A stretch of 63,790 nucleotides of DNA, the filler included, from Lenisia limosa (lineage: Eukaryota; Protista; Breviatea), in assembly GCA_001655205.1 (NCBI GenBank). It is 12 parts of 12 records of this genome, joined end to end, with 100 filler letters (N's around TTAATTAATTAA, not from the genome) between each part and the next. Parts side by side here need not be neighbours in the genome. Positions count along the whole stretch, not along the records: positions 7,349 to 14,747 come from LPNZ01009235.1; 11 more parts are not named here. The stretch is one strand, 5' to 3'. Every line of letters starts with the position of its first letter. Positions within the stretch are counted from its first letter, which is position 1. The position numbers and the translations under genes were made by a program. The notes under the pieces were generated by a model, which worked only from the letters and a program-made list of their open reading frames with translations, searched no databases and had not been told where the DNA came from. Below, one piece after another: positions 1-63,790 of this stretch.

Positions 1-3000
1 TGGGGATGATATGACATCATATCATATGTAGAGTATTATATGATATGAAAATATTGTCATATATTATAATGATGTATATTTTGTATATACCCCTATATCA
101 TATATATAGTATAGGTGTATCCTCAAAGCTCCGGACATTAAAATTCAATGGACACATCAAAACTCCTGGACAGCTTGAAGTTGACACCTTGTATAGGCCA
201 ATGTTAGTGTTTTTTTGAAAAACTGCTTCGCCAGATACACAAAGAAATATACCTCCGAATGTTCCCCAACTTTTTTTTTCAATTTTGAGCAAGTTTTGAT
301 GTGTCTGGTGAACTGTGAATGATGTCCCGTAGCTTTGACTACAATTATACGATATATAGCAACATATTACACCGCCCACCAGGTCACTCGCATGTCTAGC
401 CAGTCCATAAGAGTCCCGAATATAGTCTGCAGGGACAGCTCCAACCACATGCGGTGCTGCAGTGGAGTGGTGGATCGTGGTTTGAGGAGTGAACGTTACG
501 CCGGGACCTTGGGGGGGGGGGGGGNNNNNNNNNNNNNNNNNNNNNNNNNNNNNNNNNNNNNNNNNNNNNNNNNNNNNNNNNNNNNNNNNNNNNNNNNNNN
601 NNNNNNNNNNNNNNNNNNNNNNNNNNNNNNCTCTGATGGCTGACAACACACGCGGGTTGATAACACCCACACCCAAAGAACACGGTTCAAGTTGAAACAC
701 CTGAATAACTCTCACCCATCCCCCAGAATCAATATTAGAATCATCCCCCCACCCGATTCGAGTGAAGCCGCTGTTGATGGTCGGGATAGGAGAGAACTGA
801 ACTCGATCTTTTCTGATGATTCTGGGGGGGGGGGGTAAAACGAAGGAAATTTCGACGAAGAATATTGGGGTAAAGGACTAGTCCCGTACCGAATAATCTG
901 AAACTCCGGTGGTAAAATGGAAAATTCATGAACCAAAGACAGAAATCTCTGCAAATAAAGGATACTGTCGCAACACTTCACTGATAACAACCCTTTACTT
1001 CAACAACTAGACAACACCCAAGGGTTGATAACAACAACATAGCCCAGCCCCCACCCCCATACGATCCGAAATCGGCCCCTTTGTGCGGAGAGGTGCCAGA
1101 AGGCTGTCCCCAAGACCAAACATTTGAGACTCTTCAAGTACCCGGGTATCTGGGGGGAGGAGTAAAAAAACTGGTCAAACAAAGGTGTCTGATAAATACC
1201 TACAATGTATATATGGATCCTATCGAGGGTTTATCGAGGATTTATCTTAATACTGTATCCTGAAATTAATTGGGAAATTAATATAAACTTGAAGTACAGA
1301 TGCATTGTAATGTAAACTCAAATGCAGACACTTTATTTGCACGGTGGCCCATACCACCCCACCACCACCGTCCTTGATGGTGTCGTATCTGAACCCAACG
1401 GACTTGGACTTGGACTGTATGGTCATCAAAATTTTGAATAAAAGAGGGAAGGAAATGATTGGGTAAAAAAACCCATTCTCCCCATTATTCTACATCTGAG
1501 TACACTAGTATTGTTTTAAGTTGGTGCTTTTCTTTCATTTGTCCTTAGCAAACCGTCACTGTTTTTGCTCGGTTTCTGAGAGGACGTCGCAATACAGAAG
1601 GCAGGACTTTATTACCAGCCATTGAAACCGATTCAGACCCCACAATCATCATGGATTCCGCTGGGTCTGCAAGGAGGTAGTTAGAAGATGAAAAACAACT
1701 GGATTAACTAAACACTTTCTCCCAAGCCCAATTTCTTCTGAGAAGATATATTACTTAGAGTACATGGCCGAGGCATCCCTTTATTCAGTCCCATACAAAA
1801 ACCAAATAAAACTCATCCTTATATCGTCGCCACTTCTCCTTTATCCCAAATACATCCACCACACACACACACACCTTGACTCTTCTGCCGTGCCTTGACT
1901 TGCTTTGCAGGTGAGACCCTGGCTGCAACGGTGAGAATGTATGGGGGAAAAGGTGTGTGGTGAGAGAATATAAAAGGAATATAAAGACTAAGAAGACATA
2001 AAGCCAAGCTAACATGGAAAAGGTGGCATATCGGACGAATACACTGAAGACGGCGGCGGTAGTAATGCTGTCTCGCGCGTCACAAATTGCTAAAGTGTTA
2101 GGTTAAAAAACAATTCGATAAAAATTGCTAGAATAACAGGTCAGCAATACAACCAAAAAATATCGTAGAATATCAAGTAATCAAATACAATCTATAAAAA
2201 TTGCAACATATCAAGCTGCCAATACATTTTGCTTTCACATGAAGGAAGAATAAGACTGTGATGAGAATGAAAGAGGCATTAAAGGGTGGCTAAAATTTGT
2301 GACAAGAGTAAATGGTACAAATCTGCAGGAGTGAAAAAGGGGGATAGTTGGTATGGAAATTAACTTATATTACAATTTGTTTCAAAGTCAAATTATTAAT
2401 AAAATGTACAAGATCAATTCTGGAGGATGTTATGTGTAGAGAGAAATATGAAAAAAAAAATAGGCAGNNNNNNNNNNNNNNNNNNNNNNNNNNNNNNNNN
2501 NNNNNNNNNNNNNNNNNNNNNNNNNNNNNNNNNNNNTTGATAAGAGATATTGGAAAAAAAACACATTGATGAGAGTATCAGATCAGGCAAACCTGATGAA
2601 TCAACCGATCAGTTTTCCTTGATTTCCTCTTGGTGTACTTATGCAGATCACTGGTGATCTTCACCAGTGGCGTTGAGGCACCTGGGGGGGGGGGGTAAAA
2701 TAGGATAATTTATAAGAAAACAAAAGCCCAAAACCAACGCTGTTGGCTGACGATACTATCTATCGATAAAAAATGTATCGTATTAATCGTTTAACGTGCA
2801 AAACAAAACCCTCATACTATGAATACTCAACGCTGAGGCTCGGAGGGAATCCGTTGCTTCCGAAGGTTCCAAAGGTTCAGAAGGGTTCAGTAAACCGCCG
2901 TAGGGGTCTAATATCGTAAAACCCAAAGACGTATTTATTTCACAATATAACATTGATATGAGAATGTTTATTTAGAAATCATAACAAATAGAAATGGGTT

Positions 3001-6000
3001 AGGTCTTCCTGAAGCCACCCAAACCACACTATTATCAAATCATATTATTACTATAAATCATATCATACAAGATGAAATGTTATGAAGAACATCATTTTCA
3101 CCCTTCCCTACTATGCCATTGCACGTCCCCCGAATATCCTGAGGCTGCGGTACCTGGCGGGACAGGTGGAGGAAGAGGCACACTTGCAACACTCAATGAC
3201 GGGAATAGGCTGAATCGGGTAAAAACCAATATTAAAACGAATATGTTGAAATAAAGCGCGGCATGTCTAATGTCAAGCATAAAGAAGACATCCACAAAAG
3301 TAAAGCTGATTAGAGTGTAATTAACTAAAAATTCAACATTTTGAAGTTGCCTGATGATATATGTATGAGGAATGTCGAAATGCAGTCAATACTCGAAATT
3401 ACCTTTGTTCCCCGCTTCTAGCTCCCTGCATAAACGCGTCATTCTTCACCGGGTCGGAAAGTTTCTGGTTTTTCTCCTTGGATGGAACAGTTTCCCTTTT
3501 ATCCACCTGAGATAAACTCGGCTGAATCCCTCCGATCGGATCGGAAGCCACAGGATCCGACTGCTTAGGAGGACGGGTGGTTGTTCTGCGATCTGAGAGA
3601 TCTGATGAGGATCTCGGCAGTCTAAAGCGTTAAGGAAGTTTTGAAAATTGTTTATCGATATACTCATATATCAGAGCATATGCATGTAGAATAAAGAGCA
3701 TCAATAAATAGCATTAATAAATAACATAAAGAACTGTCATATTTAACCTAACTACCTTTCCAAAGGAGCATTCTGGTCAGGCGGCGCGTGATCTGAGTAC
3801 CGTCGCTTCCGCCTAAAGCCCTATTATACTTGCACATCCATCATCCATGACCCCACACCACCGCATTGATGATGATGATTATCCCTCCAACCACATATCA
3901 TGCATTAGAGTTGATGATGATTATTATCCCTCCAACCACATCTCATGCATTAGAGGTATTGGTACTACCCCTAATACACCCACCGGAACAACACTCAAAC
4001 CCACAGTAAAACCGCATTTAACAATTCACCACATTCCCTCCCCCTTTGCCCTTTGTTCATTCAACACCCATTTCACCAACACTGATCCCCACTCTTGTTT
4101 CGTTGCACCTTCCTCTTGAAATGCGGGGTCATTTATGGGCAAATTTGGAACTGAACCGGAAGCAATAGGAGGGAGGGGCAAAACAAAGTGATCAGCACCG
4201 TGGCCTGCTGGGGTAGGGGGGGGGGGTATAATTGGTAAATGTATGAAAAAAAACAAAGCCCAAAATCAACTCTGCTGAAAAGAAAAAACAAACGGCTAGA
4301 AGGAGGTCCTCCCATGAGAATTTTGGCATTGTCAGGCATTTTGGTTGTTTCCATGTTGACTGACAACACACGAGGGTTGATAACAATAAAACAAACAAAG
4401 CCNNNNNNNNNNNNNNNNNNNNNNNNNNNNNNNNNNNNNNNNNNNNNNNNNNNNNNNNNNNNNNNNNNNNNTGATGAGAGGGAATTGTGCATCAAATACA
4501 TATAATCAAAGACCAAGCTTTATTTAAAACAATGGATAACATAGTAAATTATAAAAGAATAATTATGGGGGAAAATCTCTATTTAATACTAGTATAGTAT
4601 ATGGATTTCATATGAGTATTATAATAATATATCCCATCAAATCTTACACAACTCACCAAGAGATGAGGAGCTTGAATCAACCCTGGGGAGGCTATAAAAA
4701 GACTCGTGCGAGGGTACTATGGTGCCATCATCCTCTTCAACGTATAAATGATACACTTCTCCATCTGGACCCTCCACGACTTCAACAAGATTACCATCTT
4801 CGTCCTCTTCTTGACCTAAGAGATGTTATTGTCGTCAACAGTGTGGAAAGCTTCCTTGAGAGATATTACTGTCTTTATCCTCTTCTTGGCCTAGGAGATA
4901 TTGATATCATTTCAACACGAGGTGGAAAGCTGCTTTGATGAGAGATATTTTCGTCTTTATCACTATGATGCTTTCACATGACAAGACTTATCGTGTACAT
5001 ACAATGAACCTGGATAAGTCTTGACCGATTTACGATGTAATTTCCCAGGAAAATAGGTCAAGACTCCCGGTCACTGTATGTATGTGGCAAAATGAGAAAA
5101 GTCATGAGTCTTCCGCATGAATGTTACTCTCTCCCTTTTGTCCTTACATCAAGTTCATATGATATGTAGAGTATAAACTGACTACGAGAAGTCAAAATAG
5201 ATATATTAAGTGAAATTTGATTCATAGTGATCAAGACGTCCCATGGTCAGCGCACGACGATGTTATCCTATTTGTTCCTAACACAGCCTGTCTCCACCAA
5301 TAACAACTAGTTTGTTCACAGCGTTTTGGTTATCCATACCAATCTCTGTTTTAATAGGTACGTTTACCCAACCTGTTGCCCACCCCTACCAATTAGTTTG
5401 TAATCCGGTCCTAACTCGTCCAACAACGACATCATAGGAGGCAACAAAGTCACCTTACCATCTTCTAAAACAATGAAACATAAAGTGTATGAATGATAAG
5501 AAAAATTATTGCTTTATTAAAACAAAAACGTAGTTGCTAAGGAAATAAATATTTAAGCAAAAGAAAAGGGGTTGCAAAGGAAATAGTAACATTAGGAGTA
5601 CACAGATACCAAAGACTCGACCTCACTGCCTGTGGTACCACAAAACCAAACAACTTAACTCCCCATTCGTTAGAATATATACGCCGCTAAGATCATCCAC
5701 AAAAGAGGAATCAAATGAAACTGGTGACTCAATAAGGTAAAATCTTTATCATTTGATTTAGGCTGTATTTTGCCACTTACAAGCGTATTGCAAGAGGAGA
5801 AGGGCTGATAGCTCCGCTGTGTCTTGAAAAAAAGAGAAAAAAACTCAATCTAACGCAATTTGAGAAAATATATTCATCCTTGTTGTTATAATAATAATAA
5901 CTGCGGAGTAATCTGCCTAAATCAAGCTTAAATTTGTCAATTTTTGTTTGTTTTTTTCCTTATGTGATCATATGATCTGAGAACTTGTCGGTTCTGATTT

Positions 6001-6277
6001 TTGCAGCCTCTTGACCTTACTAGTTTCTGCCACAGGTATTTAAGCGTTTAGTATACCATAAAATCGAAGATCAAAGCGGGAAAGAGTAATCCCTGGTGCT
6101 TAAAATGAGACATGTCTGAAAACGGGATCGACTACTTTGGCGAGACCTTACCAAGAGTTCATCCCTCTCAAGTTGAAATACAAAGGTGGGATTGGAGGTT
6201 TTATAGTAGAAGCAAGACTTTATTGGAATTTAGAGGCTTATCATCTGTTATAAAGCTCCGACAATATGATCACCAAC

Positions 6278-6423
6278 CCAATGATACGCACACTCGGGTG
6301 TGTTTATTCCCAATGATACTCTGACACACCGGGTGTTTGTTCCCAGTGATACTCTGACACACTCGGGTGTTTATTCCCAGTGATACTCTGACACACTCGG
6401 GTGTTTGATACTCTGACACACTC
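6278..6423. repeat. Tandem minisatellite, 34-bp unit TGATACTCTGACACACTCGGGTGTTTATTCCCAG (about 4 copies)
   Basis: Unit starts at 6347 and 6381, with degenerate copies on both sides and no spacers. Confidence 0.9.
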
Positions 6424-6647
6424 CCATCAAACCACATTACCCTCCTTAACGAGTGATGGGATACTGTGCGGCATGAAGCGACTGGTCTGGGCTTTGTTTG
6501 TTTTGTTGTTGTCAACCCTCGTGTGTTGTCAGTCAACAAAGTTAATTTTATGTTTGTTTTTTTTTTTTGTTTCATACATTTTTCAACTTTTCCCCTTGGT
6601 CATATACACCTATTGATTCCCTTTCTGTTTTCTTCTCTCCCTGTACC

Positions 6648-6744
6648 TAGGGCTTCACTTCGGTTTGAAAAAAGACTGAATTTATCGATAAATCCTCGAA
6701 AACTATCGATTTTTCCCGGTTTTTTGGAACCGAAGTGAAGCCCA
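6648..6744. mobile_element. hAT-like MITE (family 1), TIR TAGGGCTTCACTTCGGTT, with 8-bp target-site duplication CCTGTACC
   Basis: GGGCTTCACTTCGGTT (6650-6665) and AACCGAAGTGAAGCCC (6728-6743) are perfect inverted repeats. CCTGTACC lies at 6640-6647 and 6745-6752. Other full or partial copies at 50524-50618, 51845-51927, about 52635-52700, 54290-54340 and about 57983-58043. Confidence 0.75.
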
Positions 6745-7248
6745 CCTGTACCCCTGTATTTGTTTCTGTTCAGCCCAGTGAGGATTGCACATACCTCTCC
6801 TCCATCAACCTTCGTAAAATTTCCCTTCTTTGTTTCCTACAATCACCATCTCCCCTTTTCCCGGTATCACTTTCATAAGATACCCGTGCCCCTTTTGGGC
6901 TTATTTCTTGTTTCATAAATTTTCCGATCCTCCCCCCCTCCATTCACTGTCAGTCCAACGCCACGCCCACGCCTGACGCAAACCCTGGCTGCCTCTCCGC
7001 ACATCTCACCGCTGTCTTCAGACTCGGCCTTTTATACGCCGCCGTCATCCCCCTCGGCTGTGGCGGCCCAGGTAAGGGTGTTTTGGTTTGTTTGTTTTTA
7101 TTATTATTATTAGATTTGGCTTGGTTTGTTTTTGGCTTGGCTTGGCTTGGCTTCGTTCAGATACAACCTAGTTTTATTACTCATCTCTATATACAGTGAC
7201 CAGGATAAGTCTTCTCCGATTCGCTATATGATTTCATAGTCACTATAC

Positions 7249-7348
7249 NNNNNNNNNNNNNNNNNNNNNNNNNNNNNNNNNNNNNNNNNNNNTTAATTAA
7301 TTAANNNNNNNNNNNNNNNNNNNNNNNNNNNNNNNNNNNNNNNNNNNN
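7249..7348. other. Artificial scaffold-concatenation linker (44N-TTAATTAATTAA-44N), left boundary of the bacterial scaffold
   Basis: Exact 100-nt structure with stops in all six frames, repeated 11 times in the window (others start at 14748, 17588, 20056, 22259, 48874, 52147, 55460, 56777, 58407, 60701). Confidence 0.97.
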
Positions 7349-7479
7349 GCTATAATCCATTGCTTGCTTTTGGCTAATTACACGATTTATTCCTACATTT
7401 AGCAACCTATGATTCCTACTCGAAAATCCTGCGGATTTTACTCGCAACGGAATCATAGCCAAACCGTTGGCAAACATTA
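7349..7479 (+). repeat. attC-like element 1 (left end truncated by scaffold edge)
   Basis: Left arm GCTATAATCCATTGC pairs with right arm GCAACGGAATCATAGC. Ends AAACC-GTTGGCAAACATTA (GTT at 7466). Confidence 0.8.
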
Positions 7480-7481
7480 GA

Positions 7482-7991
7482 ATGAACGACGACAGAAGAA
7501 AGAAAATCGAGTTATTAAAAAGAAAAAATAAAGTCAAAAACGATGTGAAATTTTTGACTGAATTCTATGCGGATATAGAAATCGTTGAATTTCTGACAAA
7601 TGACGAATTGAATAAAATGTTTGCATTCGACAAAAAGGAAGATGTTAGAAATTATAATCTTGAATTTTCTTACTCGCCATCTGAAAACGAAACTGTGAAA
7701 TCAGACTTATCCGACTTGATTGAAGACAGTTTTTTGTTCAAACCTTATGATTTAAGCGACCAAACTTATTGCTTAACCCATAAAACAGAATTCAATAAAA
7801 TCTTTGAGAGAACATTTATAGAAAATAACATTCCGACTTTGATTTACACTAGCGATGGAGAAATATCAATTGTGGTTTCTAAAGAGGTTGTCGATTACGA
7901 ATTAAAAGACGGAATTAAAACTCAAAAAGAATGGTGGAATATAATTGTAGGAGGAATAAAAGGAATAAAACAAATCATAAATAAAAAATAA
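7482..7991 (+). CDS. Hypothetical protein, 169 aa, cassette cargo
   Basis: ATG at 7482, 16 nt after the GTT. Stop TAA (7989-7991) lies inside the end box TAACGTTTGCCAAC. No recognisable domain. Confidence 0.8.
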   Translation: MNDDRRKKIELLKRKNKVKNDVKFLTEFYADIEIVEFLTNDELNKMFAFDKKEDVRNYNLEFSYSPSENETVKSDLSDLIEDSFLFKPYDLSDQTYCLTHKTEFNKIFERTFIENNIPTLIYTSDGEISIVVSKEVVDYELKDGIKTQKEWWNIIVGGIKGIKQIINKK

Positions 7992-8050
7992 CGTTTGCCA
8001 ACACCGGCTATAGTTCATTGCTTCTGACTTTCCTCTCGGAAAGTCCTCGC
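7989..8050 (+). repeat. attC-like element 2 (right half lost in N gap)
   Basis: TAACGTTTGCCAAC-ACC-GGCTATAGTTCATTGC followed by sub-hairpin GACTTTCC-TCTC-GGAAAGTC. Confidence 0.75.
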
Positions 8051-8090
8051 NNNNNNNNNNNNNNNNNNNNNNNNNNNNNNNNNNNNNNNN

Positions 8091-8828
8091 GCTTTAACAA
8101 TATACTTTTTCCTATTAACTAACTTCTGCTTCTCTCAGATAAAGAAAAAGGATTTGAACGGAATTTGGAAAACCAATACGGAGTTGTTTTCAAAAGCGGA
8201 CACAATTAAATTTTATTCAAATATTAAAGATTGTTACCAAACAAAATGGACAATAGAAAAGAGAAAATTTAAAACTAACGATTTAAATATTTGTACAGAA
8301 CCACCAAGATTAAGTGGAATTGTTGGTAAGGAGAAAATTAAGTTGAGAAAAACAGATTTCGGGCAAGTAATTGAACATTATCAAAACGGAATTCTTGCTG
8401 ACAAATTCAGAATCGTCGAATTAAAAGAACAAAATTCACAGGAACTGAAATTAATGCGTTTTGACAAGTTATCTGAACAAAAGGTTTATAAATATGTGGA
8501 CTCTTTAGTTTTCAAAGTTCTGAACTACAATCCAGATAGTACAACGAACAATTATGGAGTAAAAATTTCGGAATCTAATCAGAATGTGAAAATAAAAATA
8601 CGAGATGGTGGAATTGGAAATCTAGAACCACTTGTTGTAGTGAATGGACGACCATTACAAAATAGAGAACCATTGAAAGAACTATTGCTTGTGGAAACTT
8701 ATGCTATTAAATATCTGACTAAAGAACAATCAGCAAGTATTTACGGTTCGAGAGCAATAAATGGAGTTATTTTACTATTGACATCTGAAAAAAGATTTAA
8801 AAAAATATGGAAAAAATACGGCAGGTAA
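8091..8828 (+). CDS. Secreted protein with C-terminal TonB-dependent-receptor (SusC-type) plug-like domain, 5' end in gap
   Basis: The frame is open from 8091 (ALTIYFFLLTNFCFSQ, signal-peptide-like). C-terminus EPLVVVNGRP...SASIYGSRAINGVILLLT matches the SusC plug motif. No beta-barrel follows. Confidence 0.75.
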   Translation, partial: ALTIYFFLLTNFCFSQIKKKDLNGIWKTNTELFSKADTIKFYSNIKDCYQTKWTIEKRKFKTNDLNICTEPPRLSGIVGKEKIKLRKTDFGQVIEHYQNGILADKFRIVELKEQNSQELKLMRFDKLSEQKVYKYVDSLVFKVLNYNPDSTTNNYGVKISESNQNVKIKIRDGGIGNLEPLVVVNGRPLQNREPLKELLLVETYAIKYLTKEQSASIYGSRAINGVILLLTSEKRFKKIWKKYGR

Positions 8829-8886
8829 CAATGTATAACCGCAATTACGGCGGATTCGACTACGTCCGAATCCACTCGGAATTGCT
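8816..8886 (+). repeat. attC-like element 3 (right half lost in gap)
   Basis: ATACGGCAGGTAAC-AAT-GTATAACCGCAATTACGG. The internal sequence is nearly identical to element 5. Confidence 0.75.
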
Positions 8887-9010
8887 NNNNNNNNNNNNNN
8901 NNNNNNNNNNNNNNNNNNNNNNNNNNNNNNNNNNNNNNNNNNNNNNNNNNNNNNNNNNNNNNNNNNNNNNNNNNNNNNNNNNNNNNNNNNNNNNNNNTAA
9001 AAAAACTAAC

Positions 9011-9247
9011 GTGGAACAACTAACAGAAGAAGAAAAGTTAAAGAAATTTGAACCTTTCGTAAATAGATATAAAGAAATGATGCTACTTGCGTTTAAGGAA
9101 GGTTATAAAGGAGAAAAAGGAATTTTAGAGTATTACTTAACTGTGATAAAAATGGCAGAATACTTAAAAGAAAATTATGACCCTAAAGACCCTTCAAAAA
9201 CTCTTGGTATAATCCCTCGAATTCATTATACCTTTGAGAAAGCATAA
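9011..9247 (+). CDS. Small hypothetical protein, about 78 aa (start uncertain, may begin in gap)
   Basis: GTG at 9011, reading MEQLTEEEKLKKFEPF. Overlaps the opposite-strand ORF by 65 nt. Confidence 0.45.
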   Translation: MEQLTEEEKLKKFEPFVNRYKEMMLLAFKEGYKGEKGILEYYLTVIKMAEYLKENYDPKDPSKTLGIIPRIHYTFEKA

Positions 9248-9506
9248 GGTTAAGAATACTGTTAAAAGCAGTTGTTTTATGATAGTATTCTTGACCATCT
9301 ATAAATACCGACTCTCTGATTGGGAAATTTTTATGGATGTATTTGTGTAGGGAATTTTTGTTAGCGGATATTTCAAACTCAATGTCTGACTTATTAAAAT
9401 TAGACTTATCAAGATTTCTAAGGAACTTTTTAAATAAACTGACCTTTGAACTTATTAAATTATCAAAATTTGTTTTTTCTTGTTCTAATGTAATAGTATC
9501 TGACAT
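9183..9506 (-). CDS. Hypothetical protein, 107 aa, antisense to the array
   Basis: ATG at 9506 (MSDTITLEQEK). The ORF-track extension to 9623 runs into element 4 and is probably not real. Confidence 0.45.
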   Translation of the reverse strand: MSDTITLEQEKTNFDNLISSKVSLFKKFLRNLDKSNFNKSDIEFEISANKNSLHKYIHKNFPIRESVFIDGQEYYHKTTAFNSILNLMLSQRYNEFEGLYQEFLKGL

Positions 9507-9539
9507 AATTAAAAATTTTCTGACTAAATTAACAAAAAA

Positions 9540-9684
9540 ATACTGTGTACAACACAGTATATAAAAAATAACTAGGCAAGTGCCGAGCCTAGAATTTCGG
9601 CAAATAAAAAACACAACGGACATACGAAAATTTAGCGTTTATTTACACGTTACTTTTCATATACAAAACCGTTATGTGCAAGCT
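9540..9684 (+). repeat. attC-like element 4 (complete, AAC 9551 to GTT 9673 = 123 bp)
   Basis: Arms GTATATAAAAAATAAC and GTTACTTTTCATATAC. Boxes ATACTGTGTACAAC and GTTATGTGCAAGCT. Confidence 0.85.
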
Positions 9685-9710
9685 GAAAAAACAGCTCGTA
9701 ATAGAATATA

Positions 9711-10226
9711 ATGACCGAACAAGCAATAATAAAACAGATTGGAAAACCAGCGGAAATTGACTTTCGAAAACCGAAAGCAATCGGAAGTGCTGGATTTTAT
9801 CTTAAGTCATTTAAAGCTAAAAACCCTGAATCTGAAAATTTGAAACTGGATTCAAAATGCAACTTTGAAAAGCGGACAAACGGAATTTTATTACGTGCGA
9901 ATTATTCGAATAAGCTGACCGCAATACCAATCCCAAAAGAAAGTATAATCGGAATTACAATCACGAGAGGAAAAGAAACGATTGCCCCATTTTTTTTATC
10001 GCCAATGTGGATTTTATTAAAACTCGGAGTTTCGAAATTATACGCTCGATATTTTAAAATTTTAATCAGCGAATATTCGATTGACCAAATGGAATTGAAT
10101 TTAAAAACGGCTGAATATGAAATGGACTTTATAGCAAACGGATATCTATTCGAAAGACAAAAAAGTTTCTTTGAAAATCTGAATTACAAAAACAAATTAA
10201 AAACAATAATAAAAGCCAGCACATAA
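9711..10226 (+). CDS. Hypothetical protein, 171 aa, cassette cargo
   Basis: Clean ATG-TAA ORF whose stop overlaps the AAC of the end box AGCCAGCACATAAC. One moderately hydrophobic segment. Confidence 0.8.
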   Translation: MTEQAIIKQIGKPAEIDFRKPKAIGSAGFYLKSFKAKNPESENLKLDSKCNFEKRTNGILLRANYSNKLTAIPIPKESIIGITITRGKETIAPFFLSPMWILLKLGVSKLYARYFKILISEYSIDQMELNLKTAEYEMDFIANGYLFERQKSFFENLNYKNKLKTIIKAST

Positions 10227-10320
10227 CAATGTATAACCGCAATTACGGCGGATTCGACTACGTTCGAATCCACTCGGAATTGCGAGCGTCAGTGCTTACT
10301 CGAATATTAACGCATAAAAC
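10214..10320 (+). repeat. attC-like element 5 (right end lost in gap)
   Basis: AAC-AAT-GTATAACCGCAATTACGGCGGATTCGACTACG, matching element 3 over about 59 nt with one mismatch. Confidence 0.8.
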
Positions 10321-10330
10321 NNNNNNNNNN

Positions 10331-11065
10331 ATTACATTAGGATTACTTTGTTTATTTTCAAATCTGATTTTTAGTCAGATTACTTTAGAACATTCTTACA
10401 CTGGAAACTCTCAACTTTTATATTCTGGTTATAAATTTTCGTTCAATACTGAAAACGATATTTATTTCTATACTTATGACAGCAGTTCAAACTCAATTGA
10501 TATTTACAATAGCAGTCATACCTTATATAAAACGGTTTCATTACCATTTACAAATACTGCATATTTAAGTATCTTTTTTCCGACTGACAAACTTTTCAAC
10601 AATGACAACTTGATTGAATTCATAGCAATGGCGTATTCAAATAGCGGAACTTCAAGTATGCAATTAATTAACGAAGATGGTACAGTTTTATATGATTTTG
10701 GAGATAAAAACAGAGCTGACTTAAATAAAACGAATTCTTCAGAATATAAACTTATAACTTCCAAAAGTGACGGAGTTAATATAGATGTTTACGGTTTAAC
10801 TGGAACATTATCTGTAATTCAAGAAACGCAATTTTCTTTAAAAAACATTTATCCAAATCCAGCAAACGAATCAATTAATATTCCTAACTCTTTAGGCAAA
10901 AACAAATCGGCAGATTTAAAAATATATAGTATTAATGGACAAGAAATAATTTCAAAGAAAATAAGCACCAACAATGAATATATATCAATTGACATTTCTA
11001 ATTTGTCATCTGGTGTATATATTTATGAATTAAATGGAGTTTCCGAAAGATTTATAAAAAAATAA
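10331..11065 (+). CDS. T9SS type A sorting-domain-containing secreted protein (5' end in gap)
   Basis: Signal-peptide tail ITLGLLCLFSNLIFSQ. C-terminal IYPNPANESINI...KIYSINGQ...IDISNLSSGVYIYEL...RFIKK is the Bacteroidota Por/T9SS CTD motif. Confidence 0.85.
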   Translation: MTLGLLCLFSNLIFSQITLEHSYTGNSQLLYSGYKFSFNTENDIYFYTYDSSSNSIDIYNSSHTLYKTVSLPFTNTAYLSIFFPTDKLFNNDNLIEFIAMAYSNSGTSSMQLINEDGTVLYDFGDKNRADLNKTNSSEYKLITSKSDGVNIDVYGLTGTLSVIQETQFSLKNIYPNPANESINIPNSLGKNKSADLKIYSINGQEIISKKISTNNEYISIDISNLSSGVYIYELNGVSERFIKK

Positions 11066-11067
11066 AA

Positions 11068-11213
11068 AAACTGTTGCCAACAATGTATAAAAATAATTGC
11101 GGTTTAGTGCTAAAACAAAGGTAGTTGCGTGTTTGCTACATCTGATTTTCCTGCGGAAAATCCTCGCACGCAAACCCGCAACTATTCTTATACTAGACCG
11201 TTGTACCACATTA
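11068..11213 (+). repeat. attC-like element 6 (complete, AAC 11079 to GTT 11202 = 124 bp)
   Basis: Arms GTATAAAAATAATTGCGG and CCGCAACTATTCTTATAC. Boxes AAACTGTTGCCAAC and GTTGTACCACATTA. Confidence 0.85.
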
Positions 11214-11752
11214 TGAAAAAAATTTCCGCAATAATAATTTTAATTCTAACATTGATTTCTTGCAAAGAGAAAACTAATGAAAATCCAAGCGAAAAAAATA
11301 TGACAAATGAATTTATCTCTCGAATACATACACCTGAGCTTGAGACTGACTTTTATAGAATTTTAGGAACGACTTCTTTAGAAAAACATACTGCTGACTT
11401 TCAAAAAATAAATTGGAAAAAAGACTTTTGGAGCGAATATGAATCGGGGAATTTTAATATGACCAACCTAGAAGCGTTTAACAGAACTGACTCTAAATAT
11501 TTATCAATTGGAACAGCACCGAATACGGACGATACTTTTCAATTTGTTGTCGGACTTGGAACTCATAAAGAAACTAACGACAAAAACAATCCAATCAGAA
11601 AGATAAAACTTTATTTTACCGAAACAGAAAATTCAGAAGTCCCAGAAAAATTAATTGAACTATTTTTTAAAGGAGATTATTCTAAAATAAACTCGGAATT
11701 AAATAAATACGAAATGGACGAAATTGAGGATTTGTATTTGAACATAAAATAA
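11213..11752 (+). CDS. Lipoprotein of unknown function, 179 aa
   Basis: MKKISAIIILILTLISC is a type II signal with lipobox, followed by KEKT. ATG is 13 nt after the GTT and the stop is inside the end box TAACGTGGTACAAC. Confidence 0.85.
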   Translation: MKKISAIIILILTLISCKEKTNENPSEKNMTNEFISRIHTPELETDFYRILGTTSLEKHTADFQKINWKKDFWSEYESGNFNMTNLEAFNRTDSKYLSIGTAPNTDDTFQFVVGLGTHKETNDKNNPIRKIKLYFTETENSEVPEKLIELFFKGDYSKINSELNKYEMDEIEDLYLNIK

Positions 11753-11894
11753 CGTGGTACAACACCGTGTATAGCTTATTGCGGCTGAAGTGCTTAAACA
11801 AAAGTTAGTATTTTTTTGCTAACTTTACGCTTATCCGAATAACCTCGGATTTTAACCCGCAACAAGCCATACACAAACACGTTAGGCAAAATTA
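11750..11894 (+). repeat. attC-like element 7 (complete, AAC 11761 to GTT 11883 = 123 bp)
   Basis: Arms GTGTATAGCTTATTGCGG and CCGCAACAAGCCATACAC. Confidence 0.85.
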
Positions 11895-11915
11895 AAACGA
11901 AACGCATCAGAAACT

Positions 11916-12425
11916 ATGGAAATAGAAATGGATAAGTGCCATTATTGCGAAAATTATACATCAGACGAAAAGAGTTACTACGAACATACGATGTATGAAA
12001 TTCTCAATACATCTCTAATTCAAGGAATGAGTTATAGATACCGAGAAAAGAAAATCAAAATTCCAAGATGCACTACTTGTTACAACAAACATAATAATCA
12101 ATCTTTGTATATAACATTGCCTCTTTGGATAATTTCCGCACTTGGAATTCTATACTTTTTCACTTACAAAATTAACGACGGAGAATTTAGCTTCGTTTCT
12201 TTAATTCCAGCAATTTTATTAGGCGGAATTCCAGGCGTTATCGTGAATTTCATTCTTGACAGCTTAAAAATAACTCATAAACTTTTTGGAGTAAAACCCG
12301 AAAATGACATAAAAGAAAATTTAGAAGTAAAAAGGCTAATGGAATTGGGATGGAAATTAAACAAACCTTCCAATACCGAAGTTACAAAAGACGATATATC
12401 AAAAACAAGTCCTTACAAGAAATGA
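11916..12425 (+). CDS. Two-transmembrane protein with two CxxC motifs, 169 aa
   Basis: CHYC and CTTC precede hydrophobic helices LYITLPLWIISALGILYFFTY and FVSLIPAILLGGIPGVIVNFIL. Confidence 0.8.
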   Translation: MEIEMDKCHYCENYTSDEKSYYEHTMYEILNTSLIQGMSYRYREKKIKIPRCTTCYNKHNNQSLYITLPLWIISALGILYFFTYKINDGEFSFVSLIPAILLGGIPGVIVNFILDSLKITHKLFGVKPENDIKENLEVKRLMELGWKLNKPSNTEVTKDDISKTSPYKK

Positions 12426-12667
12426 AACAATATGACATAGTTTATTATCCGAATTGCCCAGAAACACTTTATAAGGTTGTTGCAACGAAAGACGAATATT
12501 TAGTGAGCTTTGGACCTTATAACAAAACTATTTCACCGAAAGATGGATTTGATTGTGTAATAATGAGAGTTCGAGACACTGAACTTAAAAACGGAGAAAT
12601 CTATTTTAATTCGACTGGAGAAATTATTAACGAAAACACGTCTGAATTGAGAAAATTGGAAAAATAA
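12422..12667 (+). CDS. Small hypothetical protein, 81 aa, translationally coupled to the upstream gene
   Basis: ATGA start/stop overlap at 12422-12425 (MKQYDIVYYP). Stop is inside the end box TAACTTTGCCTAAC. Confidence 0.7.
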   Translation: MKQYDIVYYPNCPETLYKVVATKDEYLVSFGPYNKTISPKDGFDCVIMRVRDTELKNGEIYFNSTGEIINENTSELRKLEK

Positions 12668-12812
12668 CTTTGCCTAACAACGTGTAAGCGCAATAACGGC
12701 TGAATTTCCTAATCGGAAATTCAACTCGTTTTGCTAAATTAAGTGCGTCAGCGGAAAGTACTCGCGCACTTTCCCGTTACTGACGCTTACACAAAACCGT
12801 TGTGTGTAAGCT
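12665..12812 (+). repeat. attC-like element 8 (complete, AAC 12676 to GTT 12801 = 126 bp)
   Basis: Arms GTGTAAGCGCAATAACGG and CCGTTACTGACGCTTACAC, with one extra base in the right arm. Confidence 0.85.
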
Positions 12813-12837
12813 GACAAAAAATCCGTGAAATAGAAAA

Positions 12838-13428
12838 ATGGGAATATTTAACTTTATAAAAGGGAACGAAAAGGGAAAATCGGAAAAAACCGAAAAGCCA
12901 TCACCTGAACATAAGTTATTCTCTGAAAAAGCTATGGAAATCGTAATTCCGACTTTTGAACAGTTCGGATTCCAAAAACACCGAATTGAAATCGGAAATC
13001 ATTTCTCAAACATAACTTACCGAAAAAACGAACAGTATCTAAAAATATCAAGTACAACTCATCCAAAAGATTATCCTCACTACTATTCGATTTCATTCGG
13101 AGAAGGAAATAGTGAAGATTTTTTTGAATTTGACTGGAATTCAATTAATCTTTGGGATTTTCAGAAAAAAATAAATCCTAATAGAAAATTATCAAATTAT
13201 GATTTTCCTTTAAAAAGTGAATTAGAGTCAAGTTTGGAAAATGCAAAAAAGGACTTACTTGAATTTGGAGCTTCATTTCTAAACGGAGAATTGAGTATCT
13301 TTTATCAAATTAGAAAAGAGCGAAACCAAGAAAAAGAACCATATAAAATTCGCAAGTTGAATAAAGATGGTAAATATGAAACAACTTACGAACCTAAAAG
13401 TTTAGAATTGAAAAAGAAATACAGTTGA
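12838..13428 (+). CDS. Hypothetical protein, 196 aa, cassette cargo
   Basis: Clean ORF flanked by GTTGTGTGTAAGCT and AGCCTACACACAAC. Confidence 0.8.
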   Translation: MGIFNFIKGNEKGKSEKTEKPSPEHKLFSEKAMEIVIPTFEQFGFQKHRIEIGNHFSNITYRKNEQYLKISSTTHPKDYPHYYSISFGEGNSEDFFEFDWNSINLWDFQKKINPNRKLSNYDFPLKSELESSLENAKKDLLEFGASFLNGELSIFYQIRKERNQEKEPYKIRKLNKDGKYETTYEPKSLELKKKYS

Positions 13429-13436
13429 ATGAAAAA

Positions 13437-13582
13437 AGCCTACACACAACAATGTGTATAATTCATTGCTAGTAAAGGCTTCCTTACGAAAATCCTCGCG
13501 GATTTTCTATTCGGTTTGTATTTGCTAAATTAGTTGCTTACACACGCAACGAAATCATACACTAGACCGTTGGCAACAAGCT
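13437..13582 (+). repeat. attC-like element 9 (complete, AAC 13448 to GTT 13571 = 124 bp)
   Basis: Arms GTGTATAATTCATTGC and GCAACGAAATCATACAC. Internal hairpin GAAAATCC-TCGC-GGATTTTC. Confidence 0.85.
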
Positions 13583-13608
13583 AAAGAAACATCCGAACAT
13601 ATAATTAA

Positions 13609-14730
13609 ATGAGTGGAAAAAACATACATTCTGAACCCTTTGATAGTGGAACAATAACAAAACTTGAAATATTTGAGGATTATGCCCAAGCTTGGATACC
13701 AACTTTTGTAATGCAAGCTCATTTTGGCGAGATACACATATTTGACTTTTTTTCTGGTCCAGGCTACGATTCAAATAATATAGCTGGTAGTCCAATTCGG
13801 ATTTTAACTAAAATAAATGAACAATTAGGCAACATTTTGAGGACTAAAACTAAAATTGTTTTGCACTTCAACGAATTTGAACCTAATAGAAAAACACAGA
13901 AAAAGTTTGAACTACTCAAAAAGAATTGTGAAGATTTTATTTTACAAAATCCTAAATTCAAATACTTTCTTTCTGTAAACTATTACAATGAAGATGCTGA
14001 AGAATTGTTCTTCAAATTAATTCCAACAATCAAAGAATACCCTTCATTAGTTTATTTAGACCAAAATGGAGTGAAATTTATTTCCCAAGAATATGTTGAT
14101 GAACTGGAAAGACTAAATACGACTGATTTTATCTATTTTGTCTCATCTTCCTTTTTTAGAAGATATGGAATGACAGAAGAGTTTAAAAAAGCGTTAGAGA
14201 TTGATATTGAAGAATTGGAAAATGAGGAATATCGCAATATGCATCGTTTGGTTTTCAATAAAATAAATTCAAGGCTTCCAGAAAATTCAGAATTAAAATT
14301 ATTTCCGTTTTCAATAAAAAAAACGAGAAATATTTACGGAATTATATTTGGCGCAAAGAATTACGCAGCGGTCGATAAATTTTTAAAAATAGCTTGGAAA
14401 AGAAACAGCTTAAATGGAGAGGCTGATTTTGACATTGATGAAGATGCAGGTAAAATTCAACTTGATATGTTCGAGGGACAAAAATTAACAAAAGTTGAGA
14501 AATTCAAAAACGAATTAGAAACAAAACTTTTAGAAAGAAATACCGTTACAAATAAAGGAGTTTTGATGTATACATATTCAAATGGTCATATTCCGCAACA
14601 CGCAGTTGACTTATTGAAACTTATGAAAAAACAAGGTAAGTTAGAATACGAAGGTAAATCACCATTCTTAAATTATGAGAATGTATTTAGAAAGAATAAT
14701 ATTGTAACCTACAAAATAATCAAAAAATAA
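13609..14730 (+). CDS. tcmP: Three-Cys-motif partner protein TcmP (SAM-dependent methyltransferase-like, GMT-wHTH type), 373 aa
   Basis: N-terminal TITKLEIFEDYAQAWIPTF, SAM-binding-like IFDFFSGPG, LVYLDQNG and a YGIIFGAKN motif near the C-terminus, followed directly by an ORF starting MAQSS. Confidence 0.8.
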   Translation: MSGKNIHSEPFDSGTITKLEIFEDYAQAWIPTFVMQAHFGEIHIFDFFSGPGYDSNNIAGSPIRILTKINEQLGNILRTKTKIVLHFNEFEPNRKTQKKFELLKKNCEDFILQNPKFKYFLSVNYYNEDAEELFFKLIPTIKEYPSLVYLDQNGVKFISQEYVDELERLNTTDFIYFVSSSFFRRYGMTEEFKKALEIDIEELENEEYRNMHRLVFNKINSRLPENSELKLFPFSIKKTRNIYGIIFGAKNYAAVDKFLKIAWKRNSLNGEADFDIDEDAGKIQLDMFEGQKLTKVEKFKNELETKLLERNTVTNKGVLMYTYSNGHIPQHAVDLLKLMKKQGKLEYEGKSPFLNYENVFRKNNIVTYKIIKK

Positions 14731-14731
14731 A

Positions 14732-14747
14732 ATGGCACAATCAAGTA
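14732..14747 (+). CDS. First five codons (MAQSS) of a probable DUF5131 (Gp37/Gp68, radical-SAM-like) protein, truncated by scaffold end
   Basis: ATG 2 nt after the tcmP stop. DUF5131 is the established neighbour of TcmP and often starts with an S-x-I-E-W-T motif. Only 16 nt are visible. Confidence 0.4.
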
Positions 14748-14847
14748 NNNNNNNNNNNNNNNNNNNNNNNNNNNNNNNNNNNNNNNNNNNNTTAATTAAT
14801 TAANNNNNNNNNNNNNNNNNNNNNNNNNNNNNNNNNNNNNNNNNNNN
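14748..14847. other. Artificial scaffold-concatenation linker, right boundary of the bacterial scaffold
   Basis: Same 44N-TTAATTAATTAA-44N structure. Composition switches from dense intronless AT-rich ORFs to intron-rich eukaryotic DNA across it. Confidence 0.97.
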
Positions 14848-15013
14848 TCTAAGTGGCCGTCTTTGAACTGAGTGAAGGTGCCGTCTTGCTGCGGGAGGGG
14901 GAGGGGGGAGTAAGGGGAAAAAAGAGGGGAGGGGGGTAAAATTGGAAAACAACAAAAAAGCCCAAAATCAACTCATGATAAACGGGGAATAGCACATATT
15001 GCTACATGGCTTC

Positions 15014-15520
15014 CTACAACAGTTCGTTGGGTAGAGGGTTTGAAAGCAAAAGCTTGACTGCAAAAAAATCACCAAAGACCCCTACATTTCGTTCGTCACG
15101 GTGAAGGATGTAGAGTGTGATGGTGAGCGGGAAGGACAGAGCCACGATGATAGATTCGACCATGACTTTGTTGATATGCTTCATGTGTGTGGAGGTGGCA
15201 TGGAAGAGGCTTGAAAGGTACACGACCACCATCAAAATGTACGCTAAAACATGAGAATTTGTTGAAATGGAAAAAAAAAAAGAATGTTGAAGATTCATCG
15301 AGTATTCTAATTTTTGTCTATTTTTCTATGTTTTAGGAGTACTCTTACTCCCAATGGTATCTAAAAACACTCAGGAGACAGTACCCGCAAAATACCCACA
15401 TATTACCCGCATACCAACACCAAATGGGGTAGAGGTGAACACAAAGGACGACGTGGCAGTGTAGACAAAGATAACCACTAGGTACACGTACTGATACGTT
15501 ATCATTTTGCGTTCCTGTCT
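15014..15520 (-). CDS. 3' exons of a eukaryotic multi-pass membrane protein (unassigned)
   Basis: Hydrophobic exonic stretches such as HVLAYILMVVVYLSSLF and MVESIIVALSFPLTITLYIL. Confidence 0.35.
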
Positions 15521-15766
15521 TCAATTCTGTGTTTCTCGTATTCCATCATTGTTATAAGTTATTGGGTTTTGTTTCTAGTATTCCATCATGGTTATGTGCA
15601 GGTGCCGATCTCAAAATTGTAAAACAAATCAAAATCCTGTAGGCCCAATCCATCTCCACTCACCTTGAGACGCTGAAACAGATTGTTCCTGAAGACAAGG
15701 TAGTCCTCCTCCACCGTCACCGAACAGTAACTCACTGACCCCAGAGGCAGCGATAACAGCGAATCT

Positions 15767-15936
15767 GGGGGGGGGGGAGTAAAACGAAGGAAATTTCGAT
15801 GAAGGTCCTAATCACGAACCGAAAATCTGAAACGGGGGGTAAAAAACAATTATGAAACAAAACAAGCCCAAAATAAACTCTGTTGGCTGACAACACAAGA
15901 GGGTTGAAAACAACAAACAAACAAAGCTCAGGCCAG
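15767..15936 (+). repeat. Best copy of a high-copy bipartite dispersed repeat (module A GnAGTAAAACGAAGGAAATTTCGATGAAG plus module B AAAGCCCAAAATCAACTCTGTTGGCTGACAACACACGAGGGTTGATAACAAC)
   Basis: Related copies at about 631-680, 825-910, 2720-2755, 4216-4402, 6472-6600 (rev), 14935-14980, 19970-20055 (rev), 34457-34510, 38200-38276, 51432-51550, 52296-52420, 53845-53940, 56877-56965 (rev), 57735-57830 (rev), 59200-59270 (rev), 59480-59720 and 63731-63790. Confidence 0.85.
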
Positions 15937-16476
15937 GGGGGGGGGTGACAAAATCTATAATAAAGTACTCCTGACCCCTTCCTCACTGTCGGCGGATTGA
16001 GGGAGGGCTTGCGCCAATGATATTATGGCCTAAGACGTTAGAGGGAGTGGATTGAGAAAACAAGGTCTTGATTTGTGGTTTGGTTTTGTTTGTTGGTAAA
16101 GTATCCCATCATGGTAATTTCTAATTTCTTGAAAATTCTACACTTCCCCATAGCTCTTAAAACACCCTACCTCATGTTCGGAGGAAGAGAGGAAAGTGGA
16201 AAGTGGGATTATGGGCGAGTCGTTGGCAGTGGAAGAAATGATACTCTAAAAGATGAGGAAATGACAAAATATTCCAATCACAAGGAAGAGGTCATTATAT
16301 TTGAAAAGTTCAGCTCTAGTTGTTGTTTATAAGTCAAAAAGAACCCAGCAAAGCTCCTTCAAACCAGAGGGCTATTTGGCACGGACAACTTTGAAGAAGT
16401 GCAGTAATTGACATCAAGGGGTGATGGTCGCGGCCGCGGCCGCTGGAACTGTCGTGTTAGTTATGATTACCTATTA

Positions 16477-16747
16477 TTTGTATCCTTGTGTATTATTTTA
16501 TATCCCTCTTCTTTTGTATCCTTGTGTATAATTTTTTATCCCTTTTCTTTTGTATCCTTGTGTATTATTTTATATCCCTATATTGTATTTAATGCATTTG
16601 CCACTTCATTATATCACACATAAACGATTATAATGATGGCTGCGAGTATTCCATTATAAATTTGTGTAAATGTATGCGGATATAATGAAGTGGCAAATGC
16701 ATTTAATACAATATAGGGATATAAAATAATACACAAGGTTACAAAAG
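16477..16747. repeat. Foldback inverted repeat (64-bp arms) with tandem triplication of the left end
   Basis: 16552-16615 is the reverse complement of 16679-16742 with 2 mismatches. TTTGTATCCTTGTGTATTATTTTATATCCCT occurs about 3 times from 16477. Confidence 0.85.
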
Positions 16748-17808
16748 AATAGCGATACCATAAAACTGTACTGCTCATGTTTTAAAAGTCCAAAATACAA
16801 TTCCCTCCAACTGTGTCTTCTGCGCCGACAGTGGATCCCGAGAATGCGCGGCTCAGAGGCGAATTTGGATAACTCTGGTCATCGTCTGGGGGGGGGGGGG
16901 GNNNNNNNNNNNNNNNNNNNNNNNNNNNNNNNNNNNNNNNNNNNNNNNNNNNNNNNNNNNNNNNNNNNNNNNNNNNNNNNNNNNNNNNNNNNNNNNNNNN
17001 NNNNNNNNNNNNNNNNNNNNNNNNNNNNNNNNNNNNNNNNNNNNNNNNNNNNNNNNNNNNNNNNNNNNNNNNNNNNNNNNNNNNNNNNNNNNNNNNNNNN
17101 NNNNNNNNNNNNNNNNNNNNNNNNNNNNNNNGATTCCATTACTCCACCACTCCATTACTCATGAATAAATGACTCCACCACTCATGAATACATTTCCGCT
17201 CCCCATGCCAATGAATAAAGTGACCGGGATAAGTCTTTACCGATTTGCTCTATGATTCCCCAGGACAGCCAAGACGTGTCGCGGTCACTGTACCTCTCCC
17301 CTCCACCCACCATTACAGGAGATTGCCGACGGGCTAATAGGGGGCTTTGATGGGCTAGTGAGTAAAACACAGGAAATTTCGATGATGAATATTGGCGTGA
17401 AGGTACGAATCAATGGTGTGTGAATAAAATGGCTCAGACCCATTGTGAAGATTCAATATAAGGAGAGAATAATAAAGTAATAAGTATATGATTTAATATA
17501 GTGTACATAGTAAATATATATATATATATATATATATGCTAGGCCGCAGAAATCGGGTAAAATATACCCTATTTAGGTAAATTATTTNNNNNNNNNNNNN
17601 NNNNNNNNNNNNNNNNNNNNNNNNNNNNNNNTTAATTAATTAANNNNNNNNNNNNNNNNNNNNNNNNNNNNNNNNNNNNNNNNNNNNTCTCCCTTCTTTC
17701 TCCCTTCTTTCTCCCTTCTTTCTCCCTTCTTTCTCCCTTCTTTCTCCTTTCTTCCTTCTTTCTTCCTTCTTTCTTCATTGTTTATATCGCCACTCTGTAA
17801 TATTCTAG

Positions 17809-19307
17809 CGCAAACCTGCAACGGCACCCTGGCTACCCCGGACTTTGCCACAGTCACGTGCTCCACTCCTGATTACGAAACCCAGGTTGGTTCAGGTTTG
17901 GCCTTAACAGGTTACAGTTCGAAAAAATTGTCACGGCTATCCGAACATTTATGGGACGACTCAACGGTATCAGTCTTTTTAGACTGTAGTGAAGCTATAC
18001 TGGCATTCTCTCACTCCATTTAAAAGAAAGAGAGGAACAATACGGTTTCAGCGGCTATAAACTGTTCATTTTGGTAGCTATTGCACTGCGAATCAGAAAA
18101 GTGACTGAATTATACTCGATACATTTTCGGTGTATTTCTAATGTTTACTGCTCTTTGACGTTCAGGAATGAAGCCCTAGTGATTTTTTTATCTCTAACGC
18201 CGCAGTGTCAATCCTCCTGTAATTCTGGCTACATTTTTGCCGACAGTTCCTCCACTAAGTACTACTCTTGCGATCAGCCCTATTTGACTTTTGCCAGCCC
18301 CGAGAACTGCATTGGTTTGGTGGTTTTCTTGAGCTGGTGATAGTGACTACTAAACTTGCCCATTTGTTCGCTTTTGGTTATTTATCATTCTGTTTGCTAT
18401 CATTCTTATACTTCGACCTGATACAGCTACGCTTGAATGCTATTCATTGATTCTCACACCCCACAGGATGCCCAACTATCACAGAGAAAGCCAATATGAC
18501 CGTCACATGTACAAATGATGACTGGAGTCTTTTGAACGGTGACGATACCTGTCAGTTCACCTGTGATGATCGTTATGCTATTGTTGGTACCAGTACCAGC
18601 ATCCAGTGTGATTTGACTGCTCAAAGCTGGTCCTTTGGATCGTGCGAACGTGGGTTTGTGCTTGAGACGCTTATAATAATTATTAATCTGGCCAGAATCA
18701 AACGTGTTTTTTATTATTTCTCATTGCTATATTTGCTAAAACATTAAATTCATCATATCATATGTAGAGCTATCTGATATAGTACTATACATATGATATG
18801 ATGATCTGCATACATATATCATATGCAGTATACTATATAATACTGAATTATTGTTGATACATCATCAATCAATATGATTGGCAATAGCAATATTGCAATA
18901 TTAAACCTGTTTCGAATCTTGATGTGTAGCTCGATTTTCACGACGCAGTTCTTCTTCTTACTCTTGTTGATGTGAATAAATCTGATTCAATAATCCAATA
19001 TCTCTTACTTATAAGCGTGATATATGGACGGCTTTAGCCAGATATAACTTTGTTTCATTTAACATCTATATAGTATATATATATTATAATTTGTTGCACC
19101 TCATTTCCGTAGCCAAAACCTGCTCCTCCTTCGACTCTACGTCGAAGTACGTCACCCAGGACAAGTGTGATTCTGATGACTCTGTGGCTGGCTGTGGTTT
19201 TACCTGTGATGCTGGCTATGTGTTTGACAACACTAACAAGGAAACACAAGGCCACTTTTACTGCGATCCTCTCTCATCTGACTACAGCCAAAGCGTCAAA
19301 TGTGTCG
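17809..19307 (+). CDS. Internal exons of a Sushi/CCP-like cysteine-rich repeat extracellular protein
   Basis: Exons 17809-17885, 18206-18314, 18467-18649 and 19113-19307 have AG/GT borders and encode C...C-x-F/S-x-C-x-x-G/R-Y...C...C modules (CQSSCNSGY, CQFTCDDRY, CGFTCDAGY). Confidence 0.7.
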
Positions 19308-21886
19308 GTATGTGGTGATATGATTCAGGGCTTTTCTAAGTTCTTCAATAGTTATATGAGCATCAAATGTGTCGGTCTGTGGAGCAGGTAATGGCTTAGT
19401 CATAGTTAAGGGCGCAATTGGACAATAAGAAAAAACAATATTTTATTCATCAATCACTTAAAAGTTTTTACTTATTTTATGAAAAAAATAACAATCAATC
19501 GCGCCATAAGGTCCACTCAATTGGCCAAAATGAAACAACAACATAATCTTAAGAAATATATAGATTCAAGGGGATACCTTTAACAAATGACCATGCCCCC
19601 CACCCCCAACCCCCATCGTAGACACGAAATATATACATTAGAAATCAAGGGAAACAAATAAATACATTGGGACCATGAAGAACCATTTACGGCTTTAGAA
19701 ATGAGGTGTTCTACTGACTTCGACTATTCGCAAATTGTCAATGGCCGGTTGGAATTTTGCTTAGGCCCCACAACCCAAGACGTTTGGGGGTTTTTTTTTT
19801 GAGGGGGTAGGGTTGTGTGATTGATGTAAATGAAGAAACGAGTTGATTTTAACCTAAATATGACGCTAAATTAGCAAAGAGAAAGGGGAAGGAAGGAATG
19901 AATAGGAGGGTAAATCACTTCTCAAAAATTCATTTATCGTGTGTTGCTGGTCGGCGGGGTGATTTTGGGCCTTTTTTGTTGTTCCTAAATTTTCTTTTTT
20001 CCTATTATTTGTTTGGAGTTTCAGATATTTGGTTCGTGATTAGTACTTTTACGCCNNNNNNNNNNNNNNNNNNNNNNNNNNNNNNNNNNNNNNNNNNNNT
20101 TAATTAATTAANNNNNNNNNNNNNNNNNNNNNNNNNNNNNNNNNNNNNNNNNNNNATGGGTAGCAGAGGTAGTTTATGGGAGGTCACGGCAGGATTCAAG
20201 GGGGTTAAAGAGACGGAACAAAGAATCGGCTAATCATGGAAAATTTCGTATCCTTATTCATAGCCGACTTTGTAAAAATACACATTTATGAACACCCTAG
20301 GTCCTACTTGTCGAATTTAGTCATATCTGTAATGCCTGCGGCAAGGAGGCGTGAGCGTGTACGCTCAACGTCAGCCTCAAAATCAGCAATTTTCTTCTGT
20401 ACAAAATTAGAAAGAGTTTTGAGAATTACAAGGATAACATTGGAGTAAATTCCAAACAGTAGCCTTATTAAACATGATTCATCTTGACAACTCCTACTCA
20501 TCTCTAACCCCCCCCCCCCCNNNNNNNNNNNNNNNNNNNNNNNNNNNNNNNNNNNNNNNNNNNNNNNNNNNNNNNNNNNNNNNNNNNNNNNNNNNNNNNN
20601 NNNNNNNNNNNNNNNNNNNNNNNNNNNNNGCGGACTTCCTATGCTGTCAAAACACCGCAGAGATAATCATGTTAGTGATGGTGATGATGGTTATATCAGA
20701 GATGATTTTATACGAGATAATGATTTTATAAGAGATAATGATTACATAAGAGATGTGACAATGGTCATAAGTGATGATGAAGTGTATCCCATATTTAAAG
20801 AAATGTAGGGTTACTTTGGAGTGTTATTACATACCCTACCTATAGAGAGAAGACATGGACATGCGCATGGGGTCCTCGCGTCCGACAGTCTCAGAGGGCT
20901 GCTCAGCATCGGGCTGGGCCTTCAAGGTGATTTATGCATGATTTAAATCAGAGTGTGCTCTACAAAGACTGGCTTAGTTTGATGCTACCATAGTTTGTAT
21001 GAACAACAGTGTGAACGAATCTACAAAGGGCTTACGATAGTTTTATTCCAGAACAAAATATTTCAACTCCCACCAAAGCCTGGAAGTTCTTTTCCACTCC
21101 CACCAAAGCCTGGAAGTTCTTTTGGAGGAAGACGCTGCGTCTGAGCTCATTGCGACTTTCCTCCTCTCCCTCGTCAATATCGGGAGTCTCTGGTGGCGTT
21201 TCTACGGTGGGTGAAAAGAAGGGATAAAAAAAGTGATCGGGAGGTCTTGACCGATTTTCTACGTGATTTCCAACGGAAAATCGGTCAAAACTCTACCCGG
21301 TCACTGCACGTGATAAACACTAACAACTTCAAAAATAATATCGTCTTGATAATCATTGGATGAATTTCTGAATAAACAAAAGAACAACGTTGTCCCAAAA
21401 GGAAGAATTATTCTGTTCACAACTATGCCATGATCCTTTAGAAACGTAATAGTGTGGACGGCTTCGGCCAAATACTGCCATTTCATCATTTATCATTTCC
21501 TGATTCACCTACCTTCCTCCTCCTCCACCAGCTTGATATCGACATCCTCAACTGCGGCGGCGTAGATCTGATCCGTCTCTTCAATGTCCGCATCGTCATC
21601 GTCCGCCAGGTCAATCATGCCTAATATGGTAAGCGGACGGTGAATCATGCCGTATATGGTAAGCTGAAGGACACAATTGCCTTATACGGTAAACCCGGCA
21701 ACCCAGGGGGGACGACACCTTAATCGGCTCATCCGCGCTGTGCTGCTGCCTCTGCATCCACTCTGGTCCTTCAACTCCTGAGGAGGGAGTAAAACCGGAA
21801 AATTTGTGAAACCATTTTATTACAGGGGAAGGAACACGGAAAAGGTTGGGCTTTGGGAAAATACTCCTTCCAGTGCAGCTATTGGA

Positions 21887-22105
21887 TGATAATACTTGCA
21901 GCATCATGCAATTGCAGCTTTATACCAGAAGCATCATGCAATTTCAGCTTTATACTAGCAGCATCATTCAATAGCACCAGCAGCATCATGCAATTTCAGC
22001 TTTATACTAGCAGCATAATTCGATTGCAGCTTTCTACTTGCAGCATCATTCAATTGCACCAGCAGCATCATGCAATTTTATACTAGCAGCATCATTCAAT
22101 TGCAG
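21887..22105. repeat. Degenerate tandem repeat (GCAGCATCATGCAATTGCAGCTTTATACTA-like unit)
   Basis: Repeated GCAGCATCAT(G/T)CAATT(G/T)CAGC blocks are visible throughout. Confidence 0.75.
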
Positions 22106-23694
22106 CTTTTGAACTCTCACGCAGCACAAAGCATCCCCAAACCAACCTCCAACAACAGGGCTTTCACTGTTTACAACGGGCACGGGGCTGAGGGGTGAAA
22201 TGCCTAGGGGACCAGCGAGACGGTCCGCCCATTTGCCCTTTGCTGGCTGGGGCTCTGANNNNNNNNNNNNNNNNNNNNNNNNNNNNNNNNNNNNNNNNNN
22301 NNTTAATTAATTAANNNNNNNNNNNNNNNNNNNNNNNNNNNNNNNNNNNNNNNNNNNNACCGGCATTGAGGTTGAAGAACGAGAGGATGGCATCGAGATA
22401 CGACGGCCCAGTCGCCTCATTATCTTCGGACCCGACGGCGGTGTCACAATCTGAAACGTCAGGGGCCGACTTTGGGCATTAGAGGGCAACGGATGATTCT
22501 AATTCGCAGCATGTCACCCTTGCCATACATAGCTCAGCCCAGCCAACCACCGTCGTCAAAGAGGTTCGGCTCGGCGGGGGCAGATCGGGGGCAGAGAGTT
22601 GGGTCACAGGAGCGCGCCGCCGTCAAGCTTGCAGCACAAATGTTGAACCATGCCTCCTGGGGTGTGCGCAGTCAGGTTGTTTATGATAGCATTCTTCACA
22701 ATTTCAAAACTGACAAGCCCCCTACATTGAGAAGTTCCAGGTCAATTTCGTCCTCCGAGGGTTCTGAGCGGTCAGGGTGGATGATCTTTCCTATCGACGT
22801 TGGTTCCCAAGGCTCCCCCCCCCCCACGCATGAGAGTCATCAGAGTTGCAACGACCTGCACAGTTGCTGGTCTAAGTACCCTGGGGCTCCCGGCCAGATC
22901 CTCAGCTGTCCNNNNNNNNNNNNNNNNNNNNNNNNNNNNNNNNNNNNNNNNNNNNNNNNNNNNNNNNNNNNNNNNNNNNNNNNNNNNNNNNNNNNNNNNN
23001 NNNAAGTGGTGATCGGCTGATCGGCTGTTGATCATTCCTTTGTTCAGGATTGATCCCGATTTGTTTAGATGCTCAAGAAATTACAGAGTATCAATATTAT
23101 TCATTCGTGCAAAAACAAATGATGAGAATGACACTTTGAATCATACTATTGTTAAAAGAAGATTATCGTTAGGTTCTGACCTGTTGAGCTTGATAGCATG
23201 CAGAATCGCGGAGACAGAGCAAAAGCGCGGTTAAGAGGTCTTCCCTGAGGGGGGCGTGGCTGGAGCCCGGAAGGAGACCTGCTTGGACTAATTTGTCTTT
23301 GTCCGTATCTATGGGGGGGGGGGGGGNNNNNNNNNNNNNNNNNNNNNNNNNNNNNNNNNNNNNNNNNNNNNNNNNNNNNNNNNNNNNNNNNNNNNNNNNN
23401 NNNNNNNNNNNNNNNNNNNNNNNNNNNNNNNNNNNNNNNNNNNNNNNNNNNNNNNNNNCCTTGATATTTACTACCCAAGATCAGGGTTAACACCTTTTGA
23501 TTGAACTCTAATTTTAACGCGAAGGATACTCCCATGATAAACTACACCAACTTTTATTGGCGATGGTGGCGCAAAGAAGGCAAGCCGCACCCAATATTGA
23601 TCTGTCATCCTGGCTGTCCGAGCCTCCTTGTCCTGATGTTTGTTAACAAAGTCCATCACGCATCAGACCTTCCTGTCATCGGTTTTGCTGAGCA

Positions 23695-23763
23695 GAATAA
23701 CAGAAGCGCCTCCCCCACCGCGAATAACAGAAGCGCCTCCCCCACCGCGAATAACAGAAGCGC
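23695..23763. repeat. 27-bp tandem repeat GAATAACAGAAGCGCCTCCCCCACCGC (2.5 copies)
   Basis: Copies start at 23695, 23722 and 23749 (partial). Confidence 0.9.
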
Positions 23764-24266
23764 AGATATGGCCGACTTTGCCAACTAAGAGACAGGGTTT
23801 TGACGAAGGCTAAATGGGGATGAAGGTAAAAAAAACCTGGAGGGGTTCATTCATACATAAATACTATATGCCGTTATGTAGCTTTATGATAGCATATGAA
23901 TACCATATGACATGATGGTAAAGTAGATGTAACTTTATTACGCCTGATGACGTCAGCAGATGACAAATAGTACCTGGGGCATACCTCGGCCTCATCAACT
24001 GTAGGCCCCATTGAGGGGGACGGGAACCCTGGTTTCGAGACTCTAGGGGAGTAAGAATGGTAGGCGGAGAAGGGTGATCCCTCCAATCAAGCATACCTTG
24101 TGATGATCGGTGTCTGGACCGACTGTTGGGGCGGGCTGGGCTCGGGTGTGGGGTTGGCGGAAAGAAGGGGCGTGGATGATGGTGGAGGCCTTGTTGAGAC
24201 TCCTGATGCCATGGGGTCGAAGAGGAGTGAAAGGGCCTGTATTGTGACTTAATGCAGGGTAAGAAG

Positions 24267-26323
24267 TCAGACCATTGAAGGATGACCTACGCTTGAAAGG
24301 AAGGCCTCTTCAGAAAAGACGGTGAAAAGCTGGGCCAGAATAAGGAGGGCCGAAGACGACGCAACCAAGGTATTAGGCTGTGTGGGGGGGGGGGGGNNNN
24401 NNNNNNNNNNNNNNNNNNNNNNNNNNNNNNNNNNNNNNNNNNNNNNNNNNNNNNNNNNNNNNNNNNNNNNNNNNNNNNNNNNNNNNNNNNNNNNCCGCGG
24501 CTCAGTCTGCTCAAGGGACGAGATCAAGAGGGCTTGGAGAAGGTCGTAAAGCAAATGTGACGTCAACTTCAATGACAGACCCTGTTCTATCAGGGCTGCA
24601 ACCATGCGTGGAAACAATAAGTTTTATTGTGAGAATATGGAGAAAATAGGACTTTTTCTGAAAACAGTTTTGCGGAAACACTCCAACCGACCTCAAAGTT
24701 AAGGCCAAGGATGTCGCTCAGATAGTAGGCGTTGTCTAGGAACTCCTCAAGGGCCTCACTGACACGATAGGGGTGGGCCTTGCTGGGGGGGGGGNNNNNN
24801 NNNNNNNNNNNNNNNNNNNNNNNNNNNNNNNNNNNNNNNNNNNNNNNNNNNNNNNNNNNNNNNNNNNNNNNNNNNNNNNNNNNNNNNNNNNNNNNNNNNN
24901 NNNNNNNNNNNNNNNNNNNNNNNNNGGTCATTCTTGGACCTTACGAAGCTCCACTTTTGCAAACCTCGGGTCCTTATGACACAGCACTTCGTCCAGACAG
25001 TGACACTGGTTCGTAACATAATTCACTAAATCGTCAACCACCACCATTTACGGAACAGAGCTCAAGCCTGTAATACAATCACAGCAACCTACCAAGATTT
25101 GAGAAGTATGGGATGTTTGCACTATCAAGCACAAACTCTTGGACGTTGGGGTCGGGAACTAGTGGGTAAGATGAGGGAACCAAATCCGGATGAAGTAGAA
25201 AACTATGAGAGAGCACCGCATCTCACTTGAGTAGATATTGAGAATAATAGTTCGAACCGAAGTTCGGACCATGCAGTCGGGATGCTTAAAGAACTGAACA
25301 GCTTCAGTGTACAGAGGAAACTGATGCAAACGCTGGAAGGTCAGATCACCCAAGAGAGAGCTTTATCAGGCAATCATCAAAACAAACCTCATTGAAGAAG
25401 AAGTGAATTATTTCTCTATTCAGCTTCAGGGACAACGTCTGGGGAGGTTACTGTGATCCTCCAATCCAAAAAGGCTGGTAAACAGTTTTATTCGAGAGTT
25501 GATCGAGAATTCACCCTGTTTAAACCCACCTTCAAGAAAGCAATGAAGTGGGCCAACACGTCTTCATCACTAAAGTCAATGGACTGCTCTATCAGTTTGT
25601 TGATGTGGTTTTGGCTGAAGATGTAGACTACAGTGTCAGCAGCCCACTCATTGCGAAGTTTTCAATAACTAACAAAGGCAATGTCCGCACCCCCCCCCAC
25701 AAAGAGCCTGGTTGGACTGGAGGTTCTCAATGAGAATAGACAGGGTCTGGATGATCTGTATTTTGACATCCGACGGAATGCGCTTCTTAATGTACTCCAA
25801 AACCAAGATGATGACACCCTGCTCAAGGAAGGCGCTGGAGAGGATTACAACTACCATCGAAGTGAAGATACACACATTATTTGTGTTATATTGTGATTAC
25901 AATATACTCTTTTAAATACCTCTTTACATTATTTATAAGAAGATAAATCCAGAAGCCCACTCAAGCAAGTCTGGAGTATGATTTTGATCACCCCAAATCA
26001 AGATTTCGGCAATCTCTCGCAGAGTCTCAACAATAATCTAATGCGTAAGATGTATACAACGTCAAACTAATCAATATTTAATCTCAATAGATACCTTAGA
26101 GTTCTTTACGTTGGGCTCATTATGACGAACAAGTTGGTGATGAAGATACCTATAAATTAGAGGGATATCTTGAGAGTAAGTGGTGCTTACTGCATATACG
26201 CCCGTGTGTGCTTGTTTTTTGGCTTAAAAAACGAATATTGAAGAGACTTGAGGGTGGAGACTTGGTACATTAATGAGAAAAGCAAAAACGTGAAGGCTTA
26301 CCCCTCTTCTCCTTAGGAGGCAT
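24267..26323 (-). CDS. CLEC16A: CLEC16A/TT9/GOP-1 (FPL domain) homologue, multi-exon, 3' end not determined
   Basis: Exons encode IIVETLREIAEILIWGDQN, VKIQIIQTLSILIEN, FSQNHINKLIEQSIDFSDEDVLAHFIAFLK, FPLYTEAVQFFKHPDCMVRTSVRTIILNIY and EFLDNAYYLSDILGLN, all collinear with CLEC16A motifs. Confidence 0.85.
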
Positions 26324-26559
26324 TGTATTACGAAAGAAGAAGATGTATGGACCTCTACTCCTCTTCTTGCTTTTTGTGTTGCTTTGTTTGGGATTGGATT
26401 TTGGGATTTATTGTTCACCTCCTCCTCGCCACCGTACTCTTGCTGTTCTGGTTTTGTTCTTGTGTTCCCCATTACGCAGGCATGCAGTGTATTATTTTTG
26501 CCCAAGAGTAGCCATAGAGCCATAGTTATCAAGTTATATACACAGACGAAGGGGAACAA

Positions 26560-28800
26560 ATCTAATCTTCCTCATCATCGACATCAGGGGTGTTGTCATC
26601 AATCTTGGGGGTGAGAAACGATCTTGTGAGGCAATAGCTTACGGTGGTTGAGTGAAGGAAGGCGGGTTTCTCATTGACGTAGAAGGGGGCGGGGGCAGAC
26701 CAATGCTGAGAGCGCCATTCACCCCAGAGAACCCAAGCGAAGGCCTGTGTTCGTCAATAACGGACCAAGGACTCAGAGACAAACCTGGATAAGGATGTTG
26801 TCCTCCTTGGCGGAAAGGTCGTGGGTGGTGATAGTGAGGTGGTGATAGGGCTCCTCGCTGGTCTTCATTGTAGCGGGGTGATCACGTCCTAAATGGTGAG
26901 GGGCAAAACGAAGATGTGAGTGATGAATCTGAAAGGAAAGCCATGAATCATGAAGAATGTGCAGTTCCGCGGGATTGGAGAATTTCACCGATGTTGCCAC
27001 AAAAAGCTGTTTTTTTGTATTGTATGATTGCTTACTGGGACGGGGCTCCTTCTCGCGTCTGAGGAAGTTCATGTTGAGACTCAGAGAGGGCATGGAGATG
27101 GACGGCATGGAAACGTCTGCGATGGTGAGAATGTGTTGACAAAAGGGAAAAGGGTTGTTGATGCTTACCAGGGAGAGAGACGGAAGGAAGGTCACAAGAG
27201 GGAAGAGGCACGGAAGGCATTCCAACCGAGGGCATGTCCATGGAGGGCATGGGGGGCTATATGGGTGAGTCATTATCACTAACCACAAGGGCATATCATG
27301 AAAAGTAAATGGGCAAACCTTGAACTTGCCGAGGCCGAACTTGGACCAGAAGGACTTCTTCTCGTAGCTCTCGCGGAGCCATACGGTGCAGGCCATCTTC
27401 TTGCGGCCGGGGAGCTTGGAAGAGAGCTTGTAGAGGTCGATGGCAATGAAGTCCTAAAGGGGTGACAACCGCCTGGGATACTGCTCTGGTTGGCAGGTAA
27501 GCTTACACTGAACTTGTGCATCTTGTAGTTAGCCTCCTTGAAGGTCTCACCAGACACCTGAAAGGTTGGCTTCAGTAGAAAAAAAAACAACAGAGAGAAA
27601 AAGCGAAACGCTGACAAACCTGGCAGGTGGCGAAGCCCTCACGACGGACAATATGCATGGCGCGCTTGTCCTTCTTCTTGTTGTCTGGAACAGTCAGCAA
27701 AGGATTGAAGATATCGACTATTTCGGCGAAACGACTTGAGACCTACTGGCAGTCTGCTTAACGGTCTTCTCAAACACCCAGGTAGACTTGGAGCCATCCT
27801 TGGTCTTACCAGCAGCAAGGGCCTTCTCAGACTACAAATATGAAATCCGAGTTTCAGTGATCCGAAATTCTGCATTAAAGGAGAGCGTTGCAAAGGGTGC
27901 AGGTCAACTTACGGGCTGAGGGATGTATTCCTGCTTGAGGAATGGGTAGAGCGCACGGTCGTACCATCCCCAGCGAGTGTAGCAGTTGTCACAGACACCG
28001 CGGAGAAGAGAAACGAGGTATTTGCCTTCCATAGGAACAGCACTGTAAAGAGCGTTCTCAAGCTCCTTAAATACGTTAAAAAATGCACAACAAAGTGATG
28101 ACAAACGTTGGAAGAGAAGAACTGGTCATCAGAGCGGTTGCAGTCGAGAGTGTAGGTCAGAGTGATCTTGTCTGGAGCAATAAGCTTGCTTTTGGCAAAG
28201 GAGAGAAAAAAAATCACAATTAAAATAGCCTACGGCTATCAAACTCGACAGACTTCTTCTCAGCATCATCACCTTCATGATAGGTGAAGATAACCTGGTG
28301 AATAAGGAGAAGAGTGTTGAGAGGGAAAGAAAAGGGGAAGGTTGGTAAGAGAACCAGTGGTAACCCTCAAATACCCACCTTCTTGACATTACCGGCAACA
28401 GCGTCAACAATACGGTCATCAGTGTAGATACAGAAGTGGGAAACTGCAGTAGCAAAACGCTCAATGGTATAATAGCAAGAAGAGCGAGTAAACTCGTTGC
28501 AGGCATGCTAAGGCATTCAATTAGAGAAGTGGAATAATTCGAGAAAGAAAACCGGGCAAAATCTGATTGTCTTACAATATTCCTTCAAACCTGAGACTTC
28601 TCAAGGGCATCAAAGTCAACCTTCAACTCCCATTCCTTGTAGTCAGCTAAAAGTGTTACATTCTGTTCTACTAATATTTAACACTCTTTTACAACAATAT
28701 TACAGGTGCTTACAGCAATCGTCACCAAAAGCACGGGCGATACGCTCCTTAGCATTCTCGAGGGCGGCCTCAATCTTATTCTTATGACTCTCGTCCATTT
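26560..28800 (-). CDS. Multi-exon eukaryotic gene of unknown function
   Basis: Spliced exons with C-ending codon bias, e.g. MDESHKNKIEAALENAKERIARAFGDD, LIAPDKITLTYTLDCNRSDDQFFSSN and DFIAIDLYKLSSKLPGRKKMACTVWLRESYEKKSFWSKFG. Ends are approximate. Confidence 0.55.
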
Positions 28801-30009
28801 TGAATTGAAATAGGAATTTCGAAAACTCAAAAATTTCATTTAAGGAAAACACTAGTACAGACTATTTCGTGTTGCCTTCTTCTCTCTGCCCTTTGCCTGC
28901 CCCCGCCATGCCCGTCTTCTCATGTATAAATATTGCTGTGTCTATTGTTACTAAGCAGTTACTTTAAGCGGGCTATTGATTTGTCCTTGTCAATGTAATA
29001 TTTCGAAACAGTTATCCTCCACTATGTCCGCAGAGACTCGATCGGTAGCCTTTCAGAAAGCCTGGCAGGTTGCTCAAAAGCTTGTGAATGACAAAGATGT
29101 GGACGATTCGCCGAAACAGCCAGGGCAACTGCCAAAGTCTGGCCGTTCACATCTACCCCCTCCACCCCCACAGAGGTCATCAATTGCCCAGTTACTGGAA
29201 TCAGTGGGTGGATGGAAGAAATTATTGAAAAAGATTTCTGCACTTGTTAAGGATTAGGGGTACGAATAAAGCTGATTTTTGCCTATCCTTTCGGATTCAT
29301 TCTATGTTTAAACGCCCCAGGAGGATATTGAGAACTCTCGCAGGGAAATATCCGAGCTTCAAAACGATATTTCACAGCTTGCATCAAGACTGGCCAACGT
29401 GCATCCCTTCCAAGATATTGTGTCATACAGTATTCCAAACTCAGTACATACTGAAAATGTTGGTAATGAAATGAAGGGAAAGTAATATACACATGGATAT
29501 GATATTGTTTTATTTCCAAATGGGAATTGATGTGTTACAGGTACACCATCAAAGCTTTGAATATGAAGCTCCATCTCCACCTCCCGAGGATTATCAGTTG
29601 AAGCAAGAAAGAAGAAGAACTGAAGCTCCAACGGCTGACTATGTTCCATCTTACTCCTTACCGACACAAAGCTCCTCTCATAAGTGAGCCAATGCTCGGT
29701 AATAAGGCAAATAGCCATCAGAGGCTGTATAACATCACCATCCAGGGCAGCCCTCCCATCTAAGCGCGCCACTCGAAATGAAAATATAACTCCAAGGCAA
29801 GTAAGCAGCGGGATTCTTGGTACTACTTTCCTTTTTTCCTCACGGATCAGTCGCGTTCTGTGAGCAGACGGGGACAAAGTCCAACTCCAAGCCAAACCAG
29901 TCAGACTTCCTGCGGTAGCAAAACAAGGTCAAGATCTAGTAGAAGGTGAGTTTCATTTGTTAGTGGTAATTTCCCCATTTTTGTTGTCATCATGAAATTT
30001 TAGGAATAA

Positions 30010-31150
30010 TGATTCATACTGCGGTTCCGTACACTCCTCAAGCACATCAGTAGCGTCATCGCAATGGTCGCGCGCAACATCCACTGAGGTACAACGGGAT
30101 AGGTCGACCATTCCATTTTCTTAATTATTTCAAATCCCATATGTTACTAAAGCTTCCTTTCAAGCGTCATGGCATTTACGACATTTCAGATGAACAGTTC
30201 ATCACGACTCAAGAAACTCCACAAACTCACTGCATCCAATAAAAAACTCAAAGCTGTGGGTAGTTTCTATTTGTGGTCTTTATATCTCATGGGAGGCGAA
30301 TAGTGATGCATAATTAATGTTGAGCTTATACAATGATGACATACTCACATTTCTCGCATTGCATAATTTGTTGCACGTAAAACAAGTTTCAGTATTAGCA
30401 GTGGGAAGCAAGATTGATTTTTTATCCAAGAGGCTATATTATTATGACCCACTATAGGAGAACGTGTCACTACGGAAGGAAAACCTGCGACTATCACGGG
30501 AGGTTTCGACGCTCAAACGCAATGCGTCTCGACTTGATGCCAGAGGAAAAGAGGTGAGGAATTCGCCAGATTTTCTAATGATGTTTATTTTTTGTGTGTG
30601 ATAAAACAGATAAACAGCTTCTTATTATTTCTAGTGTTGGTCTTTTCTCAAAGAACCTGTAAAGCGCCACAAATGCTTTTCAATTGAAATTAATATTTTT
30701 CGACCTCACAATAGAAAATTACAAAGTCTTTCTGATTTTGCAGTTGGATCTTTTGCGCCAAGATTTGAAACATCTCCATGTTGCATTCAAAGAAAGTTGG
30801 CGGCAGGTAATTTGCTGAAAGATAACTGTTGTTCCAAATATTATTGACATAGGAATGGTATCATAAAACGACTATCATATCACTTTTCTTATTTGCTCCT
30901 GATTTTGACCCTTCAGGTGAAAATGTGAGATCACAACAGCGAGCCATGATCAAAAACCTGTCTGAAAAGGTAAGAAGTTCCCAACGTACTACCGTATCGA
31001 TCTCATCAAATTGTCTTTCTATTATATTTTTCCATTGAGAGTTCAGATTGAGAGGCCAGGAAGATCCATGTCCGGGTATAAAAAGGCTTCACCATCCAAC
31101 CCCACTATAAGAAGGACAACATCACGACCCCCATTTAGATGACCTTTGAG
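30010..31150 (+). CDS. Multi-exon coiled-coil protein (unassigned)
   Basis: AG/GT-bounded exons encode ENVSLRKENLRLSREVSTLKRNASRLDARGKE and LDLLRQDLKHLHVAFKESWRQ. Confidence 0.45.
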
Positions 31151-33765
31151 GTATTTGTATGTACAGTATGTAGATGTTGTGGTTTGTTGTACTATATATT
31201 ACGGTTGTATCTTTCTCGTTAAAGAGTATCGCCGTTTTTTCTTCTCCAAACTAACTGTATGTTAATTGCATTAACATACTTATTCATTCTTGGCCATCAA
31301 AGAGAAGCATTTATAGTATGATTTGCATATCGTAGATTATCGCAGACCTAGTTGTTAATCCCAAAATAATATATAATACATTTAACCATGGAAGAATAGA
31401 AATAGATTGTAAATAAGATATCAGATTAAATAGAGGTGAAATCAGAGGTTTTGACTATTACGAGTGCGGAGAGGCAGGGCTGTCCTCGAAGAGAGTCTGA
31501 TCCTGGTCCGCTAAGGCAGCAAGATTTCCAAAACCATCCGAATGACTCATTGATCCCTGAAAAGTAAGAAATAGCCTCAAGCAACCAAAAACCAAGAAAT
31601 AAGTCTTGCACAAGGATTACTATTTGTTTTTGGAATAAAGTTTAATGTGCAAATATTGGAACAAGGAATGATAAACATCATAAAAACAATACGTGCCTGA
31701 AACTTTTTTCCTTGCCAGACAACTATTGATGACAAACCTGCAATAGGGACCTCGGGTCAGCACCCTCCATTAACTCCGCTTCTCGTAGGCCAGTGCTGGA
31801 GCTGAGTCCGCTGCCTGAGGGCACACGAGGGCTCTGGAAGTGCCAATGCCGCTGTTGGGGCGGAAAAGAGTAAATGCTTCACTCAGGCCCAAACGAGTGA
31901 AGAAGCAGAATATAAAAATGAACAAAGGGTCAAATGAATAAAAAGAGTCCACAACAGAGTTTGCAAAGCAAAACCCCTCTGCATATTAGTTTTGACATCA
32001 ATGAAATACCAACCTCGTTTGAAAACGGAGAGTAGTTCGTAAATATGTCGTTTGTTTCAAGGTATCTTAAAAGATAAAGGACAGGAAGTAGTAACAATAC
32101 ATTTATAGCATTTTTTAAACATATGGTCAGTGGTCAAAGGAAAAGGGTATCGCTTTAAGTCTCCTTTTAGGCTAAGGGTGAAAAAATAATGTGAAAGAAA
32201 TGCAGAATAGGGAAGTTATCCTCGTGCAAGTGGTAACACCAACATGTTTAACACTTATGTGACTGCTCATTTACCTCGATACCGCCAAACATACCATCCA
32301 CATCAGTACAAATAATAAAAAATATATACAACGGATGCAAATTTTCCCAACACCTCTATGCAATCCCATTTGTATTTTCGTGCTTCAACCATTTCATAAT
32401 GATTAAAGCGATCCTACCTCGGTGAAACACTTGTTGATAGCTCTGGAAGTACGGTTGGGACAGAGGAGACGCTTCTTCGACGTGTTTTATGAGGTGCAGG
32501 GGTGCATGGTGGGGTGGGCTTCAGAGCTGGCAAGGTACACGACGATGATCGGTCATTTGCAATACTGCTGACTGTTTTAAAGTTTCTACAGAGATAAAAG
32601 AGACGAAAAATAACGTTAAACGCATATGATATGCCACAAACCTTGGTGAGTGGGCTGGGGAACTAGGAAGGGAACGGCATTGTCCCAAAGATGGTAGCAC
32701 GCTGATTCGGAGGTTAAGAAAGTATGCAACGGGCACATTATCGAAGACCCAAGGAAGCAAACTGCTTTTTAATGAAGTAGGAAAGGCAATATTAAAACCA
32801 CATGGATGGTATCAGATCAGATGAGGTATTAGAAGACAATATCAACGGAATGGATACGGCTGGTATGGGGTGTGGGAAAAAAGAGGCCGGGGAAATCTGT
32901 CAAATCTCGAAGAAAGAAGAAGAACGTCTCTAAGTTCCCAAATGGTTTGAAATCTTCCTTCTCACATGACAAAGAGTCAAGCAAACCTTGCAAAGGAAGA
33001 TGACTGTGAAGACTACATAAGTCAGAAAATGTCCTGGAATGGAGAGTATGAATTACGATTGTTCACTTACCACATTTGAAGAAGGTGATGTGGATTTGTG
33101 GACAAAAGCGCCTCTATTAAAGATATTTTCGGTATGTTTGCTAAAATTAGGAGGGATAGGAAGCGGAGGCAGCGAGCAGCCTGGTTGTGAGAGCATCAGG
33201 AAACGATTGGCACAATGCTTCTAGGCTACATAGTTTTTTATGTTCCTTTCATAATTATATAATTATATTCTTATGAAATAGGGATTTCACGGTTCTCTCC
33301 AGGTTCTCTCTTCCAAAATGATTTCATATATATAAGCAAATCCTGGGGGGTGCCTGTGGTGTAGTATCCCAAAATGTTAGGCTGTTCTTTATTAGTGGAT
33401 CCCTGGCGATCCTTAACTGTCGAAAAAACCCTCCATGATGATATGATGATACATGGGATGCAAGACGAGGAAGATATTGGGAACTTGCCTGCAACAGTAA
33501 ATCGCAATAATTGGTTGAGTAAATGATAAAATGAAGGGGGTGAAGGTGAAATAAATGTAAGTGAACTAAAACAAGAAACAAAATCTAGAATAAATAGACC
33601 TCAGCAGGAAATTACAGTCGCATGCCGCCAACTCCACCAGTATAGGGACGTGCTAGAGGGTAAAAGATTAAGATCAGTGTAAACTAAAAATTAAGGTATG
33701 AAGATGGTAGACATACAAAAGGTTGTTCTCTCACGAGGGAGCATGGCCTCCTTCTTTGCAACTTC

Positions 33766-36145
33766 CTACACAGTTAACTGGGTCGTTTTCAGCCGTTTTG
33801 AGGAAGGCAACTGGTCAACTTTCGCCTTGGCTAAAAATGCACTCCTCTCCAAAATCATTCTAACCTTTTCTCTGGCTGTCACACGACGCTCTCTGTCGGC
33901 CAAATCCCGCTCGCTGTGCATGTGACAAGATGTGGGTTTTTGTTGTCCAGTTTTCTTCGGGACAACGAGCAAATAAGTCTCCATGGTGGAAAGAGCGAAA
34001 TGTAGCCATGACATAATATTGCACAAGAAATCAAAGCAATGTCTGTACATACAGTTGTACGTTAAATGATAACTATTCAAGCCCAGACTTTTCATCACCC
34101 CCCCCCCCCCAATACCNNNNNNNNNNNNNNNNNNNNNNNNNNNNNNNNNNNNNNNNNNNNNNNNNNNNNNNNNNNNNNNNNNNNNNTGTCTATCGACTTC
34201 AGTAATACGTTGTTTCAGCTGTTAAATCATATGGGAAACGACCAGGAAATGGTATCGCAATCAACATCGCCGTCCTCTTACATCATATTCCTGGCGGTCA
34301 TTGGGCTTGGCCACGAGAACTGCGGCTGGAGCTGTCGGTGCAGCGGCGGNNNNNNNNNNNNNNNNNNNNNNNNNNNNNNNNNNNNNNNNNNNNNNNNNNN
34401 NNNNNNNNNNNNNNNNNNNNNNNNNNNNNNNNNNNNNNNNNNNNNNNNNNNNNNNTCTTCGCTAGCAACACACGAGGGTTGAAAACAACAAAACAAACAA
34501 AGCCCAGACTGCAGATCTGGATAAAACCCTATCGTTTAAGAATACACGAGAGAGGTTGAAAACACCAAAATAGCCCCTTGGAACCAACCTGCATTTTCTT
34601 TTGAAGAGAAGGCCACTGGAGAAGTGCGGATGCGGTGGGACGAGAGTGTTGCTTGAGAAATGAAAGGGGAACGGATAATAACACATGATTCAAGTGATTG
34701 CAATATCCTATGGGAGGGATACAAGAGGAGGAAACCGAAGGTATTGTCATTTTAATAACCTGCCATACAGTCCTCTCTCATACATCAACATGGATCAGGG
34801 CTCGGACGATCTGGGAGAGTTCCTCGGAGTATTGTCGGGGAAGCCGTGAGAAGCCTTGGAAATTATAGAGAGTGTTGGTATGAGGGTAAATGCGATATTG
34901 GATTATGACCTACGTCCAGCTTTGATTTTGACTGCAAGCGCAATTTGGTTCCGAGCTTCAAAGGGAGGTCTAGTTGATTAGAGTTTGACTGTTAAACAGG
35001 ATAATCAGTAACAATTTCATTTATATCGCTTCGTTCTTTTTACTCACACTAAGGCACAGAGTTCGTAAATAAGGCAGCCAAGTGACCACATATCGCTCTT
35101 TTCGTTGTAGCCGTGTTCATTGACCTAGATCATGACGACGTTGATAATGTGTAAGAATTGCTGAATAAATGATACTGATAGGTGTCATCTTCTCAAAGGT
35201 TGTTACATCATATTGTTCTGTACCTGCTCCCCTGACTTCACCACCACAAATAACAAACTTGAGTGTCAGCCCTCAACCGACCTGCTCAGGGCTCATGTAG
35301 AAAGGAGTTCCAACATAGGTGTGGGCGAAAAGGGAGTTAGATCCCAGTACACGAGCCAAACCAAAGTCACCAAGCTTCACGTTACCACCACGGTCAAGGA
35401 AGATATTTCCTAAATAATGAGTTCAAATGGATCAACTGCCAAATGCACAACCAACAGCAACTGACCACAGACCTGGCTTAATATCACGATGAATAATTTT
35501 TTGCTTCTTGTTATGACAATCCGCAAGAGCGTTGGTGACTTGGAGCAAAACCTTCCAAACAACGGATTCGTCAAGATAACGCCTAGTTTGATTACTATTA
35601 AAAAGGAATAAAAAGATAAAAAACGTTACAGCCCATCATCAGCCTACTTGTCTCTTCTGGCCTTGTTAATGAGAACACTCAAATCACCACCTTCACAATG
35701 CTCCATTACAATAAAAATCTAAAAACATGAAAGAAAGATCCAATGCCATGATCATAAACAAACAGCTCAAACCTTGGTACGATCTCTGTCAATAATTCTG
35801 TCGTAATAACGAACAATATGGTCATGTCGAAACTCCCTCAGAATATTAACTTCAGATACCTAAGTCACTGTTAGAAGGCAAGGGAGGGAAAAGGGCTCTT
35901 AACACTCCCAACTGACCAACTGCTGCTTCTCTTTCTCACCCATTTTCCCGTAGTCCATTTCCTTCCAAACAAGCATCTGCAATAGAACAAATTAGAAGGA
36001 AACAAAACATAAAACAATGCCTACTTTGCCGTCAGACTTTCTTTTGATGCGACTCACTGTCCCAAAGCTGCCCTTTCCAATCTAATATAGTAAATTACTA
36101 ATAAATTAATTAAATTACCTTCTGTAGCACCTCATAGCGGTCCAT
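33766..36145 (-). CDS. NEK2: NIMA-related kinase, NEK2-like, multi-exon with C-terminal coiled coil (3' end approximate)
   Basis: [107 protein letters not shown], followed by [15 protein letters not shown]. Confidence 0.9.
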
Positions 36146-36353
36146 TTTGATCAAGTGAAAACAACTCCTTCCCACAATTAATGCCTACTATACTCTTTCT
36201 TGATCCACAATAATCGAAGAAGCAAGTATCGAGCAAGTACCAATAAAATCAGCAACAAATTTCAATTTTTTTTTCACCTCAATAGCAACGCGACCGTACA
36301 AGGATAAAAAAACACAAAAAAAAAAGCAAAAAAAAACACAAATTTAAACAAAT

Positions 36354-37013
36354 ATGGGACTTGGAAGTTTAGCTGGAGGTGTTATGAAGGGGTATGCACC
36401 CAGGGATTAATATTCATCTTGAGCTGCCTTCCTCTGACTCTCTTTTAGTGCCGCTAAGAGCGCAGCCAAGGATGCTGTTGTTGGACAAGCCAAGGAACAG
36501 GCCAAGAGCAATGAAACCGTGAGTGTACTATTTTCTTGTTCTCTCGCCTCTATCGTTGCTTCATGCGCCCTTCTCACTTGCTGAACAAAAATTTTCAATA
36601 ATTATAACATGTTAGGTCAAGGGCGGAATCGGATCCATGAAGGACAAGGCCACTGGATTTGTGAGTGGGAGCTATGTACTCAATGCTACTCAAGGCTTCA
36701 ACGCCAGTAACGCTCTAGGTTTCCAAGGGGCTTGCTGAGAAGACTGGTCTTCCTTCTTGGTCTGAGGATTGGTGGATTAAATCTAGTCTTCTGTTTTTAT
36801 TTCACCGATTTTCCAGTTATCGCAGAACATATTTTGTCAATTTTTAAAAATGATAAGGGTAAATGAAATTATGTCTCTCTCGTCCGCTGTTTTATTCGTA
36901 GTTGCTTGTCATTCATAGTTTATTGCGGCGTTACTTGCCTCTTACCATCCAGCATCACTGACAAGGTTGCCAAGTCTCAAGTTGATGACTTCGCCAAGAA
37001 GAAGGGCTTTTAA
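36354..37013 (+). CDS. Small Ala/Lys/Gly-rich LEA/hydrophilin-like protein in five short exons
   Basis: Spliced as MGLGSLAGGVMKG-AAKSAAKDAVVGQAKEQAKSNET-GGIGSMKDKATGF-VSKGLAEKTGLPS-ITDKVAKSQVDDFAKKKGF*, with canonical splice sites. Confidence 0.6.
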
Positions 37014-37367
37014 GTGCCTGCACTCCAGGTTTATGATGTATTATTATATGTGGACTATTTACAAGTGTCTGAGTTTGGATTAGTGCTCTTGAAGCAAATA
37101 CTCATTCCTTAGATATCAAACAAAAGCTGAAGCCCTTCGGGATGTATAGACTAAGAATTACATCAGAAACATACACCATTCTAAGCAGAAGACGCGGCAC
37201 TCTTCTTCCTGAGATTAGCCTGGTGCCCTCTTTGGACACTCAAAACGAGGGCGTGACGCACAGCTGAAAATGTCAGGTGATGAAAAGCAACCAAATAACA
37301 GTCTATTCCGCAGCTCCATACTCATCGGTGAAAAGACCACCAAAGACCAGCGGACCCAACAGGCCGT

Positions 37368-40300
37368 TCAATTCAGGCAAAGCAAACAAAGGCCCAGCCA
37401 ACCCATGACTTCATTCTCCTCCAAAATTTCAGAAGAGACAATTGAGTCAAGTTTCTTCATAATCGTGATGGATTCCTCCACTGTAAACACGGGGGTAGGA
37501 CCTAAAAGCTTACTAAGTGCTGGAGAAATAGCCACATGCTTCCCACACCCACGCTCTAAGAAGGCTAGAACGTCAATAAAGAGTTTGAAGATGAGGCGCG
37601 GGGCGTGAACGTCCGATGAAACGAGCTGCATAACGGCAGTGACAATTCGATGGTGGCTGTTTCGGCTGCGTACAAAGTGATACGTCACATAATCCGAGAG
37701 GAACCTAAAAATGGTAAGTGGGGGTTGAAGAATAACTGGTATACTATGTGCATTGTACACCAATGGAAGATCGCTTAGATTATGCAATTTCAACGTACTG
37801 TATTGAAGGTGACACCATCACTCCGGAATTTGTTATTTGCTTCGAAATGGAATACAACTCCGACGCATCACCTGAATTGTTAGAGGCAGGTATGCGGAAG
37901 TCCAACCTATCTAGAATATCAAAATACAATAGGAATGTAAAAGGTGCCGTACAAAATGCAACATGCCCAAAAACAGGAACCATCATTATCTGGTACAAAA
38001 GAGGGTTGGGGAAGGGGGTATTGCAAGCTTATCAGTAATCGTCTGTTGAAGAAGAGGTTTAATCTCACTTTTTAGCCAGTCTCTCTCGAGAGCTCTCATG
38101 ATGAAAACGTCAAGTTGTATTGTTTCCTTGGCCTTCAGGAACCATCGGACTGCTGCTGTGCTACGGCCCTCGTTAAAATGCTGCCATCCTGGGGGGGAGT
38201 CAAATTGGAAAATTTATTAAACCCAAATGAACTCTGTTAAACAAACAAAAAAAGCCCAAAATCAACTCTGTTGGCTNNNNNNNNNNNNNNNNNNNNNNNN
38301 NNNNNNNNNNNNNNNNNNNNNNNNNNNNNNNNNNNNNAAAAAAGGTAACAACACCAGTAGCGACGCACCTGCATCCACAGCCACCTCGCGCGCCACGTCT
38401 CCGCAATGCAAGTGCAGGGCAGCTGAAAAGACAGAGCAACATACCCCGTCACTGTCAGTGGGGCATGACCGGAGAGACTACGTTGATAAGTCGCATGGAG
38501 GCACATGGCAAATGTTCGTGTAAGAATTGTGGTAGCAAGGACAAGCTATGTATGAAAAGAATAGATGGGTAGCTAACATCTTCAATGATTTCCTTGCAGT
38601 TTGCCTGATCCTTGAGATACGTAGTAGCAATAATGCCCATGCCGGGTTGATCTTGGATGGAGGTCGCGTAGGTGATCATCGTGTCGGATCTGGATAATTG
38701 ATAAGTGACTACTCCCTTTGACTCAAAGAATTCCGAAAATCTCACCTGACAGATTCCAACCCAGCCGGGTCCATTCGGCATAATACATCAGCAAAATGAG
38801 GTACCACACATGATGGCAGCAGCGCCTGGACCTCTTCAATGGCCTATATTGTGAGCATAACATTTGAAGGGGGGGGGGGGTATTCATAGGAAACAGGAGG
38901 AAGAAGCCATTCAAACCTGAGAATTGTTGCTCGTCAGTAAGTTGTAGATGATGATGTCCATGCCTGTATCAGGTGTGCGATTCGAGCTTGCCAATTCTGC
39001 CATGTTCCTGAGAAAGCAGAGGTAAAATGAGAATATCTGAAAAGAGAATACAACAAATTTAATTAGGATGAATTAAAAATTACAGCCACTCTAAAGCAAG
39101 ACTCGGTTTGACCACACAGCATATTTAAGGCAAAAAAACAGACCAAATCAGCTAGCTACCTCCACGTTTCACTTACGTAGAGCATAACATTAACAGCACA
39201 AAAACAAAGTATTTAAAAGTCTTCTTGAAGAACCTACTTTAGGCTATCAACCGTAGCAAGAGGGAACTTGTAAAGAGATAAACACGACATCGTTTGGGCC
39301 CTGGGTGTGACAATAAAACAATGAAATTCACATTGTGTCTTTTGACACACTTTGTTTCATAGAGTAAATAATGTATTGAATGCTGTATGATTTCCAAGTA
39401 CAAATGAGATATGCTACTAGTATATAAAATACTAGTACTATTATACATATTATACTATATAATGTATTTATATGATATTATGTCAATATTATACTATTTG
39501 TATGTAATTATACACGTATTATATACGTTAGAAATGTTTAATCCTGAATCGGGAGCATTCTTCACAAACAAACCATGTTGATGTCAGAGTGTAAGCAACC
39601 TTCTCATCTCCACTGAAAATCTAAAAAATAGGGTCAAAAGAAAAATTCTAAAGGAGTTTTCTTTTGGTCAAAATCCTTCAAAGAACAGACAAATGAACAT
39701 CATTTATATTTCATTTTCCACAACATTTTATCTCACCCACCATAAGTAGCGCTTCAACTTCTATCGGAATATCATTTCGATGATCTTTGATTTTCCTGAG
39801 CAAGTAAACATAATAGTTTCAAACAAGATAGATATAGTATACCAGAAAATGACTGAATTTCTCGATGGATCCTCAATATATTTCGATAGTTTACTGATCT
39901 TTTTCGTACCGGAGTGAAGCCCTAATAGCATATCATATATGCATAATATGTATAGTATATGTAATATGTACATACATATCGATATGTATACACTATCACA
40001 TTTTTTTTTGATTATATACATTGGCATTGAATATGATATCATATATTAGTATGTATAATATCATTTGCCGATGCGTTATGATATGTATATATGATACGTA
40101 CATTTCATATACATATCATAATATCATAGTATACTATTGTATATACTATACACATATCCACGTACAATCATTTTAATAAAGTTCAGTTCTTACTTTATAT
40201 CCTTTTGCCACATCAACAAGTCCGCTGAAAACTCAGGGTCTTCGAGAGAAGGAAAGCTGTTGACAGCAATGTAAAGCAAATCTCCTATTGATAGCGATGC

Positions 40301-41000
40301 TTGGTCTAAAGAGTCAGGTGTAGGTAAACATATATATACATATACTATTATATAATTAGACATAATCCAAATTTTGTTGTTACAGGAGAGATAAAAAACA
40401 ATCGACATCATCTCATCTCCAAACGGTAAACAAATTCAATAGATTTGAGTCCCTTTATACCTTCAAGAGCGGTAACAAGGGGACAGGTTGGGATAAGGGA
40501 TTGTGGGGAAGTTTCGGGGAGGCAAAGGATGAGGCGTTTCAAAGAAGTCGTGTTGCCGCAGATGGCGGACTGGTAAACAAATGTCCAAAACTCGGATTCT
40601 TCTGAAGGCGAGGGATTGGCAAGGATTTCGTCAAGGTAACCGTCTACAAACATGATGAGAAAAGAAACGAATAGAGTGTTGAAAAGAGAAATATCTGACC
40701 AGGTGTGAACATCATTTGGTAGAAAGGAACCAAGAATCGAGCCAATCTGTCAGGCCCTGCAGCTAACAGCCCCTCAACTAGTCGCCTAGTGGTTGTGAGA
40801 TGAAAAAAAAAGTATGCTCACAAACACCCATATGAAGAATATGTAACTAAATGCTTTTATTTTAATAAGGGTTTTGATTAAGGATACTAAGGCAAACCAT
40901 GGAATTAAAGACAGCTGCAGCAATTTTGCTGTTGCCTCCTCAGAGTACAAAACCTGGGTATCTTGCCCAGCCTCATCTAACAGGTAAGTTGACTTGTGAT
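37368..41000 (-). CDS. NUP85: Probable nucleoporin NUP85, multi-exon (5' end uncertain)
   Basis: EESEFWTFVYQSAICGNTTSLKRLI, MITYATSIQDQPGMGIIATTYL, GRSTAAVRWFLKAK and VFTVEESITIMKKLD occur in the order of recalled NUP85 motifs. Similarity is weak. Confidence 0.55.
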
Positions 41001-41808
41001 ATTCCTTGTTGAGACCCAAACAAACAAACAAAACAAAAAAAAAACGTTGCTTTGTTGTATGTGAAACACACCAAGTGCTCTGAACTTGGCTTCTAGCTCT
41101 CGCCTCTTTTGGCTAACAAAGGAATATGTGGCATGTCGGTATGTCTGGACACTCTCTTCAAGCTAAATTTGATTATTAAATGGCGTCACCATGAAGTGTT
41201 ATGAGTTACTCAACACGGTTAGGTTAGAGAAAAAAAAAAGAGACCAAAACGCTCCACTTCCAACACCACCCTCAAAATAATCATTATTATCAAAAATCTA
41301 CCTTGGAGACGGGAGTTTCACAAAGGTTGAACTTGCAGAGATCAGAGTAGATTGAATGTAGATGAGCTTGGAGAGGGAAAACAGACGGCAAGGTTTCATC
41401 CGCAAATTCAAGTGAATTCATGAATCCCATATTGACTTAGTGTTTATTTTCTACCCCAAAGGGGCCCCTAGGAATGGAATGGGAGTCAGGAAGTTACAGA
41501 TAGTTTACTCTAGGATGCCCAATGACGCAAGAAGCTGAAGTTTTAGATTCAATTGTTCAATTTCGTTAAACTGATCAATGTGGGAATGTAAGAGAAATAA
41601 AACTTGGGACGGACAAAAGTGATACAGGGGGTGGTATATAGGTTCTTTTTGTTGAATTTGAAGCATGGTGTGTCCCTTTTAGAAGCATAAACGTTCACAA
41701 GGCACGTTATTTGATCAAACGTGTTTGACTCTAAGAGCTCACATCACCTCTAACTGTGTCTGATCAGTCTTATTTGGAACCCTTGAGCTTCTCTACCACA
41801 CTTTCAAG

Positions 41809-44091
41809 ATGGGTGAACGTAAAGGTATGGTAAATCCTTTCTAGATTTCGATTGTAACCCTTTTCAGTCCTCAACAAGTACTACCCACCCGATTTCGTAA
41901 GCTTCTGAGGAGCAGGGATGGTTCTTCCTGTTTTTCTTGTTTATTAGTTTGATTTTATTGATTCCTCACACCTAAAGGATCATTCCTCATAAGACTGCGT
42001 TTCAATACAAGAAACTTCATTGTGTGATCATCCAGGATTGGCGTATTCTTCCTCGTGCCAAGGGTCCGAAAGATCATCAGTTCTCAGTTTGCGGGAGAAT
42101 GGGCTTGATAGATGATGCCTGATTATACTATAATCCAGTATCCCTATATGTGTGATGGTGTGGACGGCTTGCGGCCAGAAACTCCCTTGTTTTGTTTCCC
42201 TCTTCACATAGTTCACTTGTGTATTCTTTACTCATGGGGCCCCTCTTACCACCCAGGTGCGTATGATGATGCCAATGAGTGTCTCCTGCAACACGTNNNN
42301 NNNNNNNNNNNNNNNNNNNNNNNNNNNNNNNNNNNNNNNNNNNNNNTGCAGGAAAGAAATTCAACAGTAAAAAGGAAATTGTCAAGGGTTAGGGGGATTG
42401 ATTTGTCTTCACTGCGAGTAATTTCTTTTATAATTTCAAATATGTTGGAGAATCTCATTAACTGAAAGTCTGGTTCTAAAAATGGAAATGTATTTATATA
42501 TATTATATAGAGTTAATAAAACCACACAGAGAATATGGAAATGTCTTAACTTGAAGTTATTTCCTTTGAAATAACTATCTAGGAAGGAAGTACCTTGGGA
42601 TTAAGATCGATCGATTTTACATGCATTGTCCCAATTGCTGTAAAGAGTTCACCATTCTCACTGATCCTGAAAACGCGTTGGGGGGGGGGGGTAANNNNNN
42701 NNNNNNNNNNNNNNNNNNNNNNNNNNNNNNNNNNNNNNNNNNNNNNNNNNNNNNNNNNNNNNNNNNNNNNNNNNNNNNNNNNNNNNNNNNNNNNCCGCTC
42801 AGTGACTATGTTTGCGAACATGGTGTGTCGCGTAACTTCGAACCTTGGCGTGACGCTGAGCGCAAAGAGGCAGGTAAGCGGAATGATGAAGTGTTATAAG
42901 TAAAAGCCATGCACTGAATGACGAATGGCGAGAACTCGGATGCAACCCTCCTCTCTGCCTTTGGTGTTTGGTCTTGTATTTTACTATTCTTTACCCCTTC
43001 TCCCACCTCTTTGTTGTGCCTTTTACTCTTTCTGTTTTGATGTTAACGTCCCCCTTGATATCTTCAGAGCTTGAGAAGGAGAAGGTTCTCACAGACGATG
43101 ACGTCATGAAGGCCTTAGAAAAGAGAACTGAGGATTCCAAAATGGAAATGGAGAACCTTGAAGCAATTGAAGAAATGAGGTGTGTTTTGGCTTTATCAGC
43201 TATCTGTTTTGATATGATGTTGCAGTGTAGCACGAGTTTTTCCCCCATTAATAACAATCTGGTGATTGCTGTTACATTTGAAAGCTGTTGCTTTGTTAAA
43301 GATTTGTGGTGAAGGTATTCCTTCAAAGTAACATCAGTGTTCACATCTGATGAGCATAGATCCATTGCAGCTCGTGCGGAGCGTTTGGGTGCGGAAACCC
43401 TCATTGGCGAACTGGAAGATAAAAAGTTAACATGGAAGGAAAAACAAAAGGTAAGAAGCCAAATAAATAATATGGATATCAAGGGGTTCCCTACGTCCAA
43501 AAAAGACGACCGAATTCCTCGATATATCCTCGATAAATATCGATATTTAAACAGTCTTTTTCGGACCGTAGGGAAGCCCTACATATGATGTGTACAGCAC
43601 CTTGTCATTTCTTTTTTTTTTTACACCGTTTAGTTGTTGGAGGAGGAGGAAGAAGCACTTGTGAATAAGATGTTCCCCAAGGAAGTAGAAATCAGGGTCT
43701 CTGAGGAAGAGAGATTCGTAAGCTATTTAGACTTCATTGAAGTTCAACTTCAAAATCGTTTACAAGACACCTGCAACATCCCAACCTCACCCCCCCCCCC
43801 CCNNNNNNNNNNNNNNNNNNNNNNNNNNNNNNNNNNNNNNNNNNNNNNNNNNNNNNNNNNNNNNNNNNNNNNNNNNNNNNNNNNNNNNAGCCGACGGTCT
43901 GTTAACGGGTTTTCTTTCTTGTTTTATTTTTGTTTCAAAATCTCACGAAGTAGGCTTCGCTTGTTGTGAAGAAGCGAACAGAACCTGTCAAAACTGATGG
44001 GGAGAAGAAGCGGAAGAAGAAGAAGATCAAAACGAAGGTGACAACAAGCGGGTTGGGTCTTGGCGGTCTTCTTGGTGATGATAGTGATTAG
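41809..44091 (+). CDS. YJU2: Splicing factor YJU2/CCDC94 (Cwc16), multi-exon
   Basis: MGERK-VLNKYYPPDF, GKKFNSKKE, YLGIKIDRFYMHCPNCCKEFTILTDPEN, DYVCEHGVSRNFEPW and MKALEKRTEDSKMEMENLEAIEE. Confidence 0.9.
43481..43581. mobile_element. MITE (family 2, TIR about TAGGGCTTCCCTACGGTCC) inside a YJU2 intron
   Basis: GGGGTTCCCTACGTCC...GGACCGTAGGGAAGCCCTA. Related copies at about 54483-54545, 62930-63001 and 63378-63469. No clear TSD. Confidence 0.65.
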
Positions 44092-44767
44092 GTCTTGTGT
44101 ATGAGTATATTTGTGTCATTATTGTACATTCAATGTTTCTCTGATTCCACTCTCACCACTTTATCAATGTTATGAAGGAGAAACGTTCCTGTCATCTTAC
44201 CTAGAAATATACATCCATAATACAAAGCAACAAAAGAAGTACCATTATCCATAAGAACACTACTTTTGGAAGAGAGACTTGACGTGCGTCTCAGTGAAGT
44301 CTACAGACTCGAGTGTTCGCTTTAAGAACCGCGTGGGTGTTGTCATGTCACACGACCTGAGGAAGTCACTCAAAAAACAACTCTTTCAGCTAAATCAGCG
44401 AACCCTTATTCTTCCCACCTTAAAGGGCTTTTATTCTTTTCCGTGGAAAGCTCAGGGCTTGGCGATCTCTCCAATCTGGCGGTTGTGGATAACAGAAACT
44501 CATCTGGGGATGCCATTGGGAGGATAAGGGGACTGGAGAGACATGGCTGGGNNNNNNNNNNNNNNNNNNNNNNNNNNNNNNNNNNNNNNNNNNNNNNNNN
44601 NNNNNNNNNNNNNNNNNNNNNNNNNNNNNNNTGGCTTTTTCAAAACAAAAACTCCAGACGCGCCCAAAGAAACAGAACCGTCCTGGAGGACATGAGAGAA
44701 CAACAGAAACAAAAGGCGATGGATAACGCCATCAGTATTGTACACTGCCATCCCCAAGCTATTGGTT

Positions 44768-46282
44768 TTAAACCAATCCGAGTCTCACATCAAGGTTCAT
44801 CAGAGATGCAAGATGGCTGATGGTCTTTTCGCGAAAGAAGCAGACTTGAGCATTGTCCTTTGTCTTAGCAGCCAGCTGACTAAAGTCGGTGCAGCGGTCC
44901 AAAGGGGACATCGCAAACACTGCCTGCCCGCCTACTGAATCAGAATTGTTATTCACAGCTCTGTTCATATCGGATTAGACGGAAGAGAAGGTGATGATTC
45001 CTCTGACCTGGCACCAAAATGTTGCTGATGGTTTGGAAAGTGTCACATGGGTCCTGTGTTAGTTCAACAGCTCCAGTGAACACCACAAAATCGAATTTCT
45101 TCTGGAGGGGTTCCATGAGTTATTACTTCTAACAGAGGCATTTATCATGATCCAAGTTTTGGAATTCAAATTATTTCATGTTGGGCAGTAGGTATGAATA
45201 TAAAAGTATAATAATCTGTTCTCCCACCTTCAATAAAGCCGTATCATTGAAGAACATGTCATCAAAATGCGCTATGGTATGACCTTTCGCTGAATCTGAA
45301 GACAACAAGGGGTCTAAAATGATAAGATTAAAGAGCATTCGTCTAGTCATACACATAATGTATATCATATAATGTTTAGCATATAATACCTTAAAACATA
45401 CATTGGCCACATCCATATTCCAGTCCTTCCAGTCCCTAAATAAGTGAACAGATTGAATCAAAAGTACCTTCGGTATCGATATATATGATGTATGATTCAC
45501 ACCCCTCCACAAACGTCGGTAGATGGCAGTTGGGTGAGAAGAAGATCCAAAACCGACGCCATTTTTTTTACCCGCTCGTCGCTGCCAAAACTGAAAACAT
45601 GAGATACAGTGTCAACTCTTTGCCTCACCACAATTCAGTACACAAGACATGATTCTAAGTATATAGTATGATGCTTAGATGAAAAAACAAAACAAAGAAA
45701 TAGTTTGAACCCTCCCGCAATATACAAACAGTACCGTTTGGCTTGAAGAATGTCTCTGCGCACTTCAGCGGAGGGAAAGCCCTGAGGGTCCATGAAGACA
45801 AGTCCGCAGTGGCCGCACTCAAAGTACAGGTTGCTGTCCGGTCTAGCCCAGCCCATTAGAACAAAAACGGTTATCAAGATGACTGAATGTTCTACCCATA
45901 AGAGTTTGAAACAGCATAAAAACAACTGTATTCTCTTGCCAGGGGGGGGGGGGGGGNNNNNNNNNNNNNNNNNNNNNNNNNNNNNNNNNNNNNNNNNNNN
46001 NNNNNNNNNNNNNNNNNNNNNNNNNNNNNNNNNNNNNNNNNNNNNNNNNNNNNNNNNNNNNNNNNNNNNNNNNNNNNNNNNNGTGCCTGAAAGAGTACTG
46101 AATAAACATGAAGAGCAATGTTTGCATCACAAGGAAAAGAGAAAGATCATCAGAATTTACCCCTCCAACTTTCTGCTGACATCAAGGAAGATAGCACAGT
46201 CAATGTCTTTGCATATTCTGCAGGGAGCCGTGACCTTCATTCGGTCGGAGTCATCAAGAGGTGGCGGTGAGGATGCAACCAT
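44768..46282 (-). CDS. Class I SAM-dependent methyltransferase with N-terminal CxxC...CxxC zinc finger (bacterial Methyltransf_23-like), multi-exon
   Basis: PCRIC...YFECGHCGLVFMDP, motif I GLEYGCG, HFDDMFFND, FDFVVFTGAVE..DP..TF..I..ILVPG and QVCFFREKTISHLA, spread over spliced exons. Confidence 0.7.
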
Positions 46283-46901
46283 TTCGAACTGATCTCTTTT
46301 CTTCTCTCCTTCCCCCTTTCCCGTCTTTTCTCTCTTAACCAAATACCTTTAGCCACTTAGCCACTTCTCAACAACCACCACAACACATATACACAGAATG
46401 AAACAAAAAAAAAAAATTGGGAGGGGAAAAAAAAAAACATTCAACCTCGCTCTCGACCTGGACACCCCGACTCTTTCCATCCTCCCAATGTCAATGGGGC
46501 AACAATGGGGACCTCAACAACACGAGCTCAAGAATTAAAGAATAGGTCTAATTAAAACCAACATATAATTAACATATGTTGAACATATGACAACGAACAA
46601 TTGTTGATTTCGGAACCCTTTTGCCTGTGTGTTTTTATTTATCGTTTGGCAATGTTGCTCTCTCTGTTGGGAAGAGGAGATATTTTTTCCCCTTTCTGAC
46701 GGAATTGAGTGTTGACGAGGCGACGAGGTAAATTTTCAATTTGATTTCAATTTATTAATTTAACACCTCCAGTGAGGGTGTGGTAGCAAGGTATAAGGCA
46801 AACGATAAGTTGCAAAACCCAAGGATAGACTACATTGTCCGCGATTTGAAAATACAAGTTACTACACATATATTAAAAACACAAAACCTGGGGGACTGAA
46901 A

Positions 46902-48820
46902 CTACACAGCAAAGGCTGGGAAATTGCGTTTCCTTAGCCTGTCAACCTCAGCACGAAGTCTCTCCAACTCCGCATTTTGGCCTTGAACCTTGTCTGCCAG
47001 CCTAAATCGGTAAAGCACGCAATCTTCAGCGAAACTTAATAACTCCATTACTTGATGATTACATATTTATATTAGGAATTCAGACTTGCCTTCATAATTA
47101 TAGCATCATAGATACCCCCCCCCCCACCNNNNNNNNNNNNNNNNNNNNNNNNNNNNNNNNNNNNNNNNNNNNNNNNNNNNNNNNNNNNNNNNNNNNNNNN
47201 NNNNNNNNNNNNNNNTCTTATCGGCGCGCGACTGCTGGGCGGCGTGGATGCTCTCCCTCTCTCTCACAAGCTGTCCGGCTTCACGGATGCGTTGCTGCGG
47301 GGTATGTGAACACGCAGAAATGGCACAGCCGAAACAAAAAAAAAACACCAAAAAAACAACAATCCGCCATCCTCACCTCCAATTTGGCATTTTCGGCAGC
47401 CTTGGCCTTTGCCGATCTCTTGGCCTGGGCCAAACGCTGTTTACGAGCCTGTAGTAGTCAGTGGTAGTCATAGAAAACTAACAAGAAAAATAAAAACATA
47501 ATGAAATGAGAGAAAAGAACAACCAAGCCAAGCCATAAGGGCTCTTAATACCTTTCACCCACCTCAATATTCCTGTTGTGGCTGATGGCAGCGTGGTCGA
47601 CTTGGCGTTCCAAAGCTGCTGTTTCTGAGGCTATCTTTTCGCTTCTAAACGTGTGACGTTACTTGAGGGTACTGAGATCTTATGATGTTGAGATGAGCAA
47701 CCACAACCAATCCAATACTACCCCCACCCAGCCCACCTGTTGCCTTGGATGGTTTCCTGCAAGTACTTGGTGACCCTCAGGAGTTGGAAGTCCCTAATCC
47801 TCAACTGCACGTCTTCGGCCTTGAAGTCGAGCATTTCAGCTTCCCAAGCCAGTAAGGCTTCATGCTGCTTCTCTGCCTCCAGCTCACGGATTTGGGCAAT
47901 CTGTAAAGTTACTCAACGCCTGTTCTTCCACTGGAACCATTTTTGTACCACTGGTGGTATTACTGTTTTTATTGCTCAAGTTTGTGCCCCGATATAAGTC
48001 CTATCTCAATCACCTTTTCCTCTCCTATCCGACTGATGAGCATATTCACAGTCTCAATTCGCCTGGAATGTTAGGCCGCAAGGAAGTTACAGATGCTGGT
48101 AAAAACCTGGCAAAAGCAACAAAATTATATTTGTGTATTACGGAAATACCTATTTCAGAAAAGGAAGGGGAGGGATCTTCAGAAATGGAAGGGAGGGATA
48201 AGAGGGAAGAAGTCAAATGCGAATGGTTAGTTGGGTTGTTGTGGAAATTTTACATTCTATACATTCAATAATGTTGAACACATACCCCTCCCACTCTCTG
48301 TCCATGAGATTTGCCTTTGAAAGGTCCAAGGAAACACCCACTGTTGACACTTCAACCTAAAGCCATAAAGTGAGGGGGAAAAAAGGGGCAAAGAATCAGT
48401 TTGTAAAGAAGGAGATGTCGAATGGACCCACTTGGCCCTGTCTCAACACTGGGTGCAGCATAAGATCGTAGGTGGCATGGTTTCGGCTCTCTCTGAATTC
48501 CGACAAGGAACGCAGAACCTGGGAGGGTAAGCCCATTTCACTACTGCAGTACAATATGCACGGTGAAATATAGATATTTATACACTTATCATTTTGCACC
48601 CCTACACGCCACCACTTATCAGCTACCCCATTGTTCTTTTCAAACCCTCACTTTTTCAGTAATAAACTGAACAAAGAAGAAAACACCGCTTGTATAGACT
48701 GGATCTAGGAGTCCCCTGATTCCCCTCTCACATGCTCAATCTCTGCTCTGTGTGCATCATCATCGGCCTCCATAGAGGCCTGGAACTTCTGCATTTCTTG
48801 GAGGACTGCCGCCCTGCACC
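46902..48820 (-). CDS. CFAP43: C-terminal exons of cilia/flagella-associated protein 43 (WDR96), 5' part beyond scaffold end
   Basis: LHPVLRQGQV, LLAWEAEMLDFKAEDVQLRIRDFQLLRVTKYLQ and terminal ELERLRAEVDRLRKRNFPAFAV* match the recalled CFAP43 C-terminus. Confidence 0.78.
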
Positions 48821-50644
48821 CGTCAGAAATGACAATAATAATAAAAAAAAAAAAACAATGAGGGGGGGGGGGGNNNNNNNNNNNNNNNNNNNNNNNNNNN
48901 NNNNNNNNNNNNNNNNNTTAATTAATTAANNNNNNNNNNNNNNNNNNNNNNNNNNNNNNNNNNNNNNNNNNNNTAATCTCCCCCCCCCCCGCAGGTTAGA
49001 GTTCTGAACGTAGCTCTCAGTGCTGAGGAGCTAATGAGCATCGTCGCCGCCGGACCCTCTGAGAAGGTATAGTGGGGGCACTCCGATTATTTTTCTTCTT
49101 TTTTTTCTTTTCTTTTTTTCTTTCTTTTTTTAAGATAAGGCAGAGTGGGCCTCCGATTTCTTCTTCTTCTTCTTTTTTGTTTTCTTTCGATTTTTTAGAG
49201 TGGGCCCTGTGATAATGTGGAGATCCAATTTGTCTTGTTAGTGTGATGGTGTCTATGACAATCGACCAGATACTACCAAAAAAATCTCATCTCTACGAAA
49301 TGGGGGGGGGGTATAACAGTATTGTATTTGGTGCTTTATAATTTTTCATCCCCCCCCCTCCCCTCCCCAATTAAATCTTTTCACAAATTTCTTCCTTTTT
49401 TTCTCCGTTTTTATATTTTTTAATTGTATTTTCATAAACTGTCCACTCAAACTCCCCCCAGTCCTTCTTCCCCTCAAAGCTGGTTATGGCGCTGTCCCCG
49501 GCGGAGGAGTCCATCACTCCCACTTTCTCAGCTGCTCATCTCACTGTTAAAATCTAGGCTCTTCTTTTCTCATTTGTGTTACACCTCCTTCTTGAAACGG
49601 TTTCAATACATTTGTATAGTCATAGTCCTCTTTAGAATTGTCCTCATTTCTCATTTAACATTTTCATATTTAAGTTGTGCATGAACGAATCCTGAATAAA
49701 TTGAGGAAACCGGCCCAACATCCCTCCGAACTCTTTCAGTGCACAAAATCACCCATAGAGAGTTTGTTTTGGTGTCATTGAAAGTATAGCATAATAAAAA
49801 TAGATACCTGACCGAACGGCTTAATCGGGAACCTCTGCGTATACAGATACACTTCAATAAACCGGTAAAGCCTGTCTACTGTTACGAAACTGAAAGTTTG
49901 TTCAAGTNNNNNNNNNNNNNNNNNNNNNNNNNNNNNNNNNNNNNNNNNNNNNNNNNNNNNNNNNNNNNNNNNNNNNNNNNNNNNNNNNNNNNNNNNNNNN
50001 NNNNNNNNNNNNNNNNNNNNNNNNNNNNNNNNNNNNNNNNNNNNNNNNNNNNNNNNNNNNNNNNNNNNNNNNNNNNNNNNNNNNNNNNNNAACTCTTAAA
50101 CAAAGAAAACAAAAGCAAAACTGTTACAAAAAGCGTACCGCCATCAATTCGATCAGAGAAGATTCAGTTTTCTAATAGCTAGAACAGGTCATGAATAGTG
50201 TAGAAATGAGAAATAAATCATCCACGAACCATAAAATATCACATCAACCAACCCTAGACTTATCAACTTATGATGAAAAATAATGTAATATAGAGGGGAA
50301 ATAAGACAAGGTTATCGATATCATATGTATAAATAAAACATGTCAAAAAAGTATACAAAATAATCCACCCACCTTTATATTGATCTGGCAGCTCCTGAAG
50401 GGCGGCAATGGCAAATTCAACCTAAAATGCCGTAAGTCCAATTTTAATAAATCAAGAAAAAACAGAATACACTCTCACCACTCTGATATTTTCAAAAAAT
50501 TCAAGACAAAGAATACATCATGTGGGCTTCACTTCGGTTCGAAAAAAACACTGAATTGCTCGAAAAATCTTCGAAAATTATCGATATTTTACCGGTTTTT
50601 CGAACAGAAGTGAAGCCCAATTAACTAGGTAGTAAATCCCATTC

Positions 50645-51800
50645 CCCCACTTCGATATTTTCGGCCTTTCGTGCGATTTCGGTGTAATTCACAAATTGGA
50701 AGTTGTCAAACGCTCTCTGCGGCAACTCATCGTCAAACTCCTCCATCAGATCCCATGGTCCGTCACCAACGCCAATGCAGATAATACTGCAAGTAGTGTT
50801 ACTAATGTAAGGAGAAATTAATCCCACTCAATAAATATTCTGCTCCTGACGAAAAGATAACGAAAAAAATATTAGTGGGGGTACAAACCTGAGAGGGTAT
50901 TTTGACGCCTTCACAATTGCGTTGCGCGTTTGCCTCTCGTTTGTCACTGCACCATCGCAAATAATCACCAAAATATGGTAGCCCTGGGGGAGTAAAAATG
51001 GAAAATTTCTAAGAAAATAAAAAAATAGTTGGCTGCAACACGAGGGTTAAAAACAACAAAACATACTAAGACCTGGGGAGTAAAGTGAAGGAAAGTTCAA
51101 CGACAATAAACAGCTTCTAATCATGAACTGAATAATCAAAAACAACAAGAGAAAAAAAGTATTCAAGCACATGGAAACAAACTTTGAAACTAGAACCTCA
51201 TTCCATTATTTGATCATTTGCACCACCCTCCCCCCACGTTATTTTTTGCCAGCTCAATTGCCTTTTCAATTGCGGGAGCAAAGTTTGTAGGTCCGCTGAG
51301 TTTAATACCTGAGGTAATCTCGTTGTATCTTGTCAGGACCTATGGGGGGGGGGGGGNNNNNNNNNNNNNNNNNNNNNNNNNNNNNNNNNNNNNNNNNNNN
51401 NNNNNNNNNNNNNNNNNNNNNNNNNNNNNNNGGGGGGAGTACAATTGGAAAATTCACCAAACAAAAAAACCAAAATCAACTCTGTTAGCTGGCAACACAC
51501 GAGTTGAGAAAGCCAAACAAACAAAACCCAGGCCAGTCAATTCTGCACCGCATAAAATTGTTCAAAACACATGAGCATTATAATTCCTATCTTATTATGT
51601 AGTTAAAATCCACTAGCACTGTCAACAAATATCAATAAATACACAGGAAATCAGAGTAAAAAGAATGTTACCCCTCAGAGTACACCGCACCCAATAAATA
51701 CTGAAAAACAAGGGAAAAGAATGCCCCCCCCCCACGTCTTCGAGACCTTCACAGGGGCGATTGGAGTAAAAGGGGAAGACGCTTCGATCCTGATGTAATC
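50645..51800 (-). CDS. Copine/RGLG-type vWA domain protein, internal exons
   Basis: [88 protein letters not shown]. Confidence 0.85.
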
Positions 51801-52007
51801 AGTCAAGGACTCGGATAAAAAGGAGTTAATTTATTTATGGGGGGTAGGCTTCACTTGGTAAAATATTGATAGTTTTCGAGGATTTAACGAGAAATGCAGT
51901 CTTTTTTTTAACCAAAGTAAAACCCTAGAATCAATGAAATAGGGACAGTAAGTAAATATGAAACACTAACAACATACACACACTGTAAACATATTTTAGA
52001 GTAAATA

Positions 52008-52146
52008 CACTACGGCGCATCGACTTGGAATTCTTGTCAAAAAGTTGGAATTCCCATATTTTACATGGGAATCCCATGTAGTTTTATGAAAATTTGAAGA
52101 AATTTATGGGATTCCCACATAATACGAATCCCAAGTCGATGCGCCG
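52008..52146. mobile_element. Palindromic MITE-like element with perfect 16-bp TIR CGGCGCATCGACTTGG, preceded by CACTA, right end at scaffold edge
   Basis: 52013-52028 and 52131-52146 are exact reverse complements, with internal GGGA(A/T)TCCCA repeats. Confidence 0.65.
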
Positions 52147-55100
52147 NNNNNNNNNNNNNNNNNNNNNNNNNNNNNNNNNNNNNNNNNNNNTTAATTAATT
52201 AANNNNNNNNNNNNNNNNNNNNNNNNNNNNNNNNNNNNNNNNNNNNTTGCGAGAGGGCTGAGTCCAAAATCAAACTCTTTCCCTAAGGCATAAGAGGGGG
52301 GGGGGGAGTAAAATTGGAAAATTTCTGAAACAAGAAAACCCAAATTAACTCTGTTGGCTGACAACACACAAGGGTTGATAACACCAAACAAAGCCAAGGC
52401 AAGTCGCTTCTGCAGCACCGAGGGTAAATTAGATATAAAACCTTCAAAAAAACGCAGATTCAACTATATTCAAATCACCCCCCCCCGGGATAGATACACA
52501 TTCGGGAGGGGGGGGGGGGCAAAAAAAATTCTGTAAAAGAAAAAGANNNNNNNNNNNNNNNNNNNNNNNNNNNNNNNNNNNNNNNNNNNNNNNNNNNNNN
52601 NNNNNNNNNNNNNNNNNNNNNNNNNNNNNNNNNNACCAATAAAATATCAATAGTTTTCGAAGATTTATCGAGAAATTCAGTCATTACGAACCGAAGAGAA
52701 GAACAATATATGAGAAGCAGTGACTGGAGGGGATATATAATGAGGATTAAAAGAATGGAATTGAAACAGAAAACCAAAGATTCAACTTTGATAAAATCAA
52801 ACTCTCTCCCACTGGCATCATTGAGGAGGGGGGAGAAAATTACAATTTAGAGGAGGTGGGGGTAAGAATAACTTCTTCCAGAATCAATGCCTTTAGCTTT
52901 CATTTGAGAAACAGAAAGCAAAGCACTTCATACATCCTGATGTAGCACCTCTGTGCCTTTTCCATCTTTTTGATGACATACACATTGTCCATCATTATCA
53001 TGAAATATACTTCCTTTCTATACCTTTGTCTGGTTTGTCTTCTCCATGAAGAGAAGAGCAGCCTGTCGAACTTCTTCCGATTCTTCAAAATCGGAACTAA
53101 ATGTACCTAAAAGCAAAGTCAAATGGTATTTGAAGCTTCAAAAAAGCTTGCTTCTTCTCTTTGGGTGGGGTGGTATTTTGGAAAAATGTTCCTATTTGCA
53201 AACCGACATTAGATTTTGTTCAAAAGAACTTCACTTAATTTGTTCTGTAATATGACATGACCCCCTCCCCTCCCCCTTAATAATTTGGTTTCTTCTTTAT
53301 GCCTCCTCGTTCTCAATCAACAATTGTTGTTATAATGTGTTAGCTGCCAAGTGTTTGATTGTATATTGTTGTTTGTTTTGTTAAAATAGATTTCATAACC
53401 CCTCTTCCACACCTTTGATTTTGTACTTGTTCCATTGACGATCCGTCCCCACACCCTAACTCACGGGATTTGGCCTTGGAAATTTTGGAGAGGATTTTAG
53501 GCAGACGTTTCACCAGACCCAACTTTTCAGCAGGCCTTACATGGGGATCGTTAGCTCCACTTGCGCACACTGTAACATAAGATTAGCGCTTTTCTGAATA
53601 ACATAACACTTCGAATATGGCCGTTGTGAAAATAATTATTGAAACAAAAGGAAAAACAAAAAAAAAAAAAAAAAAANNNNNNNNNNNNNNNNNNNNNNNN
53701 NNNNNNNNNNNNNNNNNNNNNNNNNNNNNNNNNNNNNNNNNNNNNNNNNNNNNNNNNNNNNNNNNNNNNNNNNNNNNNNNNNNNNNNNNNNNNNNNNNNN
53801 NNNNNNNNNNNNNNNNNNNNNNNNNNNNNNNNNNNNNNNNNNTAAAATGGGAACATGTAAAAAAAAAAGCCCAAATCAACTATGTTGACTGACAGCACAC
53901 GAGGCTTAAAAACAATAAAACAAACAAAGCCAAGGCCAGCTGCTGGGTGCCCCCCCCAGTTATCTCAGGAGTTTTCTACTTTTATTTGATTTCCTTCCCC
54001 AAATAAAAATGCCCACTTCCCACCTCAGGAGTCGTGATAAGACGCGCGCAGCTTCGCGGTATAGCTTCAGACGTTCATACGCAGCAACTATAGCGTCGTG
54101 AAATGTGTAGCAAATAGGCAAAATGCAATGATATCAACAATAAAGTCACACAATGACAAGACACTGCAAAGTGATGTAATGTGAAGCAAATATGGGAGCA
54201 TGCAATGCAGCCAACTATGCATAACTATTTACTAAGTCATAAAATGGTAGCAACTACAAGTCACGAAATGACAAGAAACTATCACAAGATAGGGCTTGAA
54301 TTCGGTTCGGAAAATTGATCGTTTTTAGAAAACTATCGAAATGCTACTGTTTCTCCTGTCAAATAAAAAAACAGAAGAAAAAAAATTGTATGGTAAAAAA
54401 ACTAACCCGAGTGATGTATAGCAACAATGTCTCGCCAGTATGATGAGTGTCTAAAATGTTAGGAAGAGTGGATTGATAGCTGGTGCTTCCCTACAGTCCG
54501 AAAAAGACTGGTAAAATATCGATTTTATCGAGGATTTTTCGAAAAAAAGAGTCTTTAGAAGTTCAATATGTAACAAACAGCGATGCTTTATCATATCATT
54601 GCGTGGGAAACGCGTGTTCACCCGTGTGAAAAAGTCCCAAAAAGTGACATAATACCACAAAACTGGCAACCTAAGGATATAGCTTCGCACTGGAGGAAAC
54701 TCTGGCGGAGCATTTACGGGGGAAATTAACGGGACGGTACAGGGTAATTCAGCTAGCTCGTCACAACAGGCTTCCATAGCCTCATGTAAGGGCAACCCTT
54801 CTGGAATATTAAAAAAACAATATCTATCTGTAATTTATCATTCTTGTCTCTAAATAGTGTATTCTATTCTTATTTGATAATAATAATAATAATAATAATA
54901 AATCAATTTTGGGCATCAAAAATAAGAACTTTTAAAAAAAAGCAGTCCACAAATTACAAGATTTGAAGATTGGAACATTTTTTACTTCTGTTCCACAAAA
55001 ATCTAGTGTAATATATATTGGTATAAGATATGTAGAGATGGGAACTATAAAAAAGATACGTCGAAGCCGTCGACACCACCAGAATAGTACCCTCACCTAC

Positions 55101-56199
55101 TACCTTGGACTAAAATTGGCATGTTCCACTTGGTGAATTGGGTTTGAGGAGGGCCCTCACAGTCTCTGAGTAACAACTCAGCTGAAGAGAGGAAGCCGCC
55201 AACTCTGACAAAGATAACTGTATGTGATGGTGTGAACGGCTTCGTTCAGATTCTTTAATCCAATATCTCTGCTAAGCAATATAGTGTGAACAGCTCCGGC
55301 CAGATACAACCTTGTTTTATTCTCATGTCTATCTAATATGATATTCTGAGATGAGAAATAAAACGTGTGATAATGACCGAAAAAGTTATGATTATTGAAC
55401 AATATGCCACATCAATTAAGGCACAACTCGGGCTTTATTCTGATCCAGCGAAGGACTAANNNNNNNNNNNNNNNNNNNNNNNNNNNNNNNNNNNNNNNNN
55501 NNNTTAATTAATTAANNNNNNNNNNNNNNNNNNNNNNNNNNNNNNNNNNNNNNNNNNNNGGGGGGGGGGGCTACTGTTCATGAATCGTATCCACCTTTAA
55601 GCTGATAAACTTACGCAATAGGAGGGCCGTGTCTTGTGACTCCCTCCACCACATTCGCCTGGGACCTTTTTGACCATCTCGAGGCCAGTCATACCGAATT
55701 GTAGGGACAGTTCATCTTTAACTTGCAAATATTATGTCAATAGACTTAGTTATTCTCTGTAGTATGGTACGTTTCTTGATAGTTTTCCATATAACTCTAT
55801 TTTTAACTGTCCTCGCAAAACCAATGAGCACTGTAATTGTCATTAGGTTTAACTGCGCACAACGAAGCGAAATTCGTGCCTTCCTCTCCAACTTTTCCGC
55901 CAAACGTGGTATTTGGGTAATACAATATTGATACCTGTAGTGAAATTACCTTTTTGGGCAGGGGATTTAGTGAAGATATTTTCTATCTTTTTTCTTTCTT
56001 TGAACAAAAATCCCACTTTTCAGATGCAAGTCAGTCACTGCTGCTCTCGGGAGAACATGGAGAGGGAAAGGTATGTTCCTTGGTTTCCTTGTTAACAGGT
56101 TTATTTAACTTTGAATATGTCTTTTGATCCTCCAATCCATTGTTATTTATTTAAAATGCAGCTTAAGGTTTGGATAACGACACGTATTATATTATCTGG

Positions 56200-56375
56200 T
56201 TAATTGCTTGTACCCCCAGAAAACCCTCGTGACATCCCTCTGCCAAAGCCTGAACCTGCCCTTTGTTGTGATAGACCGGCACCTTCTCCTCAAACACCGT
56301 CCCAATGCGGTGGACAGCGCTGTAGACCTCATTCTGAGGTAGGCTTCGTGCTGCGACAACAATCTCGACTAGCAC
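56200..56375 (-). CDS. Possible class 3 lipase exon
   Basis: ALAEGCHEGFLG resembles the lipase-3 V/C-H-x-G-F motif. The catalytic GxSxG motif was not seen. Confidence 0.25.
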
Positions 56376-58161
56376 TCTTCTGTATGCTAGCTTTAATGCT
56401 GAATTAGATAGAAAATAAATAAGCAGAACTTAAGACAGGCAAATAATCCATATATTTTATTATTTTGCATATCTTGATAAATTAACTCTACTTCTGTAAT
56501 GGGGTGTCCGTAGTCGCTATGTCAACCTGTTTTGATTCGTTCACTCACAATGACAGAAATGTGGTTCCCGGGGGGCCCTGTGTGCTAATCTTCAATCACC
56601 TGCACCATCTGGCACCCCAAATGGAGGCAGACACGCGGGTCCTGGCAGCACTTTTATCAGCCCTGACTGGCACGGCTCGGAAGGATCCCGATACTACCCG
56701 GTGGCAGGCGGCATTGGACAAGTCCCGGTGTGGGCAACGGACCGATTATATCCACTATGCCTCAAGCATGGCTCAGNNNNNNNNNNNNNNNNNNNNNNNN
56801 NNNNNNNNNNNNNNNNNNNNTTAATTAATTAANNNNNNNNNNNNNNNNNNNNNNNNNNNNNNNNNNNNNNNNNNNNAACAGAGTTGATTTGGGCTGTTTT
56901 GTTTCATAAATTTTCCAATTTAAAATATTCTTCATCGAAATTTCCTTCGTTTTACTCCCCCCTCCCCAAGATCTGAACATAATGGGCCTCTTATTATACC
57001 TCCCCCGCAGACATTAAGAACTGAACTTATCCGAGCCGACCACCACGTGCTGCACAATGCCAGTGTGGCAAAGGCGTTTCACCTCGACTTGGCGCGCTAT
57101 GTGTTTGACCATGGTGCCAAATGCCGAACCAAATACGACAAAACCGGTCTGGGAGTAATTTATCGATATATTTCGAGAAATTTCGATTTGACGGTCTATT
57201 TTCGGACAGTTTATCAGCTGTTTCCAGTAGTTGACGTTTCCACCTGATAAAAACCTGGAAATAGCTGTTTCGAATCCAACTTCTCAGTATACTACTCTCT
57301 CTTTGTTTTGTCCTAATAATTTTGATTCCTCCGTTCACTTTTTTTTCCTGCTGAACACCTGGTAGGATCGGAAGCCGTTGCGCTGCAGTTGGCTGCCTCG
57401 TGTACTGAGGCTCAAGAAGCCGCCAACAGCCTGACCGCCTCCATGGCCAAAAAGGTNNNNNNNNNNNNNNNNNNNNNNNNNNNNNNNNNNNNNNNNNNNN
57501 NNNNNNNNNNNNNNNNNNNNNNNNNNNNNNNNNNNNNNNNNNNNNNNNNNNNNTATCGATAGTTTGACCATCATTATTGTCAGGTGCTTGGGGGTGGATT
57601 TTGGAATTAATCTTATTTCACACACAGAGATACAGACACACAGATACATATCTACATATAAATACACAGACACACTCACACCCACTATCATATCATAATC
57701 TCGATATGTATTTTATTCTTAATCCATGTTACTTTTTTTGTTTTGTTTGGAGTTTCAGATTATTCGGTTTGTGATTAGTCCTTTACGCCAATATTCTTCA
57801 TCAAAATCTCCTTCATTTACCCCCCCCCCCCAGGCCAACATAGGCAGCCGGTTGAAGCAGGTTGAAAAGAAGGCAAGAGCNNNNNNNNNNNNNNNNNNNN
57901 NNNNNNNNNNNNNNNNNNNNNNNNNNNNNNNNNNNNNNNNNNNNNNNNNNNNNNNNNNNNNNNNNNNNNNNNNNNNNNNNNTAAACAATTATTGAAAATT
58001 ATCGATATTTTACCTGTAGTTTTCGAGCCGAAGCGAAGCCCTATGTATAATTCGGGGATGTATGTAAATATGGCGGCGGGGGAGGGAGGTTCAGGATAGT
58101 AATTAAATTTTTTATTAATTACAATTTCACCGCTTTGAGGCACAATTATGACTATGTCACC

Positions 58162-58294
58162 TAGGGCTCCGTGCAATTAATTTTTTAAATAATAAAAATT
58201 GACAAAATTAGAATTAAAGTGTCTGAAATGGCGCTCTTACCATATGTCCCCTTTAAATTGAAATTAATTTTTCAATTAATTGCACGGAGACGTA
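58162..58294. mobile_element. MITE (family 3, TIR TAGGGCTCCGTGCAATTAATT)
   Basis: The right end AATTAATTGCACGGAGACGTA is an imperfect inverted copy. A second full copy lies at 63474-63611. Confidence 0.7.
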
Positions 58295-60906
58295 ACCACC
58301 AGTTTTAGGCCGATAAATCACTATTTCACCGCTTTTAGGCCGCTAAGAATCCATTTTCCCGCATGCTAGTGGAAACCGAGTATCGCGCCCATATGGTGGA
58401 AATGGANNNNNNNNNNNNNNNNNNNNNNNNNNNNNNNNNNNNNNNNNNNNTTAATTAATTAANNNNNNNNNNNNNNNNNNNNNNNNNNNNNNNNNNNNNN
58501 NNNNNNCTGACCGCACATCAGCGCCATTCCAATTCTTCTTTGGAGATCCAACGATTTTGCCGAAACTGTCGGGTTAAAAAATACATAGCAATGAGAAAAC
58601 ACTATTTATTAATTTTAAAACATTAGGAAAAAGGGCGCGATTGATTTTGTTAATATGTTTTACCAAATTTTATCAATAACAAATTGGTAAATTTTTATAC
58701 AAGAGGTTATTTTTTTAAAAAAACTACCCCTCTACTCTGGGTCGCTCGGATCGAGTCCAATCGGGCCAAAAGAGGCCACTCCAACTCCTTTGATTACGCA
58801 GTTTTGCGTATGTTCAGTAGCCCTGGGGTGGTAAGAAATCTTTTCTTTTGAGAGCAAGGATAAATTTCAGGAGACAAATAAAAACATATTTCAATGTGAG
58901 AAAATAAAACAAGATCTGGCTGCTGCAGTTTTGGGTTTGTTCCGTAGCCTTATAGCGATAAGAAAGGTGTGGACAGCAAGGATAATAAAAAACTGAAACA
59001 CATAAAAACAGATGAAGAAATGCAAAATAAAAATATAATAATAACATGGTTATCTGGCTGAAGTAGTCCATGTATCATTCAAACAAGAGATACTGTAAAG
59101 GAATTATCTTCAAATAATACAGACTATATTTGTGACCCCCCCCCCCACACACACACACTGGACCATTGTAGGCTGGAGCTGGTATGACAAAGGTTGAAGG
59201 AAGATTATTCGGTTCGTGAAAAGTCCCTTTACGAGAATATTCTTCATCGAAATGTCCTTCCCCCCCCCCCTGCGCGCACCATTGCTCNNNNNNNNNNNNN
59301 NNNNNNNNNNNNNNNNNNNNNNNNNNNNNNNNNNNNNNNNNNNNNNNNNNNNNNNNNNNNNNNNNNNNNNNNNNNNNNNNNNNNNNNNNNNNNNNNNNNN
59401 NNNNNNNNNNNNNNNNNNNNTCTGCCGTCTGCTCCTTTGTTTCCGCGTTTTGGACCCCGGCACGGCATGTTGTTCCTCTGGGGGGTGGGGAGTAATTTGG
59501 ACAAAAAAAACCAAATCAACTCTGTTGGCTGACATGTAATACATATCATGATGTAGCATGTACATTTCTTTGATGTGTGTGTGTGGAGGGAAGGGGGGGA
59601 AAATATATGAAAAAATAAGGACCACGTCAACCCTGTTGGCTAAGCGTTGGGTTATAGATAAGGGTTAGAAACAACAAAATAAACAAAGCCCAGACCATTC
59701 GTTTCTGCAACACCGTAATCATATCATTTAAATGCGGCAACATTCAAAATATCTTTCTAGTATCAAAAAAAAAAGAAAAGAAATCTGTTCAACTTCAACA
59801 AACATATGATGGTGGCAATTGTGTTCAGTAGCAGCATCCCCTTACACAGCATACCCAAGTTCAAATCCGACGTAAACGTGTATAGGCGCCATTTCAGCTG
59901 CTTATGCAGACACAGTGCTTCTTCTCTTCTTCTCTTCTTTCCTTGCTTCTTCCAGGTGTCCCACTAAAAATATCGATGGTTTTCGGTGGCTATCGGTAAC
60001 CTCTTTGTTCATGGTCTTTTTGCTCTTTTGCACCTTTTCTGCTCTCTCTAACCTGAAACATCAATAAAAAGCACGTGTTAACTATACATATGAAATCACA
60101 ATCCTTACACATTCATCTCTAAACAACCCTCCTATTCGATCCCAGTCTCAGGAGCGCTGTAACAGGAGGTGTCCACCTTCAACGGTCGGAGGTGAACTCT
60201 TACTTTAATATGTAAAAAAAAATAGTCTAACTTCCCTTATTTAGTTCATACCTGGTATAACTTTCTTAACGGTTTATGGAGGGGAAGATATGTCTACGGT
60301 TCTTGGCCGCTGAGGGTTGGAAACTATTTTCGACACAAAAGTTCGACGACTTTTCATCATCAATCCCCCCAAAAAATATGTTCAGTGCCATCTTTAACAC
60401 TTTTTCTTGAGCTTTTTTATTTTTTGTTTCAAATATTTCCAATTCACCTCCCCCTCTCTAGGCTAGGACGATGTCGACGGCTATCAACCAGGCATGTGCC
60501 ACGCTCGAGGCCGAGGTGGACTGGGTTTAAATTATAATATATTTATACGCATAATTACATATATGATATATACATGTATATATATACATACAGATGCATA
60601 TCACACCGTCCATATATCTGTGAATTTTCCTCTATCTGTAAAAACAAGCCAAATGAACATTTTCCTTAATAGAATAAGTTGAGTATTACAGTATTTATCA
60701 NNNNNNNNNNNNNNNNNNNNNNNNNNNNNNNNNNNNNNNNNNNNTTAATTAATTAANNNNNNNNNNNNNNNNNNNNNNNNNNNNNNNNNNNNNNNNNNNN
60801 AGCATGTTTTGAAGTTGTACGTATCTCTCAATAGTATAGGAGTTTGTTAGATGTAAAATGCAGTTAAGCTTATTTGATATGAGATATAATATTGAAAGAC
60901 GCTCAC

Positions 60907-62092
60907 CTGCTTGAAGTAGTACCTGGCCTCTGGCTCGGTTAAACGTTTGCGCTTGTGAAGTAGTTCCATCATAGACTAGAATGTAAATCGTTTGAATTGC
61001 AAGAAAATACATGAACCATTAAAAACATCTAGGGAAAAGGAGGGAACATTGATAATTATTTGTCCACACCATCGCATGTGTGGGGTGCTATATTGGATTA
61101 TAGGATTATAGTAATAGTCATTCACCTAATCGTTTGCCTTCCAACTCTGAGCACAAAGCTTTCTTTCATACAAAATGATAATAACACTAATAGTATCCAA
61201 TATAAAACAAAGCAACAACAAACATAGCAATATAAATTATTTATCATATTCAATACTAGATCTGGAATCCGGCATAGCTTCAGCAACACCCTGAAGCCAA
61301 ATGTCAGCTATAATGTATCATATTCAATACTAGATCTGGAATCCGGTATAGCTTCAGCAACACCCTGAAACCAAATGTCTGCTTTACAAATCCAATGAAA
61401 ACCAAGATGACAGGCAAATTAAGAGAACAAGACAAATTTTGGGCAATAGCGGAGTTGGGTGAATGTTAAACGGTTATATAACGAGATCAACCAAAAGCAG
61501 TCTTCTGTCACACAAGGCCGTGAAACCAAAGAGCCAAGCCTACCCCGCGAGTGCAGATCTCCAAGAGGATGTAGCAGTACTTTTCATCATCGAAGAACGA
61601 GATAAACTGCACAACGTGTTTGTGTTTGAGAGAGGCGTGGATCTTGATTTCGGACATTAACTAAGGAAGGTCAGCGAAGGGCACAATCGTGCATTTTTCT
61701 GTCAATAAAAACCTTTTAGCTATTAATAAGCGCAAGAGCAGAGAAGGCAACCACAAACCTTCTCTTTGGTGGAAGCTTTGGCTAACGTCTTTTTGTCAAC
61801 ACACTTACCAGCTATGACTTGCTTTGTTTGGACATCTTGGAACTTAAATACACGCGCAAAGCCGCCCTAAACATCATATAAGAAGAAAAGAGACTAGCCC
61901 TACTTTGCCTAACTGTCTTCCCAGTAAGTACTCTTTAGGAGGGCTTGCCTTCCTATCGTACACCTTGATTGGTGCAACATTACGAGAAGGGAGATTTTCT
62001 TGGTCTCTGCTTGTTGTGGTTGAAGATATCAGAGGAACAGGCTGTTTTCTGGAGATTAACGGGACTTGTCGCCCATATCCCACAGCTGCCAT
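60907..62092 (-). CDS. PLK1: Polo-like kinase, N-terminal kinase exons (3' part beyond scaffold end, start may extend to about 62655)
   Basis: EYLLGRQLGK, FQDVQTKQVIAGKCVDKKTLAKASTKEK, MSEIKIHASLKHKHVVQFISFFDDEKYCYILLEICTR and SMMELLHKRKRLTEPEARYYFKQ. Confidence 0.88.
61242..61383. repeat. Direct duplication with about 74-bp period inside a PLK intron
   Basis: TATCATATTCAATACTAGATCTGGAATCCGG(C/T)ATAGCTTCAGCAACACCCTGAA occurs twice. Confidence 0.85.
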
Positions 62093-63790
62093 GCTTGAAC
62101 TATTAATTGAAACCTGTAAACTCGATTAGATATGTTTGAAGGTGCTTAGCTTTTTTTTTTATTATTTAAAAAAGGGTGGTTTAAAAGTGATTACTTTTGA
62201 TTAGTGATTGAGTGACTGTCAGTTCCCCCATTACTGTAATAGGTAATCTGTAACTAATACCTAAATCAACCAAGAACACCTCACTTCCCAATCAGAATAT
62301 TGCCGGAATTGGCTGGAATTTCTAAAACGCACTAAAACGTGTCTAAAAAACCTGCTAAAACGCTAAGAACCTAAAAACAAAATCAACATGCAACATACAA
62401 GGAAAGAACCGTTCAAGAACCCATTGACCCGTCCGCCAAAATCCCAGAAAATTGCCTGAAAATTGCTCTAATAAATCAAAACACAGGAAACCTAGAGGCC
62501 CAGGGCACCACAGAAGGGAATAAGACGGGCACGACGTGGGTACTTTTTGCCGAACTCCTTGCGGTAGGCGGAATGCTTCTTGCAGGACCAGATGTAGATC
62601 TGTCCGGCGGATACCATGAAGAAGAGGAAGGCTGGGAGTGTGAGGTCTTTTGCATCCTTAGGTTATATTTAATGTAGTATTGATAGATTAAAAATGAAAA
62701 GTTGTAAATGGCCGAAGCCGTCCCCACCATCACGCTTATTGGAGATATTGAATTGTTGAATAATAATAATTCACATGATTGAAATGGAATTTCTCTTTTT
62801 CTTGAAGAAAAGCCACCAACAGGGAAGGGACATGCTGAAGAAGGAGAAGGCAAACCAGGCCAGAATTTCCCAGAAGTAGTTGGCGCACGTGATTTGGTTG
62901 AATCCCCATCCGAAGGGAATGTTCTAGAAGGTTAAAACATCGATATTTATCGAGGATTTATCGAAAAATTCAGTATTTTTTGGGACCGCAGGGAAGGCCT
63001 AATCATATAATATATCCCCCCCCCCNNNNNNNNNNNNNNNNNNNNNNNNNNNNNNNNNNNNNNNNNNNNNNNNNNNNNNNNNNNNNTTTCAAGTTCAGGA
63101 ATTCAGCAACCTGTGATAATTATTCAGGTAATCAGCAACCTGCGATTATTATTGGTATTTGTCATTAAAAGACAGAGAGAATATCCATAGTTTTCAAGGA
63201 TTTATTGAGTAATTTCTTCAGCAGCACAGCAATGCAGATGAAATAATATAATGGGAGATATATAATAACTTTTAGCCAAAAAGCTGATACGTGTGATATA
63301 CACTGGCCTAAGTCCTGACACGGATATTTCGTTATTCAATCGTATCAGGACTTATCGCAGTTAGAATAATGAGAAACAAGCCCTTCCCTGCGGTCCCAAA
63401 AATGACGGGATAAATCCTCGATAAATATCAATATTATACCCATCTTTTTCGGCCGGTAGGGAAGCCCTAATAGTAGAGCTCTGTGCAATTAATTTTTGAG
63501 GAATTGTTTTTCACAAAATTAGAAATTAAAGTGTCTGGAATAGGGTTCTCATTACAATATGTCCAACTTCAAATAAGAAATTAATTTTTCAATAAATTGC
63601 ACCAAGCCCTACAACAGTGACAAACTAGCCCTTACCAGGAACACAGCAATGCAGATGTAACGGAAAGTGGAGAGTTCAGGAGAGGTGAAGTCGGGGTGGT
63701 AGATAGGGTAACCAAGAATGAGACCTCCTAAGGGGAGTAAAATTGGAAAATATATGAAAAAAAAAAAAAAAAGCCCAGATCAACTGATTA

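Follow-up and report, generated by a model that had tools for sequence, protein, structure and literature searches.

The piece of DNA at positions 7349 to 14747 (LPNZ01009235.1) is very probably part of the chromosomal cassette array of an integron-like platform present in Flavobacteriales and other Bacteroidota. It lies in a window of 63,790 nucleotides, the whole stretch of DNA analysed, taken from the Lenisia limosa assembly GCA_001655205.1. What the piece holds is a genuine array of mobile, integron-like gene cassettes. The array belongs to a large marine Bacteroidota gene-capture system. This system has so far gone largely unseen because its recombinase, in related genomes, is of a different, Xer-like kind and its hairpin sites were not reported by the published IntegronFinder 2.0 survey.

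Nine attC-like elements alternate with nine cargo units, two of which carry two ORFs each. Five elements are complete, spanning 123–126 bp from AAC to GTT (123, 124, 123, 126 and 124 bp). The remaining four are cut, E1 by the left edge of the piece and E2, E3 and E5 by three gaps of N. A preliminary description of this DNA had given the same counts and lengths, all of which we reproduced. It had also placed ATGs 13–50 nt after the GTT; start codons are indeed close to the GTT, but the measured range is 10–37 nt. Stop codons overlap the AAC or precede it by 0–20 nt, in line with the description. The features are as follows.

7349..7475, + strand: E1, attC-like element cut on the left by the piece edge; R' box GTTGGCAAAC at 7466-7475; partial covariance-model match 7347-7463
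7482..7991, + strand: cassette 1 ORF, 169 aa, no known family; identical protein in 8 contigs
7993..8050, + strand: E2, left part of attC-like element; R'' GTTTGCCAAC at 7993-8002; cut by gap 1
8091..8828, + strand: cassette 2 ORF, 249 aa in contig L001; first 12 nt lost in gap 1; C-terminus of product weakly SusC/plug-like
8823..8886, + strand: E3, left part of attC-like element; cut by gap 2; family D1
9011..9247, + strand: cassette 3 first ORF, 78 aa, GTG start; gene call in L001
9183..9506, − strand: cassette 3 second ORF, 107 aa; convergent with the first ORF and overlapping it; gene call in L001
9547..9677, + strand: E4, complete attC-like element; AAC 9551 to GTT 9673, 123 nt; covariance model 88 bits
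9711..10226, + strand: cassette 4 ORF, 171 aa, no known family
10221..10320, + strand: E5, attC-like element cut by gap 3; join to next cassette provisional
10331..11065, + strand: cassette 5 ORF, 248 aa in L001, without its first 12 nt in the window; T9SS C-terminal sorting domain (PF18962, 1e-14)
11075..11206, + strand: E6, complete attC-like element, 124 nt; AAC-GTT 11079-11202; covariance model 104 bits
11213..11752, + strand: cassette 6 ORF, 179 aa, lipoprotein-like N-terminus
11757..11887, + strand: E7, complete attC-like element, 123 nt; AAC-GTT 11761-11883; covariance-model match
11884..12801, + strand: cassette 7 mobile unit, including E8 to its GTT; ORFs 11916-12425 and 12422-12667; boundary resolved to within the shared GTT
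12672..12805, + strand: E8, complete attC-like element, 126 nt; AAC-GTT 12676-12801; covariance model 107 bits
12838..13428, + strand: cassette 8 ORF, 196 aa, no known family
13444..13575, + strand: E9, complete attC-like element, 124 nt; AAC-GTT 13448-13571; covariance model 107 bits
13609..14747, + strand: cassette 9, TcmP-family gene 13609-14730 (TIGR04474, 1.6e-31) and start of a DUF5131 gene at 14732, truncated by the piece edge

All three gaps fall within elements, and reading frames should not be read across any of them. Gap 1 (8051-8090, 40 N) and gap 2 (8887-8997, 111 N) are spanned collinearly by the independent contig L001, which is 99–100% identical on both sides and has 105 and 75 nt, respectively, in their place. 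L001 also supplies complete copies of E2 (125 nt, 10822-10946) and E3 (11714-11838). For gap 3 (10321-10330) no bridging contig or run was found among those searched. Its flanks are 13 kb apart in L001, in opposite order, and in the probable source run the left flank continues into cassette 3. The left parts of E3 and E5 are almost identical.

The end boxes of the elements link each cassette to its own downstream site. At the five junctions testable in the window, the GTT and following 7 nt at the start of a cassette agree at 49 of 50 positions (34 of 35 variable positions) with the reverse-complemented box that precedes the cassette's own downstream AAC. For instance, R'' of E2 complements R' of E1 at 10/10 positions. 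We read this cross-match as the circle-closure signature of integron cassettes. The same chain runs through about 15 junctions in L001 and 9/9 in locus L022.

A comparison of cassette order, proposed in the preliminary description, found the same cassettes in other orders in independent assemblies, with breakpoints at the GTT. All window cassettes recur in L001 at 99–100% identity in a different order, although some order differences could stem from short-read assembly across near-identical sites. Across 8 samples, cassette 1 lies behind 7 distinct upstream elements, and all of these converge at C|GTT. At locus L002, the site of the TcmP cassette stays with it, and both neighbours change exactly at the GTT. 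Contig L106 precisely lacks cassette 7; its junction consists of the left part of E7, the GTT and then post-E8 sequence. Sequence comparison shows the cassettes to be discrete GTT-bounded units that acquire new neighbours and come or go one at a time.

As ssDNA, all five complete elements fold better than shuffled sequences (bottom strand z −2.2 to −5.9), and in none of the five is the top strand more stable than the bottom strand. The cleanest long stem is that of E7 (−24.4 kcal/mol, bottom strand, z −4.6). This folding, together with the 49/50 junction match, places the pattern far beyond chance. RNAalifold, applied to 18 elements, returned 22 pairs, 14 of them compensatory. Among 92 elements outside the training set, stem pairing held in 96.3% of cells, compared with 27–48% when partners were slid, and double changes occurred at 16/22 pairs. 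Two pairs were invariantly G·T (92/92 and 90/90), on the bottom strand only. Sites are about 125 or 190 bp long. On the folded bottom strand, each has an outer R box, with xxxxAAC paired to GTTxxxx, followed by two G·T pairs; an unpaired, asymmetric spacer of about 4 nt on the 5' arm and 1 nt on the 3' arm; and a 16-bp L stem with the invariant G·T beneath a variable top. The sites had been described as departing from the RYYYAAC/GTTRRRY consensus. They do, but only slightly because the consensus is itself loose; the real departures are the R–L box geometry and the recombinase.

No recombinase is encoded in the window, as had been stated; one was found, with an attI-like site, in related genomes. 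The link to the window is made through relatives sharing identical cassettes. Arrays in complete Aequorivita genomes, and in dozens of other Bacteroidota, begin at a conserved attI-like site after a 378-aa Xer/XerA-like tyrosine recombinase gene pointing in the same direction as the cassettes. The linkage is also seen at loci L007 and L022-L024. We surveyed one genome per species, giving 80 loci and 105 covariance-model matches. Of these matches, 103 were downstream of the recombinase (p about 6e-55) and 104 were on one strand; the upstream flanks, 629 kb in all, held only 2. Of the 48 loci whose downstream flank reached 600 nt or more, 12 had no element match, most of them with less than 2.3 kb of flank. 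L094 (a pseudogene) and L096 had none despite 6–10 kb.

The attI-like motif (…CGTATATAC-4 nt-GTT) is 40–110 nt past the recombinase stop codon and was found in 51/65 loci. At 30/32 loci its junction with the R'' of the first cassette matches at 9/10 positions or more. The first cassette is joined to attI at its GTT. The 3' end of the recombinase gene probably contains an outward promoter of Bacteroidota type (TTTG, 20 nt, TAnnTTTG), a motif match to a consensus known from the literature. TAnnTTTG is at a constant offset in 46–50 of 67 loci, including those where this falls past the stop codon.

In the recombinase, the catalytic R, K, H, R, H and Y never vary. The stretch that measures 69 aa in V. 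cholerae IntI4 is only 26 aa long here, and hence the enzyme lacks the IntI insertion. It scores 192 bits with TIGR02249, for which the cutoff is 265, and the closest solved folds are XerA and then IntI4. An extra domain of about 95 aa is found at the N-terminus, and a divergent 118-aa zinc-ribbon gene is the upstream partner in 74 loci. Judged by these features, the enzyme is not a canonical IntI.

This Xer-like enzyme, or host XerC/D, might instead recombine short double-stranded dif-like cores, leaving the hairpin incidental. The Xer/XerA-like character of the recombinase, its missing insertion, and an attI-like site resembling a short double-stranded core whose TATA-rich arms are inverted all fit this idea, which we nonetheless consider improbable. 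A 16-bp stem with 14 covarying pairs, kept over 80–150 nt, and invariant G·T pairs favouring one strand only would have no role in a double-stranded 28-bp core. Furthermore, crossovers occur invariably at the same end, the GTT of R', a feature shared with single-strand attC recombination. The pdif modules of Acinetobacter plasmids depend on XerC/XerD and have 28-bp double-stranded cores in alternating orientation. They too are separate gene units flanked by sites on which Xer-type recombinases act but, unlike the present system, have no long hairpin, attI or one-directional array.

Less probable still is a conventional integron array whose canonical IntI is encoded elsewhere in the genome, the adjacent Xer-like gene being a bystander. 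The AAC…GTT layout, the cassette logic and the 123–126 bp lengths are those of classical chromosomal attC sites. Taken alone, the piece also amounts to a CALIN (Cury et al., 2016; Néron et al., 2022), an attC-like run without an integrase. However, a recombinase heads such arrays in related genomes, and the contig ends within 600 nt past the recombinase gene in 32/80 loci; the lack of an integrase in the window is an effect of fragmentation. The first cassette is joined to the conserved site directly past the Xer-like gene (the 30/32 loci above), and arrays travel with this gene across genera whilst the chromosomal neighbourhood varies. In addition, the chromosome of Aequorivita sp. H23M31 has the recombinase, attI and at least 9 sites of this kind, yet IntegronFinder 2.0 found no IntI in this genome, for which its Table S1 lists 0 complete integrons, 0 CALIN and 0 In0 (PMC9024848). 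For this one genome, the table indirectly bears out the earlier suggestion that standard attC models may miss the sites. No description of the system was found in the searchable literature.

Least probable of all are REP/BIME- or MITE-like palindromes, or terminators, merely sitting between genes: the elements are intergenic, imperfect, multicopy palindromes with stable hairpins, but they are almost absent from the upstream flanks, all but one share an orientation, their end boxes are cassette-specific and match across rather than within elements, target-site duplications and T-runs are absent, terminator-like matches number 4 against 2.8 expected, no Rfam family matches, and the conserved wobble pairs are on the antisense strand, so that sense RNA would carry A·C mismatches. 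Neither fixed synteny nor genome-wide REP/ERIC-like scatter, the outcomes set against the earlier reading of a Bacteroidota cassette-capture system with hairpin sites, occurred. Cassettes move with their boxes (cassette 1, TcmP and L106) and matches cluster downstream of one recombinase gene; the reading is supported.

The integron-like platform has much in common with sedentary chromosomal integrons such as the Vibrio cholerae superintegron with its 123–126-bp VCR sites. Shared features are a recombinase, attI and long one-directional array; mostly promoterless cassettes; R''/L''/L'/R' boxes with conserved AAC and GTT; crossover at the GTT, the circle-closure signature and bottom-strand-biased folding. 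Conversely, its recombinase lacks the IntI-specific domain, is below the integron-integrase model cutoff, has the N-terminal domain and conserved zinc-ribbon partner, and is co-oriented with the cassettes. Its hairpin has a 6-nt against 3-nt spacer whose surplus bases are on the 5' (cleaved) arm, with invariant G·T pairs, and conserved extrahelical bases are missing from the 3' arm. The platform also went uncalled in the published IntegronFinder 2.0 run. In inverted-integrase integrons (Treponema denticola, Chlorobi and similar), too, a co-oriented integrase gene lies directly upstream of the cassettes. Their integrases contain the IntI-specific domain, absent here, and the standard attC model recognises their sites. 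Archaeal integrons similarly occur outside the classical taxa and have attI immediately downstream of the integrase gene. However, the IntI-specific domain is retained in archaeal IntIs, and IntegronFinder detected the corresponding attCs (Ghaly et al., 2022, 10.1101/2022.02.06.479319), neither of which holds for the present system.

The relation between recombinase and sites is one of genomic association, from which we infer catalysis. Each cassette consists of one or two genes, mostly without promoters, and the recombination site that follows. The adjacent recombinase would excise cassettes as circles (attC x attC) and integrate these circles at attI. Like integron integrases, it would use the folded bottom strand as its substrate and cut within the AAC on the 5' arm; the wobble pairs and the usual polarity of tyrosine recombinases point to bottom-strand ssDNA. 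In classical attC sites, the IntI insertion grips extrahelical bases. Because this insertion is absent, the recombinase may read other unpaired features, the asymmetric spacer and G·T pairs, perhaps with the help of the extra domain at its N-terminus or of the zinc-ribbon partner.

As in sedentary integrons, the cargo is mostly of unknown function, with toxin–antitoxin pairs and defence genes. The two genes of cassette 9 match PDC-M30 A and B, a candidate pair for phage defence. The TcmP gene matches PDC-M30A at 5e-146; its partner matches PDC-M30B at 2e-133 and PDC-M41B at 1.4e-134. Sites of sedentary integrons are also targeted by IS110-family elements, among them the IS1111-attC group. Here, IS110-family insertions occur in sites at L007 (twice) and L002, always at one fixed position within the site; the inserted elements are parasites of the sites, outside the platform.

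The piece at positions 7349–14747 (LPNZ01009235.1) holds nine attC-like elements, E1–E9, that alternate with nine cargo units, cassettes 1–9. Reading the piece and anchoring the end boxes reproduced the element number and lengths given in the preliminary description. The five complete elements, measured from AAC to GTT, are as follows.

9551–9673: E4, complete element, 123 nt
11079–11202: E6, complete element, 124 nt
11761–11883: E7, complete element, 123 nt
12676–12801: E8, complete element, 126 nt
13448–13571: E9, complete element, 124 nt

Four elements are incomplete: E1, at the left edge, and E2, E3 and E5, at runs of N. The cargo reads left to right throughout, except for one antisense ORF in cassette 3. 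ORFs had been said to start 13–50 nt past the GTT; the closeness to GTT stands and the range becomes 10–37 nt. Stop codons lie 0–20 nt ahead of the next AAC box or overlap it, in line with the earlier description. Cassette 3 has convergent ORFs at 9011–9247 (+) and 9183–9506 (−) that overlap by 65 nt. A family search gave no match for either, and the antisense ORF would need its own promoter beside E4. Many elements carry the motif TTTGCTA near the centre, between two small inner hairpins (for example at 11136–11142, 11817–11823, 12729–12735 and 13522–13528). An Rfam search of the piece at a permissive threshold returned no match. Scans for σ70 promoters and terminators, using models ill-suited to Bacteroidota, detected no enrichment.

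All three gaps in the piece (gap 1, 8051–8090; gap 2, 8887–8997; gap 3, 10321–10330) fall within elements. An independent 13.9-kb metagenome contig, L001, matches every part of the piece at 99–100% identity. L001 runs collinearly across gap 1, where it has 105 nt, and gap 2, where it has 75 nt. Hence, both joins are sound; the gap lengths in the scaffold were misestimated, judging by L001. The ORFs of cassettes 2 and 5 each lack their first 12 nt in the piece. In L001 the sequence left of gap 3 leads to a lipocalin cassette, and a site of a different type lies ahead of the sequence right of gap 3. In sequencing run X15, which contains the whole stretch, 38 nt of a contig connect 10320 with 8998, where cassette 3 begins, so that cassettes 3 and 4 form a cycle (window 8998–10320). 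Among the contigs of four runs, none bridged 10320 to 10331. Read-based joints with sides of 20–31 nt inside similar sites were set aside as products of repeats. Most likely, the source genome has one site type at both E3 and E5, so that the assembler broke there and the scaffolder guessed the join; the order across gap 3 is therefore provisional. The cycle could also be a tandem duplication or a two-cassette circle.

An integron cassette is cut between G and TT of the R′ box. Hence, in integrons, the bases that follow GTT are part of the next cassette, whose own site has an R″ box that pairs with them. In the piece, R′ and the next R″ match as reverse complements at 10/10 positions for E1/E2, 9/10 for E4/E5 and 10/10 for each of E6/E7, E7/E8 and E8/E9. 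This is 49 of 50 positions over the five testable junctions of the piece. The two boxes within a single element have little in common beyond AAC and GTT. The same chain runs along some 15 junctions of L001 and holds at all nine junctions of L022, a locus in Aequorivita sp. H23M31.

Cassettes move together with their flanking boxes and are not fixed in synteny. A comparison of cassette order found the same cassettes in a different order in L001. The cassette 1 protein (169 aa) is identical in eight contigs, behind seven different upstream sites, one of them G+C-rich; the eight sequences converge from the boundary C/GTTGGCAAAC onward. The TcmP/DUF5131 cassette (cassette 9), with its own 190-nt site, recurs at 99.7% identity in contig L002. 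There it has other neighbours on both sides, and divergence begins directly past GTT. Contig L106 lacks exactly cassette 7; its junction consists of the left part of E7, GTT and then the sequence downstream of E8. These breakpoints are resolved to within C-GTT. In L010 (435–645) and L011 (356–566) a 211-nt site of 54% G+C precedes the A+T-rich cassette 1. There are hints in such sequences that cassettes from hosts of differing base composition mix within one array.

The sites have an integron-type layout, each cassette closing with an imperfect palindrome. In the family alignment AAC (R″) and GTT (R′) are invariant, and the inner L boxes read GTRTA and TAYAC. Folded as single-stranded DNA, the complete elements are more stable than shuffled controls, and in none of the five is the top strand more stable than the bottom strand. 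The consensus fold of an 18-element alignment has 22 pairs, 14 of them with compensatory changes. From this alignment we built a covariance model, R1, which found 92 further elements in 32 other loci. When these were aligned to R1 itself, which favours the structure, 96.3% of cells were paired, compared with 27–48% when partners were slid by 1–3 columns. Double changes occurred at 16 of the 22 pairs (414 cells) and none of 500 shuffles reached the observed values. Even so, the comparison with slid partners and the variety of pair types leave little doubt that the predicted hairpin is conserved. Sites fall into two size classes, of about 127–135 nt and 185–198 nt (model span with 4-nt flanks).

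The bottom-strand consensus is 5′-xxxxAAC-GG-(4 nt)-(16-bp stem)…variable top…(stem)-(1 nt)-TT-GTTxxxx-3′. Next to AAC·GTT, G·T is invariant (90/90); the pair beyond it is mostly wobble and less regular. Within the stem, one G·T pair occurs in 92/92 elements and another in 76/92. The top strand and the sense RNA have A·C mismatches at these positions, which argues for selection on the bottom DNA strand, or against top-strand folding. Tyrosine recombinases cleave at the 3′ edge of the binding arm. With the crossover at R′, cleavage would fall in AAC of the bottom strand's 5′ arm, as in integrons; this we infer from established enzymology. The G·T pairs and the crossover position point, indirectly, to the folded single bottom strand as the recombination substrate.

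In classical attC sites (attC-aadA7, VCR) the spacers, of 6 and 5 nt, are about equal in length, and the 3′ (R″-L″) arm carries two extrahelical bases. These bases are reportedly gripped by the IntI-specific helix (MacDonald et al. 2006). Here, by contrast, the spacers are 6 nt against 3 nt, with the surplus on the 5′ arm, and one further base is bulged on the 5′ arm in 10 of the 18 aligned elements. The consensus 3′ arm has no conserved bulge or inserted base. The sites had also been thought to depart from the RYYYAAC consensus. Of eight R″ boxes in the piece, a single one fits it fully, but the consensus is loose in any case, so the departure is minor. Xer/dif modules, whose only conserved site is a double-stranded core of about 28 bp with two arms and a 6–8-bp spacer, also differ. 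The conserved unit here is a hairpin of 120–190 nt with a covarying 16-bp stem.

As stated in the preliminary description, the window has no recombinase gene; we found one in related loci instead. The complete 3.35-Mb chromosome CP084379.1 (locus L007) also carries the 169-aa cassette. A 378-aa tyrosine recombinase is encoded 3 kb upstream, in the same orientation as the cassettes. Since it is 99% identical to the recombinase of the MAG Aequorivita sp. NORP10, CP084379.1 is probably Aequorivita. The recombinase is present in L007, in L022–L024 and in 80 further loci. In the four genomes first examined, the recombinases are 70–92% identical and the chromosomal neighbourhood differs. The constant module is a small gene, the recombinase and a low-G+C array (about 30% G+C versus 37–50% in the flanks).

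A scan of one genome per species identified 168 relatives, and the best 80 loci were used. They come from Aequorivita, Gelidibacter, Galbibacter, Profundicola, Planktosalinus, Psychroflexus, Aquaticitalea and Polaribacter, as well as from Weeksellaceae, Cryomorphaceae, Cytophagales, Spirosomataceae, Bacteroidales MAGs and MAGs labelled Chlorobi. Scanning them with R1 gave 105 matches, tied to the recombinase side. There were 103 in 239 kb downstream of the recombinase versus 2 in 629 kb upstream (binomial p = 6e-55), and 104 of the 105 were on one strand. Repeats of the REP/BIME or MITE kind would be dispersed over the genome in both orientations, independently of any one locus, and the elements in the flanks of these 80 loci are not scattered in a REP- or ERIC-like manner.

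Where at least 600 nt of downstream sequence was available, an R1 match was present in 36 of 48 loci. In 32 of the best 80 loci the contig ends within 600 nt past the recombinase. Hence, arrays are mostly missing from drafts and MAGs or lie on unlinked contigs. Loci that stop in this way include L027, L030, L033, L043, L056, L060, L065 and L075. Some genomes carry two copies of the platform (recombinase, attI-like site and partner gene) at different places: L072/L073, L081/L094, L047/L098 and L043/L058.

An attI-like motif, …CGTATATAC-(4 nt)-GTT, lies 40–110 nt past the recombinase stop codon in 51 of 65 loci. In 32 loci we found both this motif and a first site. The attI GTT and the next 7 nt match the reverse complement of the first site's R″ box at 9/10 positions or better in 30 of these 32. 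Thus, the first cassette is joined to an attI at its GTT, and this junction is the strongest tie of the enzyme to the array.

Within the 3′ end of the recombinase gene, TTTG, 20 nt and TAnnTTTG recur at one fixed offset in 46–50 of 67 loci. This arrangement fits the Bacteroidota promoter consensus. The Leu of the SPLD motif is encoded by TTG in 63 of 67, and the second promoter box is retained even past an early end of the reading frame. These patterns suggest an outward promoter in the recombinase 3′ end, a putative equivalent of Pc.

An isolated Gp49/HTH toxin-antitoxin cassette occurs in Planktosalinus lacus (L023/L061, 2653–3465) and carries an attC-like site of its own. It lies outside the array, 6.5 kb upstream of the recombinase, and is possibly an insertion at a secondary site. 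A pair of the same kind is inside the array of L022 (20267–21079). At the platform edge of L007 (4540–4700), 1.2 kb upstream of the recombinase, there are short tandem repeats of GGAAGTATCTA and GGCATGGAGNC units.

The source databases label the recombinase family 'tyrosine-type recombinase/integrase' or XerD. Matches of the L007 protein are given below.

Matches of the L007 recombinase to NCBIfam models and, by sequence search, to PDB structures
NCBIfam integron integrase (TIGR02249): 192 bits, cutoff 265
NCBIfam archaeal XerA / integron integrase: 192 bits, cutoff 220
NCBIfam XerD: 161 bits, cutoff 329.6
NCBIfam XerC: 155 bits, cutoff 335
PDB XerA 4a8e: 136 bits
PDB XerA 5hxy: 110 bits
PDB V. 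cholerae IntI4 2a3v: 105 bits

A fold search ranked the solved structures as the sequence search did. The IntI-specific domain around patch III is the criterion used by IntegronFinder. The alignment to IntI4 (2a3v) falls into two pieces, between which there are 26 residues compared with 69 in IntI4. Hence, the IntI-specific insertion is absent, and it occurs in 0 of 29 aligned family members. All 29 share the catalytic residues R, K, H, R, H and Y.

The first 95 residues form a conserved β-β-α-β-β-α-β domain with no counterpart in IntI and Xer. The domain has structural neighbours in the N-termini of other recombinases. Against solved structures the domain gave weak matches to MutS domain I and the XPB damage-recognition domain (E 0.02–0.3). 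Against AlphaFold clusters it gave other recombinases' N-termini and SMARCAL1/ZRANB3-type domains (E 1e-3 to 1e-4). From these models, a resemblance to domains that sense distorted DNA (MutS domain I, XPB, SMARCAL1/ZRANB3-type) may be taken as a lead only.

A 118-aa partner gene with a DUF2116-like zinc ribbon lies in divergent orientation about 130 nt upstream of the recombinase in 74 loci, with 54–98% identity in nearly all of them. Recombinase P0157, which is 40% identical, was rejected: it sits among SSB genes and tightly packed genes, with zero site matches. This different context places the family limit somewhere around 42–52% identity. A plasmid search yielded IntI2, 29% identical, as its only canonical integron integrase. 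Plasmids NZ_CP040912.1 (Acinetobacter pittii) and NZ_CP044446.1 (A. indicus) encode recombinases that are 48–50% identical over the catalytic part, which is high for hosts so distant. For a Chryseobacterium plasmid protein, 37% identical, the alignment extends across the N-terminal domain. The recombinase genes of L052, L069, L072, L073, L081, L047 and L094 contain 1–2 stops, or 15 in one case, and may be pseudogenes or long-read errors. L052 is still at the head of an array of at least nine sites.

On the evidence of these sequences the array appears to work like an integron. The preliminary description, of a Bacteroidota cassette-capture system, was right in substance: the feature is real and its working integron-like. 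We do not place it inside the integron family, because it lacks both the IntI-specific domain and the extrahelical bases on the 3′ arm. On balance, we lean towards a second integron lineage, anciently diverged or convergent, that is widespread in Bacteroidota and reaches MAGs labelled Chlorobiota. It would use an Xer/XerA-like recombinase without the IntI domain. Hairpin recognition would depend on the asymmetric spacer and G·T pairs, with assistance from the zinc-ribbon partner and from an N-terminal domain that senses distortion. The arrays would be a large pool of accessory and defence genes that short-read assemblies and MAGs systematically lose and that the standard integron tool overlooks.

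By the prevailing view, IntI and its special domain define integrons, and Bacteroidota have almost none. In the present system, the full set of integron components (mobile cassettes, hairpin sites, an attI, a recombinase and a probable promoter) would operate with another recombinase architecture and hairpin geometry. If so, neither the IntI domain nor the extrahelical bases would be required; they would represent one solution. Integron surveys likely undercount, and, since assemblies break at arrays, marine Flavobacteriales MAGs probably lack much of the flexible gene pool. The recombinase and its site would offer a new structure-specific pair to study and perhaps to use in Bacteroidota engineering.

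For Bacteroidetes, the IntegronFinder 2.0 authors reported one complete integron, in Salinibacter ruber, and, from earlier work, only In0 elements. Their Table S1 (PMC9024848) lists Aequorivita sp. H23M31 (GCF_004022485.1) with 0 complete integrons, 0 CALIN and 0 In0. L022, on the H23M31 chromosome, has the recombinase, attI and at least nine chained sites. A 2024 preprint on chromosomal integrons seemingly counts Bacteroidota among clades earlier found to lack integrons, and a 2021 review lists Bacteroidota among phyla with integrons. A classification of tyrosine recombinases describes the IntI insertion as 'not fully conserved' in an integron-like subgroup and links no arrays to such insertion-less proteins. 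Full-text searches of literature outside subscription journals found no account of such arrays in Flavobacteriia or Bacteroidota. A MITE survey (PMC11602168) has no bearing on them.

Searches of Pfam, NCBIfam and PADLOC assigned no named family to most cargo proteins. Cassette 5 encodes a T9SS sorting domain; T9SS is a hallmark of Bacteroidota. Both genes of cassette 9 match the candidate defence pair PDC-M30 (5e-146 and 2e-133), and the second scores equally with PDC-M41B. Related arrays carry AbiH, GmrSD, glyoxalases, Gp49/HTH toxin-antitoxin pairs and a DnaQ-like exonuclease with a BRCT domain. The cargo thus includes candidate phage-defence genes (PDC-M30, AbiH, GmrSD), toxin-antitoxin pairs and secreted T9SS proteins. 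Such cargo parallels recent findings on Vibrio superintegrons.

Insertions of the IS110 family occur in the sites, between AAC-ACC-GNN and CTATAG, at constant position and orientation. The copies are listed here.

L007 10513–11955: IS110-family copy
L007 15725–17157: IS110-family copy
L002 ~13630 to end: IS110-family copy

In classical integrons, insertion sequences of the IS1111-attC group occupy attC sites. By analogy, the IS110-family elements look like site-specific parasites. The two copies in L007 are 99.4% identical.

Follow-up and report, generated by a model that had tools for sequence, protein, structure and literature searches.

Paired ends of gene cassettes in a probable integron-type array from a Flavobacteriaceae-like genome

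The piece at 7349..14747 of the window (the whole stretch of 63,790 nucleotides analysed, filler included, from an assembly filed under Lenisia limosa) represents the central part of a gene-cassette array of integron type, which comes from a Bacteroidota (Flavobacteriaceae-like) genome. Its cassettes alternate with imperfect, attC-like hairpin sites of about 145 bp, each of which opens with ...AAC behind a gene and closes with GTT... ahead of the next. The full reading, to which we give a probability of roughly 85%, is that of an integron-type array with crossover inside GTT, in which the start box of a cassette and its own end box make up the outer arm of the attC hairpin. An earlier note had already proposed that the two ends of a cassette are the halves of one hairpin arm split at or just after GTT. 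The proposal is supported by the cassette-specific pairing of the ends, and further by three correct predictions out of three for sequence missing in assembly gaps, by a mobility boundary at GTT and by the tyrosine recombinase gene and attI-like site found at array heads.

Cassettes, attC sites and assembly gaps

The features of the array are collected in the table. Another contig, L001, is near-identical to the window pieces (99-100% identity) and resolves two of the three gaps. Gap 1 (40 N in the window) measures 105 bp in L001, where the whole attC behind cassette 1 is 147 bp long (L001:10811-10957) and terminates in GTTACCTGCCATAT. Gap 2 (111 N) measures 75 bp, and its fill is independently given by a contig of run X1 (...CCGTAACTGACGGTTATACGAGACCGTTGTACACAATA). 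The flanks of gap 3 (10 N) are not neighbours in L001, which has a lipocalin cassette after 10320 and carries the T9SS cassette at another place. Nor are 10320 and 10331 connected by any contig of the run that is the likely source, which leaves the scaffold join at gap 3 without support. Run X1 has the same T9SS 5' end, as a loose end. The earlier note had predicted the three missing start boxes from their end boxes; GTTACCTGCCATAT, GTTGTACACAATAT and GTTGGCAACAATTT were all recovered, from the L001 gap fills and the T9SS cassette 5' end, and each is complementary to its own end box at 13 of 14 positions, the A/C mismatch again falling at its usual position. The attC upstream of cassette 1 (7349..7465) is not the one that precedes this cassette in L001.

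Table. Cassettes and attC sites of the array in window coordinates (boxes recovered outside the window carry the contig name)
Feature	Position	Strand	Start box	End box	Remarks
attC, 3' part	7349..7465	+			5' side cut by piece edge; ends ...CATAGCCAAACC directly before GTT
Cassette 1	7466..8002	+	7466-7479 GTTGGCAAACATTA	7989-8002 TAACGTTTGCCAAC	ORF 7482-7991; ends 13/14 complementary, C/A at end position 4
attC behind cassette 1	7989..8090	+			5' half up to 8050, then gap 1
Cassette 2	8091..8829	+	GTTACCTGCCATAT (L001)	8816-8829 ATACGGCAGGTAAC	weak TonB-receptor Plug-like ORF; 5' end inside gap 1; 13/14 with C/A
attC behind cassette 2	8816..8997	+			5' half up to 8886, then gap 2
Cassette 3	8998..9553	+	GTTGTACACAATAT (L001)	9540-9553 ATACTGTGTACAAC	two small convergent ORFs, 9011-9247 (+) and 9183-9509 (-); 13/14 with C/A
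attC, complete, 145 bp	9540..9684	+			cassette 3 end box, hairpin, cassette 4 start box
Cassette 4	9671..10227	+	9671-9684 GTTATGTGCAAGCT	10214-10227 AGCCAGCACATAAC	ORF 9711-10226; 12/14, end positions 4 and 5 mismatched
attC behind cassette 4	10214..10330	+			5' part up to 10320, then gap 3
Cassette 5	10331..11081	+	GTTGGCAACAATTT (L001:53)	11068-11081 AAACTGTTGCCAAC	T9SS C-terminal sorting domain (Por_Secre_tail, 1e-14); window misses first 109 bp; 13/14 with C/A
attC, complete, 146 bp	11068..11213	+			
Cassette 6	11200..11763	+	11200-11213 GTTGTACCACATTA	11750-11763 TAACGTGGTACAAC	ORF up to 11752; ATG overlaps last base of start box
attC, complete, 145 bp	11750..11894	+			predicted fold: bottom -36.4 vs top -28.1 kcal/mol
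Cassette 7	11881..12678	+	11881-11894 GTTAGGCAAAATTA	12665-12678 TAACTTTGCCTAAC	ORFs 11916-12425 and about 12434-12667
attC, complete, 148 bp	12665..12812	+			
Cassette 8	12799..13450	+	12799-12812 GTTGTGTGTAAGCT	13437-13450 AGCCTACACACAAC	ORF 12838-13428
attC, complete, 146 bp	13437..13582	+			
Cassette 9, cut at piece edge	13569..14747	+	13569-13582 GTTGGCAACAAGCT	AGCCAGTTGCCAAC (L001 and L002)	373-aa ORF 13609-14730, weak GMT-like wHTH; DUF5131 ORF begins after it; 12/14

Complementarity between the ends of a cassette

The five start/end box pairs quoted in the earlier note are all present where it had placed them, and its fixed bases hold throughout the window, with A at position 11 in 6/6 start boxes and C at position 4 in 8/8 end boxes. 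Of the 10 variable positions, 9-10 match between own ends in each of the nine window cassettes, whereas cross pairs average 3.7 and never exceed 8; in 200,000 permutations the match sum never rose to the observed value. Within-cassette pairing is also far above chance (z = 20 on shuffling within loci) in a larger set of 229 unique cassettes from 120 loci and about 100 Flavobacteriaceae genomes. Their attC sites were gathered with regular expressions that started from a motif inside the hairpin; divergent attC subfamilies, of which L129 and L141 have examples, are under-represented. Own-end complementarity in this set is 68-93% per position, versus about 30-60% for neighbouring or unrelated cassettes; along the end box it runs.79.86.86.01.68.85.88 over positions 1-7 and.87.92.92.93 1 1 1 over positions 8-14, with three to four types of Watson-Crick pair at each position. 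Between the two boxes inside an integrated attC the match is at the level of random pairs, again as the earlier note had held.

The exception to pairing is itself conserved. Start position 11 is A in 228/229 cassettes, and the facing end-box base is C in 223/229 (204 at the standard position and 19 one base further out, as C-N8-AAC). The AA directly 5' of the end box is nearly invariant (.95,.93), and pairing ends sharply at 14 bp, complementarity past that point being.10-.25, below chance.

Complementary ends could be a mere relic. Were each attC acquired as a single 3' hairpin whose arm was split by the first excision, the match would be inherited from the birth of the cassette rather than upheld by selection, undecayed and with no present function. 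That the arm is unable to pair in the integrated array fits such a history, and the diversity of boxes could equally reflect many independent births, so covariation alone is no proof of selection. However, a freshly copied hairpin would pair perfectly, not with a constant mismatch at a single place; identical box pairs recur in different cassettes; and the mismatch, the 14-bp stop and the AA flank are conserved over about 100 species and several attC subfamilies. We regard this history as unlikely.

Probable crossover at GTT and the predicted folded arm

The cassettes are mobile, with their boundary at GTT. The GMT-wHTH/DUF5131 cassette (cassette 9) is identical from GTT on behind four different upstream attCs in independent metagenomes, and in L001 and L002 different cassettes follow after the next GTT. 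These observations bear on the notion that the repeats are structured intergenic elements of the terminator or REP type, with box pairing produced by drift within repeat families. The sites are indeed hairpins between co-oriented genes and are highly repeated, attC depth in sludge metagenomes reaching up to 60 times that of the flanks. But the pairing joins the two ends of one cassette and not the halves of one repeat, a single cassette is preceded by four different repeats and always begins exactly at GTT, array heads carry a tyrosine recombinase gene and an attI-like site, and the repeats match no Rfam family; we consider this notion very improbable.

Under the integron-type reading, the crossover would fall within the invariant GTT; the sequence cannot place the cut inside the trinucleotide, and G/TT is the presumed position. 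Because recombination would cross inside GTT, the start box, lying 3' of the crossover, would belong to the downstream cassette, and in an excised circle it would be reunited with that cassette's own end box. Circles are the probable intermediates. By arithmetic, a G/TT cut predicts circles of 681 bp for cassette 6 (11201-11881), 918 bp for cassette 7 (11882-12799) and 770 bp for cassette 8 (12800-13569). No excised circle or junction read was seen in the runs, which were covered as assembled contigs. A single contig joint that "goes back" was considered as a circle junction and rejected, the joint being explained by a repeated attC. In the integrated array, boxes next to each other show no more than chance matching, which prevents the 14-bp arm from forming, and excision must therefore proceed without it; because the excised cassette alone allows the full arm, this arm is probably important for insertion.

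Once the bottom strand is folded, start box and end box would form the outermost hairpin arm, made up in order of 3 bp of AAC/GTT, seven variable Watson-Crick pairs, an invariant T·G wobble and three more pairs. Past this arm pairing would be forcibly ended, TT lying opposite a pyrimidine-rich flank. Measured from the G/TT (AA/C) cut, the arm is 13 bp long, a length also found among the arms that Xer, Cre and Flp bind; among simple tyrosine recombinase sites, loxP and FRT have arms of 13 bp and dif of 11 bp. The invariant C/A is unpairable on the top strand and a G·T wobble on the bottom strand, and the inner arm holds two further fixed wobbles, at positions 7 and 12. It is tempting to speculate that the fixed wobble and the two inner-arm wobbles mark the folded bottom strand for the recombinase, although we rate the chance of this at somewhat less than even. 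Alternatively, and in our view doubtfully, the C/A is just part of a general thermodynamic bias for folding of the recombined strand and not a mark read by the enzyme. A bias of this kind (G·T on the bottom, A·C on the top strand) has been described for mobile-integron attC sites (Nivina et al.), and mismatches of the same type dominate the whole site here: A/C and C/A account for 1180/2004 top-strand mismatches, all wobbles on the bottom strand, and predicted folds make the bottom strand the more stable in 226/229 reconstituted sites (mean ddG -4.3 kcal/mol). Yet replacing the C/A by a Watson-Crick pair only shifts the predicted asymmetry from -4.37 to -3.50 kcal/mol, so that its predicted thermodynamic share is modest, about 0.9 of 4.4 kcal/mol, and comes at a cost of 1.8 kcal/mol to the bottom strand. 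Nor would such a bias need to sit at one position, 97-100% invariant and one helical turn from the presumed cut.

The recombinase and related systems

A recombinase gene is linked to the arrays. In L049, L044, L025, L055 and L114 a distance of 60-170 bp separates it from the first start box, and in L127, L138, L139 and L140 it is divergent, beside the arrays; array heads present an attI-like GTTTRTATATA-N(2-5)-GTT. The protein (277 aa, with a SAM-like N-terminal and a catalytic domain) is similar to XerA and IntI and keeps the catalytic R-K-H-R-H-Y residues. It lacks the IntI-specific domain of roughly 43 residues: in alignment A1 the relatives share the catalytic residues but have nothing that corresponds to IntI1 residues 198-199 and 210-250, and VchIntIA is matched in two blocks (3-177 and 203-276 against chain residues 5-177 and 246-319). 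The best match among solved structures is XerA (5hxy, E = 4e-37), in one colinear stretch. Scores fall under the cut-offs of the integron-integrase models and of the XerA, XerC and XerD models, and annotation pipelines label the family XerD or "xerA ... /integron integrase". This Xer-like protein is the putative enzyme for these sites. A plasmid-borne homologue (49% identity) has no recognisable array.

The resemblance to Xer systems (archaeal XerA, bacterial XerC/XerD) extends to protein length and domain make-up, besides the structure match. In contrast to Xer, which acts on a single 28-bp duplex dif site, the gene here heads cassette arrays whose sites are 145-bp folded hairpins in tens of copies, and the protein scores below the Xer model cut-offs. 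The Xer-dependent pdif modules of Acinetobacter plasmids are, like these cassettes, discrete units that have short recombinase sites at their borders and turn up in different contexts. However, pdif sites are 28-bp XerC/XerD duplexes in alternating orientation, unlike the long hairpins with AAC/GTT ends seen here, and the modules do not stand behind a dedicated recombinase gene; no pdif-type sites were seen here.

Integrons, especially sedentary chromosomal ones, share several features with these arrays. In both, the array stands behind an attI-like site and the gene for a tyrosine recombinase, cassettes are short, mostly co-oriented and promoterless-looking, and each ends in an imperfect hairpin with ...AAC and GTT... 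limits; attC-like sites are alike within one array, and an integron-like crossover in GTT makes a cassette's opening bases complementary to its own end. G·T pairs favour the bottom strand of integron attC sites as well (PMC5027507). The earlier note had called the pairing longer than the canonical 7-bp core and perhaps specific to this system. The first point stands against the textbook motif but not against real cassettes, since in 51 class-1-type (IntI1-type) cassettes, too, own-end pairing extends across about 11-12 bp (z = 8.3 for the outer seven positions). What is specific is thus not pairing past 7 bp but a length fixed at 14 bp, together with the AA flank and the unvarying C/A (G·T); in the class-1-type cassettes pairing fades at 11-12 bp, and the equivalent position is mostly T-A (21/51), with C/A in just 3/51. 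Other differences concern the sites, which are 145 bp long (211 bp in a subset). The arm facing the bottom-strand AAC has no regular extrahelical bases, and it is on the AAC-bearing arm that unpaired bases are in surplus; the central spacer is 3 vs 6 nt (or 2 vs 5), compared with 5-6 on each arm in integrons. The missing IntI-specific domain and the scores under the integron-integrase cut-offs set the recombinase apart too.

Our literature search found no description of arrays of this kind, and Bacteroidota have been reported to be almost without integrons (PMC9024848; preprint 10.1101/2024.07.02.601686). Self-pairing cassette ends are what an integron is expected to look like, yet the adjoining recombinase is without the hallmark domain of integron integrases. 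The host phylum is regarded as nearly integron-free; these arrays are found there nonetheless.

The two ends of a cassette in the window and in its metagenomic relative

The array piece at 7349-14747 is made up, by sequence reading and ORF listing, of short and mostly co-oriented ORFs spaced by structured sequences of about 145 bp, the attC sites. The earlier note had paired the first 14 bases of each cassette (start box) with the last 14 bases of the same cassette (end box). Every box that it quoted lies where it was placed, with A at position 11 in 6/6 visible start boxes and C at position 4 in 8/8 end boxes. Three end boxes have partners that are not visible in the window (Table). For the three cassettes cut by gaps (Plug-like, 9011-9553 and T9SS), the note had ventured the start boxes GTTACCTGCCA, GTTGTACACAA and GTTGGCAACAA. 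These can be read in L001, a 13.9-kb metagenome contig (ENA ERZ3820729) found via contigs carrying the 373-aa protein of 13609-14730, and 99-100% identical to all four window pieces. L001 gives GTTACCTGCCATAT, GTTGTACACAATAT and GTTGGCAACAATTT, respectively, in exact agreement with the prediction, and each filled-in start box is complementary to its own end box at 13/14 positions, with A facing C at the same place. Pairing extends to 9-10 of the 10 variable positions in each of the nine window cassettes, compared with an average of 3.7 in cross pairs, and the total of own-end pairing was reached by 0/200,000 permutations.

Coordinates and sequences of array features in the window and in metagenome contigs L001-L006
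Feature	Window	Metagenome contig	Sequence
End box, partner not visible in window	8816		ATACGGCAGGTAAC
End box, partner not visible in window	9540		ATACTGTGTACAAC
End box, partner not visible in window	11068		AAACTGTTGCCAAC
Window piece and its L001 counterpart	7443-8050	L001:10265-10872	
Window piece and its L001 counterpart	8091-8886	L001:10978-11773	
Window piece and its L001 counterpart	8998-10320	L001:11849-13171	
Window piece and its L001 counterpart	10331-14747	L001:110-4526	
Before GTT of GMT-like wHTH/DUF5131 cassette	window	L001, L004, L006	...catacactagacc
Before GTT of GMT-like wHTH/DUF5131 cassette		L002	...catagccgagacc
Before GTT of GMT-like wHTH/DUF5131 cassette		L003	...catagccgagac
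Before GTT of GMT-like wHTH/DUF5131 cassette		L005	...catagccaaagcc
attC site of 211 bp		L001:5244-5455	
attC site of 211 bp		L002:4349-4559	
attC site of 211 bp		L002:7604-7814	
attC site of 211 bp		L002:13022-13232	

The order of the pieces differs between the two sequences. L001 has cassettes 5-9 (numbered along 7466-14747) first, then six others, then cassettes 1-4 and a lipocalin cassette. Gap 1 measures 105 bp in L001 versus 40 in the window, and gap 2 measures 75 bp versus 111; the sequence of gap 2 is also given independently by a contig of X1, the likely source run. The flanks of gap 3 (10 N, window 10321-10330) are non-adjacent in L001, where the lipocalin cassette follows 10320 (L001:13171-13885) and the T9SS cassette stands at the start of the contig (L001:1-109 onward). 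No bridge across this gap was found among the X1 contigs: one stops at 10320, and another, with the sequence of L001, starts 84 nt before 10331. Since these contigs do not bridge the gap and its flanks lie apart in L001, gap 3 is an unsupported scaffold join, reflecting either an arbitrary 10-N join or an array order that varies between strains. All three gaps fall inside near-identically repeated attC sites (e.g. 8826-8886 and 10234-10320), which accounts for the assembly breaks. A joint in X1 that "goes back 1323" was considered as a circle and rejected, being due to the two copies just named; joints that "skip" come from different cassettes that have similar attCs, or the same box pair, at their ends. 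No circle junction appeared in the assembled contigs of the runs.

Cassette 3 (window 9011-9509) has an unusual layout for a cassette, with convergent small ORFs (9011-9247 on the plus strand, 9183-9509 on the minus strand) whose 3' ends overlap; neither has a Pfam match. An Rfam scan of the array piece at E <= 1 returned no match, and Rfam has no attC family. At two attC regions (window 10150-10341 and 13414-13605), summed contig depth in sludge and bioreactor metagenomes is 20-60x that of the flanking cassettes, so these site families must be very many-copy in such communities. The organism of the window appears to be of wastewater or sludge origin, not marine.

The box rule and the folded site

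The internal hairpin motif GAAAATCCTCGCGGATTTTC, common in the spacers, served as seed and occurs in at least 120 stretches of GTDB species genomes; among the matches listed, nearly all motif-bearing stretches are from Flavobacteriaceae (Polaribacter, Winogradskyella, Aequorivita, Tenacibaculum, Maribacter and others). Delimitation by regular expressions that left the variable box positions unconstrained gave at least 333 sites and 229 unique cassettes. Unique sites among those listed number 331, and 303/331 are 140-149 bp long. The arrays run to tens of cassettes and are spread over about 100 Flavobacteriaceae species and wastewater relatives. As in integrons, the cassette ends form an imperfect inverted repeat bounded by ...AAC (R'') and GTT... 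(R').

The pairing seen in the window extends to these arrays. Complementarity between a cassette's own start and end at end-box positions 1-14 is.79.86.86.01.68.85.88.87.92.92.93 1 1 1 (229 cassettes), as compared with.3-.6 when the end box is taken from the same integrated site or from other loci, and own-end pairing exceeds within-locus shuffling with z = 20. Three to four types of Watson-Crick pair occur at each box position. Pairing ends at 14 bp, the following positions being complementary in 10-25%, under chance. Start-box position 11 is A in 228/229 cassettes; the base facing it is C in 204/229, and in 19 more the C stands one base further out (C-N8-AAC), for a sum of 223/229. Immediately 5' of the end box stand two bases that are A in 95% and 93% of cases. 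The idea that this poly-A serves as the T-run of an antisense terminator was dropped, as the 14 unpaired bases would part hairpin from T-run in the array.

How much of this rule is peculiar to the Flavobacteriaceae was judged against class 1 plasmid arrays read by hand and against the output of a loose hairpin finder on 80 metagenome loci, which gave 51 unique cassettes beside IntI1 and IntI1-like genes (70-100% identity; L142-L221). In the hand-read set, contiguous own-end pairing is 13 bp in catB3, 12 in qacL, aadB and aac(6')-Ib, 9 in qacG2, 8 in arr-2, cmlA5 and blaIMP-4, and 4 in aadA1. Complementarity over the 51 cassettes at end-box positions 1-14 is.22.27.43.59.59.59.80.84.78.80.80 1 1 1, and pairing at the outer seven positions clearly exceeds that of shuffled pairs (z = 8.3). 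Integron cassettes in general thus pair with their own ends past the 7-bp consensus, and the pairing fades at 11-12 bp. In about a third of the 51 control cassettes, contiguous pairing is limited to 3-5 bp; these may have been delimited wrongly, so that the control errs on the conservative side. The suggestion that the long core is specific to this system thus stands for the fixed 14 bp, the AA flank and the invariant C/A mismatch, all specific to the Flavobacteriaceae family, and falls for pairing beyond 7 bp. At the C/A position, class-1-type cassettes have mostly T-A (21/51) and C/A in only 3/51. A is the commonest base at start position 11 there too (49%), but its partner is T, where the Flavobacteriaceae have C. 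Start positions 10-11 of the class-1-type cassettes carry a semi-conserved C-A (65%, 49%), facing T-G at end positions 4-5 (55%, 67%).

The circular junction of each cassette was reconstituted and both strands were folded with DNA parameters. In the predicted fold, an outer arm of at least 14 bp leads into an asymmetric spacer without pairing, then into an inner arm and finally into an end that varies and often branches. The spacer has 3 nt after AAC on the top 5' arm versus 6 nt before GTT; best-fitting spacers are 2/5 nt in 215/331 sites and 3/6 nt in 94/331, with an asymmetry of 3 nt either way. This departs from the central spacer of attC sites, unpaired over 5-6 nt per arm (PMC5027507). 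In attC sites, the arm that faces the bottom-strand AAC carries extrahelical bases near L'' (PMC5027507). Arm-to-arm alignment of the 229 sites, on sequence and predicted folds, gave no recurrent extra base on the '' arm of the inner stem; it is the ' arm that carries the surplus bases, namely the 3-nt spacer excess and occasional single bulges. In one attC subfamily the site measures 211 bp (Table), its variable end being lengthened by an insert of some 66 bp of AT-rich sequence (...GTCGCCAAATTTTTAAATTTGAC...).

As in integrons, the bottom strand is the more stable one, in 226/229 sites (98.7%) and by a mean of -4.3 kcal/mol. The reason is that A/C or C/A mismatches, 1180/2004 of those on the top strand, become G·T wobbles on the bottom strand. 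In addition to the box position, 67-69% of 3/6-spaced sites have A/C at inner-arm positions 7 and 12. Mobile-integron attC sites follow the same trend (G:T mispairs 1.24 vs 0.39; PMC5027507), but in the Flavobacteriaceae it is stronger and fixed in position.

Start and end box together make up the outer hairpin arm of the cassette's own site; crossover in GTT parts them in the array, and on the favoured strand their fixed mismatch becomes a wobble. Counted from a G/TT cut, the arm would be 13 bp long, the size that one monomer binds in several simple tyrosine recombinases. Neighbouring boxes in the array match at chance level, hence the full arm can form only in the excised cassette, and selection on it, if any, would have to act on the circle or at insertion. 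A rival explanation makes the complementarity a relic of cassette birth. The C/A pair, for its part, could reflect a generic thermodynamic bias. Its conversion to a Watson-Crick pair in silico stabilised both strands and shifted the strand asymmetry only from -4.37 to -3.50 kcal/mol, which lowers the weight of a purely energetic role; energetics alone could hardly produce an invariance of 97-100%. The wobble would lie one helical turn from the cut and would be impossible in duplex DNA or on the top strand. We consider it possible, at somewhat less than even odds, that the wobble is a structural mark which, together with the inner-arm wobbles and the asymmetric spacer, identifies the folded bottom strand to an enzyme devoid of the IntI domain.

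Cassette mobility and content

The last window cassette (GMT-like wHTH and DUF5131) stands behind four different upstream sites in independent metagenome assemblies (Table). Identity among the four contexts starts exactly at GTTGGCAACAAGCT; L001 and L002 share the cassette's own attC as well and diverge directly after the next GTT. Cassette 1 provides a second case of changed neighbours: its upstream attC in the window (7349-7442) differs from L001:10157-10264, the cassette itself being 99% identical. With changed upstream contexts and boundaries at GTT, the mobile unit must extend from within one GTT to within the next, just as the earlier note had inferred. Both the comparison of own with foreign pairing and the four contexts place the crossover in GTT, followed by bases complementary to the cassette's own R'', as in integron cassettes. 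Judged from an invariant triplet, a G/TT cut would look the same as a cut elsewhere within GTT. An all-against-all search returned no cassettes common to different species-representative loci, and the evidence for mobility therefore rests on the metagenome contigs L001-L006. The pairing of the boxes is confirmed, and the interpretation that the note had placed on it is supported.

Defence- or addiction-like cassettes are frequent in the arrays of L127, L138, L140, L001 and L002 (OLD-like TOPRIM/AAA, HEPN, DUF6090, D12 methyltransferase with NOV_C, HipA/HipB-like, Fic/DOC and RHS-repeat proteins), echoing reports on Vibrio chromosomal integrons. A few cassettes depart from the usual layout. At L002:8880-9365, small opposite-strand ORFs lie between two copies of an end box plus attC start (AAACGGTTGGCAAC ACCGTGTA...), which looks like an insertion into an attC or a partial site duplication. 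The 4.2-kb "cassette" at L002:137-4349 holds three genes (an AraC-type regulator, a 221-aa ORF and a thioredoxin/beta-lactamase-fold protein) and an orphan end-box-like motif at 2193; it possibly represents two or three cassettes fused through site decay. In L055 (6097-6943), the first cassette after the recombinase gene consists of two small ORFs in a toxin-antitoxin-like layout. Behind it, an identical copy begins, which is a tandem duplicate or else a wrap-around in short-contig assembly.

The recombinase and the standing of the arrays

The constant neighbour of the recombinase gene is a cassette array with an attI-like site. At the upstream edges of arrays, 60-170 bp separate the first start box from a tyrosine recombinase gene, which is divergent in L049 and co-oriented in L044, L025, L055 and L114. 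Homologues with 49-66% identity on long contigs again adjoin divergent arrays (L127, L138, L139 and L140), and variant AAC...GTT hairpins lie next to a homologue in L129 and L141. The platform of integrons, a recombinase gene with attI and array, is thus present at nine clear loci and, with variant hairpins, at two more. The first GTT is preceded by the attI-like sequence GTTTRTATATA-N(2-5)-GTT, and the first cassette after the recombinase already follows the box rule (e.g. GTTGCCACACATTT with AAACGTGTGGCAAC in L049). No recognisable array was found with a copy of the recombinase (49% identity) on a Flagellimonas plasmid. This homologue, in the mobilizable Flagellimonas marinaquae plasmid NZ_CP092416.1 (L131, 10952-13724), neighbours erm(F), a dihydrofolate-reductase-family gene and a Tn3-family transposase; PGAP names it "xerA: site-specific tyrosine recombinase/integron integrase".

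The recombinase consists of SAM-like and catalytic domains. It scores under the cut-offs of the integron-integrase models (TIGR02249, 199-206 bits vs 265; NF011946, 128-135 vs 435) and of the Xer models (NF040815, 203-210 vs 220; TIGR02225, 174-185 vs 330; TIGR02224, 172-176 vs 335). Its match to XerA (5hxy) is colinear, whereas that to VchIntIA (2a3v) falls into two pieces with about 43 residues skipped. In an alignment of six relatives (L049, L044, P0084, P0116, P0010 and P0058) with IntI1, the catalytic R, K, H, R, H and Y are conserved and IntI1 residues 198-199 and 210-250 have no counterpart. The array-head recombinase accordingly lacks the IntI-specific additional domain, to which the missing region corresponds and which a passage of PMC9668308 treats as the defining character of integron integrases; the same source credits Messier & Roy (2001) with describing the integron integrase as a tyrosine recombinase with an additional domain around patch III. 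The best 120 homologues measure 236-317 aa and are named only "tyrosine-type recombinase/integrase" or "XerD"; none among them bears the name "integron integrase" alone. In integrons, it is the IntI-specific domain, with the extrahelical bases that it binds, that is held to let a tyrosine recombinase use a folded single strand.

Bacteroidota are regarded as essentially without integrons. For Bacteroidetes, IntegronFinder 2.0 reported In0 elements as the sole earlier finds and a single complete integron, that of Salinibacter ruber (PMC9024848). A 2024 preprint lists Bacteroidota with the clades "previously found without any integrons" (10.1101/2024.07.02.601686), and Bacteroidota are absent from the taxon-specific attC models of Ghaly et al. 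2021 (PMC8352920). Full-text searches, in which literature coverage is incomplete and absence of evidence is all that a blank can mean, found no published account of Flavobacteriaceae cassette arrays, or of a recombinase lacking the IntI domain in an integron-type platform. We tentatively propose, with a probability of about 0.35, that the arrays belong to an undescribed, widespread integron-like lineage of Flavobacteriaceae and other Bacteroidota, in which an Xer-like recombinase that never had, or has lost, the IntI domain reads the folded bottom strand via fixed G·T wobbles, one of them in a 14-bp arm present only after excision.

The box rule adds a variation to the known design of integron cassettes and attC sites, and the presence of integron-like arrays with an Xer-like recombinase in Flavobacteriaceae may be a more important result than the box rule. 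In the control data, own-end pairing of real integron cassettes reaches well past the textbook 7-bp core. Detection tools that need the IntI C-terminal signature would miss such arrays as complete integrons. The fixed 14-bp arm with its obligatory wobble offers a precise handle on how the correct strand is recognised in its folded form. The cassette logic is base-exact and that of integrons, yet the enzyme is Xer-like and devoid of the hallmark domain of IntI, which may thus be dispensable. The arrays of the Flavobacteriaceae constitute a natural test of which integron features are essential, and possibly afford a view of how integrons arose from Xer-type recombinases.
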